A stretch of DNA of 64,000 bases from Shigella phage SSG23. Shown in pieces: positions 1-64,000 of the stretch. The notes beneath the pieces are model-generated. The model was given only the letters and a program-made list of their open reading frames with translations, did no database searches and was not told where the DNA came from. The stretch lies in the sequence record PQ351811. The stretch is one strand, 5' to 3'. How positions within the stretch are numbered: position 1 is the first letter of the stretch; every line of letters begins with the position of its first letter. The translations under genes and the position numbers were made by a program.

Positions 1-329
1 ACCGTTACGCAAAACACGGTAAAATTGATGCTGGCGTATTGAGCATGGTTATCGAAAGTAGCAATACCGAAGTAACCGATGTGGTGGAAGCACTTAAAAC
101 TAAACAGTTTGCTAATGTGCGTAAACTTGCGCCACGATATACCAATACATACGCTCAATTTGTCAAGAAACTTTATAATGAGTTGTATACTCAAGTTAAG
201 CCAGCGTCGATTATTCGTCTCACTGAGATCATCGGTGAAAATAATCAGATGTTTGCACACGCGGCTGATAAAGAGATTCACATTGTCTTTTTGTTAATGC
301 AATTAATGGTTGAATTGGAGTTCGTATAA
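1..329 (+). CDS. 44: clamp-loader large subunit (gp44-like), 3' fragment; 5' end outside window
   Basis: Frame open from window edge to TAA 327-329; stop overlaps ATG of next gene (TAATG); lies upstream of 62-regA-43 as in T4. Positional call only. Confidence 0.5.
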   Translation, partial: RYAKHGKIDAGVLSMVIESSNTEVTDVVEALKTKQFANVRKLAPRYTNTYAQFVKKLYNELYTQVKPASIIRLTEIIGENNQMFAHAADKEIHIVFLLMQLMVELEFV

Positions 330-907
330 TGTTAGGTCAATTTTTCGGTGAAGATGATACACAATTAAACGAGCATGAAATTGCATGGCGCTCTCGTGAT
401 TGGGAAAAGGTGTCTGAACTAGCGGACACATTCACCGAGAAAACCGACAATGCATTATTTGCTCTGATGGATCATATCACCTTAGATAAACAGCGCGTTA
501 ATGTGGGAAACAATTCTGCATATAACCAGAGATGGATTAACACCGCTCTTTCCCAGCACGCAGATTGTCTATATAGCGCGTATGTGATGAATTTAATCGG
601 TCATGGCCTCCCAGATCAAATGCATTTTGATTATCTCTTACAGAGTATTTCTAAGGGGAAACGATACGGTAAATGGGCTAAACTAACAGAAGAATTGGAC
701 CAAAAATTGGTTTTAATGGCAGTGGCGAAAGCATATTGTGTAAATATGGATGACGCCCGGTTTTATCTCGATTTGGCTAATGAAAAGGGATATATGGACA
801 AGTTATTGAAGCACATTAAACCGTATGCGACCGATGAACTTTTGGCGGGTGTTACTAAGAATCAGACAGAAAGGAAACGACTTAAAAAGATTATAGAAAG
901 GTGGTAA
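329..907 (+). CDS. 62: clamp-loader small subunit gp62
   Basis: 192 aa; motifs QLNEHEIAW, MNLIGHGL, KRYGKWAKL and C-terminal KRLKK..W resemble T4 gp62 as recalled; T4 synteny. Confidence 0.8.
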   Translation: MLGQFFGEDDTQLNEHEIAWRSRDWEKVSELADTFTEKTDNALFALMDHITLDKQRVNVGNNSAYNQRWINTALSQHADCLYSAYVMNLIGHGLPDQMHFDYLLQSISKGKRYGKWAKLTEELDQKLVLMAVAKAYCVNMDDARFYLDLANEKGYMDKLLKHIKPYATDELLAGVTKNQTERKRLKKIIERW

Positions 908-908
908 A

Positions 909-1271
909 ATGATTGAAATTAATTTGATTAATCCTGAAAACTTCCTTAAAATTAAGGAGACTTTAACCCGCTGCGGCATTGCCAACAATCGAGACAAGAC
1001 GCTGTATCAGTCTTGTCATATTCTCCAGAAGAAGGGGCGTTATTACATCGTTCATTTCAAGGAGTTGTTGAAATTAGATGGTCGTAGTGTTAAAATGACG
1101 TGGGAAGATGAATTACGCCGTAATAACATTGCAAAACTTCTTGCGCAGTGGAATCTATGCACCCTGATTGATAGTGATTTTGAAACTACCGAAGTTAATA
1201 ATTTCCGCGTACTGTCTTTTAAACAGAAAGAAGAGTGGACGCTGATCGAGAAATATCAGATCGGACGCTAA
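909..1271 (+). CDS. regA: translational repressor RegA
   Basis: 120 aa; MIEINLINPENFLKIKETLTRCGIANNRDKTLYQSCHILQKKG near-identical to T4 RegA N-terminus; located between 62 and 43. Confidence 0.9.
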   Translation: MIEINLINPENFLKIKETLTRCGIANNRDKTLYQSCHILQKKGRYYIVHFKELLKLDGRSVKMTWEDELRRNNIAKLLAQWNLCTLIDSDFETTEVNNFRVLSFKQKEEWTLIEKYQIGR

Positions 1272-1292
1272 GATACTGATGGGATAGGGGTG

Positions 1293-1321
1293 TTGACAAA
1301 CTAGTTCGACTCCCCTATAAT
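1293..1321 (+). promoter_or_regulatory. sigma70-like early promoter TTGACA-17-TATAAT upstream of gene 43; spacer flanked by inverted repeat ATAGGGG/CCCCTAT
   Basis: TTGACA 1293-1298, TATAAT 1316-1321, 17-bp spacer; RBS AAGGAG then ATG 1354. Confidence 0.6.
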
Positions 1322-1353
1322 GAGTGTCTTTCGTAAGTGAAGGAGTTTATATT

Positions 1354-4032
1354 ATGTATTTTCTGTCATGTGAGCGAGTAGGTGATAAGATCTACGAGCG
1401 TTATATTGATGATGCTGGACAAGAACAAGAGCGTTACGTTGAATATACGCCAACATTATTTCATCATGCCGCGCCTGGTATGGTTACTAATTATAAAGAT
1501 ATCTATGGCAAGCCTTGCATTGCTAAAAAATTCCCATCTATGAACGAGGCCAACAAATGGCGTAAAAAGATGGGGGAAATGGGGCAAGAGGCACTAGGGA
1601 TGGATGATTTTATCATCTCCTATCTGTCTGATACATATAAAGGTGAGATTCGATATGACCGAAATAAAATCCGTGTAGCATGGGTTGATATTGAGGTCAC
1701 TGCACCGGAATTTCCTAAACCAGAAGAGGCGAAATATCCTATCGATGCAATTACGCATTATGACTCCGTACATGATCGTTTCTTTGTATTTGATTTGAAA
1801 GGAAAAAACGGTGAAATCTGGGAAGCAAGAAAGTCTATTCTTCGACCTGATATTGTAGAGCGCGTTGTTTATAACGTCTATGATACAGAAGATGAATTGC
1901 TATTAGAATACATCCGATTCTTTGAGGAAAATCGACCAGTTGGCTTCACTGGCTGGAACACAGAAACATTCGATATCCCGTATATCATTAAGCGTATCAG
2001 TAATAAGTTTGGAAGTCGAACGGCAAACCGTTTAAGCCCGTGCGGTAAGATTAAATCCCGAATCTCACAGGATGATTTTGGCAACGAGCGTGAAGCATTT
2101 ACGATCATGGGGATCGAAAGCCTTGATTACATTGACCTGTACAAGAAATTTAGCTTTACGACTCAACCAACATATGCATTAGATTATGTTGCTGAATATG
2201 AGACAGGAATCGGTAAGGTTGATTATGATGGTCCGTTAAAGAAATTGCGTGATGACAACCATCAACTTTACATCGATTATAACATCGGCGACGTTGACCG
2301 TGTGCTGGCGATTGATAAAAAACGTGGTTTTATTGATCTGGTGTATAGCCTATGTTTCTATGCAAAAATTAAATTTAACCATGTTTATAATCCGATGAAA
2401 GTATGGGATGCTATTATCTTCGGATCTCTGAAAGCAGAGGGTAAAGTAGTACCGGAAAATAAGATACAGCCTAAGCAGACTTATCCCGGCGCATTTGTAA
2501 AAGAACCTGTGCCGAATGCTTACCGTTGGATGATGAGCTTTGACTTAACAAGTCTTTATCCATCTATTATTCGACAGGTTAATATTTCGCCGGAAACTAT
2601 CGCTGGGTCTTTTGATGCTGCACCGATGCACGAGTATATCAATAAAACTGCCCCGCGTCCGAGTGATGAGTATTCTTGCTCGCCTAACGGATGGATGTAT
2701 CGAAAAGATATTCATGGTATCGTACCGATTGAGATTAAAAAGGTATTCGACCAGCGTAAGCAGTACAAAAACATGATGTTGGCATGTGATCGCAATGCTG
2801 AACTCTGTAAAGCGATTCTACACGATGAAAATCATGTTTATGGGGGAACCATTAGCTATAGCGTTGAAGTTCGTCATGACTTCGATGAAGCGTTTAAATC
2901 TATGCTTTCGGAATTGAGCAAAGATACCCTAGAAAAATTGCTGGAAGAATGTAAAGACGAGTCGATCTTGTGCAACACAAACCAGCTTTCTCGAAAAGTT
3001 TTGATCAACTCCCTTTATGGTGCGTTGGGGAATCCTAAATTCCGCTTTTATGATCTCCGTAACGCTAGTGCGATCACATTGTTTGGTCAGCTTGCAATTC
3101 AGTGGATTGAGCGTAAGATTAACGAATACTTAAACGAGCTTTGCGGAACAACTGATTTTGCATATGTTCGTTATTGTGATACTGACTCCGTTTATGTGCT
3201 GGTTAACAATGTTGTTGATAAGGTTGGCGGGGAAGACCGTTTCGACGATACCGAAAAACTTGTTGACTTCCTTGATAATTTCGGTAAGCATAGAATGGAA
3301 CCGATTATCGACAAGGGATATCGCGAGTTATGCGAGTACATGAACAACTATGAGCACTTGATGTTTATGGACCGTGAGGCAATTGCCGGACCGCCTTTGA
3401 AGTCTGCGGGTATCGGTGGATTCTGGACTGGTAAAAAGCGTTATGCTCTTAATGTTTGGGATATGGAAGGAACGCGCTTTGCTGAACCTAAGCTAAAAAT
3501 CATGGGCTTGGAAACACAACGTAGTTCTACTCCTAAAGCATGTCAGAAATCACTGAAAGAATGTATTCGTCGTATGTTGCAGGAAGGTGAAGAGTCATTG
3601 CAGGAATACTACGGTATTTTTGAGCAAGAATTTAGAAAACTTGACTATCTTGAGGTTGCTGCGGTATCATCTGCAAACAACCTACAGAAATACAGCGATT
3701 CAAACGGGTATCCGATTAAGGGTTGTCCGTATGCGGTTAAGAGTGTATTGTGTTATAATCGTAATGCTCGAAAATTCGGACTAGATCCGATTCGTGAGGG
3801 CGAGAAAGTTATGATCGTACCGCTCAAAGATCGAAATCCGTTTGGAGAAATCTGTTTTGGTTGGTTGTCTGGTACTCGTATTCCGCCAGAAATTGAATCA
3901 GAAGTGTTAAAGTGGTTAGACTGGCCTTTGTTGTTTAATAAGACTTTCGTCAAACCACTGGAGAACATTACCACGGCTGCAAAGCTGCAATATGAAAAAG
4001 TTGCTTCTCTGACTGACCTGTTTGACATTTAA
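1354..4032 (+). CDS. 43: DNA polymerase gp43 (family B)
   Basis: 892 aa from RBS-proximal ATG; long collinear similarity to T4 gp43 (YGKPCIAKKFPSMNEA, DIEV exo motif, SLYPSII, NSLYGALGN, YCDTDS pol motifs). Confidence 0.95.
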   Translation: MYFLSCERVGDKIYERYIDDAGQEQERYVEYTPTLFHHAAPGMVTNYKDIYGKPCIAKKFPSMNEANKWRKKMGEMGQEALGMDDFIISYLSDTYKGEIRYDRNKIRVAWVDIEVTAPEFPKPEEAKYPIDAITHYDSVHDRFFVFDLKGKNGEIWEARKSILRPDIVERVVYNVYDTEDELLLEYIRFFEENRPVGFTGWNTETFDIPYIIKRISNKFGSRTANRLSPCGKIKSRISQDDFGNEREAFTIMGIESLDYIDLYKKFSFTTQPTYALDYVAEYETGIGKVDYDGPLKKLRDDNHQLYIDYNIGDVDRVLAIDKKRGFIDLVYSLCFYAKIKFNHVYNPMKVWDAIIFGSLKAEGKVVPENKIQPKQTYPGAFVKEPVPNAYRWMMSFDLTSLYPSIIRQVNISPETIAGSFDAAPMHEYINKTAPRPSDEYSCSPNGWMYRKDIHGIVPIEIKKVFDQRKQYKNMMLACDRNAELCKAILHDENHVYGGTISYSVEVRHDFDEAFKSMLSELSKDTLEKLLEECKDESILCNTNQLSRKVLINSLYGALGNPKFRFYDLRNASAITLFGQLAIQWIERKINEYLNELCGTTDFAYVRYCDTDSVYVLVNNVVDKVGGEDRFDDTEKLVDFLDNFGKHRMEPIIDKGYRELCEYMNNYEHLMFMDREAIAGPPLKSAGIGGFWTGKKRYALNVWDMEGTRFAEPKLKIMGLETQRSSTPKACQKSLKECIRRMLQEGEESLQEYYGIFEQEFRKLDYLEVAAVSSANNLQKYSDSNGYPIKGCPYAVKSVLCYNRNARKFGLDPIREGEKVMIVPLKDRNPFGEICFGWLSGTRIPPEIESEVLKWLDWPLLFNKTFVKPLENITTAAKLQYEKVASLTDLFDI

Positions 4033-4093
4033 GATAAAGTGTGTATAATGGCGGGTGTTGGGTGACGATACCCGCCAATGTGAGAAATATACT

Positions 4094-4282
4094 ATGAGAG
4101 ACATTGAAAAGATTAAACGTGAACGAGAGGAAGGTATAGAGCATTTCAAGAAAGTTCACGGAAATCACAGCAACGAAGTATTTGTGACGATCGATGTTGA
4201 TGCGATGAAAAAGTTAATTCAAGAGCACTACAAAGATCGAATAACAATGAAGCAATTAAAGTATTACGGATTAACTGAATAG
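4094..4282 (+). CDS. hypothetical small protein
   Basis: 62-aa ORF in the 43-uvsX gap; no motif recognised. Confidence 0.3.
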   Translation: MRDIEKIKREREEGIEHFKKVHGNHSNEVFVTIDVDAMKKLIQEHYKDRITMKQLKYYGLTE

Positions 4283-4293
4283 AGGTATTAATA

Positions 4294-5364
4294 ATGTCTG
4301 TACTGGAAAAACTGAAAAAGAACTCTACCCTGAAAACTACTGCGGTACTGTCTAAATCCAGCTTCTTTAACGAAAAAACAAATACTCGCACTAAGATCCC
4401 GATGCTGAATATTGCGTTTTCTGGTGATCTTAAAAAAGGCTTTCAATCTGGTCTGATTTTCTTTGCTGGTCCGTCTAAGCACTTTAAATCAAACATGGGA
4501 TTAACTTGTGTTAGTGCATACATGAAACAGAATCCTGATGCGGCTTGCTTGTTCTTTGATTCTGAGTTTGGTATTACTTCCGCATATCTGGAATCTATGG
4601 GAGTAGATCCTGATCGCGTGGTGCATGTTCCAATCAAGAACATCGAAGAACTTAAATTTGAAATCATGAACCAGCTTGAGCAAATTACCCGCGAAGATAA
4701 AGTGATTATCTTTATTGACTCAATCGGTAACTTAGCAAGTAAAAAAGAAGTTGAAGACGCGATTAATGAGAAATCCGCGCAGGATATGACGCGAGCTAAA
4801 GCACTTAAAGGCTTGTTCCGTATGGTTACGCCATATCTGACTATGAATGATATCCCGTGCATCGCCATTAACCACACTTACGAAACGCAAGAAATGTTTA
4901 GTAAGACCGTTATGTCCGGCGGTACTGGCGCGATGTATTCAGCCAATGAAGTTTTCATTATCGGTCGTCGTCAGCAGAAAGAAGGAACCGAAATTACTGG
5001 TTATGATTTTATCCTGAATGCGGAAAAATCACGAACCGTTAAAGAAAAATCTAAGTTCCCGATTAGCGTAACCTTTAGCGGTGGTATCGATCCATATTCT
5101 GGCTTGCTGGAATTGGCTGTAGAGTTAGGTTGGGTAGTGAAACCGTCAAACGGCTGGTATTCTCGTTCCATCCTGAATACAGAGACCGGAGAGATGGAAA
5201 CCGAAGAACGCAAGTTCCGTGCTAAAGAAACCAATAGTATTGAGTTCTGGAAACCACTTCTGACAAACGATAAGTTTAACGAAGCAATCAACGATCATTA
5301 TAAGCTGGGACAAGTGATCAGCAATGAAGCAGTTGACAAAGAAATCGAAGATATGTTAGCATAA
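4294..5364 (+). CDS. uvsX: recombinase UvsX (RecA-like)
   Basis: 356 aa; FFNEKTNTRTKIPMLNIAFSG, Walker A FAGPSKHFKSN, DSIGNLASKKE and NHTYETQEMFSKTVMSGGTG match T4 UvsX. Confidence 0.95.
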   Translation: MSVLEKLKKNSTLKTTAVLSKSSFFNEKTNTRTKIPMLNIAFSGDLKKGFQSGLIFFAGPSKHFKSNMGLTCVSAYMKQNPDAACLFFDSEFGITSAYLESMGVDPDRVVHVPIKNIEELKFEIMNQLEQITREDKVIIFIDSIGNLASKKEVEDAINEKSAQDMTRAKALKGLFRMVTPYLTMNDIPCIAINHTYETQEMFSKTVMSGGTGAMYSANEVFIIGRRQQKEGTEITGYDFILNAEKSRTVKEKSKFPISVTFSGGIDPYSGLLELAVELGWVVKPSNGWYSRSILNTETGEMETEERKFRAKETNSIEFWKPLLTNDKFNEAINDHYKLGQVISNEAVDKEIEDMLA

Positions 5365-5375
5365 CAATGGTAGTA

Positions 5376-5397
5376 AAGGGGCTACTTGCCCCTTTTT
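5376..5397 (+). terminator. rho-independent terminator after uvsX
   Basis: Hairpin AAGGGGC-tactt-GCCCCTT followed by T-run. Confidence 0.6.
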
Positions 5398-5419
5398 CAT
5401 ATCTAGAGAGGATTATATT

Positions 5420-5737
5420 ATGGATAAGAAACCAACAAGTTTAGAAGAAGCACACGGCTTGATTCAAGAAGCAATGAAGACAGTTATTCAGGAATTGATA
5501 ATTGTTGATGAAGAGGGAGAGCATCATATTGTCTATATTCATAATGTTGAATACGATCCAGACACTAAAGGTATTGTGGTCGACTACTCCACGCCGTCAG
5601 ATCGTGATGTGGTATATCCTCACGTCATTAAGGCGTTAACCGCGCAGATCAAAGAAGCAGAAGAAAAGTTGAAAAAGGAAACTTTCTGGTATAAACTCAA
5701 GACCTTTGTTATGCGTGTAGTCGGGGGCTATGTATGA
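5420..5737 (+). CDS. hypothetical protein in the gene 40 position
   Basis: 105-aa ORF between uvsX and 41, stop overlaps 41 start; positional only. Confidence 0.4.
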   Translation: MDKKPTSLEEAHGLIQEAMKTVIQELIIVDEEGEHHIVYIHNVEYDPDTKGIVVDYSTPSDRDVVYPHVIKALTAQIKEAEEKLKKETFWYKLKTFVMRVVGGYV

Positions 5738-7146
5738 TTAAAACTATCTTTTCACAGTTGATTTACAATGGCGCATTCTTTACGAATGTATGGCCTCACC
5801 TTAAAGCGGACTACTTCACCGAAGACGAAGAAAAACTGATTTATAAGCTGATTAAAAAGCACGTAGACGAATATTCTAATATTCCTACGCCAACTGCATT
5901 ACAGATTGCTTTAGACAAGGAGAGAGGCAATCAGACAACATATGAAGGGGCTAAAACTCTTCTCGATTCGCTGGAGAATACACCGGAAGACCTTGATTGG
6001 TTAATGAAGGAAACCGAAAAATTTATCCGCGACCGCGCTATGTATAATGCAATGTCACGGGCGCTAGAGATTCAGGCGAACGCACAACTACCAAAAGAGA
6101 AACAGAATAAGAAATTGCCAAGTGAAGGCGCTATTCCTGAGATCATGCAGGAAGCACTATCCATTACGTTTGATTCTGATGTAGGTCATGACTGGTTTAA
6201 TGACTTTGAAAAACGATTCTTGTTATATCAGACTAAAGCGAATAAGATCCCGTTTAAGCTGTCTATTCTGAATAAAATCACGAAAGGCGGGGCAGAGAAA
6301 AAGACATTGAATGTTTTACTTGCTGGTGTAAACGTTGGTAAATCGTTGGGATTGTGTTCTCTTGCTGCGGATTATATGGAATGTGGTTATAATGTTCTGT
6401 ATATCTCAATGGAGATGGCAGAGCATGTCGTAGCCAAACGTATTGACGCAAATTTGCTTGACATTACCTTAGATGAATTGGATGATGGCAATGTTTCCTT
6501 TGCTGAATATTCCGCACGCATGAAACGCGTCAAGAATAAGAAAGCTGGAGAACGTCCAATCGGCAAGCTGATGATCAAACAGTATCCGACTGGTGGCGCG
6601 AACTCCAATCACTTTGAGGCGTTAATGAATGAATTGCGACTCAAGAAACAGTTTAAACCTGATGTTGTGATTGTTGACTATCTGGGGATTTGCGCATCGT
6701 CTCGCTTGCGTGTATACTCTGAAAATAGTTACACACTAGTTAAGGCTATTGCGGAAGAACTTCGCGGATTTTTTGTTAAGTGGGATGTTGTTGGTTGGAC
6801 TGCGGCACAGACTACCCGCGCGGGTTGGGATGCTTCCGACCTTAACATGAGTGATACCGCTGAATCAGCAGGTCTTCCGGCTACAGCCGATTTTATGTTG
6901 GGTGTAATTGAGACCGAAGATCTTGCAAAAATGGGTGTTCAATTACTCAAGCAGATTAAATCTCGTTACGGTGATAAGAACTATTATTCACGGTTTAACG
7001 TTGGTGTGAAAAAAGGCAATCAGCGTTGGTATGAAGTCCCAAACCAGATCGCAGATCAGGAGAATGCACAAGTTAAACCACAAAGCGCACAGCAAGCCGA
7101 GAAACGAGAAAAACTCGACGAGCTAGCAAATAACATGACTTTCTAA
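5734..7146 (+). CDS. 41: replicative helicase gp41 (DnaB-like)
   Basis: 470 aa; Walker A LLAGVNVGKS; size and position as T4 gp41. Confidence 0.9.
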   Translation: MIKTIFSQLIYNGAFFTNVWPHLKADYFTEDEEKLIYKLIKKHVDEYSNIPTPTALQIALDKERGNQTTYEGAKTLLDSLENTPEDLDWLMKETEKFIRDRAMYNAMSRALEIQANAQLPKEKQNKKLPSEGAIPEIMQEALSITFDSDVGHDWFNDFEKRFLLYQTKANKIPFKLSILNKITKGGAEKKTLNVLLAGVNVGKSLGLCSLAADYMECGYNVLYISMEMAEHVVAKRIDANLLDITLDELDDGNVSFAEYSARMKRVKNKKAGERPIGKLMIKQYPTGGANSNHFEALMNELRLKKQFKPDVVIVDYLGICASSRLRVYSENSYTLVKAIAEELRGFFVKWDVVGWTAAQTTRAGWDASDLNMSDTAESAGLPATADFMLGVIETEDLAKMGVQLLKQIKSRYGDKNYYSRFNVGVKKGNQRWYEVPNQIADQENAQVKPQSAQQAEKREKLDELANNMTF

Positions 7147-7196
7147 TAAAATGCGCCCTACGGGGCGCTGGTGAATGATTTGATAGGAGATATAAC

Positions 7197-7832
7197 ATGA
7201 TCGCTAATGCTTTACCGCCAAAATGGATCGTAAGTCGTTTTTATACTCTCAAGGAAGGTAACGCACCTGATGGTCGTCCGATCCGAGATCTGTTTCTGGA
7301 GATGACTACAGCCGAAGCACAGTTTTATAATGATCTGACAGACGATAAGCCATTTCTCGTAAATTCGGTGGACCTTGATGGTAATGTTACGTCAATTATC
7401 GCACATGGTGGGGAAGTGAAAAATATTACTTCCTTGCGTGATCACGGTTGGGAAATTGCTTGTGTATTTCCTGCGGATGTACGCGGATTCTTTGATGAGG
7501 TATCTGATATTAAAGTAAATGCACTGGAACCATATGACGAGAACCCACCACTGAAAGAAGAAAAAGAGTTGACACCGGAAGATGTAGGCAGTATACTACA
7601 ACCCGACCTGTTTAAAAAGATTAGCGGTTTATGGACTATTACCCTGTATCCAACCGCATTAGGTTTAGAATTGGGTATGCCAACTTATTCTGATATTGAT
7701 AATTGGACTAAGCACATTGATAAAGATGTTGAAAAACAGCGAAACAATGCTAAACTACAGTTGAAAGAGAAACGCAAAGATCTTGAACGACAACTGAAAG
7801 AAACAAAACATTTGCTTTCTACGTTCGCTTGA
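7197..7832 (+). CDS. hypothetical protein
   Basis: 211-aa ORF with upstream RBS; no motif recognised. Confidence 0.45.
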   Translation: MIANALPPKWIVSRFYTLKEGNAPDGRPIRDLFLEMTTAEAQFYNDLTDDKPFLVNSVDLDGNVTSIIAHGGEVKNITSLRDHGWEIACVFPADVRGFFDEVSDIKVNALEPYDENPPLKEEKELTPEDVGSILQPDLFKKISGLWTITLYPTALGLELGMPTYSDIDNWTKHIDKDVEKQRNNAKLQLKEKRKDLERQLKETKHLLSTFA

Positions 7833-7862
7833 TCTATAATGAAACTCTAAGGAGACTATATT

Positions 7863-8237
7863 ATGAAAAATATGATTACACCGGAAGATGTAGCATTTAA
7901 AACCGCAAATAACGGAGACATTCTTATCTTTATTAACGGTAAACATGCTGGTATGGTTGAACCGGAAGGACGCTGGGGAGTCGCCGAACTTTATGATGTG
8001 GCTGGTGTAGATCCGAAAACTGCAATTGTTTTTCTGGCTGATAAAGATCAAATGCGTCGAAAAATTGCTGCGCTCTATAATGAAGCAGTATATTTCTACG
8101 AACCGTTTCATCGTATTAAAACGATCTCCCGCGTGACTCGAAAAGATGTTAACGCTTGTATTATCAAGATTGTAGAGAATCAGGATAAACTGACGAAAGA
8201 CCAGATCGTTGACTTACTGAAAGAGATTATTCTATGA
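7863..8237 (+). CDS. hypothetical protein
   Basis: 124-aa ORF, RBS GGAGA upstream. Confidence 0.45.
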   Translation: MKNMITPEDVAFKTANNGDILIFINGKHAGMVEPEGRWGVAELYDVAGVDPKTAIVFLADKDQMRRKIAALYNEAVYFYEPFHRIKTISRVTRKDVNACIIKIVENQDKLTKDQIVDLLKEIIL

Positions 8238-8557
8238 TTGGCTTTAAACAGTTTGTTGAAGAAAATAAACTCAAAGAAGATATGACCGCTGGCGATGCTG
8301 GCGGCAATCCTGAGAAGATCGCAGCAGGGGAAACGAGCGGATCTATTACCAATCGTGGACCTAGCGTAGTGGGTAAAGAAAAACGCAAGAAGGAGAAAGA
8401 CGGTGCTTAGTATCATCATGTTTATCGTTGGCTTGCTGTCCGCTATTATCGGTGTTGTTGTTTTCGGATTATCTGGACACAAAACAAAAACAGAAAAGTT
8501 ATCCGAGATCACAATGTATGTTGGTGTAGTTCTCATTCTGTTATCGGTGGCGCTTAA

Positions 8558-8761
8558 ATGATTACGATGAAATGTCTTAAAAGCACATATGCACTTTTTG
8601 AAGCCGGAAAAGAATATGAATTTACAGAACTTGATCCGGTAGGCCGTTTTCGTGTATTCTCTTACACATCGCCAGATGGTAGTGTCTACAAATTTGGCTT
8701 AGATGAGAACGGAGAGAATGAAAATGAAAGTGTTGGAACTTTCATGAAATTTGAGCTATAA
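8558..8761 (+). CDS. hypothetical protein
   Basis: 67-aa ORF directly upstream of primase gene. Confidence 0.4.
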   Translation: MITMKCLKSTYALFEAGKEYEFTELDPVGRFRVFSYTSPDGSVYKFGLDENGENENESVGTFMKFEL

Positions 8762-8770
8762 GAGGTTATT

Positions 8771-9799
8771 ATGATTTACTACGCAGATTATGAAATAGCG
8801 GAAAAAGCCATATACGGCGAACGAAATTTTAAACGGTTGCATACTAGCTCATTTACGCTGGTCTGTAGTTGTCCGATCTGCGGTGACTCAAAGAAAAATC
8901 ATACTCAAGCGCGATTCCGTATCTATACCTATAAGGATAGTTTGCGTTGTGGTTGTTTCAACTGTAACTACAATCAGCCGTTAGGTGAATTTCTCAAACA
9001 GTATAAGCCGGACCTATTCAGGGAATGGCTTATGGAACGACGGAAGGAACAAGGCGACCACAAGAACACCACGTTCAAGCCACTGAAAAAGGTAGAAAAG
9101 CCGGAGATTAAGAAAGTGCAAACATTGCCTTTCTGCGAGAGATTAGATACTCTTCCGGCTAATCATCCTATAATAAAGTATGTCAGTGATCGTTGCATTC
9201 CCAACGATAAATGGGATCTTCTGTATTTCACGAGAGAATGGCAAAAGGTAGCAAATCACATTAAAGCGGATACCTTCAAGAATCCGCAACCTGAACCGCG
9301 TTTAGTGATTCCTATCTTTAACCGTGAGAACAAGATAGAATCCATTCAGGGGCGAGCATTGAGAAAGGATTACGGAAAGACCAAATATATGACGATTAAA
9401 ACTCATGAGTTAGCGAGTAAGGTCTACGGTCTTGAACGTGCTGATCCGAGCAAACCAGTGTACTTCTTAGAGGGTCCGATAGATTCCCTGTTCATTGATA
9501 ATGGATGTGCTATCACTGGCGGTACTTTGGGATTGGATGAAATTCCTTTCCCTGATCAGCGAGTGTTTGTACTTGACGCCGAACCACGGTCAGCCGATAC
9601 AATGCACCGACTGGAAAAGTTTATCAATGCAGGGGAAAAGATTGTATTGTGGGATCGTTGCCCGTGGCATTCTAAAGACGTTAACGCCATGATTCAGGAC
9701 GAGGGCGCTACACGCGACCAGATCATGGAATATATCAAAGAGAACACCGTACAAGGTCTGATGGCTAAAATGCGGTTTATGAAATATTGTAAATTTTAA
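8771..9799 (+). CDS. 61: DNA primase gp61 (zinc ribbon + TOPRIM)
   Basis: 342 aa; zinc ribbon CSCPICGD...CGCFNC; TOPRIM-like EGPIDSLF...VLDAE; same length as T4 gp61. Confidence 0.85.
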   Translation: MIYYADYEIAEKAIYGERNFKRLHTSSFTLVCSCPICGDSKKNHTQARFRIYTYKDSLRCGCFNCNYNQPLGEFLKQYKPDLFREWLMERRKEQGDHKNTTFKPLKKVEKPEIKKVQTLPFCERLDTLPANHPIIKYVSDRCIPNDKWDLLYFTREWQKVANHIKADTFKNPQPEPRLVIPIFNRENKIESIQGRALRKDYGKTKYMTIKTHELASKVYGLERADPSKPVYFLEGPIDSLFIDNGCAITGGTLGLDEIPFPDQRVFVLDAEPRSADTMHRLEKFINAGEKIVLWDRCPWHSKDVNAMIQDEGATRDQIMEYIKENTVQGLMAKMRFMKYCKF

Positions 9800-9813
9800 T
9801 TAATGAGGTGAAT

Positions 9814-10332
9814 ATGTCAGAATTTAATTCTTGCGCTGGTCTGGTTAGCGACGAAACTATGTCTAAAGCTGGTATTGCGTATTCCGAGGCAATCACTAGC
9901 GGCAAAGATCCGCTGCAAGTAATGTTAGATATGCAAAAAGGCTTACAGGTCGCACTAGCTGATAAATTTGAGTGGGTGCCGCATCCTGATAAGCTGGAAA
10001 CTTGCGGGGAGATCCTTGATTGGATGAAGTTGTGGGATGACGCAATCGACGACGAGACACGAGAACTTTATGTTGCCCTGGGTGGCATGTCAAATGGCAA
10101 AGATGCAAGCGCAATTACTAAAGTGTGGAAGAAGAACCACGGCGAAGCACGAGCGCGTAAATTTGCTGATCTGTCAGATGACGATAAAATCGAAATTGCG
10201 ATGGAATTGATCGATATCTGGCATTTCGTGCTGATTAAAATGCTGGGCTTAGGTTTAACCGCTAAGGATATCTTCAAGCTGTACTACCTGAAAAATGCTG
10301 AAAATTTCGCCCGTCAAGAACGCGGCTACTAA
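9814..10332 (+). CDS. 56: dCTPase/dUTPase gp56 (MazG-like)
   Basis: DPLQVMLDMQ, HPDKLET, IFKLYYLKNAENFARQERGY match T4 gp56 almost residue-for-residue at the C-terminus. Confidence 0.85.
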   Translation: MSEFNSCAGLVSDETMSKAGIAYSEAITSGKDPLQVMLDMQKGLQVALADKFEWVPHPDKLETCGEILDWMKLWDDAIDDETRELYVALGGMSNGKDASAITKVWKKNHGEARARKFADLSDDDKIEIAMELIDIWHFVLIKMLGLGLTAKDIFKLYYLKNAENFARQERGY

Positions 10333-10368
10333 AAATTAGTTGACACTACTCTATAATGGTTTTATTAT

Positions 10369-10398
10369 GCCTCCCGTCGAAAGATTGGAGGCTTTTTA
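10369..10398 (+). terminator. rho-independent terminator after gene 56
   Basis: Hairpin GCCTCCC...GGAGGC followed by TTTTT. Confidence 0.6.
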
Positions 10399-10400
10399 TT

Positions 10401-10904
10401 ATGCAATTCACACCAGAAGAACTTAACATCATTGATGAAGTGATGAACTCTAAAGAAAATATCGATATGTCGATCCTTAATGGATTGATTGAAAAGACTG
10501 AACGGTTAGTGCATCACGAAGCCTTGTATCGCGGTGTGAGCAAAAGAGAAGGCCGTAAGCTGGATACCTTAATTGTGGGTGATTCTTTCGTTGTAGAGCG
10601 TCCTATGAGCTTTACGCCACTACAATCAACAGCAGAGGACTTTGCAACCGATGTTTATGCAACAGGAAAGATTATTGCAGTAAAACCTACCAAGCCTTGC
10701 ATGAATTATTACGAACATGCTATAGACCGAGTGGTGTCTAAAGAGTATGACAATCCGACTACTCGACTGTCTTTGTATGCTATGTTGGCTGATGAGCGCG
10801 AGTGCATATACAAGACAGGGACGACCATGATCCTTGATGAGATCGAGGAAGTTTACGCGTGCAATGGCGACCTGATAGAGATTTACAAATTTTCTTTAAT
10901 TTAA
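10401..10904 (+). CDS. hypothetical protein; possible mono-ADP-ribosyltransferase (ModA/ModB-like)
   Basis: 167 aa; candidate R-S-ExE triad (LYRGVS, S/T-rich LQST, ERECIY) with ART-like spacing; occupies the modA/modB slot between 56 and dda. Confidence 0.3.
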   Translation: MQFTPEELNIIDEVMNSKENIDMSILNGLIEKTERLVHHEALYRGVSKREGRKLDTLIVGDSFVVERPMSFTPLQSTAEDFATDVYATGKIIAVKPTKPCMNYYEHAIDRVVSKEYDNPTTRLSLYAMLADERECIYKTGTTMILDEIEEVYACNGDLIEIYKFSLI

Positions 10905-10906
10905 GT

Positions 10907-10936
10907 GTTGACAGCACAAACCAGATAGACAATAAT
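10907..10936 (+). promoter_or_regulatory. sigma70-like early promoter (PeSL-family leader, no palindrome)
   Basis: TTGACA 10907-10912, A/T-rich -10 about 18 bp downstream, conserved leader cataccaactaaggagaatcaatt before ATG 10966. Confidence 0.45.
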
Positions 10937-10965
10937 ACACACATACCAACTAAGGAGAATCAATT

Positions 10966-11721
10966 ATGAAACTGTTTGCTTTTAAATCTAACGAAGAATT
11001 GGCGCTGGTTGTTTTCCGTTTGAACTCTATCATGGCTGGCGCTTCTCGTCGTAACAAAGACTTCTCTATGAGCTTAGTCACTGTGCGTAACATCTATCGC
11101 CAGACTCATTGCGCATATTCAGGTGAGGCGTTCGGTGAAGGTGATGATGGACTCTCCTTAGAGCGCATTGATTGCAATCTGGGCTATGTTGATGGCAATG
11201 TGATTCCGGTTAAACTGAAATACAATTCTTTCCGTGGTAATCACACTATCGAATCTCTTAAAGAGATCCAGGAACTAGGAACTAACGGTAAACTTTCTGA
11301 TGATGAGATCGCCCTACGTGCAAAGTACATCGAGTGGATCGAACTTAACGAGAATCGCATCAAGAATCAGGAAATGGCGATTGAAGAAAAGAAATTAGCG
11401 GTAGAACGCCACAAAAAGCACAATGAACCGGAGAAAGCAGAGGCAGCAGAGAAAGCAATTAAAAACACTCTCTTCCGTATGGAAGAACGTTATCAGAAAA
11501 TTGCAGATCTCAAGCAAGCCCTTAGCGAAATCAACAAGAAAGAGGAAAAACTTAAGGCTATTGCAAATAATACCGAAATCGTGCTAAAATATACCAGCGT
11601 TTTGATTGAATCTCTTTCTAAGTATGAGAACTTAACGCCAGCACAAAAAGAACGCGTGAAATACGGGCTTCCGATTGATGCGTCGTGGATTGAATTGATG
11701 AAAGCGAAGGTAGGTTTATAA
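10966..11721 (+). CDS. hypothetical protein with coiled-coil C-terminal half (Srd position)
   Basis: 251-aa ORF; charged repeat-rich C-terminus; position between ART-like gene and dda matches T4 srd; no sequence confirmation. Confidence 0.4.
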   Translation: MKLFAFKSNEELALVVFRLNSIMAGASRRNKDFSMSLVTVRNIYRQTHCAYSGEAFGEGDDGLSLERIDCNLGYVDGNVIPVKLKYNSFRGNHTIESLKEIQELGTNGKLSDDEIALRAKYIEWIELNENRIKNQEMAIEEKKLAVERHKKHNEPEKAEAAEKAIKNTLFRMEERYQKIADLKQALSEINKKEEKLKAIANNTEIVLKYTSVLIESLSKYENLTPAQKERVKYGLPIDASWIELMKAKVGL

Positions 11722-12035
11722 TGCATGTATTTGCTGTATGTTATCGTGATAAAGACGGATTCTTTCAATACTCAGTGGACGCGAAAGGTCGCGTCCTAAC
11801 TTGCGAAACACATGATGCAGCGTTAGCGTCAATGTGTGATCAGATAGATTATTGTGAGAGTCTATTGGCAGGTGAACCGAAATACAAGGTTGTGCCTAAA
11901 CGAAAATTTGGTATAATCCGGTCTTCTGAAATTGTTCGGGATGGTGTAGAATACAAAATTCCAGACTATGAAAAAGAGCGGGTACGACGAGAACTCAATA
12001 CTATCTGTGTTCGCAAGGTGAGGATTTTAGGATAA
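11721..12035 (+). CDS. hypothetical protein
   Basis: 104-aa ORF, start overlaps upstream stop (TAATG). Confidence 0.4.
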   Translation: MHVFAVCYRDKDGFFQYSVDAKGRVLTCETHDAALASMCDQIDYCESLLAGEPKYKVVPKRKFGIIRSSEIVRDGVEYKIPDYEKERVRRELNTICVRKVRILG

Positions 12036-13426
12036 TGAGCAGAGTATTAACTTTCGATATGTTGACAGACGGACAAAAACATGCTTTCGATGTTCTGATG
12101 AAACGCATTGAACAAAAGAAACATACAACTGTCCGAGGTGCGGCGGGTACTGGTAAAACCGCAATGATGAAATTCATTGTTCAGGAAATGGTCCGCCGTG
12201 GTGTAACTGGTGTGGTTTTGGCAACGCCTACCCACCAGGCTAAAAAAGTTTTGAGTAAGGCGGTAGGTCGTCAAGCATTTACTTTACATGCTTTATTGCG
12301 TCTTAATCCGACCAATTATGAAGATACTCAAGTATTTGAACAAAAAGATACTCCTAAGCTAGATGATGTTCAGATCATCATTGTTGATGAAGCGAGTATG
12401 GTCGATAAGAAGTTATTTGATATTCTCATGAAGAGTATCAACGGGCGAATTGTTATTATTGCCGTGGGTGATCCGCACCAGTTACGACCAGTTGATCCGA
12501 GCGGTGCAACGTCAATTTCTCCTTTCTTCACGGTTGAAGAGTTTCAGAACGTGGAGTTAACAGAAATTAAAAGGTCTAATGCACCAATAATTGATGTGGC
12601 GACCGCTGTCCGTAACGGTAAATGGGTATTCGAAAAGCAGTGCGGTAACGAGGGTGTATTCCATAGCTCAACTCTACCGGAGTTTATGACTCGTTATTTT
12701 GAAGCAGTGAAAACGCCGGAAGACCTTCTAGAAAACCGTATTCTGGCTTACACTAATAAGAGTGTCGAAAAACTCAATGAAATTGTGCGTAAGCGCATTT
12801 ACAATACAGAAGATCCGGTCATTGTAGATGAAATTCTGGTTACTCAGGAACCGTTGATCGAATATCTGCGAGATGAACGCGGGAAGAAGATTCCTAATGT
12901 GATTTTTAACAACGGTGAGATGATCCGAGTTAAAGAGGTTATACCGCGCGAATTTACATTACGTTGCACGGGGGTAGATCCGCAACCAGTTTTAGGGTAT
13001 ACTCTTAAAGTCGAAAGCGTCGATAATGACGAAGACAAAGAGATCCTGAATCAGAAAGTTGGTTTAGATGCAGTCGGAATCACTACCGACAAACCGGATT
13101 TAGTAGAAATCAATATTCTGACAGAACAACGACAGAAGAACATTTTCTCTATCTACCTGAATACGGTAGCCGGACAATATCGCGAAATGAAGAAAGAGAA
13201 TCCAAACTTTAAACCAGATTGGGATTCTTTCTGGACGATGAAACGTATGTTCCTTAATGTAAAAGCATTACCAGCTTGCACTATTCATAAGTCACAAGGG
13301 ATCAGCGTAGACCGCGTGTTCCTGTATACTCCTTGCATGTGTACAGATAATGTTGACTTTGAACTGGCAATGCAGTTATTATATGTGGGTGTTACCCGTG
13401 CACGTTATCGGGTAGACTATATTTGA
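12035..13426 (+). CDS. dda: DNA helicase Dda (SF1)
   Basis: 463 aa; DMLTDGQKHAFDVLMK, Walker A GAAGTGKT, VDEASMVD, KRSNAPIIDVATAVRNGKW and C-terminal LLYVGVTR match T4 Dda. Confidence 0.9.
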   Translation: MSRVLTFDMLTDGQKHAFDVLMKRIEQKKHTTVRGAAGTGKTAMMKFIVQEMVRRGVTGVVLATPTHQAKKVLSKAVGRQAFTLHALLRLNPTNYEDTQVFEQKDTPKLDDVQIIIVDEASMVDKKLFDILMKSINGRIVIIAVGDPHQLRPVDPSGATSISPFFTVEEFQNVELTEIKRSNAPIIDVATAVRNGKWVFEKQCGNEGVFHSSTLPEFMTRYFEAVKTPEDLLENRILAYTNKSVEKLNEIVRKRIYNTEDPVIVDEILVTQEPLIEYLRDERGKKIPNVIFNNGEMIRVKEVIPREFTLRCTGVDPQPVLGYTLKVESVDNDEDKEILNQKVGLDAVGITTDKPDLVEINILTEQRQKNIFSIYLNTVAGQYREMKKENPNFKPDWDSFWTMKRMFLNVKALPACTIHKSQGISVDRVFLYTPCMCTDNVDFELAMQLLYVGVTRARYRVDYI

Positions 13427-13605
13427 GGAAACTATTATGATTATGCGAAATATCCCCGAATTTGACGAAGTGACGGTACGCCGTCACAATGGAACTGTTA
13501 CCATGTGTTTTAGTTGGGGTCATTATGGATGGAACGTGTCCGGCGACAGTGAAGCTGAATGTATCAATAAAATGATCGAACATTTCACTAAGCGAGGTTT
13601 TTGAT

Positions 13606-13848
13606 ATGGTTGTTATTAACGATATCTCTAAGGTAATTCATCTTGAATCAATTGTCGCGTGGAACCGTCAAAAGATTCATTGTGACTATGCACAACATGT
13701 AATGAATTTTAACAACAAGGTACGCGCATACATGGCAACGGACCGACTGTTAACCGATAATTACGGTAAAGGAATTATTGATTGTAGCGGTTTCATTCTG
13801 GACAAAAACGATCTTGAGTTGTTCCGGCATATAGCGGAGGATATTTAA
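13606..13848 (+). CDS. hypothetical protein
   Basis: 80-aa ORF between dda and dexA. Confidence 0.35.
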   Translation: MVVINDISKVIHLESIVAWNRQKIHCDYAQHVMNFNNKVRAYMATDRLLTDNYGKGIIDCSGFILDKNDLELFRHIAEDI

Positions 13849-13849
13849 A

Positions 13850-14518
13850 ATGCTTCCAGTGGATTTAATGATTGACTTTGAAAGTTTAGGTTATCCGCCT
13901 GATGGGGCGGTAATCAATATGGCGGCAATCGGATTTAAAGAAGATCCACACAATCCACCGACATTTAAAGAACTGGTTGATAATTCCTTTCTGGTAAAAT
14001 TTGATATTCCTTCCCAGAAAGGTGTAAGGATCTTTGATCATGGTGTGGTTGAATGGTGGAAGAATACCGCCTCAGAAGGCATGAGAAAGCAATTAATCAC
14101 AAATGGGACGGAAGTATCAACCAAAGAAGGTTTAGCGCGTTTTAACGCATTCTGTGAATCCGTGGGAGTAGATCCGGTTAAATCCGTAATGTGGTCACGC
14201 GGTAATGCGTTTGATATTCCGTTGCTAGTTGATATGATTCGACGCGCTCATAATACCCGTGAGACGTTCACTCTTGAACCTGTGCGATTCTGGAACATCC
14301 GAGATGTTCGCACCGCCATTGAGCGTACATTAATGCATCGTGGTATGTGTGAGTGTCCGCTACCAATGGGTACATTAGACGGATTCATCGCACATGATGC
14401 AATTCACGATTGCGCTCGCGATATTCTTATGCTAATCTATGCACAACGTTATGCTATGGGTCTGGAAGACCTGCCAGAAAATCCAGACCCAAATTCAGTT
14501 AAGAAACAAAGGGGATAA
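13850..14518 (+). CDS. dexA: exonuclease A (DexA)
   Basis: 222 aa; DFESLG, FDIPSQKG, VEWWKN, FDIPLLVDMIRR, GTLDGFIAHDAIHDCARDILM and ALRYAMGLED-type C-terminus match T4 DexA. Confidence 0.85.
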   Translation: MLPVDLMIDFESLGYPPDGAVINMAAIGFKEDPHNPPTFKELVDNSFLVKFDIPSQKGVRIFDHGVVEWWKNTASEGMRKQLITNGTEVSTKEGLARFNAFCESVGVDPVKSVMWSRGNAFDIPLLVDMIRRAHNTRETFTLEPVRFWNIRDVRTAIERTLMHRGMCECPLPMGTLDGFIAHDAIHDCARDILMLIYAQRYAMGLEDLPENPDPNSVKKQRG

Positions 14519-14519
14519 T

Positions 14520-14693
14520 ATGCCATTATACGATTATTCTTGTGAAGAACACGGTCAATTTCAGAAAATCCGCAAAATTTCCGAGCGTGAAAAGGCAGAA
14601 TGTCCTGAATGTGGGAAAGAATGTAAACAGGGATTAACTGCCCCGCGCGGTATTAATGGCGGGTATTACGATAAAAATGTGCGCGTGTCATGA
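14520..14693 (+). CDS. small zinc-ribbon protein (FmdB-like CxxC...CxxC)
   Basis: 57 aa MPLYDYSCEEHG...CPECGKEC; RBS GGGGA upstream. Confidence 0.45.
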   Translation: MPLYDYSCEEHGQFQKIRKISEREKAECPECGKECKQGLTAPRGINGGYYDKNVRVS

Positions 14694-14702
14694 GTCATAT
14701 AC

Positions 14703-14730
14703 TTGACAATCACTCAATTTTTAATATGAT
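14703..14730 (+). promoter_or_regulatory. candidate sigma70-like promoter upstream of gene 39
   Basis: TTGACA 14703-14708, 16-bp spacer, TATGAT. Confidence 0.4.
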
Positions 14731-14792
14731 TGTTGCAGCCGTCTTTGTGGCGGTTGCAGTAAGTTATGGTTATGTTATGAAGAGGTTTAATA

Positions 14793-16616
14793 ATGAGTGA
14801 GTTCCGCATTTTATCGGATCGTGAACATGTCCTTAAGCGTGCAGGAATGTACATAGGATCAACTACTTATGAAGAACATCAACGTTTCCTGTTCGGTAAG
14901 TGGACAAAAATTTCATACGTTCCTGGACTGGTTAAAATCATTGATGAGATCATCGACAACTCTGTAGATGAGGCGATCCGCACTAACTTTGAATTTGCCA
15001 ATGTGATTAGCGTCGATATCCAAAACAATATTGTTACGGTAACAGACAATGGTCGCGGTATTCCTCAACATATGGTTACTACTCCAGAGGGTACGCAGAT
15101 TCCGCAACCTGTAGCCGCATGGACACGAACAAAAGCCGGGTCTAACTTTGATGATACCAATCGATTAACGCAAGGGATGAACGGCGTAGGATCGTCGTTG
15201 TCAAATTTCTTTAGCGATTGGTTTACTGGTGTAACCTGTGACGGTGAAACAGAAATGACCGTTCAATGCACAAATGGTGCTGAAAATATCACATGGTCAT
15301 CAAAACCATCAAAATTAAAGGGAACAAAGGTTACATTTTGTCCAGACTTCGATCACTTCGAAGGTTATATGATGGACAACTCTGTTTTAGATATCGTTCA
15401 TGATCGTCTGCAATCATTGAGCGTAATATTTCCGAAGATCACGTTTAAGTTTAATGGTAAACGTATTGTTAGTAAGTTCAAGGAGTATGCTAAACTCTAT
15501 AATGATGATCCGTTTGTCATTGAAGATAAAAACTTTTCACTTGCCCTAGTTCCTGCGGTTGAGGGTGAAGGTTTTAAATCTGTATCCTTTGCTAATGGTC
15601 TGTTTACCAAAAACGGGGGAACACACGTTGATTATGTGATGGATGATCTTTGTGAAGAGATTGTAAAACGAATCAAGAAAGAATATAAGGTTGATGTTAC
15701 TAAAGCTGCGGTTAAGTCTGGTTTGACCTGTATCCTTATTGTTCGTGAATTGCCTAACCTTCGTTTTGATTCACAGACAAAAGAGCGATTGACTAACCCG
15801 ACTGGTGATATCAAGCGTCATATTGATCTGGACTTTAAAAAACTGGCTAAGGTCATTGCTAAGAAAGAAAACATTATCATGCCTATTATTGCTGTAGTTC
15901 TAGCACGCAAAGAGGCAGCAGATAAAGCGGCAGCGACTAAGGCAGCAAAGGCAGCAAAACGGGCTAAGGTTGCAAAACACGTTAAAGCTAACCTTATTGG
16001 AACTGACGCAGAAACTACCCTGTTTCTGACGGAAGGTGATTCCGCAATCAACTATCTGATTTCTGTACGTGATCAAGATTTACATGGCGGTTTCCCGTTG
16101 CGAGGTAAAACTCTTACAACGTGGGAACAACCGGAGGCAAAGATCGTTAAGAATGCCGAAATTTTTAACATCATGGCGATCACTGGCTTGCAATTTGGTG
16201 TTGATGCATTGGAAGTTATGCAATACAAAAATATTGCGATTATGACTGACGCGGATACTGACGGGATCGGATCTATTAAGCCTAGTCTGATCTCTTTCTT
16301 TGCACGTTGGCCTGAATTGTTCGAAGATGGACGAATCCGGTTTATCAAAACACCTATTATCATTGCAGAACCAAAGAAAGGTGATGATGTTCGATGGTAT
16401 TATGACCTAGAAGATTTCGAGAACGACCGAGATAATATCAAAGGTTATAACATTCGATATATCAAAGGGTTAGCATCGCTTACAGAATCAGATTATCATC
16501 GCGTGATCAATGATCCTGTCATGGAGATCATCACGTTACCGGAAAACTATAAAGAGCTATTCGATTTGCTCTATAGCGAAGATTCAGACCGCCGTAAAGA
16601 GTGGATGTGTAGCTAA
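14793..16616 (+). CDS. 39: topoisomerase II large subunit, fused gp39+gp60 form (GyrB-like ATPase + TOPRIM)
   Basis: 607 aa continuous ORF; GHKL ATPase motifs (DNGRGIP, GxxGxG-type GMNGVGSS), TOPRIM EGDSA...DADTDG; T4 splits this into 39 (516 aa) and 60. Confidence 0.85.
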   Translation: MSEFRILSDREHVLKRAGMYIGSTTYEEHQRFLFGKWTKISYVPGLVKIIDEIIDNSVDEAIRTNFEFANVISVDIQNNIVTVTDNGRGIPQHMVTTPEGTQIPQPVAAWTRTKAGSNFDDTNRLTQGMNGVGSSLSNFFSDWFTGVTCDGETEMTVQCTNGAENITWSSKPSKLKGTKVTFCPDFDHFEGYMMDNSVLDIVHDRLQSLSVIFPKITFKFNGKRIVSKFKEYAKLYNDDPFVIEDKNFSLALVPAVEGEGFKSVSFANGLFTKNGGTHVDYVMDDLCEEIVKRIKKEYKVDVTKAAVKSGLTCILIVRELPNLRFDSQTKERLTNPTGDIKRHIDLDFKKLAKVIAKKENIIMPIIAVVLARKEAADKAAATKAAKAAKRAKVAKHVKANLIGTDAETTLFLTEGDSAINYLISVRDQDLHGGFPLRGKTLTTWEQPEAKIVKNAEIFNIMAITGLQFGVDALEVMQYKNIAIMTDADTDGIGSIKPSLISFFARWPELFEDGRIRFIKTPIIIAEPKKGDDVRWYYDLEDFENDRDNIKGYNIRYIKGLASLTESDYHRVINDPVMEIITLPENYKELFDLLYSEDSDRRKEWMCS

Positions 16617-16621
16617 AACAC

Positions 16622-16649
16622 TTGACATACAAGGGAGATTCTCTATAAT
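16622..16649 (+). promoter_or_regulatory. sigma70-like early promoter with flanking GGGAG/CTCCC repeat
   Basis: TTGACA 16622-16627, 16-bp spacer, TATAAT 16644-16649. Confidence 0.55.
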
Positions 16650-16683
16650 GGGAGTCTCCCTTTTCTTTTATGAGGATTTAATA

Positions 16684-16983
16684 ATGAGCAAAAAGAATAA
16701 CATGATGATGAGCATGGCAAAGTTCATGGAAGCAGACCTGATCAAAAATACAGTACAGCATGAACGTCAGCGAGAAGCCGCAGTGATTGCAGAACAAGGT
16801 TTTCAGGTTATCCGCAATCCACCTAAAGACACGGTTAAATCGAAATACAGAGACGATTTGAAAGACCATGAAGTACGGGAACTGGTTAATGATCTGCGTG
16901 ACATTGCTATCAAATATCATGGTTATCAGTGCTTAAGAGAACTGATTGCAGAGCGAGTAATGGATGCACTGAAAAAAGATTAA
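16684..16983 (+). CDS. hypothetical protein
   Basis: 99-aa ORF from RBS-proximal ATG; ORF-track upstream extension runs through the promoter. Confidence 0.4.
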   Translation: MSKKNNMMMSMAKFMEADLIKNTVQHERQREAAVIAEQGFQVIRNPPKDTVKSKYRDDLKDHEVRELVNDLRDIAIKYHGYQCLRELIAERVMDALKKD

Positions 16984-16990
16984 AAAGTTG

Positions 16991-17019
16991 TTGACGCTGG
17001 ATCGGGGATATAGCATAAT
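16991..17019 (+). promoter_or_regulatory. PeSL-type promoter TTGACG-17-CATAAT inside palindrome GGGGATAT...ATATCCCC
   Basis: Near-identical copy at 63508-63536. Confidence 0.55.
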
Positions 17020-17040
17020 ATCCCCATCGAAAACAAAAGG

Positions 17041-17244
17041 TTGACTTATATGAAACCGTTTAAGAATGAAGAAACTCAAAAATTTTGTGAAAAAATTGCA
17101 GAAATCTACTTGACAGGAGAGAAGGAAAAGGCTAATATTATGTTCAAAGAGGCAGTTTCCTTGATGAAAGTAGCACGCTGGGAACTGATTGCAATGCAAG
17201 ACCAAATTCGTTATCTAGTAACAAAGGAGAATCAAAATGCGTAA
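17041..17244 (+). CDS. hypothetical protein
   Basis: 67-aa ORF; start uncertain (alternative ATG at 17050). Confidence 0.35.
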   Translation: MTYMKPFKNEETQKFCEKIAEIYLTGEKEKANIMFKEAVSLMKVARWELIAMQDQIRYLVTKENQNA

Positions 17245-17431
17245 CCATTACATCGAACTGGCAAGCCGTAAAGTTTCCGATCTGAAAGGCGTAATTGCTT
17301 ACTATGAAGAAGTCCTGAAAAACGAAATTGCTGATTGGGAACGTAAAGAATACAGCAAGTGCTTAGAGAAAAGCCGCGCTGAATTGGTTGACGCAGAAGC
17401 CCATCTGCAATGGGTGATTGAAAATGTGTAA
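17237..17431 (+). CDS. hypothetical protein
   Basis: 64-aa ORF, RBS AAGGAGA upstream. Confidence 0.35.
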   Translation: MRNHYIELASRKVSDLKGVIAYYEEVLKNEIADWERKEYSKCLEKSRAELVDAEAHLQWVIENV

Positions 17432-17441
17432 GGAGTAGAAA

Positions 17442-17699
17442 ATGAGTCGAAGTTTTGATTTTATGTTCGCCAAGTATCATCGAGACAAGAAATCGATGGA
17501 CCTGTTTATGGAATGTTTGAGGTATGAATATGCTCACCTTCGGAAGAACAAAATTGATCCGCAAGTTTCCTACGAAAACATCAAGAAATATGCGAAAGAA
17601 GTGATTGACAATAATTGCACCGTGACATATAATGCGTTTATTGATTTATGGGCGTGGGATGTAATCTACGCAGAGATGGACAAAGAAGATTTTAATTAA
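17442..17699 (+). CDS. hypothetical protein
   Basis: 85-aa ORF, RBS AGGAG upstream. Confidence 0.35.
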   Translation: MSRSFDFMFAKYHRDKKSMDLFMECLRYEYAHLRKNKIDPQVSYENIKKYAKEVIDNNCTVTYNAFIDLWAWDVIYAEMDKEDFN

Positions 17700-17713
17700 G
17701 TGAGGATTATATT

Positions 17714-19822
17714 ATGAAAATGCATATTGATAATGAAGAAGTATTTGGCAGTGACCTGAGCGGTGCGGTTGATTTTTCACTGAAAGCAAGTAGCAAGGCT
17801 TTTATGGTGCTTTCTAAGAACACATATCAATATTGTGAGCGTGCTTGCGTCCGTGAGTATTCGTGCAATGCTACCGACACTCACAAAGAAGCCGGAACCT
17901 TAGATCGTCCGTTTGATATTCATTTGCCGACTGCAATCGAACCGTATTTCTCTGTACGTGATTATGGTACTGGTATTCCATCTAAGAAAGAATTAGAACA
18001 ACTGTTTACGGTTTACTTTGAATCAACCAAAGACCAGACTAATGACTATATCGGATCTTTTGGTTTGGGTGCGAAGTCTGCTTATAGCTACACCGACACC
18101 TTTACAATCGTGAACTATTACAATGGTCGCGCTTATGGCTTTACTGCATTCGTGCAAAACTCTATGCCGAAAATGGTGCAGATTTTCGACGAACCAACCT
18201 ATGAAGACAATGGTCTGAAAATCACTATTCCGGTGAAAGAGAAAGATATTCAGACATGGCATCGAGAAGCACAATTTGTACTGCGTCATTTTGGGGAACA
18301 TAAACCGAATATCAACGCAATCGAAATTAATTATTTCCCTAGCTTTGATAATTATTATGTGTGTAATGGACGTGATAACGATTCCTATGTGGTATATGCA
18401 ATCATGGGTAAGATCCAGTATCCGATCCCGTATGAATATGTTCGCGGAACATGGTTAGAAGCTGTAAACCGCCAGCACCAGACCATTTACATTAATTTTG
18501 AGTTGGGTGATCTGGACCTGATGCCATCGCGTGAAGAAGTTCACTTGTCAATTGAGACTAAAGCGAACATCGAAAAACGTATTGCAGAAATCAATGAAAT
18601 GATGTTGGAAAAGGTTAAAGAGAAGATCGCCAGCATTGAAACGGAGCGTAAACTCGCGCAATTTATGAGCGAGTATTCATCGACTCAACGCAATATTATT
18701 AGCAAGATGGGTAAGATCGGACAATGGGACGATCCGGTAGCAATCTATAACAAGTTTGTAAATGCTGGTAAAGATTCGCCTAATGACGTAGAAGGTCAAG
18801 TGTATACTCTGTATCGTACTCGACACACAATCAGCAAATTGCGCCCTGCTTTCGTTAGCAGTCAATACAACATTACGCACTTTGTATGGATTCATAAAGA
18901 AGATATTCTATGTGTAATTGATGATACGGATAAACCGAAACTGCGTGCACTGACTCTTAACGGCATGGTCCAGGAATACGGCATCAATAAAAAGGTACTG
19001 GTGTTCCGTCAGAGCAACGAAAAACACATGGAGACTTTCGAGTACATCAAACAGTATTATGATGAATCGGAAATGACCGTGATTAAGGTATCCGAGGCCG
19101 ATGATCTGCGTGCTAAAGCAGTTAAGCCGGAGAAGACCGAACGTGCACAGCGTGAAGCTACTCCTAAGCTGCCTAACGTGTATATCATGGAAAAGATTGG
19201 TGACAGTTGGCATAAAACCAGCCATCATATGAAAGCGGCAGAGATTCGCGAGTTATCAGGCTTGCACATGTTCCGCGTGGGTGATGCATTCGAAAGCCGT
19301 AGCCGTCAATCGATCTATAGTGAAGATACCTTACACACGGCGCTTGACTACTTCGGGGTAACAAAGTATATTATTACCAGAAACGAGACACAAAAATATC
19401 TCGTTGACGAACAACTGGAATGCGCGCTAGAATTTGTTCGCGGTAAGCTGGCTGGTCTGGCTAAGAAGGTTAAGACCAATCATCTGGGGTATGGCGAATA
19501 TCTGGGTGTGATCACTATGTTGTTTCATGACGATGAATTAGAACGCTGTATTCCAGAATTTATTGACAGACTCTATGGTCGTCATTATAATAAAGAGGTT
19601 TCCAAGTTGCTCCTTCGTACTCGTTGGATTATGGACGAAGAAACTAAGAAGATCTGCGATGAAAAATTCACGGCAGCAAACGAACGAATTAAAGCAGTTT
19701 GTGCGAAGTTTAAAGAGAATAGCCCGTTACTGTATGATATTGTAGATAACTGGTATCGTATTCTGCATAATGACAAACGCGCACAAGACTTTATGAAACT
19801 GGTTAAGAATGTTAAATTTTAA
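17714..19822 (+). CDS. rIIA: rIIA protein (membrane-associated, GHKL-type ATPase fold)
   Basis: 702 aa; VRDYGTGIP and IGSFGLGAKSAYSYTDTF match T4 rIIA Bergerat-fold motifs; followed by rIIB. Confidence 0.85.
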   Translation: MKMHIDNEEVFGSDLSGAVDFSLKASSKAFMVLSKNTYQYCERACVREYSCNATDTHKEAGTLDRPFDIHLPTAIEPYFSVRDYGTGIPSKKELEQLFTVYFESTKDQTNDYIGSFGLGAKSAYSYTDTFTIVNYYNGRAYGFTAFVQNSMPKMVQIFDEPTYEDNGLKITIPVKEKDIQTWHREAQFVLRHFGEHKPNINAIEINYFPSFDNYYVCNGRDNDSYVVYAIMGKIQYPIPYEYVRGTWLEAVNRQHQTIYINFELGDLDLMPSREEVHLSIETKANIEKRIAEINEMMLEKVKEKIASIETERKLAQFMSEYSSTQRNIISKMGKIGQWDDPVAIYNKFVNAGKDSPNDVEGQVYTLYRTRHTISKLRPAFVSSQYNITHFVWIHKEDILCVIDDTDKPKLRALTLNGMVQEYGINKKVLVFRQSNEKHMETFEYIKQYYDESEMTVIKVSEADDLRAKAVKPEKTERAQREATPKLPNVYIMEKIGDSWHKTSHHMKAAEIRELSGLHMFRVGDAFESRSRQSIYSEDTLHTALDYFGVTKYIITRNETQKYLVDEQLECALEFVRGKLAGLAKKVKTNHLGYGEYLGVITMLFHDDELERCIPEFIDRLYGRHYNKEVSKLLLRTRWIMDEETKKICDEKFTAANERIKAVCAKFKENSPLLYDIVDNWYRILHNDKRAQDFMKLVKNVKF

Positions 19823-19833
19823 GAGGTGATATT

Positions 19834-19965
19834 ATGACTAAACTGACCGCTATCCAGAAAGAAACTATTCGTAAACAATACGCTCGCGGCTTGACTAAAG
19901 GCGAACTGGCACGAATCTATAATGTATCAGACCGCACAATCCGCAAGGTTGTCGAAGCAAAATAA
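19834..19965 (+). CDS. 43-aa helix-turn-helix peptide resembling the rIIB N-terminal domain
   Basis: MTKLTAIQKETIRKQYARGLTKGELARIYNVSDRTIRKVVEAK; RBS GAGGTGA 6 nt upstream; below ORF-track size cutoff. Confidence 0.45.
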   Translation: MTKLTAIQKETIRKQYARGLTKGELARIYNVSDRTIRKVVEAK

Positions 19966-19977
19966 TTCTGGTATAAT
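19949..19977 (+). promoter_or_regulatory. promoter with extended -10 (TTGTCG-17-TGgTATAAT) upstream of rIIB
   Basis: Overlaps 3' end of the 43-aa HTH ORF. Confidence 0.5.
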
Positions 19978-20026
19978 GATGTGAATCGGGCGGCGATAGT
20001 CGCCCACTAATAGAGGAATGAATACT

Positions 20027-21019
20027 ATGACTAAAGCAAAAATCACCGTCTCTGACCGTAACGTTCAATGCCTGGACTCTGCGAAACAAATCAAACTGGC
20101 TAAACAGTGGGGCGAAGGTAAGTTTACTACCCGCGAAGCACTTGCGGCAGCATTTGGTGTATCTCGTCGCACTGCCTCCCGTGTATTACTGATTCAGAAA
20201 GACGCAGTAGCGGAAGGTCGCAAGGCACTGGAAAACCGTAAAGCACGCCGTAAAACCAGTAAAGGAAAAGGCGGTGAACGCGCAAAAAAGCCCGTGACTA
20301 CTTCCTCAAAAATCGTAGCAATAGCCTCATCTAAATTCATTACTATTACATGTGGTGACATTGTTTATACTGCTGACCCATCACATGTTAACTTTAATGA
20401 AGCACTGGAAGCGATTAAACAAAATGATTTCATCAAAGCTATTACGCTGATTGACATTAAGAAAGCGGTTGAAGTATATTATCACGGCGCTTTCCGTATC
20501 GAAAATGGCATTGTGTATTATCATAATATTGTTCTTGATAATAATCTGACTCGTCGAGTTGTTGAGTCGATTAAAGAGAATAAGCCATATACGCACTATC
20601 TGAACTTCTTTGAGAAGTGCAAGAAAAACCCTAGCCGTAAGGCGGTAGATCGTCTGTTTGACTTCTTAGAGCACAACGACATTGAGATCGGGGAAGATGG
20701 TTGTTTCTATGCATGGAAACGTGTTGATGTTGATTATAAAGATTTCTTTACGCATACGTTTGATAATAGCCCAGGGCGCACGGTTAAAATGAAGCGTAAA
20801 GACGTGGACCCAGATGATGACCGCACTTGCTCTAATGGCCTCCATGTTGCAGCGAAACACTACATTCCGCACTATGGCGGTGGACGAGGCCGAATCATTA
20901 AATGCAAAGTTGATCCGCGTCACGTTGTAAGTATTCCGAAAGATTATGCGAATGCCAAAATGCGCTGTCATCGTTACTATGTGGTTGAAGATGTAACCGA
21001 AGGTTTTAGCCATTACTAA
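20027..21019 (+). CDS. rIIB: rIIB protein
   Basis: C-terminal two thirds match T4 rIIB (NPSRKAVDRLFDFL, FYAWK, FDNSPGRTVKM, CSNGLHV, DYANAKMR, VVEDVTE); start may be 20018 or 20027. Confidence 0.85.
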   Translation: MTKAKITVSDRNVQCLDSAKQIKLAKQWGEGKFTTREALAAAFGVSRRTASRVLLIQKDAVAEGRKALENRKARRKTSKGKGGERAKKPVTTSSKIVAIASSKFITITCGDIVYTADPSHVNFNEALEAIKQNDFIKAITLIDIKKAVEVYYHGAFRIENGIVYYHNIVLDNNLTRRVVESIKENKPYTHYLNFFEKCKKNPSRKAVDRLFDFLEHNDIEIGEDGCFYAWKRVDVDYKDFFTHTFDNSPGRTVKMKRKDVDPDDDRTCSNGLHVAAKHYIPHYGGGRGRIIKCKVDPRHVVSIPKDYANAKMRCHRYYVVEDVTEGFSHY

Positions 21020-21027
21020 CAGAGGAA

Positions 21028-21351
21028 TTGATTATGATTGATATGAAGGTTACTTGCGAAAGTGCACATGTTGAAGTAGAACAGGTATTATATCCATCTC
21101 AACGCGTTACGGTGACTTTAGACGAGGTGGATCTGGCTAATAGTGTTACCGTTGAAGATATTGCTAACGAGTATGACCATGATGAACTGTTAGATGCAAT
21201 CCCTGAACATGTTGTCATTCAGCATGTAGTAAGCAATAATGATCCATCGACTTTCATTAAAGAATATGGCGCTGATGAAATGCTCGATGAAATTGGCGAA
21301 AAGATTGTTATTGCATGGCTTGAAAACAACGGTTATACTGTAGAACAATAA
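21028..21351 (+). CDS. hypothetical acidic protein
   Basis: 107-aa ORF. Confidence 0.4.
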   Translation: MIMIDMKVTCESAHVEVEQVLYPSQRVTVTLDEVDLANSVTVEDIANEYDHDELLDAIPEHVVIQHVVSNNDPSTFIKEYGADEMLDEIGEKIVIAWLENNGYTVEQ

Positions 21352-21358
21352 TCAACAT

Positions 21359-21382
21359 AGGCCGCTTTGCGCGGCCTTTCTT
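21359..21382 (+). terminator. rho-independent terminator
   Basis: Hairpin AGGCCGC-tttgc-GCGGCCT followed by TTCTT. Confidence 0.55.
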
Positions 21383-21396
21383 AGAGGGAATATATT

Positions 21397-21690
21397 ATGA
21401 CGGTCACGATTATTACCAAATACGACGACGAAAATGTGATTTACGGTGATGTGGTTGTTGTTCACGGTCGTAGCATGAAAGTTACTGGTAATTGTAAAGA
21501 TGGTGCTATTATTTGCGGTGAACTTGTGCGAACCGTCAATCCTATCACCGACGAACAAAAGCGAGACATTATCAGAAAATTTAAAGACAGCGGATATTGT
21601 AACGTTGTGGTGATTCAAGAAAAATTTGAAGTAGGACACCTATACACAAACCAGAAAACAATTCCAGTATCAATGATGAAAGGCGGTTAA
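21397..21690 (+). CDS. hypothetical protein
   Basis: 97-aa ORF. Confidence 0.4.
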   Translation: MTVTIITKYDDENVIYGDVVVVHGRSMKVTGNCKDGAIICGELVRTVNPITDEQKRDIIRKFKDSGYCNVVVIQEKFEVGHLYTNQKTIPVSMMKGG

Positions 21691-21692
21691 TA

Positions 21693-22055
21693 ATGCTAGG
21701 TCATTCTAAAATAGAAGATTGCTCATTCAGAGCAATGAAAGATGATTTTTCTGTCCTGTATGCGTCTATCCGAGAATTGTTTGTAGATTTTAAGCAATTC
21801 AGGGAATACAAAGGCGTTAAGATGCGGGAGTGGGTATTCTGGCCTTTCTATATCATTACTCTGTTTTCTATGGTATTTTGTTTTGTCGGGATCACTATCG
21901 CTAGCTTTGTCACTTGCGTTTTCCTGATTATCCGGTGTATCATGTTTGCTTTGATTGCTGCCCCGTTTATTGTTTCAATCCTTCCGTTAAAATGGCTATT
22001 GGATTGGGCTGATAAATCTGATAAAGTAAAGAATGTGATTTGTAAGCGTGTATGA
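21693..22055 (+). CDS. hypothetical membrane protein
   Basis: 120 aa with two long hydrophobic segments (FWPFYIITLFSMVFCFVGITIASFVTCVFLII...). Confidence 0.45.
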   Translation: MLGHSKIEDCSFRAMKDDFSVLYASIRELFVDFKQFREYKGVKMREWVFWPFYIITLFSMVFCFVGITIASFVTCVFLIIRCIMFALIAAPFIVSILPLKWLLDWADKSDKVKNVICKRV

Positions 22056-22062
22056 GGTGAAG

Positions 22063-23427
22063 ATGGATAAAATTAGTCAAATTATAAACACAATTACTTA
22101 CCGTAGCCTTGAAAGCATTGTACACAATGAAGCTAAGGAATATGCGATCTATTCTGCCGAGGAACGCGGGATTCCTCAATTAGTAGATGGGCTTAAACCA
22201 GTGCAACGCTTTGTTATGGAATGTGCTTTGCAAAAGAGTAAAGGCGACCGTAAGAAATTCCGTAAGATGGCAGATATTGGATCTGGTGTTGCTGAGTTGG
22301 GGTATCACCACGGGGAAACTAATGCCGTAGAAGCTGGATCACTCATGGCGAATACATGGAGCAATAATACTCCACTGCTTGACGGTCAAGGTAACTTTGG
22401 ATCGCGTTTAGTCCAGAAAGCGGGGGCAGCACGTTATATCTTTGCTCGTGTGCATGAAAACTTCTTTAAAATCTATAAAGATATGAATTGCGCACCTAAG
22501 CACGAAGATCTGGAACACATCCCGCCAGCATTCTACTTGCCAGTCGTGCCAATGGTATTAGCTAATGGTATTAGTGGTATTGCTACAGGGTACAAAACTG
22601 ACATTTTACCGCATTCACTGGAAAGCCTCATTGAATGCACAGAGCTAGCACTTGCCGGAAAACTGGATAAAGAACCTACTGTTCAATTCCCGAAATTCAC
22701 GGGTAAAGTTATCCCGCGAGATGATCGCGATGGTGTGATTCTTGAGGGTACATATGAACTAAACGGCAAGACTAAGCTGACAATAACGGAAGTTCCTTAT
22801 AAGTTCGACCGTGAAGAATATGTAGCGGTACTGGATGCGCTGGAAGAAAAAGATCTGATTGTATCGTATAATGACCGTTGCTCTAAGGACGGATTCAGAT
22901 TTGAAGTAACCCTGAAACGCGATTATTTCAAAAGTGAAGATGAATCCGCTCGACATGAGCAGATCATGAAGGATTTTAAGTTAACGCAGCTAGTAGCACA
23001 GAATATCGTAGTAGTTAACGAACGTGGTTTAGTTGAAGTATTCGAGAAAGCGAGCGATCTGATCCGTCGATTCGTCGAAATCAGATTAGGCTATGTAGAT
23101 AAACGCATTGAATTGATGCAAGCCGAAACACTGGAAGCATACAATTATGCAATGGCTAAAGCAGAATTTATCGACCGCGTAATTAAGGGCGAAATCGAGC
23201 TACAGGGCAAGAAAAAGGCCGAGGTGATGCAATCCATCAATGGACATGAAAAACTGCGTCCATATGCCGATAAGCTCGTTTCTATGCCATTGTATAGCGT
23301 TACTCAAGAAGAGTATGATCGACTGGTCAAAGATGCCGATAAACATCATAGTGAATATGAGTATTGGACAAAGACGACCGCAATGAAGGAATATAAGAAA
23401 GATCTTAAAGAACTTAAGAAGGGTTGA
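22063..23427 (+). CDS. 52: topoisomerase II medium subunit gp52 (GyrA-like)
   Basis: GLKPVQRFV motif and size match T4 gp52; start chosen at RBS-proximal ATG. Confidence 0.85.
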   Translation: MDKISQIINTITYRSLESIVHNEAKEYAIYSAEERGIPQLVDGLKPVQRFVMECALQKSKGDRKKFRKMADIGSGVAELGYHHGETNAVEAGSLMANTWSNNTPLLDGQGNFGSRLVQKAGAARYIFARVHENFFKIYKDMNCAPKHEDLEHIPPAFYLPVVPMVLANGISGIATGYKTDILPHSLESLIECTELALAGKLDKEPTVQFPKFTGKVIPRDDRDGVILEGTYELNGKTKLTITEVPYKFDREEYVAVLDALEEKDLIVSYNDRCSKDGFRFEVTLKRDYFKSEDESARHEQIMKDFKLTQLVAQNIVVVNERGLVEVFEKASDLIRRFVEIRLGYVDKRIELMQAETLEAYNYAMAKAEFIDRVIKGEIELQGKKKAEVMQSINGHEKLRPYADKLVSMPLYSVTQEEYDRLVKDADKHHSEYEYWTKTTAMKEYKKDLKELKKG

Positions 23428-23633
23428 TTATGAAAGATTATCCCGTAGGTGGTTATGTGGCTTTCGTGTTCAACAATGAAAAGATTGCACCAATGGTCGT
23501 TGAGACTATGGAAGAAGCCAACCGGATCACTATTGAATCTCTGAACAAGTTAGCAGAGATAACAAACACACCAAAACACAGAGCAACGATAGATTATTTG
23601 ATGAAAGAATTTTTGGAGGGAAAGTATGACTGA
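23424..23633 (+). CDS. hypothetical protein
   Basis: 69-aa ORF overlapping gp52 stop. Confidence 0.35.
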   Translation: MIMKDYPVGGYVAFVFNNEKIAPMVVETMEEANRITIESLNKLAEITNTPKHRATIDYLMKEFLEGKYD

Positions 23634-24021
23634 ACGACGCATCACTGCAACTGGTTTGGGTAATCATCATGCATGGATGGTTAATCCAGACAAAAATCCT
23701 TATAAACTGTACGATACAACGATTAAACCGTGGGATAATGGCGTGTGGAAAACATCACCGACAACAGCACCTATTATGACCGATCCGAAACCGATTAGCC
23801 CGATGGCGGAACCAGTACAGATTAAGCCGTTACCATACCAGATAACGACGAATAGCATCGCCAACAAGCAAGAAAATGATATTGATATGATCTACGAGAT
23901 GATTAAACTTTGGCGTGATGTTTATCTGGGTGTTCTTTGCAACACAGATAAAAGTGCACATGCGGCAGCGGTACTTGCATCTCATGCGGTAGACGAAGCC
24001 AAAAAGAAATTTAGCAAGTAA
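23626..24021 (+). CDS. hypothetical protein
   Basis: 131-aa ORF. Confidence 0.4.
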   Translation: MTERRITATGLGNHHAWMVNPDKNPYKLYDTTIKPWDNGVWKTSPTTAPIMTDPKPISPMAEPVQIKPLPYQITTNSIANKQENDIDMIYEMIKLWRDVYLGVLCNTDKSAHAAAVLASHAVDEAKKKFSK

Positions 24022-24030
24022 CTGATTATT

Positions 24031-24059
24031 AAGCCGATCCTTGTGGTCGGCTTTTTTTT
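24031..24059 (+). terminator. rho-independent terminator (AAGCCGATCC-ttgtg-GTCGGCTT + T8)
   Basis: Strong hairpin and T-run; same element in inverted orientation at 34614-34636. Confidence 0.7.
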
Positions 24060-24072
24060 ATTTTAAAAGTTG

Positions 24073-24101
24073 TTGACTTCCATAATCCAACATTGCATAA
24101 T
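24073..24101 (+). promoter_or_regulatory. sigma70-like early promoter TTGACT-17-CATAAT
   Basis: Conserved leader cataccaaacaaaaggagattcaaaa then ATG 24133. Confidence 0.55.
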
Positions 24102-24132
24102 ACACCCATACCAAACAAAAGGAGATTCAAAA

Positions 24133-24339
24133 ATGAAAGTACGTTGCATTGAAACCGATCACATCAATTATAGCTTTAGTGTCGGGTGTGATTATGATGT
24201 TGATATATTCACGGACAATAGCGGAAACACATTTGATGTAGTTCACGGTGACTATATTTGGTTTTACTTTGACAAACAACAACTTACTGCAACCAAACGA
24301 AATGGTGATCCGGTAGCAAAATTTGAAATAATCGAATAA
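24133..24339 (+). CDS. hypothetical protein
   Basis: 68-aa ORF from RBS-proximal ATG. Confidence 0.4.
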   Translation: MKVRCIETDHINYSFSVGCDYDVDIFTDNSGNTFDVVHGDYIWFYFDKQQLTATKRNGDPVAKFEIIE

Positions 24340-24345
24340 AGTCTA

Positions 24346-24374
24346 TTGACACCAGAACAAGGGAGTAGTAACAT
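24346..24374 (+). promoter_or_regulatory. PeSL-type promoter TTGACA-17-TAACAT within palindrome GGGAGTA...TACTCCC
   Basis: Palindrome 24361-24380; conserved leader and RBS before ATG 24406. Confidence 0.55.
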
Positions 24375-24405
24375 ACTCCCATACCAAACAAAAGGAGAAT
24401 CAAAG

Positions 24406-24678
24406 ATGAGCAACAAAAACAGCAAAGTGTTAGCAATTGCAGATAAAGTAGGCTACTGGAAATGTTGGGATGATATGGAGAAATTAGGCGGTCGCTATCT
24501 CGATAACTTAGAGTTGCATTATTGCCAAGCGCGTAATGCAGAAGTTGCGGGAGTAGCAATCGAAGATATTCCGTCTAAAGTCTTCGGATTCTCTAAAGAT
24601 GATACCTTAGAGTATGTTTTTAAGGCTGTAATGGATCAAGCATGGGAAGACGCAGAGACACGCGCTCTTGATTGGTGA
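24406..24678 (+). CDS. hypothetical protein
   Basis: 90-aa ORF. Confidence 0.4.
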   Translation: MSNKNSKVLAIADKVGYWKCWDDMEKLGGRYLDNLELHYCQARNAEVAGVAIEDIPSKVFGFSKDDTLEYVFKAVMDQAWEDAETRALDW

Positions 24679-24853
24679 TAATATGAACTGGTATAAAATT
24701 TGGAAAAATCAGGTGGAGGCTTATCTAGGGTATAAGCCCACCGACGAAGAATTACTCGATGCAATGTACGAAGACGGACTAAATCCGAAAGTAGCCGCGC
24801 AAGAATACGCGGAATGGATGAAGGTCGAAGATAACCTAAAGGGGAAACTATGA
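24668..24853 (+). CDS. hypothetical protein
   Basis: 61-aa ORF; start uncertain (possibly 24683). Confidence 0.3.
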   Translation: MIGDNMNWYKIWKNQVEAYLGYKPTDEELLDAMYEDGLNPKVAAQEYAEWMKVEDNLKGKL

Positions 24854-25074
24854 AGAAAATGATTGCAATTGCTTTGCTGGCTAGTGCATGTACTGTAAAT
24901 GCTAATACCGCAGCGATGGTCGCGGCTGTAACTGCTGCAAATGCTTCCGTTATGGCTTCACAAGAGGCAGCACGCCAGCAAGCACAACAAGAAGCCCAGC
25001 GAAAAGCACATGAGGCGACGAAAAATTTTCACGAAAATAATAAAAAAGAAGTTGACGCCAAAGGTCGTCGGTAG
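24850..25074 (+). CDS. small secreted protein (N-terminal signal peptide)
   Basis: MKKMIAIALLASACTVNA signal-like N-terminus, Ala/Gln-rich mature part; 3' end overlaps next promoter. Confidence 0.4.
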   Translation: MKKMIAIALLASACTVNANTAAMVAAVTAANASVMASQEAARQQAQQEAQRKAHEATKNFHENNKKEVDAKGRR

Positions 25075-25080
25075 TATTAT
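25052..25080 (+). promoter_or_regulatory. PeSL-type promoter TTGACG-17-TATTAT
   Basis: Followed by ACTCCC half-palindrome and conserved leader. Confidence 0.5.
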
Positions 25081-25114
25081 ACTCCCATACCGAAACGAAC
25101 TGGAGGAAATAAAA

Positions 25115-25357
25115 ATGGTTAAAGTTAATGTTATCGAAGTTGCACTGTACGACGCTGGGATCTTCCTGAATGAAAAAGAAGCTGCCGTCCTCGACGAACT
25201 GAAAACTGTTTTTGTTCCTGTAGTAGAAGACGTAGAAGCAATCAAAATCGCTTCTCGTAAACTGTCCCATGAAGCATTTGACATGATTGATCCGGTTTTC
25301 AAAGTTATGCACGAATGCGCGGTTATGATGACCGAAGAAGAAGCGAAAAATTTCTAA
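25115..25357 (+). CDS. hypothetical protein
   Basis: 80-aa ORF from RBS-proximal ATG. Confidence 0.4.
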   Translation: MVKVNVIEVALYDAGIFLNEKEAAVLDELKTVFVPVVEDVEAIKIASRKLSHEAFDMIDPVFKVMHECAVMMTEEEAKNF

Positions 25358-25363
25358 AATTAG

Positions 25364-25392
25364 TTGACGTAAAGAAACGGGAGTAGTAAGAT
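25364..25392 (+). promoter_or_regulatory. PeSL-type promoter TTGACG-17-TAAGAT within palindrome GGGAGTAgtaagaTACTCCC
   Basis: Palindrome 25379-25398; leader ataccaaacgaaaggagaatcac. Confidence 0.55.
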
Positions 25393-25421
25393 ACTCCCAT
25401 ACCAAACGAAAGGAGAATCAC

Positions 25422-25634
25422 ATGAAATCTATCGAGCAAGTAGTAACCGAGTTTATGAGCTACGAAGGAAACCGCATCTTTGGACGTTCTCAAGTTCGCG
25501 AGATCGTAGAAGAAGTTGCGAGAGAGTTTGCGGAATCTGGTCACATTATCACGAAAGACCGTAAAGAAGAAGCAGTAAACCAGATCATGGCTATACAGAA
25601 AATGCGTATTAATTTACGCGTGGGTAAACATTAA
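25422..25634 (+). CDS. hypothetical protein
   Basis: 70-aa ORF. Confidence 0.4.
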   Translation: MKSIEQVVTEFMSYEGNRIFGRSQVREIVEEVAREFAESGHIITKDRKEEAVNQIMAIQKMRINLRVGKH

Positions 25635-25643
25635 AAATAGTTG

Positions 25644-25672
25644 TTGACAGGGGATCGGTGATCCCCTATAAT
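25644..25672 (+). promoter_or_regulatory. PeSL-type promoter TTGACA-[GGGGATCggtGATCCCC]-TATAAT
   Basis: 17-bp palindromic spacer with two GATC sites forms the whole spacer between consensus -35 and -10. Confidence 0.6.
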
Positions 25673-25703
25673 GAACTCATCAAGACAACGAAGGAGAATC
25701 AAA

Positions 25704-25859
25704 ATGAAACATACTCACAAATTAATGGTTAAATTTGAAGGTGCTAAGGGATATGAACGTTACGGTGTATTCTTCTCTGAGGATGATGCATGGGATGCTG
25801 GTTTGGCAACGTTCGCCGAACACAACAACATTGAAGACTTTACTGTAGAAGAAATTTAA
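25704..25859 (+). CDS. hypothetical protein
   Basis: 51-aa ORF from RBS-proximal ATG. Confidence 0.35.
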   Translation: MKHTHKLMVKFEGAKGYERYGVFFSEDDAWDAGLATFAEHNNIEDFTVEEI

Positions 25860-25867
25860 AAAAGTAG

Positions 25868-25896
25868 TTGACACCGGATTATGGGAGTAGTAAGAT
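25868..25896 (+). promoter_or_regulatory. PeSL-type promoter TTGACA-17-TAAGAT within palindrome GGGAGTAgtaagaTACTCCC
   Basis: Palindrome 25883-25902. Confidence 0.55.
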
Positions 25897-25929
25897 ACTC
25901 CCATCAAGAAAAACATTGAGGAATATATT

Positions 25930-26688
25930 ATGAAAAACATTATCGCTGCTATCGTTCTTTCTGCTACTGCTTTCGGTGCTAATGCTGCGTCCTTTGATTG
26001 CACTAAGGCTACTACCAAATCAGAGAAGTTTATTTGTGCTAATGAGTCAATCTCCGCACTGGATTCTAAACTTCATGAAGTATATGTTAAGGCCGTTAAG
26101 ATTGATCCGTCTCTGAAACAAGAGCAACGTAACTGGAATAAAACTGTTCGTGATACTATGATCAATATCGGGCAGATTCAGCCACTGGAGGCTGTATATA
26201 ACGCTCAAATCCAAAACTTGATGAATGTATTACCTAAAGAAGAAACAGCGTCAGAAAGCGATTCAGAGACTTCTGCGAAGGTTGAAAAAGAACAACCGAA
26301 ACAGGAAGCAAAAGTGGTAGAAGAACCGAAGGTTGAAACTTTTACTTATCAATGCAACATTCGCTATGAGTGGAGTATTAAAGATGGAATTTCCACCAAA
26401 ATTAAAGAAGCGCCACTGTATGCCAAATATGGAAATCAACCAGGAGATCTTCAAGTAACAATTAAAAATGGGGAAATGGTCGATTTTGTATACATTGATG
26501 AATACAACGTACACAAAGCAAACGTACAAGAAACCGTTATGACTAAAGGCGGGTTTTATAAAAATGTTGGCAAGAAAGATCTATATGAATACTCCGTTTT
26601 CGAACCAAACGACGGAACTATTCGATTTGAAAAACGTCATCCTACATTCGGTGGCGCAATTGATGTAGATCAATACGTTTGCAAGTAA
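25930..26688 (+). CDS. secreted protein with DUF1311/LprI-like (lysozyme-inhibitor family) N-terminal domain
   Basis: 252 aa; signal peptide MKNIIAAIVLSATAFGANA; FDCTKATTKSEKFICANESISALDSKLHEVY...QEQRNWNKTVRD fits DUF1311 pattern as recalled. Confidence 0.45.
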   Translation: MKNIIAAIVLSATAFGANAASFDCTKATTKSEKFICANESISALDSKLHEVYVKAVKIDPSLKQEQRNWNKTVRDTMINIGQIQPLEAVYNAQIQNLMNVLPKEETASESDSETSAKVEKEQPKQEAKVVEEPKVETFTYQCNIRYEWSIKDGISTKIKEAPLYAKYGNQPGDLQVTIKNGEMVDFVYIDEYNVHKANVQETVMTKGGFYKNVGKKDLYEYSVFEPNDGTIRFEKRHPTFGGAIDVDQYVCK

Positions 26689-26699
26689 GAGGTTAAATT

Positions 26700-26978
26700 A
26701 TGCAATTCAATAACATGAAGATCACAAAAGATTGGTGGGATGCTATGAGAGCTAACGACCGGATCGGAATTGGAAAGGCAGAAAAGACAGTTGTTATTGT
26801 CGAGTATAAAGCGACGCAAGATCTTTTAATTAAGGAACTTATTCGAGCGGGGAGCTATCAAACACCGGAGGGTCTTATTGACATGATGGTTGATAACATG
26901 TATAGTGACGAACCGCCAAACATTAAACAACATTACAAGCAGTATTACCGAAAGTGGCAGAAGTATAACCGAAAATAG
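26700..26978 (+). CDS. hypothetical protein
   Basis: 92-aa ORF. Confidence 0.4.
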   Translation: MQFNNMKITKDWWDAMRANDRIGIGKAEKTVVIVEYKATQDLLIKELIRAGSYQTPEGLIDMMVDNMYSDEPPNIKQHYKQYYRKWQKYNRK

Positions 26979-27001
26979 TTTGTTGACGTGAGGATTATAT
27001 T

Positions 27002-27193
27002 ATGGTAATTTTTAATCGCGATGGTATCATAGTTCGGCAACACCCATTCCTTGAATACTATCAGGTTGAACAATGGGGATACGGGGATTGCTCGCGCTCA
27101 TACGGTCAAAGCTGGAGATACCGTACAGTTTTTGAATCAACTAATATTGACAAAGTACGACAGAAAGTTTTAGAACTTCTTAACGATAAGTGA
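27002..27193 (+). CDS. hypothetical protein
   Basis: 63-aa ORF, RBS GAGGA upstream. Confidence 0.35.
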   Translation: MVIFNRDGIIVRQHPFLEYYQVEQWGYGDCSRSYGQSWRYRTVFESTNIDKVRQKVLELLNDK

Positions 27194-27203
27194 GGATTAC
27201 ATC

Positions 27204-27572
27204 ATGGAAATTCAAAACAATTACGAAAAATGTGTTATTATCAATGATCTGCAACGTCAATTGCACCACTACGAAACCGATTATAAGACAGCAACCAAAA
27301 CCGGAAAACTGAAAGTGTGGGAAGTTTGGTATAACCGAAACTATCTAGGCAGTATCCACAAACTTGATCGCAGTGATGTTTATACAATGCATGTAGGCGC
27401 TTGCGGTGAATCGGATGTAGCATTTAATTTCATGGAAGCACTTGCATTCTATGTAGAATATCTGGTAGACTATATCGAGTTGGAAGAGGAAGTGGTAGAA
27501 TTGCTTCCTCCACCGGAAGAAGCGCCGGAAGCAACTATCCTTAAAGCATTAAAGAAAATCTTTGTTAAGTGA
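27204..27572 (+). CDS. hypothetical protein
   Basis: 122-aa ORF, RBS GAGGA upstream. Confidence 0.4.
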   Translation: MEIQNNYEKCVIINDLQRQLHHYETDYKTATKTGKLKVWEVWYNRNYLGSIHKLDRSDVYTMHVGACGESDVAFNFMEALAFYVEYLVDYIELEEEVVELLPPPEEAPEATILKALKKIFVK

Positions 27573-27580
27573 GGTGAACT

Positions 27581-27913
27581 ATGAAAAATGTACTGATTGT
27601 ATGGGAACTGATTCCAGAAACTACCGAATTGTACATGGTACAGGTTGACGATAAAGAATTTGAAATTCTGAAACGCGTCAACTGCAAATATATTAACATT
27701 GATGACATGACCCCAGAAATGGACTATGTAAACTATGCTCTCATGCAGCCTAGCTGGATTATGGATGAAACTAAAGCAGATGCCGAATCGCTGGGTGTAC
27801 CGGAAGAAGTATTAGCGAAATGGCATCAATTCAAAGTTGAGATAAAAGAGGGTGAACCGTTTATCCCTAGCGGTATGATCGACGCGGTGATCGTAACAGG
27901 TTTTCATCTGTAA
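27581..27913 (+). CDS. hypothetical protein
   Basis: 110-aa ORF. Confidence 0.4.
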   Translation: MKNVLIVWELIPETTELYMVQVDDKEFEILKRVNCKYINIDDMTPEMDYVNYALMQPSWIMDETKADAESLGVPEEVLAKWHQFKVEIKEGEPFIPSGMIDAVIVTGFHL

Positions 27914-27925
27914 GGGTATTCTATA

Positions 27926-28258
27926 ATGTTTAATTATGACAAATATGAATCATGGAAAGCATCCGAACTGAAAGAGGCAGCGCGGTTAATCACACCGCGT
28001 CTTTATCCGGTACTGTTTAGCGCCGATAAAGTAACAAGGGAAGTAAACGAGGCGCTATCGGTTTTAGGTTATCTAATCGATAAAGTAGAGAAAACATCGG
28101 TATTCACAAATAGTGTAGAATATACCCGTTATCGAGTGTTTTTAGATTCCCTGCTCGTTGTCATTAAGGCGCTAAATGATCATAACTACACCATGAACAT
28201 GACGAAAATAATCGACGAAGCAAGAATTATGACAGAGAATATTTTCGGAAGATTTTGA
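27926..28258 (+). CDS. hypothetical protein (paralog of 28374-28688)
   Basis: 110 aa; C-terminus IIDEARIMTENIFGRF resembles IIIDARKLAENVYGKF of the next-but-one ORF. Confidence 0.4.
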   Translation: MFNYDKYESWKASELKEAARLITPRLYPVLFSADKVTREVNEALSVLGYLIDKVEKTSVFTNSVEYTRYRVFLDSLLVVIKALNDHNYTMNMTKIIDEARIMTENIFGRF

Positions 28259-28373
28259 TTATGAAAGATGATGAATCATTGAAAATTGCACTGGTTATTC
28301 TATTACAAGGTATAGAATTAGCAAACCACGAAAAAATGTTGATACAACAACGTGAAATTATGAGAGGTTGATT

Positions 28374-28688
28374 ATGAGTGATATTAAAACCGATGAAGAA
28401 ATGCAGGATATTGCAAAGGAATTAACCACCATCATGATCCGTCGCGGATCGTATAATGCAAAAACCATTATCGATGAAGTCAATACAGCGATTAAGGCAA
28501 TCGAGAAAGTAAAGTCAGACGTTGCATTTGAAAGATACACATGGGAAGATATTCGCAATCGAAGCCGCTATAATTTCTTTGTTGATTGTATTATGTCAAT
28601 GGTTGAACATTACGGGCATAGCATGAATGACATTATCATCGATGCACGTAAGCTGGCAGAGAATGTTTACGGGAAGTTTCCAGAATGA
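28374..28688 (+). CDS. hypothetical protein (paralog of 27926-28258)
   Basis: 104 aa. Confidence 0.4.
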   Translation: MSDIKTDEEMQDIAKELTTIMIRRGSYNAKTIIDEVNTAIKAIEKVKSDVAFERYTWEDIRNRSRYNFFVDCIMSMVEHYGHSMNDIIIDARKLAENVYGKFPE

Positions 28689-28933
28689 AATTAGAGCAAG
28701 CGATTGTTTATTTTGAGATGGGCTATGATATTGCTCGTGTAGAATGGGAAGATGGTGATTTTGTTCGATTGATTGATCTTCCAGAAACAGCTATTGCACT
28801 GGTCAAAGTAGAAAACGGCGTACAACGAAATTACGCGTTTTCTGACGAAGACAAACAAGCCGATGACTGGTACGCTACCTGTTTTCATCATACAGCGTCA
28901 AAATTCGATTCAGGCGCGTCTATGCGTCAATAA
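28685..28933 (+). CDS. hypothetical protein
   Basis: 82-aa ORF. Confidence 0.4.
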   Translation: MKLEQAIVYFEMGYDIARVEWEDGDFVRLIDLPETAIALVKVENGVQRNYAFSDEDKQADDWYATCFHHTASKFDSGASMRQ

Positions 28934-28937
28934 AAAA

Positions 28938-28965
28938 GAAGGGGAGGCCGAAAGGCTTCCCCTTT
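28938..28965. terminator. bidirectional terminator hairpin between convergent plus-strand block and holin gene
   Basis: AAGGGGAGGCC-gaaa-GGCTTCCCCTT with A-run upstream and T-run downstream. Confidence 0.6.
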
Positions 28966-28968
28966 AAG

Positions 28969-29625
28969 TTATCTAATCCTTCCGAGGATTCTGGCAGATT
29001 GATTACAAAGAGTATCTAAATTCTCGATATCAATATCTGGTTTATTCTTCCATGCAATGGCAATACTACCAGAATAGACATTATCGAGATTGAATATAGG
29101 ACAAGAATACATGAATCCTATATCGATATTCTCTAATTTTTTCTCCCTCGATGGAATATACTGGAAATCTTTATCGGTAAAATAGGATTTACCTAAAAGA
29201 TGCCTACGATATTCTTCACTCGTTTTATTGATAGGGAATCCGCCTAAATTCTTTTCATCGATTGTATGCGGTAGCTTTCCTTCATATGCCACCAAATCAA
29301 CAAAATAGTTTAGGTTTTTCGGACGAAAACTAAAAACAGCAGAAAAATCGGCATCAGCCGACACATGAACTATCTGTAACTGCTCCTGTGCTGCATTATC
29401 AAAATTGCGGTCTTTCTCTACCTGGAGAACGTGAGCATAAGTCTCATAACGAGTCTCTTTATACAAAGCAAACAACTCGTTTTTGCTATAAACGACAAAT
29501 GCTAATATGGACAACACGACGGCAGCAAAAACACGAAGTACGAGCAACTCCGTGCTTTTAGTTGTGAAAATAGCGCGCAGGACATTTGAGATAGCAAAGT
29601 CTTTCTCTTTTTCAGAAACTTGCAT
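28969..29625 (-). CDS. t: holin T
   Basis: 218 aa; single TM then EQLQIVHVSADADFSAVFSFRPKNLNYFVDLVAYEGKLP and ARILGR match T4 holin T. Confidence 0.85.
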   Translation of the reverse strand: MQVSEKEKDFAISNVLRAIFTTKSTELLVLRVFAAVVLSILAFVVYSKNELFALYKETRYETYAHVLQVEKDRNFDNAAQEQLQIVHVSADADFSAVFSFRPKNLNYFVDLVAYEGKLPHTIDEKNLGGFPINKTSEEYRRHLLGKSYFTDKDFQYIPSREKKLENIDIGFMYSCPIFNLDNVYSGSIAIAWKNKPDIDIENLDTLCNQSARILGRIR

Positions 29626-29658
29626 ATAATGCCCTAAGATAACTATGACAGTGTACTC

Positions 29659-29898
29659 TTATTTAGGTACTTGACTATCACTAGGTTTATCTTGCTCGTT
29701 GCTATCTTCCGACTGATCTTTATTAAACTCCTTATAAAGTTCTTCCACAAAACGGTCATCAATTGGCGTATTGGTATAAGCCGCAAGACGACGAGCGCAA
29801 TAGAAGAAAATTTTAGTGAGCATCTTTTCACTAATTAACTTTGATAATAGTTTCATTCCGAAACTAGACAAAGCACCAATGACGATATTATAGACCAT
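29659..29898 (-). CDS. hypothetical small protein between gene 37 and t (not gp38-like in size)
   Basis: 79 aa, hydrophobic/amphipathic N-terminus, acidic C-terminus. Confidence 0.35.
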   Translation of the reverse strand: MVYNIVIGALSSFGMKLLSKLISEKMLTKIFFYCARRLAAYTNTPIDDRFVEELYKEFNKDQSEDSNEQDKPSDSQVPK

Positions 29899-29940
29899 AG
29901 CCGTTTCTCCTTAGTAGTTTCCCTTCCCTGGGAGTTTTCC

Positions 29941-32883
29941 TTAATTCTTTTTAAGTTCCGCTAGTTCAGCTTTAACGGCTTTCAATTCTTCGCTCATTTC
30001 CTGAAACGCCTTAATTAAAAGAGCGTTGACAGCAGAGTTAGAAATTGTTAATATCTCTTCTGGTTTATCTGGATCGCCGACCTTAGAAGTTGTTACGGCT
30101 TCCGGCAATTCTTTTTCAAGATCCTGTGCAATAATACCAACTTCATGAGCAATGACAGTACGGTCAGTTAAAGATTTAACCTTATCGTAGGTGTATACAG
30201 TCAAGCGATTAACTTTATCGGTGGCATTCTCTTTATACTCTTCCTTGTTGATTTTAAGGCGAGCATCAGAACGAATATACACATCGTTAAACGAACCGTT
30301 ACGACCTACCGACATATCACCGGAGGCGTTAAAGTCAAAGTTGGCGTCATGAACGTTTAGGCGAGCTAAAGCATTGGTAATAGTACCACTAGGAACATGT
30401 ACACCCATTGCTGCGATATGATATTTACCCCAATGCGTCGCTTTCCATACGTTATGTGCCGAGTCAACGGATTGAGGACACCCAACCATAAGGCCAGCAG
30501 CACGGTCACGCCAGCTAGCCCAACTACCGCCAGCAACTTCACCACGAATCAGGCCATTACCGCCACCAGTTACAGTACCAGCTTCCAATTGGATCATTTT
30601 ATCTGCAAATTTCCACGTCTGGGCTTGTTTCTGACCACGGAAGCGAATAACACCAGCATCATCGGAATACATCAAACCTAGTTCTAAACCGTCTGGATCT
30701 CTAAACCAGATATGCTTATTACCAGTGCGACGAAATTCAATATCAGCACCGTTCAAAAGAATATTGCCGCCAGTGTGAATTGCTTGAGGCTTAACAGTAC
30801 CGTTGATGGCAAACTCAATTGCAGAAGTACCCGGACCGCCAGGCCGTTGAGTATACCAATGCCAACCACTTTCATCTACACACTCGAAAACCTGTTTACG
30901 GGAACCACTATTACCCCATGCACGAATGTTAAAGCCAGATGTGGCTGTACCCTTGCCCCACGTTAATTTCCCTTCTGTGGTTAAATCCCCTCGGAAGTGA
31001 GCAAGCAATCCACCATCAGCATTACGTTCGGTTGTAAAATGTGTTCCTTTCGTGTCTTCAAATTGTAAAACATTATATCGTCCAGCGTTACTATTCCCCC
31101 AATGGTTAATAGTGAAAGAATCCATCGACTGATTCCCACCCGCAGAGAAAGTAAGCAATCCTTTTTCTAAGAATACATTGTTGCTAAAACGAGCAGCACG
31201 GCTATCTCTTTCGAGAACTAATGCGCCTTCGTTACCATCACCACCTAAAGTAACTTTACCATTTGTCAAATCGTAGATGAATGGTCGGTTGCCGTTCCAT
31301 CCACCAAAACGGTCATTTTCTTCTGTGGAAAGAAGATAAATTTTCGTACCGTCATTACGCCAGAATGCACCGTAATTACCAAAGATCATGCGATATGCAT
31401 CTGAGTTAGCGGAATAGTATTGTCCGTTGGTATATACAATTTTTGTTTTTCCTGTAGTCAAATTTACTTGTCCACTACCTTCCAAATCAAATGAGTTAGC
31501 ACCAACATCATTACGCCACACAAAACCATCACTAGTACCATCCGCATGACCGATATAACCACTACGTTGGTTTTTACCATCACGACGATCCCACCACGCC
31601 ATATAGGCAGCTTGATCAGTCTGGCGATGTAAAGTCATCGCATTACCACTACCGTGCAATTCCATTTTACCAGTAATTACATATCCTTTATAGCTACCAG
31701 GTATAGCACTATTAGAATCAACTCTAAGAACTTCCGTAGAATCTGTAACACCAGTAGCAAGACGATATACAGCACCCTGAACGGTTTCATGCCAAACCAT
31801 TTCATTATAGTTACTACGGAATTTACGAATATATTTCCTACCAGTACCTCTATCATTACTCAAGTGAACAATATCATAGCTATTTTGTGTGTTGTCGTCA
31901 AAACTCAACACACCTCGTTTGTTTTCGGTGTTGAAAAGAGTTACAGCGCGACCGCCAATAACATTATCGCCAGCAGGACGTTCAGCAACAAAATCTGGAA
32001 CGTCATGCACTGTTAAATTAACATCAACACTTTTACCAAATTCAACAATAACGTTATCAGTATAACGCTGATATTTCACATAGATATCATAGTTATCGCC
32101 AGAAGTGTTAACAGCCAAAACATCAAATGATTTGTTTGTATTTCGGCGATATGCAATAACGTTAACACCTTTAGGGCGATTATTTCCACTACGAATAACA
32201 ATTTCTACAATATCAACTTGATCGTATGCAGTAACGTTATATCCGTTGCCGCCATGAATACGGAAAAATACGCTACGCCCATTTTGTGGAATCATTGCAG
32301 TTGCTAATTTAAAATAGCCTTCAACGGTATCAACAGGAACTGTAGCAAGTTTAACGTTCTTAACAAACATTCTATCTACTTCTTGTTTGCTATAAACGTT
32401 CAATTCTCCTGGAGTTGGCTTATCACCTTCGTGATACATGCGGTAACTGAATCTCTTGTTGCCATCCTTATCAAAACCATAGGTTTTAACCTGAGAGGAA
32501 CTAGAACCATATTGAAATTCAAACCCGCGACCGTGTGCTTTACCGTTAGAATGAGGAATGTTCAGAATCAAGTTAGACCAACCATCAGCATTATTCGTTC
32601 GAAACGCACCAAATTTGTCAAGGTCGCGAGCGGTTGAATCGTCCATATAGTTAGCGGTTTTACCTAAAATATAGTTGTCGCCGTCAACCTTACCAGCGAA
32701 TCTAACTTGTCGGTCATAAACCGGAGGACAACTTAAATTGATAATAGCACCGGAATCATTTTTAGTAAGAAGATATTGATCCGCAAGGTTGATTGCCAAT
32801 TCCCCCGGATTCATCGTACCAGCATCAGGTCGACGACCTTTAGTGCTAGTGCGTTTAAATTGGATTCTGCTTAAATCTGCCAT
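29941..32883 (-). CDS. 37: long tail fibre distal subunit gp37 with C-terminal intramolecular chaperone (peptidase S74-like) domain
   Basis: 980 aa; N-terminus MADLSRIQFKR...GELAINL matches T4 gp37; C-terminal about 110 aa has SDARLKIN and GIIAQDLEKELPEAV. Confidence 0.8.
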   Translation of the reverse strand: MADLSRIQFKRTSTKGRRPDAGTMNPGELAINLADQYLLTKNDSGAIINLSCPPVYDRQVRFAGKVDGDNYILGKTANYMDDSTARDLDKFGAFRTNNADGWSNLILNIPHSNGKAHGRGFEFQYGSSSSQVKTYGFDKDGNKRFSYRMYHEGDKPTPGELNVYSKQEVDRMFVKNVKLATVPVDTVEGYFKLATAMIPQNGRSVFFRIHGGNGYNVTAYDQVDIVEIVIRSGNNRPKGVNVIAYRRNTNKSFDVLAVNTSGDNYDIYVKYQRYTDNVIVEFGKSVDVNLTVHDVPDFVAERPAGDNVIGGRAVTLFNTENKRGVLSFDDNTQNSYDIVHLSNDRGTGRKYIRKFRSNYNEMVWHETVQGAVYRLATGVTDSTEVLRVDSNSAIPGSYKGYVITGKMELHGSGNAMTLHRQTDQAAYMAWWDRRDGKNQRSGYIGHADGTSDGFVWRNDVGANSFDLEGSGQVNLTTGKTKIVYTNGQYYSANSDAYRMIFGNYGAFWRNDGTKIYLLSTEENDRFGGWNGNRPFIYDLTNGKVTLGGDGNEGALVLERDSRAARFSNNVFLEKGLLTFSAGGNQSMDSFTINHWGNSNAGRYNVLQFEDTKGTHFTTERNADGGLLAHFRGDLTTEGKLTWGKGTATSGFNIRAWGNSGSRKQVFECVDESGWHWYTQRPGGPGTSAIEFAINGTVKPQAIHTGGNILLNGADIEFRRTGNKHIWFRDPDGLELGLMYSDDAGVIRFRGQKQAQTWKFADKMIQLEAGTVTGGGNGLIRGEVAGGSWASWRDRAAGLMVGCPQSVDSAHNVWKATHWGKYHIAAMGVHVPSGTITNALARLNVHDANFDFNASGDMSVGRNGSFNDVYIRSDARLKINKEEYKENATDKVNRLTVYTYDKVKSLTDRTVIAHEVGIIAQDLEKELPEAVTTSKVGDPDKPEEILTISNSAVNALLIKAFQEMSEELKAVKAELAELKKN

Positions 32884-32920
32884 TTGATAAAATCCTTAAA
32901 CGGTTATTAGAATAATATTA

Positions 32921-32948
32921 TTTAGAAAAGCGGGGAGATAATCCCCGC
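32921..32948 (-). terminator. terminator-like hairpin between genes 36 and 37
   Basis: GCGGGGA-gataa-TCCCCGC; U-run on minus strand. Confidence 0.45.
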
Positions 32949-32953
32949 TAAAA

Positions 32954-34444
32954 TTAGAAAGTACCAAAATCAATCACCGCATTAAGTGGAACCGCGCCAA
33001 CCTCTGCGGGTGTCGGTTTATGGCCTTCGTGGTAAAGTTCATAGCGATCTGTGTCTTGAGTATTTCCACGCGCTTTAATGAAAACAGCTTTAGAATCGTG
33101 TGTAATACCCAATTTTTCGGTGGCTTTGATATCGCTGATACGGTGAATCATAGCCGTGCCATCGGCACTATTTAACCCAGCATAGTAGTTATCACCGTTA
33201 TATGCACCTCTAGCCGTTTTAACGCCATTTGCAGCCGGAACAGTTAACGGTCCTGTCATGGTGTCGCCAGTTACGTTAACATAGCGAATATCGGCTAATT
33301 TACGGTGATCTACATAGTTCCATGCAGTCCACGATTCATTAGAACAGGAACGCCAGCACATCGGATGGTCAATAGATTCAGGATAATACACCTGAACAAT
33401 TCGACGAGTACCGACCGCATCTTCTGGGCGGTATACCATCAAAACGCCGTTATAATAGCTATCAGACGGTTTATTAGTACCTGATCCAGCATTTTCCACA
33501 CGATAGATACCGCGATTAATAAGAGTGTTCCAATCAACGTTTCCAATGATGGTTGGATTTGCTACCATTGATTTTTTCTCAAAGTAGCTCAAACGAACCA
33601 ATTCATTAGGACCAGCAGGATCGTTTGTCGCCAACATTCTAGGCGCTTGCAAGTTACCTTCCATAATATCACCAGCACGTTTAACCTGTGCATCATTGGT
33701 GACATTACCTAGACCAACATCGGCTTTAGTTGGTTTATTGTTGGTGTGATAAAAACGACCTTCTTTGCCATTAACAAAAATGGTAGGCTCATCTTTACTT
33801 CGGAATACCAACGTATCAAGAACGTTACCATAATAGATTTTAGTGGCATCAAAATTAATTAAATCACGTCCCCTTGCAATTAATTTCGAATCAACCGATA
33901 ATTTAACTGTGACAGTGTTTAAATTATATGTTCCTGAGAGAGTATCACCGCGACGGGAGACTAAATCCAAATCATTATTCGTCGGTTTATTGACAGGGCT
34001 ATAGACGCGCTGACCTGTGTCTTTAATGGTTGTCCCTTCGATAGTCCCTTTAGACTTAAATTCGCCCGTTGTGGTGTCAATATAAGCCATGATAACACCA
34101 TCACGGGCATTAACAAAGCCGATTGACTTCCATGAATGCAAACCCCAGCTTACACCGTCAAAATTAGCGGCATCGCTCTGTCCTTTAAAAATACCGTTCT
34201 TTTTGGTTTCCCCAGCCGATGCACTACCTACGCTTAAACCTTCCTCAAAATGAACTTGCTTTTGAAATGTACCACCCTCGGATGCACTAACAGCATCAAA
34301 ATCGGTAGCCGAAGGTCTATCAAAAGCGGTATAGATTTTATGACCTTTGTAGAAAAGCTGATCTCCCGCTGGCTGGATCGTCAAGTTTCCTTGCGTCCAA
34401 ATGGGAGATCCGCCTACAGTAGATCCATGTTTCAAATCTGCCAT
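32954..34444 (-). CDS. 36: long tail fibre hinge subunit gp36 (enlarged, 496 aa)
   Basis: N-terminus MADLKHGSTVGGSPIWTQGNLTIQPAGD matches T4 gp36 (MADLKVGSTTGGSVIWHQGNF...); much longer than T4 gp36. Confidence 0.7.
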   Translation of the reverse strand: MADLKHGSTVGGSPIWTQGNLTIQPAGDQLFYKGHKIYTAFDRPSATDFDAVSASEGGTFQKQVHFEEGLSVGSASAGETKKNGIFKGQSDAANFDGVSWGLHSWKSIGFVNARDGVIMAYIDTTTGEFKSKGTIEGTTIKDTGQRVYSPVNKPTNNDLDLVSRRGDTLSGTYNLNTVTVKLSVDSKLIARGRDLINFDATKIYYGNVLDTLVFRSKDEPTIFVNGKEGRFYHTNNKPTKADVGLGNVTNDAQVKRAGDIMEGNLQAPRMLATNDPAGPNELVRLSYFEKKSMVANPTIIGNVDWNTLINRGIYRVENAGSGTNKPSDSYYNGVLMVYRPEDAVGTRRIVQVYYPESIDHPMCWRSCSNESWTAWNYVDHRKLADIRYVNVTGDTMTGPLTVPAANGVKTARGAYNGDNYYAGLNSADGTAMIHRISDIKATEKLGITHDSKAVFIKARGNTQDTDRYELYHEGHKPTPAEVGAVPLNAVIDFGTF

Positions 34445-34477
34445 AAAGTAACCTCAAAAATTAGTTATAGTTCCGAG

Positions 34478-34485
34478 TATTTATA
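34478..34485 (-). promoter_or_regulatory. T4-type late promoter TATAAATA upstream of gene 36
   Basis: Plus-strand TATTTATA 34478-34485, about 34 nt upstream of start codon at 34444. Confidence 0.6.
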
Positions 34486-34603
34486 GAATGTTAACAAAAT
34501 ATCGCTTCGCGACGTGCCGTAGGCACTGACTATTTTTTAACCGAAACAAACTTTTCTATATTCTAAAGATCTTTCTTCGTTTTGGCTACGTTTTAACCAA
34601 CTG

Positions 34604-34636
34604 TATAAAAATAAAGCCGACCACATGGATCGGCTT
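34604..34636 (-). terminator. rho-independent terminator after gene 35 (minus strand)
   Basis: Hairpin 34614-34636 nearly identical (1 mismatch in 23) to reverse complement of terminator at 24031-24053; U-run on minus strand. Confidence 0.6.
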
Positions 34637-34646
34637 GTTAAAAATG

Positions 34647-35786
34647 TTAATCAACATCGAACTCTTTAAAGTTGTTGGATGTGATATGTTTATTATCTCT
34701 AGGCAGCTTAAGAAGACTCATTACAGGGTTAGTAAAATCACCGTTATCCTGAATATGAGTTGTTCTAACACCATTAACACCAAAGGAAGTAGGACCAGTC
34801 GTTTTGACAACCCCACTGATCGGCGTTATTAGTATGTTTCTAACTTTAACAATACCTTCATTGGAGTTGGTTGGATATCTAACGCAACCAGTTACTACAC
34901 TATCAACTCCTTCCGGTACAGTATAAACAGCTTCAAACTTTTCCCATTGATCTTTTTTGCTGGCATTGTATCGAACACCAGTTTTGTATTGTCCATCAGT
35001 AAAATAGTTGTGATAGAAACGCGCTGTTACGTTAGCTGCGGCTGCGGCACTATCACGGAACAATTCAAAAGATATTGATAGTTTGTCACCCGCCTTTATG
35101 TTAAAATCTTCAAGTGGTGCGCTGATCTCATCATGAGGCCATTGTATTAGCTCGAAATGTTCGGCATCTTCGCTAACATACTCAACCGGATAATCTAAAA
35201 ATCTCTGTGGTGTTCCTGTGATCGCAAGATCATCTATAGTATCATAAACCTTCTCAATTTGTATAGACGAATCTTGTCCTTCCCCGTGGGTCGCTTGCAT
35301 ACCCTCACAAACAATTTTACCCATTTTCGTAGAATAAATTGCTGCATATGATACACGAGGCATTTGCTGTAACAAAATATGGTTAGGGAATGATACAGCC
35401 CCCAGCTTAGAGAATACATCATCGCTTACCGGGTCTGCAAACAATTCTCCATGCGTTGCCATCGCAATGATATAGTCACCTTTCAGCAAAGAAAGATAAT
35501 CACGCATTGCCAAAACAGCACCCCGACCATAGAATACCTTTTCTTCGTGTAGTTGTCCAGTTTGGGTAAGAACTTTAAAATTTAGGCCAGTTTCATAGCC
35601 AGTCCCGACGATCTCCACTCCATTAAATCTAATCCTTGCTGGTTTGGTAGAATCCGCATTAGATCCGCGTACTTCCAGCTTATACATCACAGAGTTGTTT
35701 TCTGAAATGCTTGTAAATGTCGCGGAGTCCTCATCGAAATGCGCAAATTTAATTCCAGTGTTGCGTAATTCTATCTCTTGTGTCAT
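34647..35786 (-). CDS. 35: tail fibre protein in the gp35 (hinge connector) position
   Basis: 379 aa between gp34 and gp36 homologs, same size class as T4 gp35; not sequence-confirmed. Confidence 0.5.
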   Translation of the reverse strand: MTQEIELRNTGIKFAHFDEDSATFTSISENNSVMYKLEVRGSNADSTKPARIRFNGVEIVGTGYETGLNFKVLTQTGQLHEEKVFYGRGAVLAMRDYLSLLKGDYIIAMATHGELFADPVSDDVFSKLGAVSFPNHILLQQMPRVSYAAIYSTKMGKIVCEGMQATHGEGQDSSIQIEKVYDTIDDLAITGTPQRFLDYPVEYVSEDAEHFELIQWPHDEISAPLEDFNIKAGDKLSISFELFRDSAAAAANVTARFYHNYFTDGQYKTGVRYNASKKDQWEKFEAVYTVPEGVDSVVTGCVRYPTNSNEGIVKVRNILITPISGVVKTTGPTSFGVNGVRTTHIQDNGDFTNPVMSLLKLPRDNKHITSNNFKEFDVD

Positions 35787-35819
35787 AATAACCCCATAGG
35801 GGGCTTTCGCCCCCTTTAA

Positions 35820-38800
35820 TTAGTCTTCCCAGATAAAGTCTACGGTACGAGTCAGATTATTGGCGATGATTTTAACATTACCAACTTTGATCCAATCACG
35901 AACCGTCATAGAGTTCATTAAACCACCTTCCGCAACCACTGCCCCGATTTCCTGAGCGGTAGGCTTATTCTGTTTGGTGTAAATTTCACCCCAGGCGGTC
36001 CATTGACCACCAGTACCGGAACGGATATAATGTTTATGAGTACCATCAGGGGACCAAAGCTGGGTAAGCCCGTCCTCGTCAGTGCCCCATTGCATCAGAG
36101 TACCGTTTTTCTTCTCTGGATAAGTATCTTTGATGTTCTTGGTAGTAACGCGCATATTCCAGAAACCGATATTACCGATTGCCGGAGCGGTTGCCGCGCT
36201 AGCTTCATGCTTAACAGAAACAATAGGCGCATTATCCATAATCAGCTTACCGACCATTGTATCGCCAGCATTCTTAACAAACTGACGGTTAAGAACTTCG
36301 TCAGCGTTTCCTGCGTGTACGATCTGATATTTCTGTCCGGCGATCTCTGTAGTTAACGTTTGATAACCTGCCTTGATGTTAACACTTCCACCGTGACCGA
36401 TATTCAACATACCATCAGGGGAACGAGTCATTGCCGGATTAGACTGGTCAACAATGTATAAACCGCCTTGTTTCGCATACAGGTTACGACCTGCAATAAA
36501 GTCTCGATATGCTGCCGCGTCGCCATTATGTTCCATAGCAAAGGCGTAATGCTCGACAAATCCAGAATCGTTAATCTTACCAAAAGCGATAGCATCACTA
36601 TCAACAACTTGCGCTGTTCCAGTACCACCAACGATAATAGACCATGAGTTTTCCATACCTTCCGATGCGGTTGTGCCGTGCAGAGTAATTCCGGTGTGAC
36701 CGTCAACTCCACGCTCACCCAATACCAGATGACCATTACTCGGATCATCAGTCGAGTTCTTAGTCACAAACAGAGTTTCAAAGGAACCAGATTTTAAGCA
36801 CTCTAAATCGCCCTTCACGTTAACGTTTTTATTAAACGTGTAATTGCTCTCAATGGTCTGGTCAATGTCTCTACGCGCCCATTTAGCGGCCTCTACGTTA
36901 CCCAATTTCAAACTATTCTGAGCGGTTGCCATCTTAGGTAAGAAATTAGCAAGTGCGTAGTTTAATCCTTTAGGGGTAACAGCTATTCCGTCATGCTGGT
37001 AATTTCCTAGTTCTTGAGTAGAACCTTGCAGATTATCACCAACAAAACAGTTTTCCTGAGTAGCAACTTTCAAGAAACCACGACGCGCTTCGGTTGCTTT
37101 CCATGTATCCTCTGTCTGAACAACATATTTGAAGTTCTTCGGAGAAATTGCTACATTGTCCAGTGTACCAGCGACGGTTTCGGCTTGAGTACCAACTCGG
37201 ATAATACCTTCTTTAACTTCGGTGGCCTTTTTGCCTTGCAGCTTTTTAGGGGTAATGATCGTGGCGTCATCTTTTCCCGCATCGGTAAGCTGAGTAGTAG
37301 CAACTTTAGCGACACCTTTTGTATCTTCGGTTGCATCAAGACCGCTGATCATGATACCTTGCCACAAATCACCAGTAAGGTTAAGCCCCTGAGTCGGATC
37401 TACTTTCAAACGCTGTGCATTCTCAAAGAAGGTTTTAATCTTCAATGGGGTAGAAATGCGAGCGTCGTCACGACCTGCGTCAAATTCCGGCTGAGTTGCA
37501 ATTTCTGCTAAACCGTGTAGAGTTTCCGTCGCACGGCGAGTATGCAGCTTTTTAGGCGTGATGATATGGTTATCACTCTGACCTAAGTTTGTTTCTTCCT
37601 GAGTTGCAATTTCAGCGATACCAGTACGCGATTCGGTAGCAGTACGTTTCGTTAGCGTGCGAGTAGTGATCAGCAATGCATCTTGCGGGGTTGATTCTGT
37701 AGCCCCTTGCACTTCCGCGTCAGTTGCCAGATAGCCAACACCACGGGAAGTTTCGGTCGCCTTGACCTCGTTGATGTTTTGTGGTGTAACAATTTTAGCA
37801 TGGTCATTGATGTTATAGATCCCTGTACCAGCTTCGCCACGTCGAGCGGCAGCACGACCGCCTACCTGAACAATTTCAGCAATACCAGCGAGGTCTTCGG
37901 AAGCGCGACGTTCTTCTAATTTCTTAGGAGTAATAGCGCGGGTATCGTCTAAACCTTCATTGGTTTCGTGCTGGGTTGCAATTTCCATCACACCACGACG
38001 GGCTTCGGTAGCAACACAGTCATTTAACTTTTTAGGTGTAACGATAACATCATCCAGGAAGCTGGAACCAGTATCTTGATGCGTTTCCGCCTGAGTAGCA
38101 ATACGAGCAATACCGCGTCGAGTTTCGTTGGCGGTTTTATTAGCCAGCATTTTTGGCGTTACTGCAACTTCGTCGCTAGGATTCTCTTCATGGTTTTTAT
38201 TCGTTTCATTCTGGGTAGCCAGTGCAATTACACCAACACGCTCTTTGCGAGTCGGATCTACTCGTTCTACGATCGGGTGAGCGTGTGCTACCAACCAGTG
38301 TTTCTTACCATCATCACCTTCTGAATAAGAGAACTCCAGATAAGGTACATAATCATTTGCAGCGTTGAACGACAATTCAGACACTTCCTTCCACGTCTCG
38401 GTCCCGTTGAATGGGTACTCGCTACGTTTCGGAAACTGAACCATGTTTTTCTGCATAAGGATTTTTGTATCCTCTGCGGCGGTGATAATACGGCAATTCT
38501 GGTTTCCGTGCATATACTGCATAGAAACTTGGATACGATCACCAGGCTCGACGTTGGTCGGTAGCGTCAGAGTAACATCATGATCACCAAATACAGCAAC
38601 ATAGCTATTAGGTTGCAAGCGAGTGTCATCGATGATCGGTTTAAGACGAACAGACTGATCACCATCCCACACACGCCATAAGTTTTCCGGCTTATCAAAG
38701 ATGAATACACCATGACCGCTACGCTTACCGATAATCTCTTTTAGACCGAACGTGCCGATTGATTGTTCTTCTGCGTGCTCATGGACTTTAACCGTAACGT

Positions 38801-39560
38801 GGTTGGTTGCGGTTAATCCGTCAAGGTCTGTAGTCTGGATCATGTCGCCATTGTTGGCAAACTTAGGAAGCACTAAGGTAATATTACCCAATGAACTACG
38901 ACGAAATACTTGATCACCATTCTGCATTTGAATAGCATCAATTGCTGGCTGTGCGTACACACCGCGCGGCTCTGTTCCCGTCTGATAAACGTGCCAACGA
39001 TTGCGAACAAAGATGAAATAGTTCATTGCATAAGGGGTAGTGCAATGCCATTTTCGGTTATACACATTACCGTTATGATAGAACTCATGCCCTGAACTCA
39101 AGAACGATAATTCGTTAACACCACACTTGCCACCGATATCTTTTACTGTTATAGTGTCTCCCTCTGCTGGTTTATTTGGCATAGAGAAAGTCAAGTTTGC
39201 AAATTGACCATCTGCTGCGATATAATCACCAGACTTTAAAGGAGTATCACCGGAAGTTGCTGCAACATAGTCCCAACGTGGGTCCGTGCGCAGTGCTTGC
39301 CATTTAGTCGGGTCAAAATCACCTGCTGGCTTTGTGATATCTTCTTTTGCATAATACGGGCGGTTTTGATAGATTGTAGTTCCGTATTGATCATAACCGC
39401 GAGTTGTGTCATACTGAGTAATACCATTATGGTAATTGAAAAATTCAACGTTGACCGCATCGGTGTTGACATTCTTATCAGCCAATGCTACATTGACGAC
39501 CTTTTCATTACCAGCGTCAAAGCCAAATGTGGCCTTGAAATGTTGAGAAAAATCTGCCAT
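35820..39560 (-). CDS. 34: long tail fibre proximal subunit gp34
   Basis: 1246 aa; N-terminus and repeated ...ITPKKL.../...TETRRG(I/V)A(E/R)IAT... modules match T4 gp34; C-terminus ...VDFIWED. Confidence 0.9.
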   Translation of the reverse strand: MADFSQHFKATFGFDAGNEKVVNVALADKNVNTDAVNVEFFNYHNGITQYDTTRGYDQYGTTIYQNRPYYAKEDITKPAGDFDPTKWQALRTDPRWDYVAATSGDTPLKSGDYIAADGQFANLTFSMPNKPAEGDTITVKDIGGKCGVNELSFLSSGHEFYHNGNVYNRKWHCTTPYAMNYFIFVRNRWHVYQTGTEPRGVYAQPAIDAIQMQNGDQVFRRSSLGNITLVLPKFANNGDMIQTTDLDGLTATNHVTVKVHEHAEEQSIGTFGLKEIIGKRSGHGVFIFDKPENLWRVWDGDQSVRLKPIIDDTRLQPNSYVAVFGDHDVTLTLPTNVEPGDRIQVSMQYMHGNQNCRIITAAEDTKILMQKNMVQFPKRSEYPFNGTETWKEVSELSFNAANDYVPYLEFSYSEGDDGKKHWLVAHAHPIVERVDPTRKERVGVIALATQNETNKNHEENPSDEVAVTPKMLANKTANETRRGIARIATQAETHQDTGSSFLDDVIVTPKKLNDCVATEARRGVMEIATQHETNEGLDDTRAITPKKLEERRASEDLAGIAEIVQVGGRAAARRGEAGTGIYNINDHAKIVTPQNINEVKATETSRGVGYLATDAEVQGATESTPQDALLITTRTLTKRTATESRTGIAEIATQEETNLGQSDNHIITPKKLHTRRATETLHGLAEIATQPEFDAGRDDARISTPLKIKTFFENAQRLKVDPTQGLNLTGDLWQGIMISGLDATEDTKGVAKVATTQLTDAGKDDATIITPKKLQGKKATEVKEGIIRVGTQAETVAGTLDNVAISPKNFKYVVQTEDTWKATEARRGFLKVATQENCFVGDNLQGSTQELGNYQHDGIAVTPKGLNYALANFLPKMATAQNSLKLGNVEAAKWARRDIDQTIESNYTFNKNVNVKGDLECLKSGSFETLFVTKNSTDDPSNGHLVLGERGVDGHTGITLHGTTASEGMENSWSIIVGGTGTAQVVDSDAIAFGKINDSGFVEHYAFAMEHNGDAAAYRDFIAGRNLYAKQGGLYIVDQSNPAMTRSPDGMLNIGHGGSVNIKAGYQTLTTEIAGQKYQIVHAGNADEVLNRQFVKNAGDTMVGKLIMDNAPIVSVKHEASAATAPAIGNIGFWNMRVTTKNIKDTYPEKKNGTLMQWGTDEDGLTQLWSPDGTHKHYIRSGTGGQWTAWGEIYTKQNKPTAQEIGAVVAEGGLMNSMTVRDWIKVGNVKIIANNLTRTVDFIWED

Positions 39561-39588
39561 TATTGGGTCTCCTTTTATAGTATGTTCA

Positions 39589-39596
39589 TATTTATA
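39589..39596 (-). promoter_or_regulatory. T4-type late promoter TATAAATA upstream of gene 34
   Basis: Plus-strand TATTTATA 39589-39596, about 29 nt upstream of start codon at 39560. Confidence 0.6.
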
Positions 39597-39634
39597 AAAT
39601 GAGGCTTGATAGAAACAAAAGAGGATGATATACT

Positions 39635-39820
39635 ATGGTTAAAGTTGATTTGTCAGACGGCGCAAAATGGATAGTTGACAGAATCCCAGATAAGGATTAC
39701 AATTATTTCCGTGCCGAATTAAACAATGCAATTCTGCGAGTTATGGAGAAATACGGGTATGATCGTGAAGTATCTAACTCGTTTGGCGAATATGTTGTTG
39801 TGAGAGTGGAGAGAACTTAA
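39635..39820 (+). CDS. hypothetical protein
   Basis: 61-aa ORF directly upstream of rnh. Confidence 0.3.
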   Translation: MVKVDLSDGAKWIVDRIPDKDYNYFRAELNNAILRVMEKYGYDREVSNSFGEYVVVRVERT

Positions 39821-39822
39821 TT

Positions 39823-40770
39823 ATGACGTATAACCCGTTTACAAAAACTACCGCTACACTTAATGATTTCTTCGATGATCCAGAAGATAAACTGCCGGAA
39901 GGTGTGCATTTGATTGATATGTCGCAGCTTATGATTGCTACTATCTCTCATACATTTAAGCCGGAAGATCCGATTAATGAAGGTATGATTCGTCATCTTA
40001 TCCTTGACACCATGCGTTATAATATGACAAAATTCAAAGAGCAATACCCGATTACGGTACTTGCCTTTGACTCTAGCAAAGGTTACTGGCGACGTGATAT
40101 CGCACCATATTACAAACGTAACCGCAAGGAAAAGCGAGACGCAGATCCGCGTGATTGGGATATGATCTTTGCGGCGATCAATAAGATCACCGAAGAGTTT
40201 AAAGAGAACATGCCTTATCACGTTATTAAGGTTGACAAAATTGAAGCAGATGATATAATCGCTGTGTTAACTAAAAAGTTTTCTGTAGAAGGTCGCCAGG
40301 TGCTAATCAACTCCGGCGATGGTGACTACACACAGTTGCACAAATACAAAAACGTGAAACAGTGGGCACCAGTACAGAAAGCATGGAAGAAGTGCAAATA
40401 TGGTAGCCCATACAAAGACCTTATGGTAAAATGTGTTAAGGGCGACGCAAAAGACGGTGTAGCCTCTGTCAAATGTCGTAGTGATTTTATTATCTCTCGA
40501 CTGGAAGGGGAGCGAGCTAAACCAATTGCAACCAAATGGTTAGAGCAAATTTTCGATGTCGAAGATCCAAAGTCTTTGATGACAGAGGAAGAAGCACGAC
40601 GCTTTGACGAAAACCGCGAACTTATTGATTTTGAATTTATTCCTGATAACATCGAATATGAAATTTTGTTAGCCTGGGAGAAATCTAAACCAGCACCACG
40701 CGGTAAAATTTATAACTATTTTGTAACAAATGCGTTAGTTAAAATGTTGCAGAAAATTGGTGAGTTCTAA
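39823..40770 (+). CDS. rnh: RNase H / 5'-3' exonuclease (FEN family)
   Basis: 315 aa; VRHLILD, GYWRRDIAPYYK, MPYHVIKVDKIEADDIIAVL, DGDYTQLHKYKNVKQW, PRGKIYNYFV and C-terminal ..KIGEF match T4 Rnh. Confidence 0.9.
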   Translation: MTYNPFTKTTATLNDFFDDPEDKLPEGVHLIDMSQLMIATISHTFKPEDPINEGMIRHLILDTMRYNMTKFKEQYPITVLAFDSSKGYWRRDIAPYYKRNRKEKRDADPRDWDMIFAAINKITEEFKENMPYHVIKVDKIEADDIIAVLTKKFSVEGRQVLINSGDGDYTQLHKYKNVKQWAPVQKAWKKCKYGSPYKDLMVKCVKGDAKDGVASVKCRSDFIISRLEGERAKPIATKWLEQIFDVEDPKSLMTEEEARRFDENRELIDFEFIPDNIEYEILLAWEKSKPAPRGKIYNYFVTNALVKMLQKIGEF

Positions 40771-40780
40771 GGGTTGACAC

Positions 40781-41377
40781 ATGAAAGAACTTGAATTAAA
40801 ATACTATGCTCATTCACAGGAAGGTGTAGAAACAATCTGTGATTTGTGGGTGGCAATGTATGACGGGTACAATCTCATAGACCGAGATAACATATTAAAA
40901 CACGAATTTTATTATGATACCGAAGATCATGCACTGCGTCGAAAAGGAATTTATGCTCGACTTGACGTTAACAGATCATTGATCATGGTCAAAATAGGTG
41001 ATAGTGAATCTGGACTATTCAACCGAGAAGAAATTACTTTTTCAACAATGGATGATTTCTATCACTATGTTGATAGTCTAGGCGTAAACTCCGACCTTAT
41101 CGTCCCTTTACTGCAAGTTATGACATATCGCAAGTCATTGACACTTGACCTTGAGGGTGCTATAGTGGAAATGTGCAAAGACACTTTCTATTATTGCAAA
41201 GTAGGCGAAGGAATGGGCGACGCTCACTATGAACTTGAGTTCGAGTTAAAATCAGGTGATGAAAAAGCACTTGACATTATCCGAGAAATGATGCTAGAAT
41301 ATGTCGGCGATGATTTAAGTCCTAGCGAAATCTCAAAAGCTGAACGTGGTTTTCAATTAATGATTAAAGAGGGTTAA
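40781..41377 (+). CDS. CYTH-domain (triphosphate tunnel metalloenzyme) protein
   Basis: 198 aa; N-terminal ExExK (ELELKY), YYDTEDHALRRKGIYARLD, NREEIT, YELEFELK fit CYTH (CyaB/ThTPase) signature as recalled. Confidence 0.55.
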   Translation: MKELELKYYAHSQEGVETICDLWVAMYDGYNLIDRDNILKHEFYYDTEDHALRRKGIYARLDVNRSLIMVKIGDSESGLFNREEITFSTMDDFYHYVDSLGVNSDLIVPLLQVMTYRKSLTLDLEGAIVEMCKDTFYYCKVGEGMGDAHYELEFELKSGDEKALDIIREMMLEYVGDDLSPSEISKAERGFQLMIKEG

Positions 41378-41381
41378 TATT

Positions 41382-41657
41382 ATGACTGAACAGAAAAAAG
41401 AAAAAGTAGTATTTGACGAAGCAGTACACGGAAATACCCTGGCACAACTGATTAAAGAAGCCAGCGATCAGAAAACCATTCAAGAAGCATACGGCGATAA
41501 GATCAAAGAGATCAAACAGCGTGCTAAAGAAGAATTAGGAGTAGATGGTAAAATGTGGGGCATTCTGTTTAAACTGTATCACCAGCAACAGCGCGAAACC
41601 TTCGAAGCGGAACGCGATGAAGCGGTAGAACTCTATGATCGGGTGTTCAATGCTTAA
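41382..41657 (+). CDS. hypothetical protein in the dsbA position
   Basis: 91-aa ORF upstream of 33; positional only. Confidence 0.35.
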   Translation: MTEQKKEKVVFDEAVHGNTLAQLIKEASDQKTIQEAYGDKIKEIKQRAKEELGVDGKMWGILFKLYHQQQRETFEAERDEAVELYDRVFNA

Positions 41658-41904
41658 TGAACATGCGGTAAAGGCCGCGAACAAAACAGCAAACGGTCTT
41701 GCAATCGAAAAACTGGTCGTTGAAGAGGGATTGACTTATCTTGAAGCGACAACGCAGTTTGTAGAGGAAAACTCTATCGAATATGGTCACTATCAGAAAT
41801 ATATTCCGGTGTCCATTATTGACAAGATCACACAAGAATGTATAGTAAATAGAACGCTCAGGAAGGGAGTGATCGACGAACCGACCAACACTCTCGATAT
41901 TTAA
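41650..41904 (+). CDS. 33: late transcription co-activator gp33
   Basis: EKLVVEEGLTYLEATTQFVEENSI...YIPVSIIDKI and C-terminal PTNTLDI match T4 gp33; start uncertain. Confidence 0.8.
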   Translation: MLNEHAVKAANKTANGLAIEKLVVEEGLTYLEATTQFVEENSIEYGHYQKYIPVSIIDKITQECIVNRTLRKGVIDEPTNTLDI

Positions 41905-41913
41905 GGGGTATGT

Positions 41914-42594
41914 ATGATCAGAAACCGTCTTCCTCCAGATCCAGATATGCGAATTAATGCTAAATCTGTGTATATGTTATATTGCATGATGAAAGCTCAT
42001 ATGAACGGGCGTTATGATTGTGTAAAATATAATTGGAGGATGCGGTTATCTGATGCCGCATTCAATAAACGCAGAGATAAGTATTATTTCGCGAAATTAG
42101 CGGAAAAGTACAATCTAAGAGAATTATACTTCCTATTCCTAAGCAATCTGGTAGCTAATACCGATGCATGGGTAGGTGAAATCACTGATGTTGACGCATA
42201 CGGATTTTACATGGAGTATATCGGTAAGATCACTGATGCGGCAACACGATTTGACGATGACATTAAAAGTCTTGTATACTTCTCCGAGAAACGCGGGGTT
42301 ACTCTTAAAGAGCTAATTACATACAATCCCGCAACCGAAACTAGCGGTATCTTTAAGCTACTGCAAAATCGGATTATATCGTTTGAGTCGTTTATGTTGT
42401 TAGATAGCTTTCTAAATATAATCGACGAACACGACAAGGTAGCCAAAGACTTGATTTGGCAAACTTATAGTGTTAAAATGAAGGCGTACAAGAAACTACT
42501 TGTTATTGACGCCACAAAAGCAAGAGCATTATTTGTTAAAGTAGTTAAAGAGTGTAAAGAAATATCTCAATTAAAAGCCGAAACAAATAGTTGA
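41914..42594 (+). CDS. 59: helicase loader gp59
   Basis: 226 aa; KSVYMLYCMMKAHMNGRYDCVKYNWRMRLSDAAFNKRRDKYYF, LVANTDAW, IFKLLQNRIISFESFMLLDSFLNIIDEHD match T4 gp59. Confidence 0.9.
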   Translation: MIRNRLPPDPDMRINAKSVYMLYCMMKAHMNGRYDCVKYNWRMRLSDAAFNKRRDKYYFAKLAEKYNLRELYFLFLSNLVANTDAWVGEITDVDAYGFYMEYIGKITDAATRFDDDIKSLVYFSEKRGVTLKELITYNPATETSGIFKLLQNRIISFESFMLLDSFLNIIDEHDKVAKDLIWQTYSVKMKAYKKLLVIDATKARALFVKVVKECKEISQLKAETNS

Positions 42595-42618
42595 CAAGTA
42601 AATCTAAATCTGTATAAT
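42591..42618 (+). promoter_or_regulatory. sigma70-like promoter with extended -10 (TTGACA-16-TGtTATAAT) upstream of gene 32
   Basis: -35 overlaps the gp59 stop codon. Confidence 0.55.
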
Positions 42619-42654
42619 AGTCTAGTAAATTAATCAAAAGAAGGAATAGTGAAT

Positions 42655-43596
42655 ATGTTTAAACGCCAAGATTCTTCCAAACTGCAAGCTCAACTGGCCG
42701 CACTGAAAGGTGGCAACGGTTTCTCTAAAGAAGATCCGAAAGAGTGGAAGATTAAGACTGATGCAGCAGGTAACGGTGAAGCCCTGATTCGCTTCCTGCC
42801 GTCTAAGACAGAAGACGGTCTGCCGATTGTGAAACTGGTAAACCATTCCTTCAAAGTTAATGGAAAATGGTATTGGGAAAACTGCTCCAGCACCCACGGT
42901 GATTTTGATTCTTGCCCTGTGTGCAAATATATTAACGAAAAAGATTTGTACAATACCGATAAAACCGAATGGCAACTGATCAAGCGTAAAGCGTCTTACT
43001 ACGCAAATATTCTGGTACTGAAAGATCCTCAAGCACCGGAAAACGAAGGCAAGGTATTTAAATTCCGCTTCGGTCAGAAAATTTATGATAAGATCGTTGC
43101 AATGGTGAACGTGAATACCGATATGGGCGAAGTTCCGGTCGATGTAACTTGTGTGTTCTCCGGTGCTAACTTCCTCCTGAAAGCTAAGAAGGTTGATAAA
43201 CACCAGAACTATGATGATTCTCGTTTCATGCAGCAATCACAGCTTCCGAAAATTGAAGACGAAGCATACCAGAAATATCTGATGGAAAACATGGTTGATC
43301 TGGGTGAGATTGTAGCACCTAGCCAGTTTAAACCGTTTGACGAACTGGAAACCAAATTTAAGAAAACTATGGGTGTGTCTATGGTAGCGGGTGCTGCGGC
43401 TTCCAGTGCTGCGGCGGCGATTAACAGCCAGCTTGATGATTTTGATGCTCAGATGAATGCATTCGATTCTGGTATTACCGCAGCTAGCACGGCGTCAGAT
43501 TCTTCCGCTGATGACCTGATGGCATCTCTGGACCTGGGTGGCGGTACTTCCTCCGCTTCTGATCTGGATGACCTGGATTCTCTGTTAGCGATGTAA
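42655..43596 (+). CDS. 32: single-stranded DNA-binding protein gp32
   Basis: [67 protein letters not shown] and acidic Ser/Asp-rich C-terminus match T4 gp32. Confidence 0.9.
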
Positions 43597-43607
43597 TGAA
43601 TTTTTAT

Positions 43608-43632
43608 AGCCTCCCTTCGGGGAGGCTTTTTT
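43608..43632 (+). terminator. rho-independent terminator after gene 32
   Basis: AGCCTCCC-ttcg-GGGAGGCT followed by T6. Confidence 0.7.
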
Positions 43633-43658
43633 ATTACCTAAAAATTTATGAAAAGGTG

Positions 43659-43686
43659 TTGACATGTTGGTGAGGTAATGTATAAT
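43659..43686 (+). promoter_or_regulatory. sigma70-like early promoter TTGACA-16-TATAAT
   Basis: Consensus hexamers; leader ends ggaggattaaca before ATG 43716. Confidence 0.55.
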
Positions 43687-43715
43687 GAACTCATCGAAAC
43701 AATGGAGGATTAACA

Positions 43716-44045
43716 ATGTTTTTGAATGCTACCCTTTCCCAGAAAAGTGATAAAATCGAACTTCTGTATGTCATTGCTGATGTGGACGTACAACGAAGAA
43801 ATATAGATTTAAAAATTCACAAATATTATACTATGAGTGAATATCATGAAATCGAGATCCCACATAGTGTGTATCCTGCATTATTGTTAGGAAAAGGAAA
43901 TCTAAGTGAATATTCTTTGAAAGTCATCAAAGATTCTAAATCAATGCTTGCTCATATGGAAAAAGATTTTCTTGATGAAATTTCCGCGCTAGTTATTAAA
44001 CTGAAAGAAGAAACAGCACCGCTTTTCATGGAACAAAAAGGTTGA
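43716..44045 (+). CDS. hypothetical protein
   Basis: 109-aa ORF. Confidence 0.4.
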   Translation: MFLNATLSQKSDKIELLYVIADVDVQRRNIDLKIHKYYTMSEYHEIEIPHSVYPALLLGKGNLSEYSLKVIKDSKSMLAHMEKDFLDEISALVIKLKEETAPLFMEQKG

Positions 44046-44069
44046 CTCCGAACACAGATGATGTATAAT
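44042..44069 (+). promoter_or_regulatory. sigma70-like promoter TTGACT-16-TGtTATAAT
   Basis: -35 overlaps stop of preceding ORF. Confidence 0.5.
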
Positions 44070-44100
44070 ACAAACATCAAAACAAAGAGAGGATTATATT

Positions 44101-44430
44101 ATGTGGACAGTAGAACAAATCGTAGATGAAACAGTAAGTATTATCGCATGTGGCACTATTGAAGAATGCCTTAAAGCCGCTAACCGTGAATGTATTATGG
44201 TTTATGAAGCCCGTCGCGGTGATGGTACTGTGTTAACCAGCGACTATCGATATGAACCAAAAATGATTACCTTTCGTTTTTGGGAAAATGGTGTTAATGT
44301 TGGGGTATCTCACTTAAAACGTTTTCGTGATTATTCTGACCGTTATTTCATCACACCGGATAATGGTCAAGAATTTAAGACAGCAATCACCGAAGAAAAT
44401 GTAAACGAAAACTTCTTTAAACTGATTTGA
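44101..44430 (+). CDS. hypothetical protein
   Basis: 109-aa ORF. Confidence 0.4.
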   Translation: MWTVEQIVDETVSIIACGTIEECLKAANRECIMVYEARRGDGTVLTSDYRYEPKMITFRFWENGVNVGVSHLKRFRDYSDRYFITPDNGQEFKTAITEENVNENFFKLI

Positions 44431-44444
44431 TAGGAGATTATATT

Positions 44445-45014
44445 ATGATTCAATGTGTATTTGCGATTGGTGACACTAAAATGTCAGATGAAAATTGGGC
44501 GTTTGGTTTTAAAGGTGGCTTACCGTGGGGTCGTCCAATCAAAAAGGATATGGAAAACTTCCAAATGCGCACTATGACGCGGTTTAGCGATGCTGCGGTA
44601 GTAATGGGGCGTAATACCTTTGAAAGTCTTCCTAAAGCTCTTGCAGGACGTCTTAATGTGGTTATTAGCACCGATGCCAGTAAGCCGACACCAAAAGCTA
44701 AAAACGGCGACCAGCCAGATGTGTATACTGGAATTGAATTAAAGGATCTGTTAAAAGCCCTTGAGAAAACGCAAGGTTTGGTAAGCGTTATCGGTGGACC
44801 TTCCCTGATTGAAAAAGCAGTTGAGTTTGCGGACCGTATTGTGTTAACGTATGTTCAACGTTCAGGAATCAACGATCCGTTTGAATATGATGTTGGTATC
44901 TCTAAGGAAATGATTCAGGAATTGTATTTTGACTTTGCAACAAAAGAAGAACATAATTACTTCCTTGATGATTACCTGATCAGTGAGCAAATTTTAGAAC
45001 GTAAGAAGGCGTAA
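44445..45014 (+). CDS. frd: dihydrofolate reductase
   Basis: AFGFKGGLPWG, MGRNTFESLP, VSVIGGPSL DHFR motifs; adjacent to td as in T4. Confidence 0.85.
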   Translation: MIQCVFAIGDTKMSDENWAFGFKGGLPWGRPIKKDMENFQMRTMTRFSDAAVVMGRNTFESLPKALAGRLNVVISTDASKPTPKAKNGDQPDVYTGIELKDLLKALEKTQGLVSVIGGPSLIEKAVEFADRIVLTYVQRSGINDPFEYDVGISKEMIQELYFDFATKEEHNYFLDDYLISEQILERKKA

Positions 45015-45015
45015 C

Positions 45016-45108
45016 ATGAAAATTCTGACAGATTATGAGTGTAAACATTGCGGTGAATCTTTGATGTTTGCTGGTAGTCGGTGTTTACATTGTGGGAGGG
45101 AACAATAA
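45016..45108 (+). CDS. 30-aa zinc-ribbon-like peptide
   Basis: MKILTDYECKHCGESLMFAGSRCLHCGREQ; CxxC...CxxC; stop overlaps next ATG. Confidence 0.3.
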   Translation: MKILTDYECKHCGESLMFAGSRCLHCGREQ

Positions 45109-45377
45109 TGAAAATAACCATTATTCAATTATGGTCGGCTACCAGTGAAAACTACGCAGTAGCCGTAGATTATTACGGTTTACAATATCTCTATGATGAA
45201 GCGAGCGCATCATGGCTTCCGGTGCAAGAAAATAGCGATATCTCAAGACCTGCTACTGTATTCGATCCGGGCGTTGTCTTTATCAATATTGACGAGACAG
45301 TAGCAAAACTGCGTAAGAAAGCAATCAATAAGAAAAAGGTGATGTGGGATGAAAGAATATTTGAAACTATTGCGTGA
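45108..45377 (+). CDS. hypothetical protein
   Basis: 89-aa ORF; 3' end overlaps td start. Confidence 0.35.
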   Translation: MKITIIQLWSATSENYAVAVDYYGLQYLYDEASASWLPVQENSDISRPATVFDPGVVFINIDETVAKLRKKAINKKKVMWDERIFETIA

Positions 45378-46581
45378 TGTTCTTGATAATGGCTGGCCTC
45401 GTGAAGACCGAACGGGGGTAGGTACGCTCTCTAAATTCGGCGCAGAGATGCGAATTGACTTAAGCAAGGGTTTCCCCTTACTGACAACTAAAAAGATGGC
45501 TACAGCCTCTGTAATTGGCGAGTTGCTATGGTTTATGGAAGGGTCGCTGGACCGCCGTCGCTTACAGGAAATTACACGCGGTAAATTCGATGACGAAGCC
45601 TTTGATATTTGGCGCGGTAACTGTCTTGATATGAAAGAAAAGAATCCTTTGCGATTCAACGGCTATAATGTTGGCAATATGTATGGTATGGCGTGGCGAC
45701 GCAAGCCGATTCATCCACACGGTGAAATCAAAATTAAGCGCGTTAAGAGCAAATATACACATACATTTAAGCACCCGTGGGTAGAAGACTTTACGCCAAC
45801 CAACGACACAGAAGACCGTTTATGTGCTATCTGGCGTGGTATGCGTTATGAAGAGTTTGATTCTGAATATAATCAATTCTTAGTAGCAGACCACTGGAAG
45901 ACTCAATCCAATTTTGTTAATGATGCATACTGCTTGTGGGGATTCCAGGAATGGGTAGATGATGGTTATTTCGGTTATCTGCTTGATAGTGATTATCTGG
46001 GTGGGGATATGTTCGCACCGGATACCACAATCTTTGTTAATATGGACGTAGACACATCAAGCCCTAAAGACGATGAAGAATATATCTATCGCCCGAAGAT
46101 TTGGGAAGACCAGTTACAAAACGTGATTGAACAAATTAAAAATAATCCAACGGATCGCCGGATCATTATTGACTCATGGAACGTACAAGGAACACATAAT
46201 GCTGTATTAGGTGTATGTCATCCTTTCGTGCAATTCTACGTCAATGAAGGTAAACTGTCCTGTATGTGGTTTCAGCGAAGCGTAGACAGCTTTTTGGGCT
46301 TGCCCTTTAACGTCGCCAGCTATGCGCTGTTAACTCACATCATAGCGAAAATGTGCGACCTTGAGGTTGGCGAACTGATTTTCTCCGGCGGAGATACTCA
46401 CATTTACAAAAACCACTTTGACCAAGTTATGGAGCAATTAAACCGTGTTCCGTTTGATAAACCAACAATTGAGTTGCCGGAATTTAAATCTTTAGATGAG
46501 GTATTGACAAAAACTCCGAAAGACTTTAAAATTCACAACTATCAAAGCCACCCGGCAATCACCGCTCAAATGGCAGTATAA
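45349..46581 (+). CDS. td: thymidylate synthase (ThyA family) with large internal insertion
   Basis: 410 aa; both ends collinear with E. coli ThyA/T4 Td (DRTGVGTLS, FPLLTTKK, catalytic VCHPFVQFY, LGLPFNVASYALL, GGDTHIY); about 125 aa inserted after YGMAWRR. Confidence 0.85.
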   Translation: MKEYLKLLRDVLDNGWPREDRTGVGTLSKFGAEMRIDLSKGFPLLTTKKMATASVIGELLWFMEGSLDRRRLQEITRGKFDDEAFDIWRGNCLDMKEKNPLRFNGYNVGNMYGMAWRRKPIHPHGEIKIKRVKSKYTHTFKHPWVEDFTPTNDTEDRLCAIWRGMRYEEFDSEYNQFLVADHWKTQSNFVNDAYCLWGFQEWVDDGYFGYLLDSDYLGGDMFAPDTTIFVNMDVDTSSPKDDEEYIYRPKIWEDQLQNVIEQIKNNPTDRRIIIDSWNVQGTHNAVLGVCHPFVQFYVNEGKLSCMWFQRSVDSFLGLPFNVASYALLTHIIAKMCDLEVGELIFSGGDTHIYKNHFDQVMEQLNRVPFDKPTIELPEFKSLDEVLTKTPKDFKIHNYQSHPAITAQMAV

Positions 46582-46587
46582 ACAAAT

Positions 46588-46605
46588 GCGGGGAGAAATC
46601 CCCGC
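46588..46605 (+). repeat. GC-rich stem-loop GCGGGGA-gaaa-TCCCCGC
   Basis: Same stem-loop inside promoter at 49189-49206; related copies 32930, 53189, 57904. Confidence 0.5.
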
Positions 46606-46617
46606 AAGGAGTATCAA

Positions 46618-46920
46618 ATGAAAATATGCCGCGTTGTAAACAAGTACAATAGCGATTTTGATGTTAATATTCAGCGTGGTACTATGTGGGGAAATCCATA
46701 CACCGCCAAAGAATACGGACGAGAGAAAGCTATTGCATTATACAAAGAGTGGTTGTATAATAAGATTCGAAATGGTGAGATAACACGAGCGCATTTAGAA
46801 GTATTAAGACATATGCGCTTAGGTTGTACTTGCTACCCTAAGAAATGCCACGGTGAAGTATTGGCGGATCTCGTTAATAGAGTTTTCGGCGATACTCCAG
46901 AAAATACGCTTGATATATGA
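46618..46920 (+). CDS. DUF4326-family protein with gp33-like C-terminal tail
   Basis: 100 aa; GNPYT and LGCTCYPKKCHGEVL fit DUF4326 pattern as recalled; C-terminus DTPENTLDI closely matches gp33 C-terminus DEPTNTLDI. Confidence 0.5.
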   Translation: MKICRVVNKYNSDFDVNIQRGTMWGNPYTAKEYGREKAIALYKEWLYNKIRNGEITRAHLEVLRHMRLGCTCYPKKCHGEVLADLVNRVFGDTPENTLDI

Positions 46921-46931
46921 AGTGAGGTAAT

Positions 46932-49175
46932 ATGATTAAAAATGTTGTTAAGTCTTCCGGTCTGACTGTTCCGTTTGAAAAAGAAAAAGTAATGAAAATT
47001 CTGGAAGCGGCAGCCGAAGGTCATAACGTTGATCCATATGAATTGTTTGATATGGTTGAACCGCTTCTGACAGAAGGTATGTCTACCAACGATATCCAGA
47101 AAGTATTGATTAAGGTCGCCGCAGATAACATTACTGTAGAAACACCTGATTATCAATATGTAGCAAGTAACCTTGCAATGTTCGCGCTTCGTAAATCAGT
47201 ATATGGTCAATTCCAACCGATTGATTTTTACAGCCATATTGAGCGTAATATTGCAACCGGAAAATATGATCGCGAAATTCTGCAAAAGTATTCCCGTGAA
47301 GAAGTGGAATATCTGGAGAAATTCATCGATCATAAACTTGATTTTAAAATGACCTATGCTGGTGCGATGCAGTTAAAAGAGAAATATCTTGTTCAGGATC
47401 GCAGCACTAAGAAAATCATTGAAACACCGCAATTTGCGTATATGCTGATCGGTATGTGCTTACATCAAGAAGAGACAGAAAATCGACTTGAACATGTGAT
47501 TGATTTTTATAATGCTGTTGCGAATAAGCAAATTTCTCTGCCTACTCCGATTATGGCGGGTGTGCGTACCCCGACACGACAATTTAGTTCGTGTGTGGTG
47601 ATTGAAAGTGATGACTCATTGCAGGGCATCAATGAAACAGCAAATGCAATCATCAAGTATATTAGTAAGCGTGCTGGTATCGGCATCAATGCTGGTATGA
47701 TTCGCGCGGAAGGATCTAAGATCGGGCATGGTGAAGTTCGTCATACTGGCGTTATCCCGTTCTGGAAACATTTTCAGACTGCCGTTAAGTCATGTTCACA
47801 AGGCGGTATTCGTGGCGGGGCAGCGACTCTCTATTACCCAATGTGGCATTTAGAGTTTGAAAGTCTTATTGTGTTGAAGAACAACAAAGGGGTAGAAGAT
47901 AACCGCATCCGTCATCTTGATTACGGCGTACAGATTAATAACCTGATGGTAGAGCGATTCCTTAAACGCGATTACATTACTCTGTTTAGTCCAGATGTTG
48001 CGGGTGGCTTGTTGTGGGATCTGTACTTCCGAGATGAGGAAGGATTCCGCCAGCTTTACGAAAAACTGGAAAAAGATCCGAGTGTGCGTAAAACTCGTGT
48101 TAAAGCCGAAGACCTGTTTTTAGCGGTGGCAATTGAACGTTTTAACACTGGTCGAATCTATCCAGCGTTCACAGACAACATGAACAATCACGGGGCGTTT
48201 ATTCGTAATGTAGCACCGATTAAACAATCTAACCTGTGTTGTGAAATTGCTCTGCCGACAAAACCGATGGGTCGTGATGATTCAGAGATCAGCCTATGCA
48301 CTTTGGCAGCATATGTTTTAGGTAATTTCGATATCGAAAACATGGAAGAAGTAGAACGCATTGCTATGGTTATGGTGCGTGCGCTTGACAACTTGTTAGA
48401 TTATCAGGATTATCCTGTAAAACAAGCACTGACAGCCAAAAAACGTCGCTCTCTGGGTGTTGGCGTGACTAACTTTGCATCATATCTGGCGGATAATTTC
48501 TTCACATATGAAGACGCTAACGAGTTTACGCATAAAACGTTTGAACGCTTGCAATATGCTCTGATTAAGGCTAGTGTGCAACTGGCTAAAGAGAAGGGTG
48601 CTTGCGAACTGATGCACGAAACACGTTATGGTCGCGGTGAACTTCCTATTGACTGGTACAAAAAGACAGTAGATGAACTGGTTGATCCGGTGTATGAGAT
48701 GGATTGGGAAGAACTGCGCGAAGACCTGAAAAAATATGGCATTCGTAACAGTACGCTTTCGGCGCTGATGCCTTGTGAGTCGTCTTCTCAGGTGTCTAAC
48801 AGCACAAACGGTATTGAACCGCCTCGCGGGATTGTATCGGTTAAAGGATCAAAGGAAGGACAATTTAATCAGGTTATTCCGAACGTAGAGAATAATGCTG
48901 ATGTTATTGACCTGCTTTGGACACTGATCAAGAAAGGTAACAAGCCTTATCTGACACTGGCAGCGATCATGCAGAAGTTTGTAGATCAGGCGATTAGTTC
49001 CAATACATCCTACGATCCAAGCACTTATAAGACTGGTAAAGTCGATATTGCTGATGTATTAGATGATATGTTGTTTGCTCAATATTACGGCCTCAAGACA
49101 CTGTATTACGCTAACGTGCGTGATGGTGCTGATGGTACGGAAGACGCTAGCGAATGTTCATCTTGCAAACTGTAA
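46932..49175 (+). CDS. nrdA: ribonucleotide reductase large subunit NrdA (class Ia)
   Basis: 747 aa; N-terminal ATP-cone, active-site region NLCCEI, C-terminal CxxC tail (CSSCKL). Confidence 0.9.
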   Translation: MIKNVVKSSGLTVPFEKEKVMKILEAAAEGHNVDPYELFDMVEPLLTEGMSTNDIQKVLIKVAADNITVETPDYQYVASNLAMFALRKSVYGQFQPIDFYSHIERNIATGKYDREILQKYSREEVEYLEKFIDHKLDFKMTYAGAMQLKEKYLVQDRSTKKIIETPQFAYMLIGMCLHQEETENRLEHVIDFYNAVANKQISLPTPIMAGVRTPTRQFSSCVVIESDDSLQGINETANAIIKYISKRAGIGINAGMIRAEGSKIGHGEVRHTGVIPFWKHFQTAVKSCSQGGIRGGAATLYYPMWHLEFESLIVLKNNKGVEDNRIRHLDYGVQINNLMVERFLKRDYITLFSPDVAGGLLWDLYFRDEEGFRQLYEKLEKDPSVRKTRVKAEDLFLAVAIERFNTGRIYPAFTDNMNNHGAFIRNVAPIKQSNLCCEIALPTKPMGRDDSEISLCTLAAYVLGNFDIENMEEVERIAMVMVRALDNLLDYQDYPVKQALTAKKRRSLGVGVTNFASYLADNFFTYEDANEFTHKTFERLQYALIKASVQLAKEKGACELMHETRYGRGELPIDWYKKTVDELVDPVYEMDWEELREDLKKYGIRNSTLSALMPCESSSQVSNSTNGIEPPRGIVSVKGSKEGQFNQVIPNVENNADVIDLLWTLIKKGNKPYLTLAAIMQKFVDQAISSNTSYDPSTYKTGKVDIADVLDDMLFAQYYGLKTLYYANVRDGADGTEDASECSSCKL

Positions 49176-49183
49176 AATAAGTG

Positions 49184-49212
49184 TTGACGCGGGGAGAAAT
49201 CCCCGCTATAAT
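49184..49212 (+). promoter_or_regulatory. PeSL-type promoter TTGACG-[GCGGGGAgaaaTCCCCGC]-TATAAT
   Basis: Palindromic 17-bp spacer 49189-49206. Confidence 0.6.
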
Positions 49213-49243
49213 ACAACCATCAAAAACAAATGAGGATTTTATT

Positions 49244-49411
49244 ATGACCAAATTAAAATGTGTTGCTGTAGATTTTGAGCTAGCTGATAGCTTTGTTGTC
49301 GGTGATGAATATGATGCTCGACATGATGGGACTTGCTACTACGTTAAGGATGAATACGGCGTAGAATGGGCTATTCTTCCTGATGATAAATGTTTTGAGG
49401 TTGTCGGATAA
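49244..49411 (+). CDS. hypothetical protein
   Basis: 55-aa ORF from RBS-proximal ATG. Confidence 0.3.
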   Translation: MTKLKCVAVDFELADSFVVGDEYDARHDGTCYYVKDEYGVEWAILPDDKCFEVVG

Positions 49412-49584
49412 TGGCTACTGTATGGTTATTGATTGCAATAAGCAATTCAATGTATAATTACGGAAATATGTCAAGCATTGAATTTGCCACAAAGCAGGAT
49501 TGCGTTAAAGCTCGCGAGATTATCCGCGAAGACAATAAACGCTTTATGAATCTGTATTGCATTGAAAAGCAGAAGGTGAACTAA
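49411..49584 (+). CDS. 57-aa micro-protein (tandem paralog A)
   Basis: MATVWLLIAISNSMYNYGNMSSIEFATKQDC...; start overlaps upstream stop (TAATG); below ORF-track cutoff. Confidence 0.35.
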   Translation: MATVWLLIAISNSMYNYGNMSSIEFATKQDCVKAREIIREDNKRFMNLYCIEKQKVN

Positions 49585-49751
49585 TGGCTACATTATGGTT
49601 ATTGCTTTCCGTTAGTGTCGGCGTATATAATAAAGGAACTGTTACCAGCGTAGAGTTTTCATCACATCAAAGTTGTTTTGAAGCCATGCAGGAATTGCAA
49701 CAGGATAGCGAAATAAACAGAAATACTAAGTTCTTTTGTGTTAAAAAGTGA
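49584..49751 (+). CDS. 55-aa micro-protein (tandem paralog B)
   Basis: MATLWLLLSVSVGVYNKGTVTSVEFSSHQSC...; start overlaps stop of paralog A. Confidence 0.35.
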   Translation: MATLWLLLSVSVGVYNKGTVTSVEFSSHQSCFEAMQELQQDSEINRNTKFFCVKK

Positions 49752-49820
49752 TAGTGAGGTGAATTAATCCTTCTTCTGGATACCTGATAAATAATGGTAT
49801 ACAGAAAAGAGGATTTATTC

Positions 49821-50468
49821 ATGAACTTACAAAAACTACACGACGCAATCATAGAAAAAGCGAAGATAAGAGGAACCGTTGAAGGATATAAGGAAACACA
49901 TCATATTTTACCGCGATCTATGGGTGGCGGTGATGAAGTCGATAACCTGATTGATTTGACAGCCAAAGAACATTTTGTGATTCATCACCTGCTAGCAAAA
50001 ATTCATGGTGGACCTATGGCGCAAGCATTTGGTATGATGTGTTTGGCAAAAAATGCTAAGACCAATAAAAGAGATTATGTTGTTTCGTCTAGGGTATATG
50101 AACAAGCTAGGGTACTGATATCTGAACAAAGAAAGGGTAAGCCTATGAAAGAAGAAACGCGAAGAAAGATTAGCGAATCTTCGAAAGGTGTATTGAAATC
50201 AGAAGAGACAAAAGCTAAAATGCGTAAACCAAAAACAAAGGAGCACGCGTTAAACATTTCAAAAGCTAGAATGGGAAGTAAAAATCCTATGTTTGGGAAA
50301 CCATCGCCAACTAAAGGAATACCACATAGCGAGGAAATGAGAAAGCTGATTGCACAAAGGACAAAGGAAGCAACAATGGCAGATCCTTGTCCGCATTGCG
50401 GTAAAATTACCAATAAAGGCAATGCTCTACGATGGCACTTTGATAACTGCAAAATGAGGAATATGTGA
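49821..50468 (+). CDS. HNH homing endonuclease (MobE-like; HNH + NUMOD3 repeats + C-terminal zinc finger)
   Basis: ETHHILPRSMGGGDEVDNLIDLTAKEHFVIH; repeated basic K-rich motifs; CPHCGK; inserted between nrdA and nrdB like T4 mobE. Confidence 0.75.
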   Translation: MNLQKLHDAIIEKAKIRGTVEGYKETHHILPRSMGGGDEVDNLIDLTAKEHFVIHHLLAKIHGGPMAQAFGMMCLAKNAKTNKRDYVVSSRVYEQARVLISEQRKGKPMKEETRRKISESSKGVLKSEETKAKMRKPKTKEHALNISKARMGSKNPMFGKPSPTKGIPHSEEMRKLIAQRTKEATMADPCPHCGKITNKGNALRWHFDNCKMRNM

Positions 50469-51635
50469 ATGGGAAATACGGTATTTAATCGTGAACATGT
50501 TGATATTATGAATGAACCGATGTTTCTGGGTAGCGGTTTAGGTATCGCTCGTTATGACATTCAGCGTCATCAAGTATTTGAAGAACTAATTGAAAAATCT
50601 CTGTCATTTTTCTGGCGTCCAGAAGAGATTTCACTTGCAACTGACCGCATTCAATATCTGAATATGGGCGATGTTGAAAAACGTTTCTTTACAGAAAACT
50701 TGAAGTATCAGACATTACTTGATTCTATTCAAGGTCGCGCACCATCCGCAGCATTTGGTCCAATTGTATCTGATCCGACTCTCGATACATGGTTGCAAAC
50801 ATGGACATTCAGCGAGACAATTCATAGCCGCAGTTATACTCACATTATGCGTAACTGTTTCATTGATCCGGCTAGTGAGTTTGACCAGATCATCGATAAC
50901 CCTGCTATCATGAAGCGAGCGGAATCTATCGGGCAATATTATGATGATGTTCTTTATTGGATTCGTAAGTATGAGAATGCAAAAGAAGATCTCCGCTATT
51001 GGGAAGAACGAGACGACCAGACAGCATTAGATGATGCAAGAAGAGTTTTTGAAGATACAAAACGAGATCTGATGGCGTCGATTTATCTGTGTGCACACTG
51101 CGTTAATGCACTGGAAGCAATCCGTTTTTATGTATCCTTTGCATGTACTTTCAGCTTTGCCGAACGTGGTTTACTGGAAGGTAACGCGAAGATCATGAAA
51201 TTTATTGCGCGTGATGAACAACTTCACTTAAAAGGTACACAATACATTATTCGTCAATGGCAAACGGGGGCTGACGGTGATGAGTGGAAACAGATTGCGG
51301 AAGAACTTGAAGACGAAGCAACGAAAATCTTTCTGGATGTTGTCGAGCAAGAAAAAGAATGGGTAGACCACCTATTCGCAATGGGGGCAATTCCTAACCT
51401 GTCACCGGAAATTCTGAAAACCTATGTAGAATACCTGGCAGATTCCCGTATGCGTGCTGCCGGACTGAAAAGCCCGTTTAGTGTTCGTCGTCATCCTTTA
51501 CCGTGGATGCGTAAGTGGTTAAACTCTGACGAAGTTCAAAACGCGGCGCAAGAAGTAGAGATCATGTATCTGGTATCTCAGGTTAATACCGATTTAACAG
51601 ACGACGACTACAACCGATTCGGGAAATATCTATGA
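50469..51635 (+). CDS. nrdB: ribonucleotide reductase small subunit NrdB
   Basis: 388 aa; VDIMNEPMFLGSGLGIARYDIQRHQVFEEL matches T4 NrdB N-terminus; uninterrupted (no intron). Confidence 0.9.
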   Translation: MGNTVFNREHVDIMNEPMFLGSGLGIARYDIQRHQVFEELIEKSLSFFWRPEEISLATDRIQYLNMGDVEKRFFTENLKYQTLLDSIQGRAPSAAFGPIVSDPTLDTWLQTWTFSETIHSRSYTHIMRNCFIDPASEFDQIIDNPAIMKRAESIGQYYDDVLYWIRKYENAKEDLRYWEERDDQTALDDARRVFEDTKRDLMASIYLCAHCVNALEAIRFYVSFACTFSFAERGLLEGNAKIMKFIARDEQLHLKGTQYIIRQWQTGADGDEWKQIAEELEDEATKIFLDVVEQEKEWVDHLFAMGAIPNLSPEILKTYVEYLADSRMRAAGLKSPFSVRRHPLPWMRKWLNSDEVQNAAQEVEIMYLVSQVNTDLTDDDYNRFGKYL

Positions 51636-52108
51636 TATATTTTGTCGATTTAGATTTTACGATCACAGATCCAACGCATCGACTAGCTAAGATGCCAACC
51701 GAAAATCTTGATAAAGTCGAGTCATGGATCGAATATAACAAGGCATGTGGGGGAGATTCCCCCATTTACGATGTAATTCGTGTTATCAATGCTCTTTCTG
51801 ACAACGGTCATTTGATTTACATCCTCACCGGACGAAGTTCACATGCTTACATAGAAACGGTGGAATGGCTGATCGCTAATGATGTGTGTTTCGATAAAAT
51901 CTTTATGAGAGGTCGCAATGATTCCCGTAAAGACTATCACATCAAATTAGAGGTAATTAAATCCTTTGATAAAGATGAAGTTGTCGGAGTCTTTGAGGAT
52001 AACCCGGAAGTGATTAAAGTTCTCAGAGAAAACGGCTATCGTGTCTTTGACGTAGGAAATCACAAAGACAAGACACGAGCGGATATTGCAAATCACGGTC
52101 ATGATTAA
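51632..52108 (+). CDS. HAD-superfamily phosphatase-like protein
   Basis: 158 aa; N-terminal DLDFT (DxDxT) motif and later GRSS... region. Confidence 0.45.
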   Translation: MIYFVDLDFTITDPTHRLAKMPTENLDKVESWIEYNKACGGDSPIYDVIRVINALSDNGHLIYILTGRSSHAYIETVEWLIANDVCFDKIFMRGRNDSRKDYHIKLEVIKSFDKDEVVGVFEDNPEVIKVLRENGYRVFDVGNHKDKTRADIANHGHD

Positions 52109-52118
52109 TGTTTGTTCA

Positions 52119-52145
52119 AAGTCGCCCATAGTGGCGACTTTTTTG
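52119..52145 (+). terminator. rho-independent terminator
   Basis: AAGTCGCC-catagt-GGCGACTT followed by T-run. Confidence 0.7.
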
Positions 52146-52155
52146 TTATTGGGTG

Positions 52156-52184
52156 TTGACAATCGGATCTTGCCATAGCATAAT
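52156..52184 (+). promoter_or_regulatory. sigma70-like early promoter TTGACA-17-CATAAT
   Basis: Leader acatcgaaacggaggaacat before ATG 52209. Confidence 0.55.
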
Positions 52185-52208
52185 ACGCACATCGAAACGG
52201 AGGAACAT

Positions 52209-52427
52209 ATGGAAACAGAAGAACAAGTCATTGCATATTTTCATCGTAAAAAGATGAAACTTAGAATCGAAAAACAGTACATCAATCACTATATTGACCG
52301 AGTCCACTTAACAAGTACACCTTACCTATTCCGGTTGATAAACCCTCGAAAACGGTGGGATAAGTTGGATAGAAACACAAAAATAATTGATAAACTCACC
52401 CAATGGTGGAATGAATACAACAAGTAA
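52209..52427 (+). CDS. hypothetical protein
   Basis: 72-aa ORF; stop lies in the A-run of the following PeSL. Confidence 0.4.
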   Translation: METEEQVIAYFHRKKMKLRIEKQYINHYIDRVHLTSTPYLFRLINPRKRWDKLDRNTKIIDKLTQWWNEYNK

Positions 52428-52478
52428 AAAAGTAGTTGACACTGAATAACGGGGGTAGTAATATACCCCCATCGAAAC
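52427..52478 (+). repeat. PeSL copy 1: 52-bp promoter/stem-loop cassette (TTGACA-17-TAATAT, palindrome GGGGGTA...TACCCCC)
   Basis: 52 bp identical to 52703-52754. Confidence 0.7.
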
Positions 52479-52492
52479 AAAGGAGAATCAAA

Positions 52493-52711
52493 ATGAAATT
52501 TATCTGCACCGACTCTATCAGCAAACACTTTGTAGTAGGCGAAGTATACGAATCTACTACCATTCGTCAGCGTGACCTGATGGGTCGCCTTTACAATCAG
52601 CCAGTATTCATTATTGGTGAAGAATTGTTCTACATTGAAAACCGTCCGTGGGTTGCTTTCAATAAACGAGGACGCAAGGTAGCAAAATTCGAACTTGTCA
52701 TTAAAAAGTAG
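52493..52711 (+). CDS. hypothetical protein flanked by identical PeSLs
   Basis: 72-aa ORF from RBS-proximal ATG; stop TAG inside second PeSL copy. Confidence 0.45.
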   Translation: MKFICTDSISKHFVVGEVYESTTIRQRDLMGRLYNQPVFIIGEELFYIENRPWVAFNKRGRKVAKFELVIKK

Positions 52712-52754
52712 TTGACACTGAATAACGGGGGTAGTAATATACCCCCATCGAAAC
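52703..52754 (+). repeat. PeSL copy 2: 52-bp promoter/stem-loop cassette
   Basis: 52-bp exact direct repeat of 52427-52478. Confidence 0.7.
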
Positions 52755-52781
52755 GAAACTAACTTACTAAGGAGTATCAAG

Positions 52782-53180
52782 ATGATTAAATTTCAAACTC
52801 GCAAAGACGTTCTGGACTTCGTTAAAGTTTTCGGTTACGCTGCATTGCAACATGCAATGGACAAAATGACCATCACCCCAGATCAGACTATGCTGATCCG
52901 TATGGTTAAAGCAACCGCCTACAAAAACGACATTACCCTCTCAGAAATCAACGACGGTAATACTGTCCGCGAGGTGATTGTTTCTTTCGAATCACCGAAA
53001 ATTGGCGGTTTTCATACCACGATGTTAGGCGAAATCACTGTCACTGTATACGGGCAAGGTGGCGGAGTGTTCACCGTAAAAGAAGCGATGGAAAACGGGA
53101 CACTGAACAAAGAAAAACTGGAATTTGTCCTGAAAATCATCAAGGAGCGTAACGAAGCTCGCGATATTCTGGAAAGTTAA
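52782..53180 (+). CDS. hypothetical protein
   Basis: 132-aa ORF. Confidence 0.4.
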   Translation: MIKFQTRKDVLDFVKVFGYAALQHAMDKMTITPDQTMLIRMVKATAYKNDITLSEINDGNTVREVIVSFESPKIGGFHTTMLGEITVTVYGQGGGVFTVKEAMENGTLNKEKLEFVLKIIKERNEARDILES

Positions 53181-53230
53181 TAAGGTGGGCGGGAGAAATC
53201 CCGCCTTTGTTGTGACGTGAGGAAAGGATA

Positions 53231-53692
53231 ATGATTAATGAGCTAATAGAAAACTATGGATTCGTTAAATATTCATGTTTAGAGTGTAAAGATGGTGATG
53301 TGATTCTACCGCCTCAGAAGAACCGTTTAAATGTTCTTTACGCTATTGTGGTTGATGATGAACTGGTATATATTGGTCAGACTGTTAATCTAAGAAAGCG
53401 GATCAATTATTACCGGACTAGCATTAACAGACAGACACCAACGGCGGATACTCGCAAGAGTAAGAATATTCATAAGGCGCTAGAGGAAGGGAAGACAGTA
53501 ACATTCTATTACCGCCAGTGCTTTGAGTTGTACATCGAGAATCCAACGGGTAAGGATATTATAAGCACTGCCGATATCGAAGAACCTGTTTTGATCACCA
53601 AATTTAAACCAGAATGGAACACAAATTATGTCAACAAAAGAAAACAACAAAAAAGTTTTAGCATTGTTCAAAAATCTGATGACACTATGTGA
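53231..53692 (+). CDS. denA: endonuclease II (DenA; GIY-YIG family)
   Basis: YGFVKY..., NVLYAIVVDDELVYIGQTVNLRKRINYYRTSINR, ARQCF match T4 DenA; about 17 aa longer at C-terminus. Confidence 0.85.
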   Translation: MINELIENYGFVKYSCLECKDGDVILPPQKNRLNVLYAIVVDDELVYIGQTVNLRKRINYYRTSINRQTPTADTRKSKNIHKALEEGKTVTFYYRQCFELYIENPTGKDIISTADIEEPVLITKFKPEWNTNYVNKRKQQKSFSIVQKSDDTM

Positions 53693-54797
53693 CGGATCTG
53701 ATACGTTCTATTACAAAGATGAAATTACGGCAATGCAAACCCGTATGCGCATTTTTAGTTATCTGTACTTGAGCAAACCTGAAATGTGGAATAAACCAGA
53801 TGCGTTAGAGTGTCGCGGGATCATGTTTGAAATCGATGATAAAGACCGACCAGTCCGCATTGCATCTCGTCCTATGGAGAAGTTTTTTAATTTAGGCGAG
53901 AATGACCGCGCTCGCTTTAAGCCGGAAGAGGTGGAAATGGTCATGGACAAAATGGACGGTAGTCTAGTAAGCACATACATTGATAACGGCTATGTTCAGT
54001 TGAAGTCTAAAGCGGCCTTGTACTCAAGCCAGGCAGAGAGAGCAAACGGTCTTCTGTATTCAGAGAAGTATGCGGAACTACGTGCTAAGATCGCCGATAT
54101 TGGATCTGATTATACTTTCAACTTTGAATATACAGCACCAAGCAACCGAATTGTTGTAGAATACAACGAACCGTCGCTAACACTTCTGAATGTACGCCAT
54201 AACGTCACAGGAGAGTATGTACCGCATCAAATTCTATTCGCCGATGCAATCCTGCGTCCTCATCTGGTAAATGCGTTACAGGTTGATTCAGCGCGGTTTA
54301 GCAATATTCTTGATGAAGTTCGGACCGCAGAAGGTATCGAGGGAATTGTTGCACGAACCAAAGACGGTCAGATGTTCAAGGTGAAAAGTGAATGGTATAT
54401 TGGTGTGCATAACATTAAAAACACATCGATGTTTCCTAATAACCTGATCTACTATGTCGTAGAAAGCGAAACCGATGATTTGCGTGCTGCATATGAAGGT
54501 GAACCGGAAGCACTGGAACGAATCGAGCTATTCGAGGAAGCATTCAGGTCTATTCTTCGCAATGCCTTCACGACAGCAACAGAATTTTATAACGCACACG
54601 CGGGAGAAGACAGAAAGACATATGCATCCAATGCGACTATCGAATCACGTAAACATGGTGATGCACAAGCATATATTTTCATGTGTCTGATGATTGCATT
54701 TGATGGTCTTGATTATGACCGTATTCTGGCTTCAATGAAAACTTACTATCTACGGAATTATAAGAAACTGATTCCGGCTGATAAGATTGATTGGTAA
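53628..54797 (+). CDS. 63: RNA ligase 1 (gp63)
   Basis: DALECRGIMFE, PVRIASRPMEKFFNL, KMDGSLVSTY (ligase lysine motif), LLNVR.NVTGEY, KLIPADKIDW-type end match T4 Rnl1; start overlaps denA 3' end. Confidence 0.9.
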   Translation: MSTKENNKKVLALFKNLMTLCDGSDTFYYKDEITAMQTRMRIFSYLYLSKPEMWNKPDALECRGIMFEIDDKDRPVRIASRPMEKFFNLGENDRARFKPEEVEMVMDKMDGSLVSTYIDNGYVQLKSKAALYSSQAERANGLLYSEKYAELRAKIADIGSDYTFNFEYTAPSNRIVVEYNEPSLTLLNVRHNVTGEYVPHQILFADAILRPHLVNALQVDSARFSNILDEVRTAEGIEGIVARTKDGQMFKVKSEWYIGVHNIKNTSMFPNNLIYYVVESETDDLRAAYEGEPEALERIELFEEAFRSILRNAFTTATEFYNAHAGEDRKTYASNATIESRKHGDAQAYIFMCLMIAFDGLDYDRILASMKTYYLRNYKKLIPADKIDW

Positions 54798-54839
54798 TAA
54801 TAAGCGGGGCTTGCCCCGCCTATTGTCGTTGGGGGTAAT

Positions 54840-55163
54840 ATGTCAAAGCTGATATACGTTGTTATCATATCTGTGTTGCTGGGGGTAGGCGGCAATATGT
54901 GGTGGGAAAATAAGAAGGAGGTGGACCGATTAAATCAGGAATTTACAGAGTATAAGAAAAAGACAGATGAAAAGATGAAGGTCGTAGACTCACTACAAAA
55001 GGAGATGTACGGGATAAGAACTAAGTTCGCGGAAGAACAAAACAAAGCAATGAAAGACGCTACGCGAGGCTATGTAGTAGCACAAAAACCTAAGTTGGTA
55101 GAGAAACAGCTTAATGATTCATTTAAGGAGTTTACCGAAGAATTAAAGGAGGCGACTAAATGA
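54840..55163 (+). CDS. putative i-spanin (N-terminal TM + coiled coil)
   Basis: 107 aa; TM LIYVVIISVLLGVGG then charged helical region; position next to pseT as T4 pseT.3. Confidence 0.45.
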   Translation: MSKLIYVVIISVLLGVGGNMWWENKKEVDRLNQEFTEYKKKTDEKMKVVDSLQKEMYGIRTKFAEEQNKAMKDATRGYVVAQKPKLVEKQLNDSFKEFTEELKEATK

Positions 55164-55612
55164 GCATAGAAATATTGCCTACGCAAGAGCAGATAAGCAA
55201 TTTTAATCTGGTTGATTATCTGGGGATAGGTGCAAGCATTATTATCCTGATGGTGTTTTCAATTTTCGTAATACATTGGATGTTTAAGAAAGCACATAAG
55301 AATTTCCAGACCGCCATAATCCATGTTTTTGCTGTACCGATTGTATTTGCGCTTTCTTCATGTACAATGGACCATTATTCACAGGAACCGAAATTACATC
55401 CACCACTACCAGCACCAATAGAAAAAGTTGACATTGACCTGAATGTGGATACAATAGACGGTAAGCCTAGAGTTTCTATGTCGTGGGAGGACTCCCAAAA
55501 ATTTAGAGTCTGGTTGGCTGATATTAAGAGATATACACTTGAAAGTAAGTTGATCATGTGTTATTATCGCAAAGAACTCAATGAGGAACGGTGTAAACCG
55601 AAGGAGAAATAA
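55160..55612 (+). CDS. putative o-spanin (lipoprotein); start uncertain
   Basis: Internal signal plus lipobox FALSSC; possible true start at an internal ATG near 55280. Confidence 0.4.
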   Translation: MSIEILPTQEQISNFNLVDYLGIGASIIILMVFSIFVIHWMFKKAHKNFQTAIIHVFAVPIVFALSSCTMDHYSQEPKLHPPLPAPIEKVDIDLNVDTIDGKPRVSMSWEDSQKFRVWLADIKRYTLESKLIMCYYRKELNEERCKPKEK

Positions 55613-56490
55613 TGCCGAAATGTGAAGTGATTTTAACCGTTGGTTGTTCTGGGTCCGGTAAAACTACATGGGCTATGGAAACATGTAAACGGTTTAGTAA
55701 TTATCGTAATGTGAATCGTGATGATCTTCGTCTTATGTTGTTTGGTGTTGACTCACCTTTGAAATACAAATATACTAAGGAAAAGGAAAAGCTGGTAGAG
55801 TCTATTCAGAGAATGATTGCTCGCGAGACTCTATCACGCGGATTGAGTATCATTATCTCTGATACCAACCTGAAAGAAAAACATCGTGTATTCTACAAAG
55901 AACTTGCAAAAGAATTTAACGCGGTGTATACTGAACAAGTGTTCAATGAACCGTTTGAGACACTAAAGAAACGTAATTTCTATCGCGGCGAGAAAGCAAT
56001 TCCGCTATCTCATTTGCGTAACCAATTTTATCTGATGCAGGAATATATGGGTCAAGAAGTATACAAACCGAATACCATGCTGCCAAAGGCAGTGATCTTT
56101 GATATTGATGGAACATTAGCGGATAAGGGCGGTCGTCATCCGTTTGACTGGACAAAGGTCAAAGAAGATAAACCGCGTCCGCAAGTGATCGAAATGCTTA
56201 AACTGTATCGTGATAATGGTTATCGTATCATTACATGCTCAGGGCGTGAGGATGTTTGCGAAGAAGATACGCTGCAATGGTTGCGTGAACAGGGTATTGA
56301 ACCTAGCGATCACTTCCAGCGTGAAACTAATGATCGACGTCCAGACCATGAAGTCAAGAAAGAAATTTTCTTCTCTGAAATTGCACCGCGTTATCATGTT
56401 GTTTTGGCGGTAGATGACCGTGATCAAGTGGTTGACATGTACCGCGCAATCGGTGTAGAATGTTTTCAGGTTAACTACGGAGACTTTTAA
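55612..56490 (+). CDS. pseT: polynucleotide 5'-kinase/3'-phosphatase
   Basis: 292 aa; Walker A GCSGSGKTTWA, IISDTNL, HAD DIDGTLA, CSGRE, VVLAVDDRDQVVDMYRAIGVECFQV...GDF match T4 Pnk. Confidence 0.9.
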   Translation: MPKCEVILTVGCSGSGKTTWAMETCKRFSNYRNVNRDDLRLMLFGVDSPLKYKYTKEKEKLVESIQRMIARETLSRGLSIIISDTNLKEKHRVFYKELAKEFNAVYTEQVFNEPFETLKKRNFYRGEKAIPLSHLRNQFYLMQEYMGQEVYKPNTMLPKAVIFDIDGTLADKGGRHPFDWTKVKEDKPRPQVIEMLKLYRDNGYRIITCSGREDVCEEDTLQWLREQGIEPSDHFQRETNDRRPDHEVKKEIFFSEIAPRYHVVLAVDDRDQVVDMYRAIGVECFQVNYGDF

Positions 56491-56693
56491 TGTTTACCGA
56501 TAAAATTAAGAAATTAGGCGAATCACTTGCTAAACGTGGTTTTAATGTTGAGATTGAACCAGCACCAATTAACCCGTTTAGCGATGAGCGTCGTAGTGTA
56601 TATGTCATTATGAGCAATGATCATGGTGTGAATACATTCAATGTAAAACAGTATAGCGACGGGTCAGTAGAATACTTTCGCGTATACGGTTAA
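56490..56693 (+). CDS. hypothetical protein
   Basis: 67-aa ORF. Confidence 0.35.
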   Translation: MFTDKIKKLGESLAKRGFNVEIEPAPINPFSDERRSVYVIMSNDHGVNTFNVKQYSDGSVEYFRVYG

Positions 56694-56714
56694 TTGATAT
56701 GTGAGGATTATATT

Positions 56715-57221
56715 ATGTTATCACAAACTTACATGCAGATCGCCTATCTGATCGCAAAGAACTCTAAATGTGTTTCGTGGAAGGTAGGCGCACTAATTGA
56801 AAAAGACGGTCGAATCATTTCTACTGGATTTAATGGCACTCCGGCAGGGCAAGTAAATTGTAGCTGTCATGCACATAAAAGCGGTTGGCTGGATGATGAA
56901 GGTAAAATGATCCCTGAAAAGCGACCGGAACATAGCGCATGGTCACAGAAAAACGAGATCCACGCTGAATTAAATGCTATTTTGTTTGCTGCCCGTAATG
57001 GTGTATCGATTGAAGGGGCTAGTATGTGGTGCACTGCTTCACCGTGTCCAGATTGCGCTAAAGCAATTGCAAACAGTGGCATTAAACATCTATACTATTG
57101 CGATACATACGACCGAAATGGTGGGCGTGATTGGGCTGATATTTTGGATAAAGCCGACATTACGGTTACGCGTATTCCAAAAGCATTATTGACTGATTTG
57201 AAGGGTATTGATAATGACTGA
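56715..57221 (+). CDS. cd: dCMP deaminase
   Basis: QIAYLIAKNSKCVSWKVGALIEKDGRIISTGFNGTPAG, HAELNAILFAARNG, SPCPDCAKAIANSGIK match T4 Cd. Confidence 0.85.
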   Translation: MLSQTYMQIAYLIAKNSKCVSWKVGALIEKDGRIISTGFNGTPAGQVNCSCHAHKSGWLDDEGKMIPEKRPEHSAWSQKNEIHAELNAILFAARNGVSIEGASMWCTASPCPDCAKAIANSGIKHLYYCDTYDRNGGRDWADILDKADITVTRIPKALLTDLKGIDND

Positions 57222-57528
57222 ACAAATTGATAATATCGTACTTCGTGAAGCACTCAAGAAAATGTTTTCGGTCGGTACTCACTCTTTGCAGTTTACTAAG
57301 AAAGATGGTACTGTCCGAGATATGATCGCCACGCGAGATCCGGCACTGATGCCATTTGAAACATACGAAAAGTGGTTAGTGCCTAATGTTGATAAACCGC
57401 GTAAAGAATCAGAAACATCTTTGCCAGTATATGAAATTGCAGTTGAAGGTTTTCGTAGCTTCGGGCTTGATAGTCTGATTCATGTAAACGGCTTAACGCC
57501 AGCGCAGATCATCGAAATTTATAAATAA
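57214..57528 (+). CDS. hypothetical protein
   Basis: 104-aa ORF overlapping cd stop. Confidence 0.4.
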   Translation: MTEQIDNIVLREALKKMFSVGTHSLQFTKKDGTVRDMIATRDPALMPFETYEKWLVPNVDKPRKESETSLPVYEIAVEGFRSFGLDSLIHVNGLTPAQIIEIYK

Positions 57529-57569
57529 TTCATCATTAAACTGTATTGATTTGAAGAGGTAATAAAATT

Positions 57570-57893
57570 ATGACCGTTAAGACTCCTAAAGCACTTGGTG
57601 ATTATGTAATTATCGAAGCTAAAGCAGAAAGCGCAGGGACCGAAGTAAAAAGCTCTATGGGGATCATTATTGAGCAAAAGCGCAATATGGGCGAGATTCC
57701 GCTGGTAGGTAAGATTATTGATATTGGTGAAACTGTAGATAAAGAATTGCTGGGTAAAACTGTTCTACTGCCACACGGCAAGATGAATAAAGTTCCTCAC
57801 CCAGACGTTATTAACGGCGTTAAGAAGGAAGAAGAGATCGATCTTAAATGGACTGTAACACACAAACAGAATATTGTGGTAGTTTACGGTTAA
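57570..57893 (+). CDS. 31: co-chaperonin gp31 (GroES-like)
   Basis: 107 aa; GDYVIIEA..., mobile-loop-like region, KVPHPDV matches T4 gp31 NVPHPFV; position next to cd. Confidence 0.75.
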   Translation: MTVKTPKALGDYVIIEAKAESAGTEVKSSMGIIIEQKRNMGEIPLVGKIIDIGETVDKELLGKTVLLPHGKMNKVPHPDVINGVKKEEEIDLKWTVTHKQNIVVVYG

Positions 57894-57975
57894 TGATTTT
57901 AAACGGCGGGAATTATCCCGCCTATATTTTGGCTATATGATTTTGTAAGTTATTGATTATTAAGGAATTTTTATT

Positions 57976-58140
57976 ATGAAAACTATGAATGTAAACATCC
58001 ACGAAATCCATACCGAAGTATTCACCGAAGAAGACCAGTTTGGTGTATGGGTAAATCCTCACTCGATTACTATCGATATTCCTCATGACGATTACGATCC
58101 GTTCTCTATGATTAGCGAGATTAGTTTCAATGACTTCTGA
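57976..58140 (+). CDS. hypothetical 54-aa protein
   Basis: RBS-preceded ATG; below ORF-track cutoff. Confidence 0.3.
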   Translation: MKTMNVNIHEIHTEVFTEEDQFGVWVNPHSITIDIPHDDYDPFSMISEISFNDF

Positions 58141-58609
58141 AATTGATATCTATGCGGGTGGACCTTATCCATCTGGCGAGTTGAGTAATTTCAATAAAAG
58201 ACCATTCCGTCTATTTGGTTGCGATATTAACAGCACAGAAGGATTTTTACAGGGGCTAAGATTTAAGAACCCTCAGAGACAAAGAGAAATCTTTTTGATG
58301 CACGGTGGCAAAGCAAAAAGAACCGGAAGGACTGAAAAGATAGAGAATCACATGCTATATTTTCAGGGTCGCCCGATTCATCGAATGAGTGAGCATTATT
58401 ACAGACTGGTACATCTGGCATTTGTTACGATGGCACGGAATAACCCAGAATTTTGTAAAGCATTACTCGCTACCGGAAATAAGAAATTGCGTCATAGCAT
58501 AGGTGGAACTGATCCGTTAAAGACCATATTGACCGAATCGGAATTTTGTAGTATCCTCAATGATATTCGTGAACGTTTAACAAAACGAGGTGAAAATGTC
58601 AATTCTTAA
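58130..58609 (+). CDS. NADAR-like (YbiA/DUF1768 family) protein
   Basis: 159 aa; ELSNF, STEGFLQGLRF (cf. YbiA DFSNF...TSEHYFQAQKF), KALLATGNKKL fit NADAR pattern as recalled. Confidence 0.5.
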   Translation: MTSEIDIYAGGPYPSGELSNFNKRPFRLFGCDINSTEGFLQGLRFKNPQRQREIFLMHGGKAKRTGRTEKIENHMLYFQGRPIHRMSEHYYRLVHLAFVTMARNNPEFCKALLATGNKKLRHSIGGTDPLKTILTESEFCSILNDIRERLTKRGENVNS

Positions 58610-60092
58610 TATCATTAATCAGCTTGCAGCGACCGACAAAACATCGCTGAAAGAAAAGATCCTGAAAGAATCTGCAAGCAATGAAACGCTGAAAGAATGC
58701 TTTTATCTGGCATATTGCAAACAGGTTACGTTTGGCGTAAAGAAATACGATAAACCGTCGCGTTATTCATCTGTGTTGTCTTTATCCGGTGCATTACAGG
58801 TCTTTAAAAATAAACTTGCCACGCGTCAAGTAACTGGTAATGCCGCATTACAGCTAGTTACCGATACTCTGACTTGCTTGTCAGAAGATGATGCTAAAGT
58901 TGCAATGATGGTCCTGAATCGTGATCTGGAATGCGGTTGTTCCGCTACCACAGCAAACAAGGTATGGAAGAAGCTGATTCCTCAGCAGCCGTGCCATCTT
59001 GCATCGTCATGTTCTGATAAGACTATTGCCAATATCAAATATCCGGCGTATGCACAACTTAAAAGCGATGGCGCTCGTGGTATGGCTGATATTGACGGGG
59101 AAACATTAGCAATCTATACCCGTTCAGGTAATACCTATCAGGGGCTGGATGATTTGTTTGCTGTTTTAGAGCGTCTACGAGGCCGTGGAGTTGTTTTAGA
59201 TGGTGAGTTGGTATATATGCCTACCCTTTCGCAAACACCAGCGCAGAACTTCGTTGATAGCGTTTATGATGGTACTCTGTCATGGATATTTGAAGAAGAG
59301 GAAATGCCATTAACGCCAGTAGCGGAAGCAGTGAAAGAATCAGTTGTTGCAGATCGTCAGACCGGAAATGGTATCCTTAACAAATCACTGAAAGGAACTA
59401 TTCCGAAAGAAGAAGCCCAATGTATTGTATACACCGTCTGGGATGTTATCGACCGTGATGTGTATTACGGAAACGAGAAAGCAACGAAGCAGTATAAAGA
59501 TCGATTTGAGGAACTAAAACAGATTGTTGAAGAACTTAACGATCCTCGTGTTCAGATAATCGAAAATACTGTAGTTAACAATATCGATGAGGCTCGCGAA
59601 GTATATCATCGCTATGTAAACATGGGATTAGAAGGTATTATCCTTAAAAATTTACATGGTGTATTTGAAGATCGTCGCAGTAAAGATCAGGTTAAATTTA
59701 AAGAAGTGATTGACTTCGACGCGGAAATTGTTGATGTATATCCGCATAGTAAAGATCCTAACAAGGTAGGCGGTTTTACTGTCCGTAGTGCGTGCGGACG
59801 AATGACGACTAACACCGGATCGGGATTGACCGACACCACAACCGAAAAAGATGATGATGGTATTGAACGTGTAATTCCGTTCGATCGTCGAAATGAACTC
59901 GACCGAGAAATGTTATGGGCTGACCGTCATAACCTGATTGGAAAAGTCATTGAGATGACATGCAACGGGTATATCCGCAGCAAATCACGTAAAGAAGATG
60001 AACCGGAGTTCTCTTTATTTCTCCCGATCATCAAACGTATTCGCTACGACAAGACCACTGCAAATACAGTAAAAGAGGTATTCGATGTGTGA
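58596..60092 (+). CDS. 30: ATP-dependent DNA ligase gp30
   Basis: NRDLECG, ANKVW, YPAYAQLKSDGARG (ligase KxDG), VLDGELVY, GIANKSLKGTI, EGIILKN, KFKEV match T4 gp30. Confidence 0.9.
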   Translation: MSILNIINQLAATDKTSLKEKILKESASNETLKECFYLAYCKQVTFGVKKYDKPSRYSSVLSLSGALQVFKNKLATRQVTGNAALQLVTDTLTCLSEDDAKVAMMVLNRDLECGCSATTANKVWKKLIPQQPCHLASSCSDKTIANIKYPAYAQLKSDGARGMADIDGETLAIYTRSGNTYQGLDDLFAVLERLRGRGVVLDGELVYMPTLSQTPAQNFVDSVYDGTLSWIFEEEEMPLTPVAEAVKESVVADRQTGNGILNKSLKGTIPKEEAQCIVYTVWDVIDRDVYYGNEKATKQYKDRFEELKQIVEELNDPRVQIIENTVVNNIDEAREVYHRYVNMGLEGIILKNLHGVFEDRRSKDQVKFKEVIDFDAEIVDVYPHSKDPNKVGGFTVRSACGRMTTNTGSGLTDTTTEKDDDGIERVIPFDRRNELDREMLWADRHNLIGKVIEMTCNGYIRSKSRKEDEPEFSLFLPIIKRIRYDKTTANTVKEVFDV

Positions 60093-60561
60093 TAATGAAG
60101 GGGCGAAAGCCCCTAAACCTAAAAAATTGTCAAAGAAAGAGCAACGCCAGATCCTGAAAATGAAATACGGTGGACGTTGTGCCTATTGTGGCGAGGAACT
60201 AGGGGATCGCTGGCACGCAGACCACATCAAACCAGTATTGCGACGCTCAAAAGTAGTCTATGATGAAAGTGGACGAATTGCCCGTAATGATGATGGATCG
60301 TGGAAGTATAAGGTTGTAGGAATGCATAAACCGGAGCACGATATACTTGATAACATGAATCCGGCTTGTGTGCAATGCAATCTTTACAAAAGCTGTATGG
60401 GCTTAGAATACTGGCGTAAGTGTATACGCGAGAACTTCCAGAAGTACATTCAACGTAACATGGGATTACGTGCGGCTAAACGCTTTGGCTTACTTTCAAT
60501 CCACGATCAGCCAGTAGAATTTTATTTCGAAAAGTACGAGCGCGAGCATCAAGAAAAATAA
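60085..60561 (+). CDS. HNH endonuclease (free-standing)
   Basis: 158 aa; CAYCGEEL...HADHIKPV...NMNPACVQCNLYK classical HNH motif. Confidence 0.7.
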   Translation: MCDNEGAKAPKPKKLSKKEQRQILKMKYGGRCAYCGEELGDRWHADHIKPVLRRSKVVYDESGRIARNDDGSWKYKVVGMHKPEHDILDNMNPACVQCNLYKSCMGLEYWRKCIRENFQKYIQRNMGLRAAKRFGLLSIHDQPVEFYFEKYEREHQEK

Positions 60562-60574
60562 TTCAAAAAAGTTG

Positions 60575-60603
60575 TTGACAGGGGATCGCCGATCCCCTAT
60601 ACT
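60575..60603 (+). promoter_or_regulatory. PeSL-type promoter TTGACA-[GGGGATCgccGATCCCC]-TATACT
   Basis: Palindromic 17-bp spacer with two GATC sites. Confidence 0.6.
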
Positions 60604-60637
60604 GCACACATACCGAAACGAACTAGGAGAATCAATT

Positions 60638-60817
60638 ATGAACTTCAACGAAATCATCGCTAAAATCCGCTACAACGAAGAAACCATTGAACTGATGCAA
60701 AACAATATCACCAATGGTTATATGATTGCAGCGTCACAAGAAATCATTGATTTGACAGTAGCAGAAAATGCTCAGTTGAAACATCAACTTTCAACGGCTG
60801 GCGTGATTGTTATGTAA
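60638..60817 (+). CDS. hypothetical protein
   Basis: 59-aa ORF from RBS-proximal ATG. Confidence 0.4.
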   Translation: MNFNEIIAKIRYNEETIELMQNNITNGYMIAASQEIIDLTVAENAQLKHQLSTAGVIVM

Positions 60818-60834
60818 TAAAGAGAGGTGACTAA

Positions 60835-61167
60835 ATGGCAAAAGTTCAGGTAGGCGAGGTCTTCAAAATGGAAGACCACACCGTGGAAGAGATGAAAGGC
60901 GCGGTATTGAAAGTAACTAATTCAATGTGGCGTAGTGTGCTTTACATCAACTTTATCGACGGTGATGTGTGGTGGGCTAGTGATAACGTTAAATGGGGCG
61001 TTAAATGGGACGAAGAAGGCAATATGGCCATCAAGTTCTACAAAGGTCATACTCACTGGTTAGGAACAGAGGATGTTGTAGAAGTTCTGGCGGTTGATGT
61101 TATGCCAGGAGAGATCGAAAGTCTTAGCGGAACCGCAAAAGAAGCATTGACACGCCATTTTGTGTGA
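60835..61167 (+). CDS. hypothetical protein, member of HxHW...LAVDV paralog family
   Basis: 110 aa; ...GHTHWLGTEDVVEVLAVDV... Confidence 0.45.
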   Translation: MAKVQVGEVFKMEDHTVEEMKGAVLKVTNSMWRSVLYINFIDGDVWWASDNVKWGVKWDEEGNMAIKFYKGHTHWLGTEDVVEVLAVDVMPGEIESLSGTAKEALTRHFV

Positions 61168-61224
61168 TGTAATATAACAATCATTGGGAGGGGTAATACT
61201 CTCCCACAAATTGAGGATAATATT

Positions 61225-61416
61225 ATGTGTGGTCTTAAAATGGTTGCTGAATATAAGCAAACTGGTAATGTCATGATGTATCGTCGCAATGCTAACGAAG
61301 ACTGGAAACCTTCCAACCGAATTAAATCCATTCAGACGTTTATGAATAACATCAAAGAAAACCTTTTCGTTAAGCGTGCTGGTGTTGGACATTGGGAAGT
61401 TTACGAAGTTGTATAA
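61225..61416 (+). CDS. hypothetical protein
   Basis: 63-aa ORF, RBS GAGGA upstream. Confidence 0.4.
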   Translation: MCGLKMVAEYKQTGNVMMYRRNANEDWKPSNRIKSIQTFMNNIKENLFVKRAGVGHWEVYEVV

Positions 61417-61432
61417 TTTTGAGGAAATTGTT

Positions 61433-61726
61433 ATGGAACATACTAATTTGTTTGTAGCCGAACCTTTCGTTGAAGGCAATAAAAATCTGGCTAATACCGT
61501 TATTCTTTATGAAGATTGGATCTTTTACATCGACGAGCATTTAGATGTATTTTGTCGCACAGATAAAAGCGACCAATTTCCAATTGAAAAAAATCGAACA
61601 TCAAATCATTGGTACGGCGGGAATGACGAAACCGACCTAGCTATTGTTCTCGAATCAGGCGTAGAATCTGAACATGCCAATGAAGTGGCAGACAAATTTA
61701 TGAAATACGCATATAAAGCATTATAA
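61433..61726 (+). CDS. hypothetical protein
   Basis: 97-aa ORF from RBS-proximal ATG. Confidence 0.4.
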   Translation: MEHTNLFVAEPFVEGNKNLANTVILYEDWIFYIDEHLDVFCRTDKSDQFPIEKNRTSNHWYGGNDETDLAIVLESGVESEHANEVADKFMKYAYKAL

Positions 61727-61731
61727 AGTTG

Positions 61732-61760
61732 TTGACAGGGGATCACAGATCCCCTATAAT
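61732..61760 (+). promoter_or_regulatory. PeSL-type promoter TTGACA-[GGGGATCacaGATCCCC]-TATAAT
   Basis: Palindromic spacer 61738-61754 with two GATC sites. Confidence 0.6.
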
Positions 61761-61794
61761 GCACACATACCAACGAGATATAGGAGAATCAAAA

Positions 61795-61962
61795 ATGTTC
61801 CAGACTAAAGAAGAATGTGAAGCATACATTGTAGCAAACCACGGTGAAGACTACCTGAAATTCGATATCGTAGTAGCACAGAAGATCACCGGAATGGTTG
61901 CAAAATATCTGGGTGTTAAAGAAGGTTACTATCCGAGCAACGCACCAGAAATTAACAAATAA
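61795..61962 (+). CDS. hypothetical protein
   Basis: 55-aa ORF from RBS-proximal ATG. Confidence 0.35.
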   Translation: MFQTKEECEAYIVANHGEDYLKFDIVVAQKITGMVAKYLGVKEGYYPSNAPEINK

Positions 61963-61965
61963 TAG

Positions 61966-61994
61966 TTGACAATGATTAACGGGAGTAGTAAGAT
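61966..61994 (+). promoter_or_regulatory. PeSL-type promoter TTGACA-17-TAAGAT within palindrome GGGAGTAgtaagaTACTCCC
   Basis: Same module as 25364 and 25868. Confidence 0.55.
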
Positions 61995-62026
61995 ACTCCC
62001 ATCAAGAAAACAAACGGAGAATCAAA

Positions 62027-62206
62027 ATGAAAGCTATCGAAGTTCAGAAGTACATGGAAATCATCGTTGAAGGTAAAGCACATTTAGTGTTGACTACTCA
62101 CGTAGGATATGATAAAAATGTACATATGCTGGTAGACAATATCGGTTGGATGAAGTTTAATCCTAACGAGAATATACAAGCTCAAGAAATGACCATCCCT
62201 TTCTAA
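62027..62206 (+). CDS. hypothetical 59-aa protein
   Basis: RBS ACGGAGA then ATG; below ORF-track cutoff. Confidence 0.35.
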   Translation: MKAIEVQKYMEIIVEGKAHLVLTTHVGYDKNVHMLVDNIGWMKFNPNENIQAQEMTIPF

Positions 62207-62218
62207 GAGGAATATATT

Positions 62219-62497
62219 ATGATGCGAATTACTGCAACACTGGATAAGACACACAAAGAAAGATTTTTCGGTATGATCTTAAAAACGCCGATTTTCGATA
62301 ATTACCTTTATGTTGACTATGAAGGCCATATTAGCTATAAATGTAAAAATGATATTCGTGATTCCTTTGGTGATAAATCACAAGCTGATATTCATGACCA
62401 CTGGTGGACCTTCGACGAACCTTTACGGATTATCGCAGTTGATGTAAAAACAATAAAAGAAGCTGATAAGGTAGTTAACGATTATGAGCAAATTTAA
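62219..62497 (+). CDS. hypothetical protein, member of HxHW...(I/L)AVDV paralog family
   Basis: 92 aa; ...IHDHWWTFDEPLRIIAVDV... Confidence 0.45.
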   Translation: MMRITATLDKTHKERFFGMILKTPIFDNYLYVDYEGHISYKCKNDIRDSFGDKSQADIHDHWWTFDEPLRIIAVDVKTIKEADKVVNDYEQI

Positions 62498-62693
62498 AGA
62501 CTACAAAGCATATCAACAGATCCTGCGAGTATATGACGCGGAGTTCGCCGAAAAGATGATGGAAGATGCATCAAAATGCCCGTCCTTTTCTGGAAACAAG
62601 AATCATTATTCGACCGGGATTGTATCGTGGAAAGAAACCGCATATACTAAACAATGGATAGATGTGTTTTCAAAAACTCTTGAATGGTGTTAA
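62484..62693 (+). CDS. hypothetical protein (MSKFKDY tandem paralog 1)
   Basis: 69 aa. Confidence 0.4.
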   Translation: MSKFKDYKAYQQILRVYDAEFAEKMMEDASKCPSFSGNKNHYSTGIVSWKETAYTKQWIDVFSKTLEWC

Positions 62694-62695
62694 TT

Positions 62696-62911
62696 ATGAG
62701 CAAATTTAAAGATTATCGAGCATATAAAGCGATCTGCGATATATTCGATGAAAAGACCGCTCATGCAATGATGGAAGATGCAGAACAATATGAATCATTC
62801 GTCAATTCCAAAGATTGCGCAGTAAACGGGATTGTGTGTTGGAAAGATACAAAGTATGAAGAAAAATGGATTACCGTGTATTACGGAGAACTAGAATATG
62901 AAATTAACTAA
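62696..62911 (+). CDS. hypothetical protein (MSKFKDY tandem paralog 2)
   Basis: 71 aa. Confidence 0.4.
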   Translation: MSKFKDYRAYKAICDIFDEKTAHAMMEDAEQYESFVNSKDCAVNGIVCWKDTKYEEKWITVYYGELEYEIN

Positions 62912-63218
62912 AAAGATTTTTCCAGAATTGCGTAACTGTCTGTTACTGGTTACTGAATATAAGCCGTATACGATCTACTTGTACGTTGATGAAAATCTGA
63001 AAATCCGTTACTATGATTATACTTCTCCAGTGATGAAATCATTTGCTCACTCGATCGCAAATAACTGTATGAATCATAATCATTGGGTATCAGAAACGGA
63101 TGACGATGCGTCAGAAGTTGTAGTGGTTGCATGGAATCTATCACCAGCGGAAGCAGATCAAGCACGCATTAAGCATTATGCGAAAAACAATTGGTTTGAC
63201 CTTATAAGTGAGGACTAA
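62898..63218 (+). CDS. hypothetical protein, divergent member of HxHW paralog family
   Basis: 106 aa; ...NHNHWVSETDDDASEVVVVAWN... Confidence 0.4.
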   Translation: MKLTKKIFPELRNCLLLVTEYKPYTIYLYVDENLKIRYYDYTSPVMKSFAHSIANNCMNHNHWVSETDDDASEVVVVAWNLSPAEADQARIKHYAKNNWFDLISED

Positions 63219-63222
63219 TATT

Positions 63223-63501
63223 ATGTTCAAAGTAGGTGATAAGTTTATTCTTAGTCGTGATATTCTCCCTAATCTGAAAGGTTGTATCATCAATCCTAGT
63301 AAAAATTCATGGTTTTATCTGTTTATCGATGATGATCTAAATGTACGCGCCGAATATAAAGAAGGTCTTCGTACTGGTCTAGGCTTCTTTCACGATCATG
63401 ACCATAGCCATTGGCTAAACGGTGGATTCGAAGCAACGGTGTTAGCGGTTGATGTGACTTACACCAACATCATAGAAAAATATCAAAAAATTATTTTATA
63501 A
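63223..63501 (+). CDS. hypothetical protein, member of HxHW...LAVDV paralog family
   Basis: 92 aa; ...HDHSHWLNGGFEATVLAVDV... Confidence 0.45.
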   Translation: MFKVGDKFILSRDILPNLKGCIINPSKNSWFYLFIDDDLNVRAEYKEGLRTGLGFFHDHDHSHWLNGGFEATVLAVDVTYTNIIEKYQKIIL

Positions 63502-63507
63502 AAAGTG

Positions 63508-63536
63508 TTGACACCGGATAGGGGATATAGCATAAT
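63508..63536 (+). promoter_or_regulatory. PeSL-type promoter TTGACA-17-CATAAT inside palindrome GGGGATAT...ATATCCCC
   Basis: Near-identical to 16991-17019. Confidence 0.55.
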
Positions 63537-63582
63537 ATCCCCATCGAAACGAGATACACTTTCTAACTAGGAGAATCAAATT

Positions 63583-63870
63583 ATGGCATACATCACTATC
63601 ACTCTGAAAGTTAACAAATTCGCTCACGCTGCACACGAAACCGACAATGCAATCCGCAACAATAAGTTTGCACGTCTGGTACGCGATGCAGTAGCTAAAG
63701 AGTTCAACTTCAAATTTGCAGATGGTAAAGTTATCACTAAATGGACTCATGACGGCGAAACTAAAGTAGAACTTGCTGACAACTTCGCAAATCAGGAATA
63801 TGCGCACCGTCGCATTAATGAAATTATCAGCGATGAACTCTACTACGGCGTACAGGAAGGACTGTTTTAA
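63583..63870 (+). CDS. hypothetical protein
   Basis: 95-aa ORF. Confidence 0.4.
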   Translation: MAYITITLKVNKFAHAAHETDNAIRNNKFARLVRDAVAKEFNFKFADGKVITKWTHDGETKVELADNFANQEYAHRRINEIISDELYYGVQEGLF

Positions 63871-63874
63871 TATA

Positions 63875-63898
63875 AAGGGGGCTTTAAAGCCCCCTTTT
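63875..63898 (+). terminator. rho-independent terminator
   Basis: AAGGGGG-ctttaaag-CCCCCTT followed by T-run. Confidence 0.7.
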
Positions 63899-63923
63899 CA
63901 TCCAACTATTGAGGATAATACTA

Positions 63924-64000
63924 TGAAAGATATTACTTTTGAGTTTACCCGCGAAATTCTCCCAATGCTTCGAAAGTCTCTACTTAAGCTAGAGAACAGT
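63924..64000 (+). CDS. hypothetical protein, 5' fragment (continues beyond window)
   Basis: RBS GAGGA then ATG 63924; open to window end. Confidence 0.3.

Follow-up and report, generated by a model that had tools for sequence, protein, structure and literature searches.

The 79-amino-acid open reading frame (ORF) that lies between the tail fibre gene 37 and the holin gene t of Shigella phage SSG23 is, on the evidence of profile comparisons, a real and conserved homologue of the lysis protein P18 of phage PM2, and we put the chance that it encodes a late-expressed accessory lysis factor at slightly better than even (roughly 55%). The protein is a member of the P18 family, its gene has a late-operon place directly upstream of the holin gene, and it is conserved as a single copy across Krischvirus. 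The kinship to PM2 P18 is itself already known, as it was published in 2007, when P18 homologues were listed in RB49, Felix O1, PaP3, P-SSM4, S-PM2 and P-SSM2 (Krupovic and Bamford 2007). In the current SFHK24 and RB49 records the gene is still named 'hypothetical protein', and PHROG 402, the protein cluster to which it belongs, is still labelled 'unknown function'.

The window, by which we mean the whole stretch of 64,000 bases that was analysed, corresponds to positions 76162-140161 of phage SFHK24 (PQ351812.1; Straboviridae, Krischvirus) with 0 mismatches, and because of this identity knowledge of RB49-like phages applies to it. A megablast search with window positions 28900-33000 matched SFHK24 at 100% identity and RB49 together with about 60 relatives at 80-99%. 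The gene order on the minus strand is gp37, the 79-residue ORF and holin t, confirming where the earlier, sequence-only reading of this DNA had placed the ORF. The features on which the argument draws are as follows.

29659-29898, minus strand: the 79-residue ORF with its ATG start, orthologue of RB49ORF251w/'dc5' and member of the PM2 P18 (gp l) family (PF26925 / PHROG 402)
29907-29912, minus strand: Shine-Dalgarno sequence AAGGAG of the 79-residue ORF, 8 nt 5' of the ATG
28969-29625, minus strand: holin T, 218 residues, 33 nt downstream of the 79-residue ORF (PF11031, E 4.9e-61; phrog_860, E 3.2e-88)
29941-32883, minus strand: gp37, the distal subunit of the long tail fibre, 980 residues, 42 nt upstream of the 79-residue ORF (phrog_1699, E 5.4e-171; Gp34_trimer and Peptidase_S74 domains)
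30091-30270, minus strand: C-terminal Peptidase_S74 intramolecular chaperone domain of gp37, residues 872-931 (PF13884, E 1.4e-11)
34478-34485, minus strand: consensus TATAAATA of a T4-type late promoter, 5' of gene 36; no second perfect match occurs on the minus strand from 28900 to 35000
54840-55163, plus strand: i-spanin gene of a pseT.3/pseT.2-type two-component pair (SFHK24 annotation)
55160-55612, plus strand: o-spanin gene of the same pair (SFHK24 annotation)

The pseT.3/pseT.2 genes of RB49 are counted as spanins (Kongari et al. 2018), and the spanin genes at 54840-55612 therefore mean that a canonical outer-membrane disruption system is already present in this phage. SFHK24 is also annotated with an endolysin and with a gp57A-like 'tail fiber chaperone'.

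Several observations speak against a chance reading frame at 29659-29898: the 79-residue ORF has a strong Shine-Dalgarno sequence, it is annotated as a CDS in both SFHK24 and RB49, it is present at 90% identity or more in 58 Krischvirus records, and homologues with 25-46% identity are found in unrelated phage groups. The P18-like gene is single-copy in SFHK24. RB49 has two entries for the ORF, RB49ORF251w (79 residues) and 'dc5' (65 residues, from an internal ATG), and we favour the long form because the 14 N-terminal residues are kept in distant homologues. With respect to expression, the TATAAATA promoter at 34478-34485 is likely to be the start of a late transcript that runs through 36, 37, the ORF and t. 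A scan of minus-strand sequence signals gave no terminator-like hairpin between gp37, the ORF and t, and the only terminator-like site near the ORF on that strand, in the stretch from the promoter to the stop codon of t, is weak and lies inside the t coding sequence. Given this lone promoter and the lack of a terminator, the ORF is most simply read as part of the late 36-37-ORF-t transcript.

Other genes on the plus strand of the window were noted in passing. An unannotated 74-residue ORF at 24850-25074 has a signal-peptide-like or lipoprotein-like N-terminus (MKKMIAIALLASAC...). It overlaps the following CDS in its long, annotated version (24941-25357); translation of that CDS may really begin at an internal MVKV... 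codon. A hypothetical protein of 252 residues (25930-26688) begins with an evident signal peptide (MKNIIAAIVLSATAFGANA/AS), carries a linker rich in Lys and Glu, and has a secreted or periplasmic look; its gene lies in the early-gene cluster upstream of t. Between 24070 and 25140, frames extended upstream of several small early genes give near-identical peptides (HPYQTKGDSKM, ILPYQTKGESKM, ILPYRNELEEIKM), which implies that a DNA element, probably a promoter/RBS unit, recurs before successive ORFs.

Profile searches, which the sequence-only reading had proposed as a check, place the 79-residue protein in PHROG 402 (E 5.5e-20) and revealed no gp38 similarity; PM2 gp l matches the same cluster (E 8.2e-14). 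The Pfam family PF26925 (Phage_PM2_Gpl) is precomputed on 15 of 15 close homologues from a set of 5.8 billion proteins, and on distant ones as well. Our direct scans used a Pfam copy that predates PF26925, in which PM2 gp l itself is unmatched, and scans of the ORF with this copy and with NCBIfam gave noise only. When the 51-residue PM2 gp l sequence (taken from NC_000867) was scored against a family profile built without PM2 it reached 32 bits, and hhalign aligned it with residues 17-59 of the 79-residue protein at a probability of 95.5% (E 1.6e-8, 43 columns). A HMMER search over 1.84 billion representatives revealed 19 clusters at E<=1e-3, with members of 61-87 residues in all but one, and about 400 phage genomes carry the family.

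The family has a common layout, in which a hydrophobic first helix ends in a near-invariant Glu and is followed by a second helix, a T-x-T-x-x-D-D turn and a third helix. Most members carry a Phe-Phe pair in the second helix, and in an alignment of 27 sequences T42 and D47 are invariant while E24 and D48 are conserved in at least 90%. One candidate homologue, P0018 (JGI metagenome, 196 residues), was dropped, as it matched the profile only through a repeated TDTPxD turn motif. P0018 looks secreted, contains six tandem copies of YKYTDTPADKRSVDDLHKR and is likely unrelated to the P18 family. Matches of the family profile in the PDB were likewise set aside, being only designed helical-repeat proteins that reflect a generic helix-loop-helix signal.

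The amphipathic N-terminus and acidic tail that had been described from the sequence are both borne out. The N-terminal helix is hydrophobic and amphipathic, with a Kyte-Doolittle maximum of 1.45 over 19 residues and a hydrophobic moment of up to 0.39, and residues 59-79 have a net charge of -3 and are predicted to be disordered (pLDDT <50 at residues 65-76). The hydrophobic segment falls below the usual transmembrane threshold; values in the family range from 0.95 to 2.11, and the helix of the T4-like homologue at 0.95 is clearly not transmembrane. The acidic tail is found only in the Krischvirus lineage, where it varies, and the protein as a whole is about neutral (net charge -1) with a charged C-terminus. 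For a comparison with holins, which have one or more true transmembrane domains as well as a charged C-terminus, the values to set side by side are thus the 1.45 and that charged end, in a phage that already encodes holin T. An AlphaFold2 (AF2) model, of low confidence (pLDDT 64), predicts helices at residues 2-21, 24-41 and 46-62 ahead of the disordered tail. No signal peptide and no lipobox were found in the protein, the single Cys of which is at position 34, inside helix 2; this, together with the basic residues after helix 1, suggests a protein that is cytoplasmic or on the inner leaflet. It is also not spanin-like, having no lipobox and a hydrophobic segment of sub-transmembrane strength, in a genome where recognised spanins are encoded at 54840-55612. 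A Foldseek search of the AF2 model against BFVD gave a significant match only to the ECD7 orthologue, along with weak, non-significant matches to small cyanophage proteins that were given no weight.

What the family is known to do comes from PM2, where P17 (gp k) makes the cytoplasmic membrane permeable and outer-membrane disruption requires P18, according to reviews that summarise Krupovic et al. 2007 (PMC6356626, PMC9502842). In such summaries the peptidoglycan of the PM2 host is probably degraded by host enzymes. The sequence-only reading had suggested a lysis regulator or a fibre accessory factor; of these the lysis-related guess is the better one, since the protein is a P18 homologue, although 'regulator' fits only loosely a family whose described role is outer-membrane disruption. 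A published list of 'spanin-less' phages includes PM2, PaP3, P-SSM2, P-SSM4 and S-PM2 (Kongari et al. 2018), and these P18 carriers fit, suggestively, with the P18 family supplying outer-membrane disruption in those phages. Two-component spanins are present in RB49 and Felix O1 (Kongari et al. 2018), and this counts against a lysis role, since Krischvirus and Felix O1 have no evident need of a further, P18-like disruptor of the outer membrane. Also counted against it are the borderline hydrophobicity of the N-terminal helix, the near-neutral net charge (-1), which sets the protein apart from the cationic peptides known to disrupt membranes, and the low confidence of the model.

The steps by which the 79-residue protein might act in lysis are modelled on PM2 genetics as summarised in the reviews. 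The P18-like protein, having no signal peptide, would accumulate in the cytoplasm or, through its N-terminal helix, on the inner membrane face, and would reach the envelope only once holin T permeabilises the inner membrane. It might then help to destabilise the outer membrane, either beside the pseT.3/pseT.2 spanins or as a back-up to them, for instance where divalent cations have made that membrane stiffer. T-type holins release the cytoplasmic endolysin in T4 lysis, and the same route to the periplasm and outer membrane could be open to a small protein that is soluble or peripheral.

The gene neighbourhoods of P18-like genes bear on this reading in a mixed but mostly supportive way. In Krischvirus and in a sister T4-like lineage the P18-like gene is directly upstream of holin T, and between that lineage and this phage the holins are 67% identical and the P18-like proteins 42%; this synteny is shared by descent and is not independent evidence. 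In Vibrio phage 1.144.O and the metagenomic phage L016 the P18-like gene is directly 3' of the endolysin gene (phrog_315 in L016, where it is preceded by a gene for a small transmembrane protein), and in PM2 gp l comes directly after the holin-like gp k. Lysis cassettes thus account for about half of the independent P18-like contexts. A further endolysin context, in the T7-like contig L014, was not counted: the 137-residue protein encoded upstream is M15-peptidase-like by eye, with no Pfam or PHROG match.

The remaining contexts are counted against a lysis role. In Felixounavirus the P18-like gene directly follows a tail-fibre gene, or overlaps it by ATGA, and a gene for a protein of 123-133 residues with a transmembrane segment and a coiled coil lies downstream. 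In PaP3 (ORF.10), Cronobacter phage A24 and Aeromonas phage LAh_8 the P18-like gene is found among the structural genes, at a distance from any annotated lysis gene, with a structural or needle-knob-like protein of about 190-210 residues on one side and tail genes on the other. Late expression is most plausibly the feature that all of these contexts share, though there might be more to the recurrent place just behind fibre or structural genes.

The Felix O1-like downstream protein deserves a separate description. It is encoded at 5187-5558 of contig L006 (ORF076 of Escherichia phage Alf5) and at 4356-4757 of contig L017, has an N-terminal transmembrane segment and a long coiled coil, and belongs to phrog_4038. 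A 35-residue ORF with a lipobox-like LLGC is embedded in its +1 frame (L006 5221-5328), an arrangement that is spanin-like or holin-like. The 123-residue protein that follows the Felix O1-type homologue was considered as the known i-spanin and rejected, as the published spanins are at 5330-5841 of NC_005282.

These fibre-side and structural-side neighbourhoods also favour an alternative in which the 79-residue protein is a tail-fibre or virion accessory that helps to assemble, stabilise or decorate the fibre or tail, or is itself a minor virion component. The ORF immediately follows gp37 in what reads as the same late operon, and the Felixounavirus, PaP3, A24 and LAh_8 placements add to the case. 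However, PM2 P18 is described as a lysis factor in the PM2 summaries, where it is grouped apart from the structural proteins P1-P10, and other homologues adjoin endolysin genes with no fibre gene nearby. Known fibre helpers are moreover already present in this phage, namely the S74 domain of gp37, the gp57A-like chaperone and gp38, and the PaP3 record, which flags some ORFs as 'constituent protein', does not do so for ORF.10. We regard a fibre or virion role as unlikely, though it is the main rival to the lysis reading.

More doubtful again is that the protein acts on holin T itself, as an antiholin-like or timing cofactor that would bind the cytoplasmic N-terminus of T, analogous to T4 RIII. 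Its gene is adjacent to t, and by its position apparently co-transcribed with it, in two T4-like lineages; the protein is small and helical, with basic residues after the first helix that suggest a cytoplasmic C-terminal part; and RB49 has no annotated rIII beside gene 31, its place in T4. Yet the two T4-like cases are synteny by descent, the protein resembles neither T nor T4 RIII in sequence, the latter giving no reportable match to the P18 family profile, and the family occurs in phages whose holins are unrelated or not identified (PM2, Felix O1, PaP3 and Vibrio phages). The reviews, moreover, give the requirement for P18 in PM2 as outer-membrane disruption, not timing. RB49-like phages as a group carry no rIII annotation beside gene 31, and the region concerned (RB49 126078-126325, equivalent to 4079-4326 of contig L019; about 57976-58140 of the window) contains only a 54-residue hypothetical ORF and 30.3 between genes 31 and 30.

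Small phage proteins such as T5 Llp and phi80 Cor act in superinfection exclusion or receptor masking. A membrane-anchored protein of that kind could be imagined here, given the small size, the hydrophobic N-terminus and the place beside fibre genes in several lineages, but it is very improbable: the 79-residue protein has neither signal peptide nor lipobox, its gene is part of a late operon, while early action is usual for exclusion proteins, and the family spans hosts with different receptors and is linked to lysis in PM2.

The position of the ORF also raises the matter of gp38, since the sequence-only reading had held that this phage has no gp38-like adhesin or chaperone gene. That claim stands for the slot between 37 and t and for the window, across which the SFHK24 annotation has no gp38-like product, and fails for the genome. 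A gp38 adhesin of 259 residues is encoded at SFHK24 50572-51351 (plus strand), about 25 kb before the window start and about 55 kb from gene 37, and it matches PF05268 GP38 (E 2.6e-73), PF21721 Gp38_N (E 6.1e-18) and the phage S16 gp38 structure 6f45_D (E 1e-50). Two hypothetical late genes of SFHK24 between 23 and 24 (310 and 576 residues) were also considered, and neither is gp38. The displacement of gp38 in RB49 was described by Trojet et al. 2011, so that both the displacement and the small ORF in its place are already documented for that phage. RB49 gp38 is the receptor-binding protein, to which host-range mutations map, and in RB49, as in most T-even-like phages, gp37 has a chaperone domain that cleaves itself off, and gp38 attaches once this domain is gone (PMC9569957). 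Thus gp37 does carry a chaperone domain of its own, as had been supposed, but its presence does not argue for an absent gp38, since the two usually co-occur (PMC9569957): the S74 domain replaces only the T4-type gp38 chaperone, not the adhesin, and accompanies gp38-adhesin fibres.

The displaced gp38 region (SFHK24 50472-51460, contig L011 472-1460) lies on the early/middle-gene strand and has on both sides GC-rich hairpins with T-runs after them. No TATAAATA late promoter was found within about 570 bases upstream, which reaches to the start of the contig, and the whole has the look of an insulated cassette.

The 79-residue ORF shares with the gp38 adhesins of T2 and T6 (the T2/T6/S16 type, PF05268 plus PF21721) the slot downstream of 37 and upstream of t, but has no sequence match to them, no glycine-rich motifs and one third of their size. 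The T4 gp38 chaperone (183 residues) occupies the same slot and has in common with the ORF the heptapeptide EELYKEF, which is found at residues 52-58 of the ORF (window 29725-29745, minus strand) and at residues 117-123 of gp38 in T4 NC_000866 (contig L020 1150-1701). In this region 10 of 19 residues (pairwise BLASTP E 0.001) and 17 of 21 nucleotides are identical, and a shared 7-mer arose in 0 of 20,000 shuffles. We nevertheless treat the sharing as probably a coincidence, because among P18-family proteins the heptapeptide is Krischvirus-specific and the rest does not align; the likeness to the T4 chaperone, whose role is taken here by the gp37 S74 domain, goes no further. A degenerate or miniature gp38, of T4 chaperone or T2 adhesin type, left in its ancestral slot is therefore close to refuted as far as sequence can tell, for all that the ORF has the g38 position and the heptapeptide: a Pfam scan at E<=1 gave no GP38 or Gp38_N match to the 79-residue protein while the 259-residue SFHK24 protein served as positive control, the P18 family profile scores T4 gp38 at only 1.1 bits, the protein has 2 glycines in 79 residues, the EELYKEF helix is typical of the family although Felix O1, PM2 and the sister T4-like lineage have other residues there, and over its full length the protein aligns with P18-family members of phages without a gene 38 context.

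Returning to the accessory lysis factor, a broader generalisation can be offered, tentatively and with the expectation that it may well not hold, in which P18-like proteins would be common among phages and would, as a class independent of spanins, disrupt the outer membrane or otherwise assist lysis. They could then be the missing disruptor of several 'spanin-less' phages (PM2, PaP3 and the cyanomyoviruses P-SSM2, P-SSM4 and S-PM2) and a second, condition-dependent system in Krischvirus and Felix O1-like phages. If the family were indeed a general outer-membrane lysis factor, this would bear on how 'spanin-less' phages leave their hosts.

Among known systems, the phiKT gp28 'disruptin' resembles the 79-residue protein in being small, in having no signal sequence and in being encoded beside a holin or endolysin gene. 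For gp28, a preprint (10.1101/515445) proposes an outer-membrane action after holin and endolysin, as we propose for the 79-residue protein. The two nevertheless differ in several respects. The phiKT protein is cationic, with a net charge of +7, whereas the P18-like family ranges from -3 to +4 and the 79-residue protein has -1, so any membrane activity of the latter would work differently. An hhalign comparison of the two gave a probability of 0.1% and no sequence similarity, and phiKT is without spanins, which gp28 replaces, whereas the phage of the window has them.

PM2 P18 itself, the product gp l of gene XVIII, is the closer comparison. It matches the 79-residue protein significantly, the E...T-x-T-x-x-D-D region and a helix-turn-helix C-terminal core are found in both, and both genes lie in late operons beside a gene for a membrane-permeabilising lysis protein. 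P18 has 51 residues as against 79, and the longer protein has about 8 extra hydrophobic residues at its N-terminus and a 20-residue acidic, disordered tail, both without counterpart in PM2. Finally, PM2 is in the spanin-less list and had no recognised endolysin in the 2007 report, whereas the phage of the window is equipped with spanins, a T holin and an annotated endolysin.

Follow-up and report, generated by a model that had tools for sequence, protein, structure and literature searches.

The distal tail fiber protein gp37 of an RB49-like Shigella phage ends in a Peptidase_S74 intramolecular chaperone

We analyzed a 64-kb stretch of DNA from Shigella phage SSG23 (PQ351811; "the window"), which carries a long tail fiber module on its minus strand. 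The g37 ORF, taken from the ORF list, occupies positions 29941..32883 (-) and encodes a protein of 980 aa and 108.5 kDa. This product matches PHROG 1699, "long tail fiber protein distal subunit" (E value = 5e-171), and the gene carries the same annotation in record PQ351812.1. The 5.6 kb around g37 matches Shigella phage SFHK24 (PQ351812.1, Straboviridae, Krischvirus) at 100% identity and shares 87-93% DNA identity with RB49, Phi1, and other RB49-like phages. Furthermore, positions 1-50000 of the window correspond to positions 76162-126161 of PQ351812.1 with 0 mismatches over the 50 kb compared. Judged by these sequence identities, the phage is an RB49-like Krischvirus. The module contains the following features:

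35820..39560, minus strand: g34, 1246 aa
34647..35786, minus strand: g35, 379 aa
34478..34485, minus strand: predicted T4-type late promoter motif TATAAATA upstream of g36-g37, an exact match located 34 nt before the g36 start
32954..34444, minus strand: g36-like distal fiber connector, the upstream partner of gp37, 496 aa (PHROG 16472 and 1425; weak Pfam Phage_T4_gp36 match)
29941..32883, minus strand: g37, long tail fiber distal subunit precursor, 980 aa (ORF; PHROG 1699)
31273..31608, minus strand: Gp34_trimer-type fiber domain in gp37, aa 426-537 (Pfam PF21446, E value = 3.6e-39; matches the T4 gp34 crystal structures 4uxe and 5nxf)
29659..29898, minus strand: 79-aa ORF in the slot held by g38 in T2 and T6 (PHROG 402, unknown function)
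28969..29625, minus strand: holin t, the downstream limit of the fiber module, 218 aa (Pfam Phage_holin_T, E value = 4.9e-61)

One TATAAATA late promoter motif lies just upstream of g36 and one just upstream of g34, in a 64-kb window in which the count of this motif shows no excess over chance. The 79-aa ORF, which we checked as a possible fiber chaperone in the g38 slot, matched no Pfam family. RB49 likewise has a small ORF at this position (Trojet 2011, PMC3157838). In Felixounavirus, homologues of the 79-aa ORF lie directly downstream of a gp37-like fiber gene that lacks a Peptidase_S74 (S74) domain.

Next, we looked at the C-terminal end of gp37, for which an initial annotation had proposed an S74-like chaperone marked by the strings SDARLKIN and GIIAQDLEKELPEAV and followed by a helical tail. 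Positions 29941..30270 hold the final 109 codons of g37 plus the stop codon, and they translate to SDARLKINKEEYKENATDKVNRLTVYTYDKVKSLTDRTVIAHEVGIIAQDLEKELPEAVTTSKVGDPDKPEEILTISNSAVNALLIKAFQEMSEELKAVKAELAELKKN. SDARLKIN corresponds to aa 872-879 (30247..30270) and GIIAQDLEKELPEAV to aa 916-930 (30094..30138), and the C-terminal end is a heptad-like stretch rich in both acidic and basic residues. The Pfam search that the annotation had suggested as a check matched Peptidase_S74 (PF13884) to aa 872-931 from end to end of the profile (positions 1-58 of 58, E value = 1.4e-11), with 44.9 bits against a gathering score of 22 bits. The domain thus sits at the extreme C terminus of a protein whose shaft bears the Gp34_trimer domain.

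A protein database search with gp37 aa 741-980 returned 42 proteins, all of which (42/42) contain PF13884. In the alignment of these 42 sequences, S872, D873, L876, and K877 are invariant, as is most of the S74 core, and N866, D867, V868, I870, and R871, immediately ahead of the domain, are near-invariant; S872 and K877 are also invariant in an alignment of 27 sequences. We used the 42-sequence alignment to build an AlphaFold model of the same segment (aa 741-980) as a monomer (mean pLDDT = 83.5). The model shows a small alpha/beta unit, a beta-hairpin, and a terminal helix of 31 residues, and this single helix (aa 949-979) bears out the helical tail of the initial annotation. By analogy with the T5 and K1F structures, the helix is predicted to form the trimeric coiled-coil core of the chaperone. 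The 10 best Foldseek hits against the PDB were all chains of three intramolecular chaperone structures, 7dc3, 3gud, and 3gw6, and the match to 7dc3 (the MyRF ICA) had an E value of 4.5e-5 and a TM score of 0.70 on the target.

When the PDB was searched by sequence with full-length gp37, only gp34-like shaft matches were obtained. A query trimmed to the C-terminal 179 aa did retrieve the S16 gp37 expression construct 6f45_A, whose intramolecular chaperone part it matches across the cleavage motif (DLNVSSDRRIKK versus DVYIRSDARLKIN). A tblastn search with the 109-aa domain found 1,030 phage records at an E value of ≤1e-3. About 230 of these had 60-80% identity and, among the matches listed, were all T-even-type phages of Escherichia, Shigella, and Yersinia; the domain was also found in T5-like fibers and in streptococcal PblB proteins. 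The translation, the Pfam match, the invariant serine and lysine, and the fold all confirm the initial identification, and we conclude that the C terminus of gp37 is a Peptidase_S74 intramolecular chaperone domain. Its features and those of the predicted cleavage are as follows:

30271..32883, minus strand: predicted mature gp37, aa 1-871, 96.3 kDa, ending ...NDVYIR (from the cleavage sites of S16, fPS [PMC7917993], and T5)
30268..30273, minus strand: predicted scissile bond Arg871-Ser872, codons of R871 and of the putative nucleophile S872 (invariance of S872; analogy with S16 and T5)
29944..30270, minus strand: intramolecular chaperone (IMC, Peptidase_S74) domain, aa 872-980, 12.2 kDa (Pfam core aa 872-931 at 30091..30270; AlphaFold; Foldseek; 6f45_A alignment)
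30253..30255, minus strand: Lys877, predicted general base of a Ser-Lys dyad at Ser+5 (invariant in both alignments; spacing as in T5 Ser1264/Lys1269)
29947..30039, minus strand: C-terminal long helix, aa 949-979 (model residues 209-239; DSSP on the AlphaFold model, pLDDT about 90-95)

To place the cleavage site, we compared gp37 with fibers in which the cut bond has been assigned. In T5 pb1, the bond that is cut is Thr1263-Ser1264, so that the serine departs with the chaperone; the catalytic dyad is Ser1264/Lys1269, and Arg1250 and Asp1239 have been described as fold-sensing residues (PMC4690869). The S16 gp37 site is DLNVS^SDRRIKK, and the site in the fPS Tequatroviruses, assigned by the same approach, is DVYIR^SDGRLKI (PMC7917993). 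The corresponding NDVYIR^SD of our gp37 is near-invariant across the 42 sequences and matches the fPS motif. Because the bond in both S16 and T5 sits N-terminal to the catalytic serine, cleavage would be expected at Arg871^Ser872 and not at the Ser-Asp junction at which the initial annotation had placed it. We infer by analogy that the chaperone would be released autoproteolytically once the gp37 trimer has folded, as in S16, T2/T6, and T5, and that the cut would fall at exactly Arg871^Ser872.

We then turned to the partners of gp37 elsewhere in the genome. Neither g38 nor a gene for gp57A is present within the 64-kb window. In PQ351812.1, a gene at 50572..51351 encodes a 259-aa protein annotated as "tail fiber protein, host specificity," which matches the Pfam families GP38 (PF05268, E value = 2.6e-73) and Gp38_N (the attachment domain, E value = 6e-18), matches S16 gp38 along its entire length (6f45_D, E value = 1e-50), and shows glycine-rich motifs as S16 gp38 does. 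In its N-terminal domain, W7 and W20 are conserved, and the third docking position, a Trp in S16, T2, and RB5, is Tyr35. This g38 falls outside the window, about 55 kb away from g37, and the slot between g37 and t is taken by the 79-aa ORF. A gp57A homologue of 86 aa is encoded at 33506..33766 of PQ351812.1 (PF17594, 27.3 bits versus a cutoff of 27). Since homologues of both gp38 and gp57A occur in PQ351812.1, the phage has both an adhesin and a general fiber chaperone. The suggestion in the initial annotation that gp57A is dispensed with is thus not upheld, nor is its view that the receptor-binding tip is the cleaved end of gp37, given that the genome encodes a gp38 adhesin and that the host-range mutations of RB49 map to gp38 (E230K, PMC9569957). 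The lack of g38 after g37 in the window probably misled that first reading.

The displaced g38 is a known peculiarity of RB49 (PMC3157838), and the displacement concerns gene order, not mechanism. No TATAAATA late promoter was found within 4.5 kb upstream of the displaced gene. A terminator-like hairpin lies on its upstream side, and a second hairpin with a perfect sigma-70 promoter (TTGACA-16-TATAAT) lies on its downstream side. These flanking elements resemble the PeSL shuffling elements of RB49 and phi1 (PMC4122927). Separately, one database hit, from a non-T4-like Escherichia coli phage contig, is a 303-aa protein (P0021) in which the N-terminal half of gp38 is fused to a tip strand of the gp37 type and to an S74 chaperone of its own; its gene directly follows that of a 1140-aa S74-bearing fiber protein.

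It is very probable that gp37 is a precursor with a self-cleaving S74 chaperone and that, once cleaved, it is capped by the distantly encoded gp38 adhesin, as in T2, T6, and S16. In the proposed sequence of events, gp37 would be made as a 980-aa precursor whose final 109 residues serve as the intramolecular chaperone. By analogy with the known systems, three chaperone domains would associate via the C-terminal helix and nucleate the trimeric beta-helical end of the fiber, and correct folding of the trimer would place Ser872 beside Lys877. The Ser872/Lys877 dyad would then cut Arg871-Ser872, allowing the 12-kDa chaperone to leave and exposing the ...NDVYIR tip as the putative docking face for the N-terminal domain of one copy of gp38. 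The gp38 adhesin would be the actual receptor-binding protein. The capping of cleaved gp37 by gp38 is suggested by the homologues and by the literature.

We weighed several other readings of the same data. The cleaved end of gp37 could itself be the receptor-binding tip with no separate adhesin, since the same chaperone family in T5 pb1 leaves behind a self-sufficient receptor-binding domain (PMC4690869) and the usual slot beside g37 holds the 79-aa ORF in place of g38. However, the same genome encodes a complete gp38 adhesin with an N-terminal gp37-attachment domain, the E230K host-range change of RB49 maps to gp38 (PMC9569957), and the tip strand DVYIR is that of the gp38-bearing Tequatroviruses (PMC7917993), so that we regard a T5-like tip as very unlikely. 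Alternatively, the S74 domain could be a noncleaving remnant kept on the mature fiber as a structural C-terminal cap. Our literature search gave no gp37 processing data for SFHK24 or RB49, which would leave room for such a cap, but a remnant would hardly be expected to keep both dyad residues and most of the S74 core invariant across 42 homologues or to match the S74 profile over its whole length, and a chaperone still in place would obstruct the surface to which gp38 docks in S16 (PMC7917993); a retained cap is thus extremely improbable. The presence of a gp57A homologue would also suit a T4-type tip, in which gp37 carries the adhesin at its own C terminus and relies on a separate gp38 chaperone to fold it. 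This last reading has next to no probability, since T4 gp37 has Collar and Phage_fiber domains and no S74, the reverse of our gp37, and the gp38 of this genome belongs to the adhesin family (PF05268) and not to that of the T4 assembly protein; the domain content of gp37 and the adhesin type of gp38 together refute it.

Three observations count against S16-like capping by gp38: the gp37 sequence before the tip strand is unlike that of S16, the third docking Trp of gp38 is replaced by Y35, and g38 stands apart from g37 and lacks a canonical late promoter in the 4.5 kb ahead of it. In Krischvirus, g38 has been relocated to an early-gene region, in a cassette flanked by a terminator and a promoter and without a canonical late promoter, and with the Trp-to-Tyr change at a docking position, the capping of gp37 could conceivably be incomplete or regulated, such that some bare gp37 tips would act as a second receptor-binding surface, e.g., for O antigens. 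We consider this very unlikely. If true, incomplete capping would help to account for reports that RB49-like phages use an unexpectedly broad range of receptors.

Cleavage of the gp37 precursor followed by gp38 capping is the ordinary T2/T6/S16-type maturation of the fiber tip, predicted here for an RB49-like phage, and it is already known from the literature. The chaperone and its cleavage are part of how most T-even-like fibers are normally assembled and add no new biology. The main value of the analysis is a correct annotation, in which the receptor-binding determinant is the distant gp38 and not the end of gp37. Because that determinant is encoded far from g37, gp38 would be missed by any host-range prediction or fiber engineering that looked only at the g37 locus.

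Among known systems, the chaperones of the K1F endosialidase (3GW6), the GA-1 neck appendage (3GUD), and the MyRF ICA (7DC3) have the same fold and made up the 10 best Foldseek hits (probability, 0.90-1.00), although sequence identity is only 8-21% and their passengers are unrelated (a sialidase, an appendage, and a eukaryotic transcription factor, respectively). T5 pb1 belongs to the same Pfam family, likewise has its Lys five residues after the Ser, and ends in a coiled-coil helix; its chaperone is freed once the trimer has folded, as is predicted here. By tblastn, T5-like fiber ends, as distinct from T5 pb1 itself, are 40-46% identical to the 109-residue domain over about 90 residues. The mature T5 tip binds the receptor itself, whereas the cleaved tip here is expected to take up gp38.

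Among the T-even phages, T4 gp37 occupies the same position in the fiber, and both proteins have a Gp34_trimer-type shaft domain. The T4 protein differs in that it ends in a tip of Collar (PF07484) and Phage_fiber (PF03335) domains, has no S74 domain, and needs a separate gp38 (PMC3157838), encoded by the next gene, which is an assembly protein and not an adhesin. In T2 gp37, in contrast, Peptidase_S74 is found at aa 1243-1300 (56.5 bits) and in RB5 gp37 at aa 914-973 (55.5 bits), and in both phages, the next gene encodes a gp38 adhesin. The initial annotation had described a tip architecture different from those of both T4 and T2; because T2 and RB5 gp37 carry S74 and T4 gp37 does not, the contrast holds for T4 only.

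Most T-even phages carry S16-like fibers (PMC6851490), and T2/T6 gp37 is cleaved and capped, with g38 displaced in RB49 (PMC3157838). Like S16 (PDB 6F45), T2, T6, and RB5, the phage has a gp37 that ends in S74 with the motif S-D-x-R-[LI]-K and a gp38 with a conserved N-terminal attachment domain. In those phages, g38 lies between g37 and t, whereas here it is about 55 kb away; in addition, the third gp38 docking residue is Trp in S16 and Tyr here, and gp37 is unlike that of S16 in the part ahead of its last strand. The closest counterparts are RB49 (NC_005066) and the other Krischviruses, which have the same g37 context (g36-g37-small ORF-t) and 87-93% DNA identity over the module. RB49 gp37 has been published as self-cleaving by means of a C-terminal chaperone and then capped by gp38, and the displacement of g38 has been described as well (PMC9569957, PMC3157838). 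There is no difference of substance between RB49 gp37 and the gp37 here, and SFHK24 is another isolate.

The shaft of gp37, the distal long tail fibre subunit, contained two stretches related to gp34, and a g36-like gene and T4-type late promoter motifs were also located in the window, as follows.

31273..31608, minus strand: Gp34_trimer domain, gp37 aa 426-537 (strong match, 134 bits)
About 30745..30939, minus strand: second gp34-like stretch, gp37 aa 649-713, similar to T4 gp34 crystal structures (4uxe, 5nxf)
32954..34444, minus strand: g36-like gene, 496 aa
34478..34485, minus strand: exact T4-type late promoter motif TATAAATA, just 5' of g36
39589..39596, minus strand: exact T4-type late promoter motif TATAAATA, just 5' of g34

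4uxe and 5nxf are crystal structures of the T4 proximal fibre protein gp34. Given the Gp34_trimer domain and the gp34-like stretch in gp37, shaft modules are thus common to the proximal and distal half-fibres. The g36-like product is more than twice as long as T4 gp36 (221 aa, from T4 coordinates) and scored 21.2 bits against Pfam Phage_T4_gp36, below the threshold of 26; its first 40 to 80 residues resemble the N-terminal ends of several PHROG families of gp37 type. Because we found no exact TATAAATA motif in the g36-g37 interval, the sequence suggests that the two genes are cotranscribed. The motif occurs three times in the whole window, which is not above chance.

Two further ORFs were noted.

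29659..29898, minus strand: 79-aa ORF of PHROG 402 (unknown function), in the position of the g38 slot of T2/T6
25930..26688, plus strand: 252-aa ORF, annotated as hypothetical

A Pfam search with the 79-aa ORF returned no family. Its N terminus is weakly hydrophobic (Kyte-Doolittle maximum of 1.45, 19-aa span), and homologues are present in 387 phage records. The position of this family downstream of distal fibre genes recurs; in a Felixounavirus, a homologue lies directly 3' of a gp37_trimer-type fibre gene without an S74 domain. The 252-aa ORF has a signal-peptide-like N terminus (MKNIIAAIVLSATAFGANAASFDC...) and belongs to a block of small early-type ORFs adjoining the fibre module.

Adhesin-related genes were located on two other records.

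L008:2542-6912 (GCA_031535085.1 ABMKHH010000064.1, a non-T4-like E. coli phage contig): 1140-aa fibre gene, then the gene for P0021
L004:10536-11422 (PQ351812.1 50536..51422, outside the window), plus strand: displaced g38 adhesin gene of phage SFHK24 and flanks, with a hairpin on each side and a promoter on one

The 1140-aa fibre has Gp34_trimer and S74 domains. P0021 (303 aa), encoded after it, is a fusion: it carries Gp38_N together with the first half of GP38, as well as a tip strand of gp37 type (NDVYIR|SDRRLKIN) and an S74 chaperone of its own; it is in effect a gp38-like adaptor, predicted to be itself trimerised and cleaved. In Salmonella phage S16, three N-terminal tryptophans of gp38 dock the adhesin into gp37. 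SFHK24 gp38 (L004:10572-11351) keeps two of the three (W7 and W20), and in the alignment the third position is Tyr35 in SFHK24 and Trp in S16, T2, RB5 and P0021.

SFHK24 g38 is on the plus strand and its neighbours are small ORFs of early type; a scan of the 4.5 kb upstream found no late promoter TATAAATA. The upstream flank carries a terminator-like hairpin (GCCCC-loop-GGGGC) and the downstream flank a second hairpin with, after it, a perfect TTGACA-16-TATAAT promoter, an arrangement like that of the PeSL shuffling elements described for RB49 and phi1 (PMC4122927).

Follow-up and report, generated by a model that had tools for sequence, protein, structure and literature searches.

A YgiF-like triphosphate tunnel metalloenzyme without a CHAD domain, predicted to be a phosphohydrolase, encoded between rnh and dsbA in Krischvirus phages

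The DNA analyzed here (the window) is a stretch of 64,000 nucleotides from Shigella phage SSG23 (PQ351811). It matches Shigella phage SFHK24 (PQ351812) at 100% identity, and RB49, JSE, and further members of Krischvirus at about 96%. An open reading frame coding for a 198-residue CYTH protein runs on the plus strand from an ATG at 40781 to a TAA ending at 41377, where the initial annotation had placed it, and the motifs quoted there are all found in the product. Pfam matches give the gene order as gene 34 (minus strand), a 61-aa ORF, rnh, the CYTH gene, dsbA, 33, 59, and 32. The CYTH gene and its immediate neighbors are as follows.

39823–40770, plus strand: rnh (T4 RNase H / 5'-3' exonuclease; Pfam RNaseH_C and 5_3_exonuc_N), the upstream neighbor
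40781–41377, plus strand: CYTH / triphosphate tunnel metalloenzyme (TTM) gene (198 aa), ortholog of RB49ORF244c and member of phrog_14893
41382–41657, plus strand: dsbA (late-transcription dsDNA-binding protein; Pfam Phage_DsbA), the downstream neighbor

The three genes are tightly packed, with a 10 nt gap containing a GGG-rich Shine-Dalgarno sequence between the rnh stop and the CYTH start, and only 4 nt between the CYTH stop and the dsbA start. The gene had been described as an insertion between rnh and gene 33, which is correct on the rnh side, but on the other side dsbA intervenes before gene 33. T4 has rnh and dsbA side by side, separated by 8 nt, and the CYTH gene is thus an extra gene with no T4 homolog at this position, in agreement with the initial annotation. 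A tblastn search of 50,697 phage records identified the protein in 58 records, all of them Krischvirus, and it is present in every one of the Krischvirus records (58/58).

The domain call itself is ordinary rather than new, and the CYTH domain of the RB49 ortholog has been annotated since 2003–2006. This ortholog, RB49ORF244c (96% identical), has a GenBank note reading "similar to P45267, P30871, HI1598, ygiF", and a Pfam "CYTH domain" match with E = 0.0026 is listed in Table 3 of Nolan et al. 2006. Most of the deposited genomes nonetheless present the gene as a hypothetical protein, while PHB13, AV108, and KMB43 label it "adenylate cyclase", and Makalu_001 and Makalu_002 label it "inorganic triphosphatase", a guess by homology only. 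The PHROGs entry, phrog_14893, has no function assigned, a search of NCBIfam gave no match at E ≤ 10, and we found no functional study of this gene or of any phage TTM in the literature.

Membership in the CYTH/triphosphate tunnel family, as first proposed, is borne out by a profile match, the fold, and the mapping of active site residues. The Pfam CYTH profile (PF01928), which had been named as the check to make, matches residues 27–190 with 28.6 bits, above the gathering cut-off of 23.2 (E = 1.5e-6). An AlphaFold2 model (18 family members; pLDDT 88, pTM 0.80) has eight long strands plus helices and adopts the eight-stranded antiparallel β-barrel tunnel fold, and a profile of the phage family searched against the PDB matches Escherichia coli YgiF at E = 0.0027. 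YgiF (5a60/5a61) is an inorganic triphosphatase of 433 residues, in which an N-terminal TTM domain is followed by a polyphosphate-binding CHAD domain at residues 221–433. The phage protein contains no C-terminal CHAD domain, stopping at residue 198 right after the plug helix, and is thus the tunnel domain of YgiF on its own.

A profile search of 1.84 billion representatives returned 229 CYTH-type proteins at E ≤ 1e-3, among which P0040, P0043, and P0044 alone reach about E = 1e-30 or better, and P0045 scores 1e-15. The weak tail of the same search consists of about 225 cellular CYTH and CYTH-CHAD proteins, the best of which have E values of about 1e-12 and come from diverse organisms including an archaeon. 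Among predicted viral structures there is no close match to the model outside its own family. The phage TTM proteins thus form a clade of the CYTH branch that is small, isolated, and confined to phages. P0043 (46% identical) has the full rnh–CYTH–dsbA–33 arrangement, and P0044 (38%) and P0045 (30%) are each followed directly by dsbA-33, on contigs too short to include rnh; all three contigs are from T4-like phages. Recent capture of the gene from a host was considered and ruled out by the 23% identity to YgiF together with the nature of the best cellular matches. The next match after the phage clade is P0046 (201 aa), the closest cellular relative, encoded on an archaeal metagenome contig (L010 4797–6606) in an archaeal context (Sec61-beta, RIO1). 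It directly follows a PRK-family kinase gene, an arrangement resembling the kinase-TTM proteins of plant TTM1/2.

To place the catalytic residues, we compared the phage proteins with YgiF, taking residue roles from Martinez 2015, and with a set of 141 cellular relatives, 129 of which were used for counts of motif spacing. The codons of the principal motifs lie at these positions.

40787–40801, plus strand: E3-L-E5-L-K7 (ExExK), present in 141/141 cellular relatives and in all phage-clade members
40952–40966, plus strand: Y58-A-R60-L-D62 (YxRxD), the clade form of [small]xRxR / W-YxRxR
41231–41251, plus strand: E151-L-E153-F-E155-L-K157, with E153 at metal 1 and E155 at metal 2

The correspondence of individual residues to YgiF is as follows.

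E3 and E5, equivalent to YgiF E4 and E6: metal 2 ligands
K7, equivalent to YgiF K8: basic tunnel residue
Y44 and D46, equivalent to YgiF Y40 and E42: conserved YYD/ET motif
R60, equivalent to YgiF R56: catalytic Arg (R56A strongly inhibits YgiF; Martinez 2015)
K71, equivalent to YgiF K69: substrate binding; orients E4
R82 and E84, equivalent to YgiF R81 and E83: basic tunnel residue and acidic patch
R117, equivalent to YgiF R126: basic tunnel residue
D134, equivalent to YgiF D143: conserved
E153, equivalent to YgiF E160: metal 1, invariant in all TTMs
E155, equivalent to YgiF E162: metal 2
K186 and R189, equivalent to YgiF K191 and R194: C-terminal plug helix

A different register was produced by HMMER, both pairwise and in a profile comparison with YgiF, in which a two-residue gap sets Tyr58 on the catalytic Arg56 and implies that the catalytic arginine has been lost. 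We rejected this register on the basis of a spacing test and MAFFT alignments. The first Arg of RxR is found 14 residues after the Asp/Glu of YYD/ET in 129/129 cellular relatives that have the motif, and phage Arg60 is also at +14 from the D of YYDT; the two-residue gap is therefore an artefact. The MAFFT alignments agree with the +14 spacing, placing the indel in the β3-β4 hairpin, which is two residues shorter in the phage protein than in YgiF.

All of the mapped residues are invariant or nearly so across the phage family, and no member, down to 30% identity, has changed the catalytic Arg or any of the four metal-ligand glutamates. With the proper alignment, the tunnel residues on which the original proposal depended are thus in place for the metal ligands, the catalytic Arg, K7, K71, R82, and R117, but not for the second Arg, which is Asp62 in the phage protein. 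Conservation alternates along each of the eight strands, with a mean identity of 0.84 in the tunnel-ligand register and 0.66 in outward-facing positions (Mann-Whitney p = 2e-5), and the tunnel lining has therefore been preserved by selection, as would be expected if the predicted enzymatic activity is still present.

The initial annotation had left open whether the protein makes a cyclic nucleotide or hydrolyzes triphosphates, and the conserved motifs favor hydrolysis. Three motifs separate class IV adenylate cyclases (AC-IV) from phosphatases (Vogt et al. 2021), and none of the cyclase forms is found here. First, cyclases such as CyaB of Aeromonas and YpAC-IV (2fjt, 3n0y) have HF four residues before ExExK (HFxxxxExExK), whereas the phage protein begins M-K-E-L-E-L-K with ExExK starting at residue 3, leaving no room for it; a CYTH protein lacking HF is a TTM phosphatase or a thiamine triphosphatase (ThTPase) (Vogt et al. 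2021). Second, in AC-IV a small neutral residue (Val, Cys, or Leu) stands in for the first Arg of xRxR, since an Arg here would clash with the ribose (Vogt et al. 2021), but the phage protein keeps this gate-keeper as the invariant Arg60. Third, the strict change of ExE to ExA in AC-IV is absent, with E153-F-E155 kept and Glu155 invariant. Because all three signatures fail, the "adenylate cyclase" labels are unsupported. Some GenBank records do annotate an enzyme of the CyaB type, which would make a cyclic nucleotide in the infected cell, but within this family the name "adenylate cyclase" has in many cases been a mis-annotation inherited from the past, and YgiF, the nearest characterized relative, has no detectable cyclase activity. 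We regard a class IV adenylate or nucleotidyl cyclase as most improbable, and the phage protein is almost certainly not one.

The best-supported mechanism, judged from the retained residues, is that of a two-metal phosphohydrolase. We consider it likely that the protein is a stand-alone YgiF-like TTM that lacks CHAD, is not an AC-IV enzyme, functions as a Mg2+/Mn2+-dependent phosphohydrolase, and is probably expressed early. The triphosphate group would bind at the center of the eight-stranded β-barrel, held by K7, R60, K71, R82, R117, and metal 1, for which E153 is the predicted ligand. A second metal, with E3, E5, and E155 as ligands and E84 in a supporting role, would activate a water molecule for attack on the terminal phosphate, with R60 presumably acting as the catalytic Arg56 does in YgiF.

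The substrate could be inorganic triphosphate by analogy with YgiF, which is a specific PPPase that hydrolyzes thiamine triphosphate (ThTP) slowly and does not hydrolyze ATP, GTP, PPi, or polyP65. However, similarity to characterized enzymes is low, and at 23% identity to YgiF the substrate specificity is not transferable, such that the PPPi specificity of YgiF is not to be assumed. Several tunnel positions differ between the two proteins: G54, R58, and L36 of YgiF are Tyr58, Asp62, and Lys40 in the phage protein, G145 and I156 are Phe136 and His149, and K128 appears to be replaced by Ser119.

Many of these changes, together with Glu42 and Met69, make up a coherent set at positions predicted to face inward, and set the phage clade apart from cellular relatives in general. 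Asp62 is Arg in 139 of the 141 cellular sequences (and Asn in P0045), Tyr58 is Ala, Ser, or Gly in 117/141, Phe136 is Gly in 108/141, and Met69 is Thr in 128/141. The position of Lys40 is mostly Leu, that of Glu42 mostly Asn or Asp, and that of His149 mostly Ile in the same 141 relatives; Lys40 is invariant in the phage clade down to 30% identity. Counted by spacing, the +12 position is A/S/G in 108/129 cellular sequences and +16 is R in 127/129, and an aromatic residue at the position of Tyr58 is rare (2/129). Krischvirus alleles and P0043 invariably have Tyr58; in P0044 and P0045 the residue is Val or Ile. Homology and strand periodicity would place Y58, D62, and K40 facing into the tunnel, where Asp62 represents a charge reversal that could weaken triphosphate binding or alter the chemistry.

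The presence of an aromatic residue at Tyr58 raises the question of a thiamine triphosphatase, one of the activities originally listed. The hallmark of the ThTPases is W/YxRxR, and other clusters, except for plant TTM1/2, have a small residue at the aromatic position (Vogt et al. 2021). In ThTPase Trp53 stacks on the thiazole ring and the second Arg (R57) contacts the β and γ phosphates. The thiamine pocket lies close to the plug helix at the C-terminus, with Tyr79 and Met195 in the mouse enzyme. The ThTPase residues Y39, W53, R55, R57, and K65 fit the same +12/+14/+16 spacing; Tyr58 is at the position of Trp53, and Tyr44 and Lys71 match the Tyr39/Lys65 dyad. The option therefore gains from Tyr58, but the motif is incomplete: the aromatic residue and first Arg of Y58-A-R60-L-D62 are present and the second Arg is Asp. 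Relative to mammalian 25-kDa thiamine triphosphatase (THTPA; 3bhd, 5a64), identity is about 13%, R57 is replaced by Asp62, and the two most distant phage-clade members lack the aromatic residue. The loss of the second Arg, the Val or Ile at position 58 in those two members, and a structural similarity lower than that to YgiF speak against the protein being a genuine ThTPase.

The side from which the substrate tail enters the tunnel determines the chemistry (Martinez et al.), and the clade-specific Tyr58, Asp62, and Lys40 suggest that the tunnel has been remodeled on the side where ThTPase binds its substrate and may accept, from that side, a triphosphate with an organic group attached. A hydrolase specialized for such a compound, serving to reset host physiology or to remove a signal, is an alternative to the YgiF-like reading that we view as unlikely; candidate substrates include thiamine triphosphate, adenosine thiamine triphosphate, an NTP or dNTP, or a nucleotide-derived signal. 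Thiamine triphosphate and adenosine thiamine triphosphate are starvation-induced metabolites of E. coli, and ThTP reaches up to 50% of total thiamine in amino-acid-starved cells. The aromatic residue at the Trp53 position, so rare in cellular relatives, and the Tyr44/Lys71 dyad favor this alternative, as do the other clade changes (K40, E42, D62, F136, and H149) at positions predicted to face inward. It is also consistent with the slow hydrolysis of ThTP by YgiF, with the literature, from which no microbial ThTPase is known, and with the proposal that CYTH triphosphatases of jumbo phages degrade NTPs. A more specific version, to which we give slightly less weight and consider quite unlikely, is that the Krischvirus TTM clade, rather than being a plain inorganic triphosphatase, has combined a ThTPase-like aromatic platform (Tyr58) with a remodeled acidic and basic tunnel mouth (Glu42, Asp62, and Lys40), evolved independently of animals, and hydrolyzes an organic triphosphate, with thiamine triphosphate and adenosine thiamine triphosphate as candidates and a nucleotide-derived signal or 5'-ppp RNA as others. 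If so, host-phage conflict would account for the deeply diverged alleles, described below, of the surface outside the catalytic site.

RNA is also a conceivable substrate. An RNA 5'-triphosphatase with Cet1-like chemistry could remove the γ-phosphate from 5'-ppp ends, either on primers made by primase and processed by the neighboring RNase H, or on host mRNAs so as to speed 5'-end-dependent decay. However, adjacency in T4-like genomes is weak evidence for functional coupling, and T4 removes its primers without such a gene. The phage protein belongs to the CYTH branch (PF01928) and not the Cet1 branch, showing neither a match to the Cet1-like profile (PF02940, mRNA_triPase) nor its closest structural similarity there, and is far closer to YgiF than to any RNA triphosphatase; no RNA-binding surface was identified in it. 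We therefore think this function very unlikely.

Comparison of the locus among related phages shows that a large internal part of the gene has an evolutionary history of its own.

40801–41218, plus strand: variable cassette (codons ~8–146), deeply diverged alleles on a backbone otherwise 92–100% identical

DNA identity between the window and phage Skers falls to 45–58% across this segment, with sharp boundaries within the gene, and is about 90–98% in the first 20 nt and last 160 nt of the CYTH gene and in most of the flanking genes (90–100% in the flanks). At the protein level, the CYTH product is 84% identical in Phi1 (neighboring proteins 95–100%), 57–58% in Skers, L004, and L006 (neighbors 92–100%), 50% in L003 (neighbors about 80%), 38% in L007 (neighbors about 78%), and 34% in L009 (neighbors 70–76%), making it consistently the fastest-diverging gene of the block. 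Between allele classes the synonymous sites of the variable segment are saturated (pS 0.76–0.84), whereas the neighbors have dS values of 0.06–0.33; old alleles have therefore been moved by recombination. At least three ancient alleles (RB49/Phi1-type, Skers-type, and P0042-type) have been transferred onto a near-clonal backbone by intragenic recombination. Rapid positive selection was considered as a cause of the divergence and rejected, since synonymous sites are saturated between allele classes and dN/dS is 0.32 at most; we found no evidence for positive selection on the CYTH gene at this resolution. The value of 0.32 comes from the comparison with Phi1, where it is measurable, and against 0–0.09 for the neighbors it shows purifying selection on the CYTH gene that is less strict than for the neighbors.

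Other differences from Skers are scattered in and beyond the block. Reduced DNA identity (62–85%) is seen at 40621–40680 in the 3' part of rnh, and at 36961–37080 and 38581–39120 in gene 34, in genes that are otherwise 95–100% identical, suggesting further small recombination tracts in rnh and the proximal tail-fiber gene. The 59|32 intergenic region (window 42595–42648) is a homing-endonuclease hotspot that is unoccupied in the window, and contains an HNH endonuclease gene in Skers (L002 5802–6398) and the GIY-YIG gene segG in T4 (L013 1910–2542). Downstream of gene 32, from about 43660, identity to Skers collapses to less than 50%, marking the edge of the conserved replication block; in the comparison with L002 a variable region starts at 43716, with a 109-aa ORF in the window and a GIY-YIG nuclease gene in Skers.

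In one isolate, vB_EcoM_G2494 (MK327935; L012 601–1196), the annotation divides the CYTH ortholog into a 66-aa and a 130-aa ORF, as a 1-nt frameshift would do; the longer fragment is also listed as protein cluster P0035 and, in BFVD, as A0A482GBZ4. The split is due either to a natural knockout or to a sequencing error, and a genuine one would hint that phages can do without the gene. The split gene, the rapid divergence, and the replacement of a near-universal Arg by Asp62 would be consistent with a protein that has lost catalysis and serves for binding or as a sponge, or with an evolutionary remnant that the phage can spare. However, the invariance of the metal ligands and catalytic Arg, the selective conservation of the tunnel lining, a dN/dS well below 1, and the retention of the gene in all of the Krischvirus records make this extremely improbable.

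The plus strand between 39400 and 42700 is rich in sigma-70-type promoter matches, with 25 found compared to 10.2 +/- 3.3 expected. Near-consensus promoters, defined by TTGACA, a 16–18 nt spacer, and a TATAAT-like -10, are located on the coding strand at 39675, 40232, 40774, 41138, 41271, 41819, and 42591, several of them inside ORFs and three in or at the 600-nt CYTH gene. The element at 42591 matches the consensus perfectly and falls where an early promoter of gene 32 is annotated in RB49. Three of the elements are of particular relevance to the CYTH gene.

40232–40259, plus strand: perfect TTGACA-16-TATAAT within rnh, 549 nt ahead of the CYTH start codon; putative early promoter for the CYTH gene and those that follow it
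40774–40802, plus strand: promoter-like TTGACA-17-TAAAAT, overlapping the CYTH start codon
41271–41300, plus strand: promoter-like TTGACA-18-TAGAAT, inside the conserved 3' end of the CYTH gene, upstream of dsbA

Six loci have the first element in the same place as a 12/12 match, L003 with its saturated synonymous sites among them. The second is kept at -7 in seven of the eight compared loci, down to the 38%-identical allele of L007, and the eighth (L009) has TTGACA-17-TATAAT at -27 instead. Its -35 hexamer lies between the Shine-Dalgarno sequence and the ATG, and its -10 coincides with codons L6-K7-Y8 at the ExExK motif; a transcript initiating from it would lack the CYTH start codon. An element equivalent to the third occurs about 88–106 nt before the stop codon in seven of eight loci, with none found in L003. 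Because their positions are conserved across alleles with saturated synonymous sites, the embedded elements are probably real, and they are probably early promoters of the RB49 type.

Late expression of the CYTH gene was considered and rejected, as there is no TATAAATA nearby on the plus strand and the sole nearby copy serves gene 34. That copy, an exact T4-type late promoter TATAAATA at 39589–39596 on the minus strand, lies just upstream of gene 34 (proximal long tail fiber, 35820–39560, minus strand), in a 74-nt divergent intergenic region shared with the plus-strand early block. RB49 has only early and late promoter classes, and no MotA. With putative early promoters present, no late promoter nearby on the plus strand, and just these two classes available, we infer that the CYTH gene is most likely expressed early from sigma-70-type promoters, co-transcribed with the rnh-dsbA-33-59 replication and late-transcription block.

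Other virus-encoded proteins with the TTM fold include CYTH ORFs of jumbo phages, for which a nucleotide-clearing role has been proposed, Aeh1ORF004c, and the capping RNA triphosphatases of giant viruses. Kinship to these is at the fold level only (Foldseek TM about 0.5, 8–15% identity), and they have neither the rnh|dsbA position nor the YxRxD signature. The suggested role in host takeover or defense evasion is speculation. PADLOC gave no match to the protein at E ≤ 10, literature searches found no paper linking CYTH proteins with anti-defense in phages and nothing functional on Krischvirus and adenylate cyclase, and for ygiF and phages returned a Pseudomonas resistance mutant alone, with a speculative link to LPS.

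What appears to be new here is the detail: the YxRxD motif in place of the cellular [A/S/G]xRxR together with the clade-specific Lys40, the occurrence of codons ~8–146 as several deeply diverged alleles on a near-identical backbone, and the conserved sigma-70-like promoters in and around the CYTH ORF. These findings correct an annotation, "adenylate cyclase", that is now spreading through Krischvirus records and disagrees with all three of the published motifs. The presence of ancient alleles of one accessory gene in an almost clonal core block provides a clean instance of intragenic cassette exchange in T4-like phages. The TTM clade, confined to phages, constant in genomic position, and marked by YxRxD/Lys40, also offers a cheap and well-defined biochemical target, 198 residues in length, with a soluble fold and obvious point mutants. 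Should the substrate prove to be ThTP or another organic triphosphate, the protein would be the first enzyme from a microbe or virus dedicated to such a compound, and would open a way to the role of ThTP in E. coli, which has long lacked an explanation.

What the first reader, a model, noticed from the sequence alone, without database searches (positions are those of the whole stretch)
45727..46107. Thymidylate synthase with a roughly 125-aa in-frame insertion and no intron
The td product (410 aa) is collinear with canonical ThyA at both ends, including the catalytic Cys in VCHPF. It carries an insertion of about 125 aa after YGMAWRR, corresponding to the short variable loop before the DRR(I/Q)I segment of E. 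coli and T4 enzymes. The insert is rich in aromatic and acidic residues (WVEDF, DHWKTQSNF, CLWGFQEWVDDGYFGYLLDSDYLGG). It is not an intron because the frame is continuous, and it does not look like an intein. It may be a novel accessory domain, for example mediating interaction with the dNTP-synthetase complex or altering substrate specificity.
Basis: partly seen in the sequence, partly recalled or inferred. Interest (0 to 1): 0.6.

Follow-up and report, generated by a model that had tools for sequence, protein, structure and literature searches.

The report
Decayed homing-endonuclease domain inside thymidylate synthase
The extra 125-135 amino acids in this phage's thymidylate synthase are a worn-down, in-frame copy of a selfish homing-endonuclease-like gene that stays in the finished enzyme as a folded surface domain, a way of living inside an essential gene that needs neither an intron nor an intein.

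Summary
The window is Shigella phage SFHK24, an RB49-like Krischvirus. Its td ORF (45349-46581, 410 aa) is a complete ThyA with every catalytic residue. A 136-aa segment (aa 118-253, nt 45700-46107) replaces the 9-residue hairpin 101-109 of E. coli ThyA.

The insert is not an intron, an intein or a known ThyA elaboration. It is homologous to longer inserts (190-285 aa) at the same site in other phage ThyAs. Those longer inserts match the atypical HNH module of free-standing "IPA-HNH" homing-endonuclease genes (ICP1 gp59 family).

- **Long inserts:** they keep that family's whole invariant signature, including L-D-K-D, Y, C and N.
- **Window insert:** it has lost the signature (L-D-S-D), the N-terminal beta part and the C-terminal DNA-binding part. 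It is strongly acidic.
- **Still a domain:** it folds confidently (pLDDT about 94) and is under purifying selection (dN/dS about 0.2).
- **Mobility elsewhere:** in two jumbo-phage genera, sister phages differ by presence or absence of the insert, within a mosaic tract centred on it.

Best reading: a fossil of an in-frame, non-splicing homing-endonuclease insertion, now a passenger or possibly co-opted domain. This is a new variant of a known kind, and I found no description of it in the literature searched.

The parts
45349..46581 (+). td (thyA) ORF, 410 aa plus stop codon. It is a complete thymidylate synthase carrying an internal insert.
   Evidence: ORF list. PF00303 at E 2e-84 in two stretches. 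PDB ThyA matches to aa 1-75 and 254-410. 100% identical to Shigella phage SFHK24 td and about 95% to RB49 td.
45349..45699 (+). N-terminal ThyA core, aa 1-117. The last 27 aa (aa 91-117, NCLDMKEKNPLRFNGYNVGNMYGMAWR) form a flank signature linked to the insert.
   Evidence: Segment aa 91-117 is 68% identical to long-insert ThyAs but only 31% to insertless ThyAs. The other segments give ratios of 0.8-1.1.
45700..46107 (+). The insert, aa 118-253 (136 aa). It replaces the E. coli hairpin 101-109.
   Evidence: Alignments A1 and A2. BLASTP to the Klebsiella jumbo-phage ThyA insert gives 32% identity, E 3e-19. hhalign of the short-insert profile against the free-standing IPA-HNH profile gives probability 93.4%, E 2.6e-7. 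AF2 pLDDT is about 94 both alone and in context.
45700..45738 (+). Ascending strand of a long two-stranded beta-ribbon (aa 118-130). It extends the native hairpin and lifts the inserted domain off the core.
   Evidence: DSSP on the AF2 model: E118-130 is presumed to pair with E245-254. The 'P.PHG....R' motif is conserved in all insert-bearing ThyAs.
45805..45960 (+). Helical module (aa 153-204). It contains the conserved W162, W183, F189 and W197, equivalent to the 'Y..W..M..RCY ... C..W..F.NF' part of IPA-HNH proteins. R and Y of 'RCY' are lost here (E, F).
   Evidence: AF2 helices 153-170, 181-184, 186-193 and 199-204. Signature-column table. hhalign aligned columns.
45976..46041 (+). Degenerate beta-hairpin, YLLDSDYLGGDMFAPDTTIFVN (aa 210-231). 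It is the remnant of the 'LDKD..GN.YSP.TC.FVP..N' putative HNH-like core. K became S (LDSD at nt 45982-45993), Y became F, C became T and N became D.
   Evidence: Strands E210-213 and E228-231. Every free-standing member and every insert of 190 aa or more except P0020 keeps D-K-D and Y; most also keep C and N; the window does not.
46081..46107 (+). Descending strand of the beta-ribbon (aa 245-253, EYIYRPKIW), returning to the DQL helix of the core.
   Evidence: E245-254 in the AF2 model. The 'V.RP.I..DQL' junction motif is shared by all insert-bearing ThyAs, including P0024 and P0025, which sit in a different ThyA background.
46108..46578 (+). C-terminal ThyA core (aa 254-410), with R270/R271, the catalytic Cys290 (nt 46216-46218), H291, R310, S311, D313, N321, H351 and Y353.
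44427..45014 (+). frd (dihydrofolate reductase), the upstream neighbour. Context only.
   Evidence: PF00186 at E 2e-20.
46932..49175 (+). nrdA (ribonucleotide reductase large subunit), downstream. A DUF4326 ORF at 46618-46920 lies in between. Context only.
   Evidence: ORF list. DUF4326 at E 6.5e-23. The nrdA identity rests on my reading of the translation; the adjacent frd-td order is also seen on the phage-like contig L011.

Best explanation
**What it is.** The insert is the decayed remnant of a homing-endonuclease-like gene of the IPA-HNH type. That family consists of atypical HNH modules normally found as free-standing phage ORFs carrying a C-terminal AP2 domain. A copy became inserted in frame at the tip of a surface beta-hairpin of a phage thymidylate synthase.

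**How it behaves in the protein.** It is not removed at the RNA or protein level. It is translated as part of Td and stays in the mature enzyme as an independently folded domain. A two-stranded beta-ribbon holds it away from the catalytic core, so the enzyme can still make dTMP.

**Long forms elsewhere.** In other phages, such as the Alcyoneusvirus and Asteriusvirus jumbo phages, and in many metagenomic phages, the element is full length and keeps the family's invariant residues. In those phages it shows presence/absence polymorphism within mosaic tracts, which suggests recent or current mobility.

**The Krischvirus form.** In the lineage represented by this window the element has lost four things:
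- the N-terminal beta part;
- the C-terminal DNA-binding part;
- the conserved D-K-D/Y/C/N residues;
- its neutral-to-basic charge.

It is therefore very probably no longer a nuclease or a DNA binder.

**Why it persists.** It cannot easily be excised without breaking an important enzyme. Its hydrophobic core is kept by purifying selection because a misfolding insert would damage Td.

**Shown versus inferred.** Shown here: the homology chain, the loss of signature residues, the confident separate fold, purifying selection, and the polymorphism and mosaicism in relatives. Inferred: the absence of splicing, the retention of TS activity, the loss of nuclease activity, and a homing mechanism for the ancestral spread.
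For: **1. Same-site inserts of graded length.** About 30 clusters at 90% identity carry an insert of about 125, 145, 195, 245 or 285 aa at this site. At least 16 clusters at 50% identity are confirmed ThyAs with the insert.

**2. Long inserts match homing-endonuclease families.** They hit PHROG 'HNH endonuclease' families: phrog_2081 at E 1.7e-33, and phrog_953 and phrog_374. By tblastn they hit 1435 phage records, mostly free-standing ORFs. Examples lie next to the primase and DNA polymerase genes (L001), between nrdA and nrdB (L002), and at ICP1 ORF59. ICP1 gp59 is a founding member of the IPA-HNH homing-endonuclease genes (PMC10448857). hhalign of gp59 against the insert profile (which also contains two free-standing members) gives probability 99.4%, E 1.8e-21. 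Free-standing relatives carry weak AP2 hits at the C-terminus.

**3. The window insert is tied into this chain.**
- BLASTP to the P0012 insert: 32% identity over 124 aa, E 3e-19.
- tblastn of that insert hits Krischvirus td at E 8e-12 in a 2.3-Gb database.
- Short-insert profile against free-standing profile: probability 93.4%, E 2.6e-7.
- BFVD Foldseek with the insert model returns long phage ThyAs plus free-standing proteins annotated 'HNH homing endonuclease'.

**4. Decay.** The signature columns read W R Y Y W F W L D K D Y C N in free-standing members and in most long-insert ThyAs. In the window they read W E F Y W F W L D S D F T D. The module's net charge is -14, against about -5 to +8 in the others.

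**5. Still a real domain.** pLDDT is 93.3 in context (pTM 0.91) and 93.7 alone. dN/dS is 0.20 across 8 Krischvirus genes.

**6. Mobility of the long form.**
- KP13-7 (517 aa) and Muenster (309 aa) are in the same genus and carry thyA at the same locus. Their flanks are 92-100% identical in nucleotides, but a central tract of about 1 kb (insert plus adjoining td coding) is only 50-60% identical.
- The same pattern is seen for ph0011 against CMSTMSU.
- The insert also occurs in a second ThyA background, P0024 and P0025.
- In the window, the 27 aa upstream of the insert are linked to insert presence.

**7. Not an intron or an intein**.
Against: - **Weak direct detection.** The window's insert is too diverged for direct profile-sequence detection. 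PHROG gives only E 0.1. An HMM of the free-standing family finds nothing in the window. Homology therefore rests on intermediates and a profile-profile match.
- **No biochemistry.** No nuclease activity has been shown for any IPA-HNH protein in the papers I read.
- **Mosaicism has another explanation.** It could arise from ordinary recombination between diverged td alleles without any endonuclease.
- **Selection may point to function.** dN/dS of 0.2, retention in all 58 Krischvirus records and in relatives only 50-60% identical, and the marked acidification could mean a new, selected function rather than a passive fossil.
- **Untested assumptions.** Absence of splicing and presence of TS activity are inferred, not measured.
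Confidence: 0.7

Rival explanations
1. Co-opted accessory domain. The origin is the same (a homing-endonuclease-derived insert), but in Krischviruses it now has a selected function. That function could be a protein-protein contact, for example within the dNTP-synthesising complex or with DHFR, or it could be regulation or mimicry through its acidic surface.
For: - Purifying selection, dN/dS 0.20.
- Retention in all 58 Krischvirus records and in relatives only 50-60% identical (P0003-P0006).
- Independent reduction to a similar 125-145-aa core in two ThyA branches, the Krischvirus-like branch and P0009/P0013.
- A shift of module net charge to -14.
- High pTM of 0.91 for the whole protein, which suggests a fixed orientation.
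Against: - No partner, motif or family assignment points to any particular function.
- Purifying selection on a buried core is expected for any inserted domain whose misfolding would harm the host enzyme.
- dN/dS is four times higher than in the N-terminal core, 0.20 against 0.05.
- A 4-aa indel polymorphism exists inside the insert.
Confidence: 0.2
2. The window's insert is still an active homing endonuclease. It cuts insertless td alleles of co-infecting phages and so drives its own spread.
For: - It belongs by descent to a family regarded as homing-endonuclease genes (PMC10448857).
- The td C-terminal core of Krischviruses shows a recombinant patch that begins at the insert's 3' junction.
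Against: - The family's invariant R, Y, K (of D-K-D), Y, C and N are all replaced.
- Both flanking DNA-binding parts are missing.
- The net charge is -11 to -14.
- No insertless Krischvirus td was found that could serve as a target.
Confidence: 0.04
3. A lineage-specific elaboration of ThyA that has nothing to do with mobile elements. On this view the similarity to homing-endonuclease-like proteins is convergent or spurious.
For: - Direct searches with the window insert alone give nothing significant.
- ThyA is known to tolerate lineage-specific surface insertions, such as the L. casei small domain and the eukaryotic inserts (my own knowledge).
Against: - There is a continuous chain of significant matches: E 3e-19 to the long insert; E 1.7e-33 from the long insert to the PHROG HNH family; probability 93-99% in profile-profile comparisons.
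- The signature residues are identical in long inserts and in free-standing genes.
- Structure-based hits go to the same families.
Confidence: 0.04
4. An unrecognised intein, or an intron read through by chance, so that the mature enzyme lacks the segment.
For: The element sits in a conserved region of a nucleotide-metabolism gene, as inteins and the T4 td intron do. Its size is similar to a mini-intein.
Against: - The junction residues are wrong: the N-junction reads R-K-P, and the C-junction reads ...KIWE followed by D.
- There are no Hint/intein Pfam hits at E<=1 or E<=10.
- There is no Rfam intron.
- The ORF is continuous and under purifying selection at the protein level.
- The insert is predicted to fold as a domain continuous with the host hairpin.
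Confidence: 0.02

Closest known systems
IPA-HNH homing endonuclease genes (ICP1 gp59, gp115-116, gp209 family; Barth, Dunham and Seed 2023, PMC10448857)
   Same: The central module is homologous: helices with the W..M..RCY / C..W..F.NF motifs, followed by an 'LDKD ... YSP.TC.FVP..N' hairpin. Long ThyA inserts keep every invariant residue of the family. Like those genes, the element is associated with essential nucleotide-metabolism and replication genes.
   Different: IPA-HNH genes are free-standing ORFs with a C-terminal AP2 domain. Here the module is fused in frame inside the host enzyme and has no AP2 (none was detected in the long ThyA inserts either). In the window it has also lost the signature residues and the N-terminal beta part.
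Inteins
   Same: Both are in-frame insertions in a conserved enzyme of nucleotide metabolism. Both derive from or carry a homing-endonuclease module. Both are distributed sporadically among related genomes.
   Different: There is no Hint splicing domain and no splice-junction residues. The insert is predicted to remain in the mature protein.
ShiLan domain of mycobacteriophage DNA methylases (Arsenault, Gosselin and Gogarten 2025, PMC11855218)
   Same: It is also a non-splicing insertion that reads through in frame with its host gene. It is also predicted to loop out of the host protein, it is linked to an HNH endonuclease, and it has a homing-like distribution.
   Different: In ShiLan the HNH is encoded in a different reading frame, hidden inside the insertion, and the in-frame product is only a hairpin-like loop. 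Here the endonuclease-like module itself is in the host's frame and forms a folded domain. The host gene and the HNH subfamily also differ.
T4 td group I intron with I-TevI
   Same: The host gene (td) is the same, and the general logic is the same: a selfish endonuclease element lodged in a conserved phage gene, with co-conversion of flanks.
   Different: In T4 an RNA intron is spliced out, the endonuclease is of the GIY-YIG type, and (from my own knowledge) the intron sits at a different position in td. Here there is no intron.
Lineage-specific ThyA insertions (the Lactobacillus casei 50-residue small-domain insert, and the eukaryotic ThyA inserts)
   Same: These are also surface insertions that ThyA tolerates without loss of catalysis. 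The second eukaryotic insert lies in the same loop after the WR motif (my own knowledge).
   Different: They are much shorter, they are not independent domains, and they have no relation to mobile-element proteins. The L. casei insert lies at another site, upstream of DLGxVYG.

Membership tests
Thymidylate synthase ThyA (PF00303) | Full-length match to the family profile at both ends | tested here: met
   PF00303 at E 2e-84, 283 bits against a cutoff of 24.3. E. coli ThyA aligns to aa 1-75 and 254-410.
Thymidylate synthase ThyA (PF00303) | Catalytic and substrate-binding residues. In E. coli numbering: R21, E58, W80, R126', R127', C146, H147, R166, S167, D169, N177, H207, Y209. | tested here: met
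   All are present in the window protein. Most are invariant in 49 aligned ThyAs, 25 of which carry an insert. Enzyme activity itself was not testable.
Intein | Cys/Ser/Ala at the N-junction, His-Asn at the C-terminus of the insert, and Cys/Ser/Thr as the first downstream residue | tested here: not met
   The junctions read ...AWR|RKPIHPHG... and ...RPKIWE|DQLQ.
Intein | Hint (splicing) domain | tested here: not met
   No Pfam hit other than PF00303 on the whole protein at E<=1, nor on the isolated inserts at E<=10.
Group I/II intron | An interrupted reading frame together with a ribozyme structure | tested here: not met
   A continuous 410-codon ORF. No Rfam family at E<=1 in 45000-47000. Codon-level purifying selection in the insert.
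IPA-HNH homing endonuclease genes | Sequence homology to the atypical N-terminal HNH-like module | tested here: met
   Short-insert profile against free-standing profile: probability 93.4%, E 2.6e-7. Also supported through the long inserts. Direct HMM and PHROG searches with the window insert alone are not significant.
IPA-HNH homing endonuclease genes | The family's invariant residues: R, Y, Y, D-K-D, Y, C, N | tested here: not met
   The window reads E, F, Y, D-S-D, F, T, D. Most long-insert ThyAs and all 16 free-standing members keep them.
IPA-HNH homing endonuclease genes | C-terminal AP2 DNA-binding domain | tested here: not met
   No AP2 hit in the window insert or in the long ThyA inserts. 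Weak AP2 hits occur in free-standing relatives.
IPA-HNH homing endonuclease genes | A free-standing ORF next to essential genes | tested here: not met
   The module lies in frame inside td. Free-standing examples are L001 and L002.
IPA-HNH homing endonuclease genes | Site-specific DNA cleavage and homing | not testable with these tools
   Only indirect evidence exists: presence/absence polymorphism and mosaic tracts for the long form.
HNH / His-Me finger superfamily | A beta-beta-alpha-metal fold with a catalytic His | tested here: inconclusive

The most novel reading that the evidence does not exclude
The ThyA inserts may represent a third lifestyle for homing endonucleases inside essential genes, alongside introns and inteins. 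The endonuclease would be inserted in frame at a tolerant surface hairpin and never removed. It would work, and spread, as a permanent domain of the host enzyme. The obligate ThyA dimer might even supply the two nuclease heads needed for a double-strand break.

On this reading, the long forms in jumbo phages are currently mobile. The Krischvirus insert in this window is the degenerate stage of the homing cycle. It is trapped because it cannot be excised cleanly, and it may since have been co-opted as an acidic interaction surface.
Probability: 0.35. Interest if true: 0.8.

Novelty: new variant of a known kind. Interest (0 to 1): 0.62.

Why it matters
Selfish endonuclease genes are thought to survive inside essential genes only if they are spliced out, as introns or inteins, or if they sit between genes. 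These ThyA inserts suggest a further solution: staying in the protein as a tolerated surface domain.

- **A natural series.** The inserts run from seemingly intact elements in jumbo phages, through intermediate forms, to the stripped-down fossil in RB49-like phages. That makes the invasion-degeneration-domestication cycle directly testable in well-studied coliphages.
- **Evolution of the ThyA family.** The results explain a whole divergent ThyA subfamily, whose flank signature travels with the insert.
- **Annotation.** Several of these proteins are labelled 'hypothetical protein'.
- **Protein engineering.** The hairpin is a permissive site for inserting domains of 125-285 aa into ThyA.

Tried and rejected
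**Searches that found nothing or were unavailable**
- The word-indexed protein search with the insert alone found no candidates. This is a sensitivity limit of the index, not evidence of absence.
- Pfam on the isolated inserts gave no meaningful hits.
- The insert profile against PDB sequences gave nothing at E<=10.
- Foldseek against the PDB gave nothing.
- The AlphaFold DB library was not available.
- An HMM built from free-standing IPA-HNH proteins found nothing in any ORF of the 64-kb window. It did not detect td, and the window contains no free-standing copy.
- Rfam found no intron or other RNA family.

**Hypotheses considered and rejected**
- **Hidden out-of-frame ORF, as in ShiLan.** There is no alternative + strand ORF of 50 aa or more inside the insert. 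The in-frame product itself carries the homology.
- **CasPR (CapR+AP2) anti-CRISPR repressors as relatives.** These have a different domain set and are not the same family.

**Literature**
- Five searches found no description of the ThyA insert.
- The RB49 genome paper is not held.

**Limitation**
- The model coordinates could not be read, so contacts between the insert and the active site or dimer interface were not measured.
Full report

The td region is 100% identical to Shigella phage SFHK24 and about 95% identical to RB49 and other Krischvirus (T4-type) phages. The local gene order is frd (DHFR, 44427-45014), a 98-aa ORF, td (45349-46581), a DUF4326 ORF (46618-46920), and nrdA (46932-49175).

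The td ORF encodes 410 aa. Pfam's thymidylate synthase model matches it at E 2e-84, but in two stretches. E. coli ThyA structures align to aa 1-75 and 254-410.

Alignment with other ThyAs places the extra segment directly after YGMAWR, at aa 118-253 (nt 45700-46107). It takes the place of the 9-residue hairpin W101-I109 of the E. coli enzyme.

All catalytic and substrate-binding residues are present. Most are invariant across 49 aligned ThyAs with and without inserts. The insert is aromatic-rich (17.6% FWY) and acidic (19.1% D+E, net charge -11).

**What it is not**

- **Not an intron.** The frame is continuous, the insert evolves under codon-level purifying selection, and Rfam finds nothing between 45000 and 47000.
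- **Not an intein.** The junctions read AWR|RKPIHPHG and RPKIWE|DQLQ, and there is no Hint domain.
- **Not a described ThyA feature.** None of 124 PDB ThyA sequences covers it. A profile of the inserts matches no PDB sequence. Five literature searches found no description.

**A family of ThyAs with inserts at the same site**

A database search with the whole protein found about 25 clusters of long ThyAs, 401-613 aa. A second search added five more. All are interrupted at the same position, with inserts of about 125-145, 195, 245 or 265-285 aa.

An exhaustive search of 1.84 billion representative proteins, using a profile built only from the short inserts, returned 54 hits at E<=1e-3. Of 20 longer hits that I scanned, 14 are ThyAs with a split Pfam match. 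The remainder are proteins of 175-290 aa and a few unassigned longer proteins.

All insert-bearing ThyAs share two junction motifs: 'P.PHG....R' on the way in and 'V.RP.I..DQL' on the way out. In the structure model these form a long two-stranded beta-ribbon.

**Origin of the insert**

The long inserts match PHROG families annotated as HNH endonuclease: phrog_2081 at E 1.7e-33, plus phrog_953 and phrog_374. By tblastn they hit 1435 phage records. Nearly all of those hits are small free-standing ORFs in typical homing-endonuclease positions. Examples:
- next to the primase and DNA polymerase genes in Vibrio phage 70E34-1b;
- between nrdA and nrdB in phage ETEC-TG;
- next to the DNA polymerase gene in Vibrio phage ICP1, as ORF59.

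ICP1 gp59 is one of the founding members of the 'IPA-HNH' homing endonuclease genes. This is an atypical HNH module associated with a C-terminal AP2 domain, recognisable only by HMM-HMM comparison (PMC10448857). gp59 matches the insert profile, which also contains two free-standing members, at probability 99.4%, E 1.8e-21. Free-standing relatives recovered here show weak AP2 hits at their C-termini.

**How the window's own insert connects to this family**

- BLASTP to the Klebsiella jumbo-phage insert gives 32% identity over 124 aa, E 3e-19.
- tblastn of that insert finds Krischvirus td at E 8e-12.
- A profile built only from short inserts matches a profile built only from free-standing proteins at probability 93.4%, E 2.6e-7.
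- Foldseek against viral models, using the insert-only structure model, returns long phage ThyAs and free-standing proteins named HNH or HTH homing endonuclease.

The direct evidence is weaker, and I state it plainly:
- The window insert alone scores only E 0.1 against PHROGs.
- It is invisible to an HMM of the free-standing family.
- Foldseek against the PDB finds nothing.
- The family has Lys where canonical HNH enzymes have the catalytic His, and it has no Pfam HNH hit.

I therefore treat 'HNH' as the published assignment, not as something shown here.

**Intact versus decayed copies**

At the columns that are invariant in the free-standing family, the residues read W R Y Y W F W L-D-K-D Y C N. 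Every ThyA insert of 190 aa or more except P0020 keeps R and the D-K-D/Y core, and most keep the full pattern. The window reads W E F Y W F W L-D-S-D F T D.

Only the hydrophobic core residues survive in the window. The polar residues, which are presumably the functional ones, are gone.

The window insert also lacks three parts that the long forms have:
- the N-terminal beta-rich part;
- the GVGYLG motif;
- the C-terminal beta-beta-helix segment.

The net charge of the shared module is -14 in the window. It is about -5 to +8 in the long and free-standing forms. This is not what a DNA-binding nuclease looks like.

The insert is nevertheless a real domain:
- AlphaFold2 predicts it at pLDDT 93.3 in context (pTM 0.91) and 93.7 alone. 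It consists of a beta-ribbon (118-130 and 245-254), four helices (153-204) and a beta-hairpin (210-213 and 228-231).
- Across eight Krischvirus td genes, dN/dS in the insert is 0.20. It is 0.05 in the N-terminal core and 0.19 in the recombinant C-terminal core.

A similar reduction to about 145 aa has occurred separately in another ThyA branch, P0009 and P0013.

**Signs that the long form moves**

Klebsiella phages KP13-7 and Muenster belong to the same genus, Alcyoneusvirus, and carry thyA at the same locus. KP13-7 has the 517-aa form and Muenster has a 309-aa insertless form.

Their nucleotide identity follows a clear pattern along the gene:
- 92-100% in the flanking DNA and at the start of thyA;
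- 50-60% over a central tract of about 1 kb, comprising the insert, roughly 100 nt of td coding upstream and about 230 nt downstream;
- back to about 90% near the 3' end.

The Asteriusvirus pair ph0011 (546 aa) and CMSTMSU (insertless) shows the same pattern.

In a quick neighbour-joining tree of ThyA cores, two insert-bearing proteins (P0024 and P0025) nest separately among insertless ThyAs. They still share the same exit junction motif.

In the window protein, the 27 residues just upstream of the insert are 68% identical to long-insert ThyAs but only 31% identical to insertless ones. Every other segment shows no such bias.

Together these results indicate a cassette, made of the insert plus adjoining coding sequence, that has been transferred between td genes. 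Endonuclease-driven homing with co-conversion would produce this pattern. Ordinary recombination between diverged alleles is not excluded.

**Interpretation**

The most likely account is as follows. An IPA-HNH-type homing-endonuclease gene entered a phage td gene in frame at the tip of a surface hairpin, where the protein tolerates it. It spread among phage td genes as a cassette. In the Krischvirus lineage it lost its DNA-binding parts and conserved polar residues, leaving a compact acidic domain.

That domain remains for two reasons. A clean excision is improbable, and a misfolding insert would damage the enzyme.

**Closest precedent**

The closest published precedent I found is the ShiLan domain of mycobacteriophage methylases. 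It is also a non-splicing, read-through insertion with a homing-like distribution. However, its HNH endonuclease is encoded in another reading frame (PMC11855218).

**Verdict**

The functional guess is unsupported. The origin is identifiable and unusual. I rate it a new variant of a known kind, with moderately high interest.

Noticed in passing
window 46108-46400 (td aa 254-350), compared with loci L005-L008: Krischvirus td genes are mosaic. JSE, GEC-3S and KFS-EC carry a highly diverged patch that starts at the insert's 3' junction and runs to about aa 350. Across the C-terminal core (aa 254-410) dS is about 1.0, against 0.1-0.35 upstream of it. GoldenSnicker has a shorter patch, from about aa 251 to 280. 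The shared left boundary at the insert junction may mark recombination with alleles that differ at the insert.
   Followed up: partly
window 45862-45873 (td aa 172-175): There is a 4-aa indel polymorphism inside the insert. SEYN is present in SFHK24, RB49, KFS-EC and Makalu_003. It is absent in JSE, GEC-3S, GoldenSnicker and G37-3. It falls in the lowest-pLDDT block of the model.
   Followed up: no
window 45081-45377: A 98-aa ORF lies between frd and td and overlaps the td start by 29 nt. It is annotated as a hypothetical protein (RB49ORF236c) in relatives and has no Pfam match.
   Followed up: no
window 46618-46920: A 100-aa DUF4326 protein (E 6.5e-23) is encoded between td and nrdA.
   Followed up: no
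L014 (Escherichia phage CMSTMSU thyA) and L015 (phage ph0011 thyA); also Klebsiella phage phiKp_21: Annotation problems in public records:
- The insertless CMSTMSU thyA is split into two CDS, apparently by a frameshift.
- The 546-aa ph0011 ThyA is labelled 'hypothetical protein'.
- The 517-aa phiKp_21 ThyA is also labelled 'hypothetical protein'.
   Followed up: no
proteins P0157 (661 aa), P0176 (724 aa), P0187 (568 aa), P0158, P0160, P0171, P0174; and P0159, P0184, P0188, P0198 (4600-5500 aa): The short-insert profile also hits several longer proteins, seven of which have no Pfam family, and four giant proteins. The giant hits cover only short stretches of the profile and may be spurious. The others could be further host proteins or multidomain endonucleases carrying the same module.
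   Followed up: partly
free-standing relatives P0126-P0148, L001 1504-2028, L002 1519-2175, L012 2420-3238: The whole IPA-HNH family has an invariant L-D-K-D, with Lys where canonical HNH enzymes have the general-base His. It has no Pfam HNH match. Whether these widespread 'HNH endonuclease' annotations denote real nucleases appears untested.
   Followed up: partly
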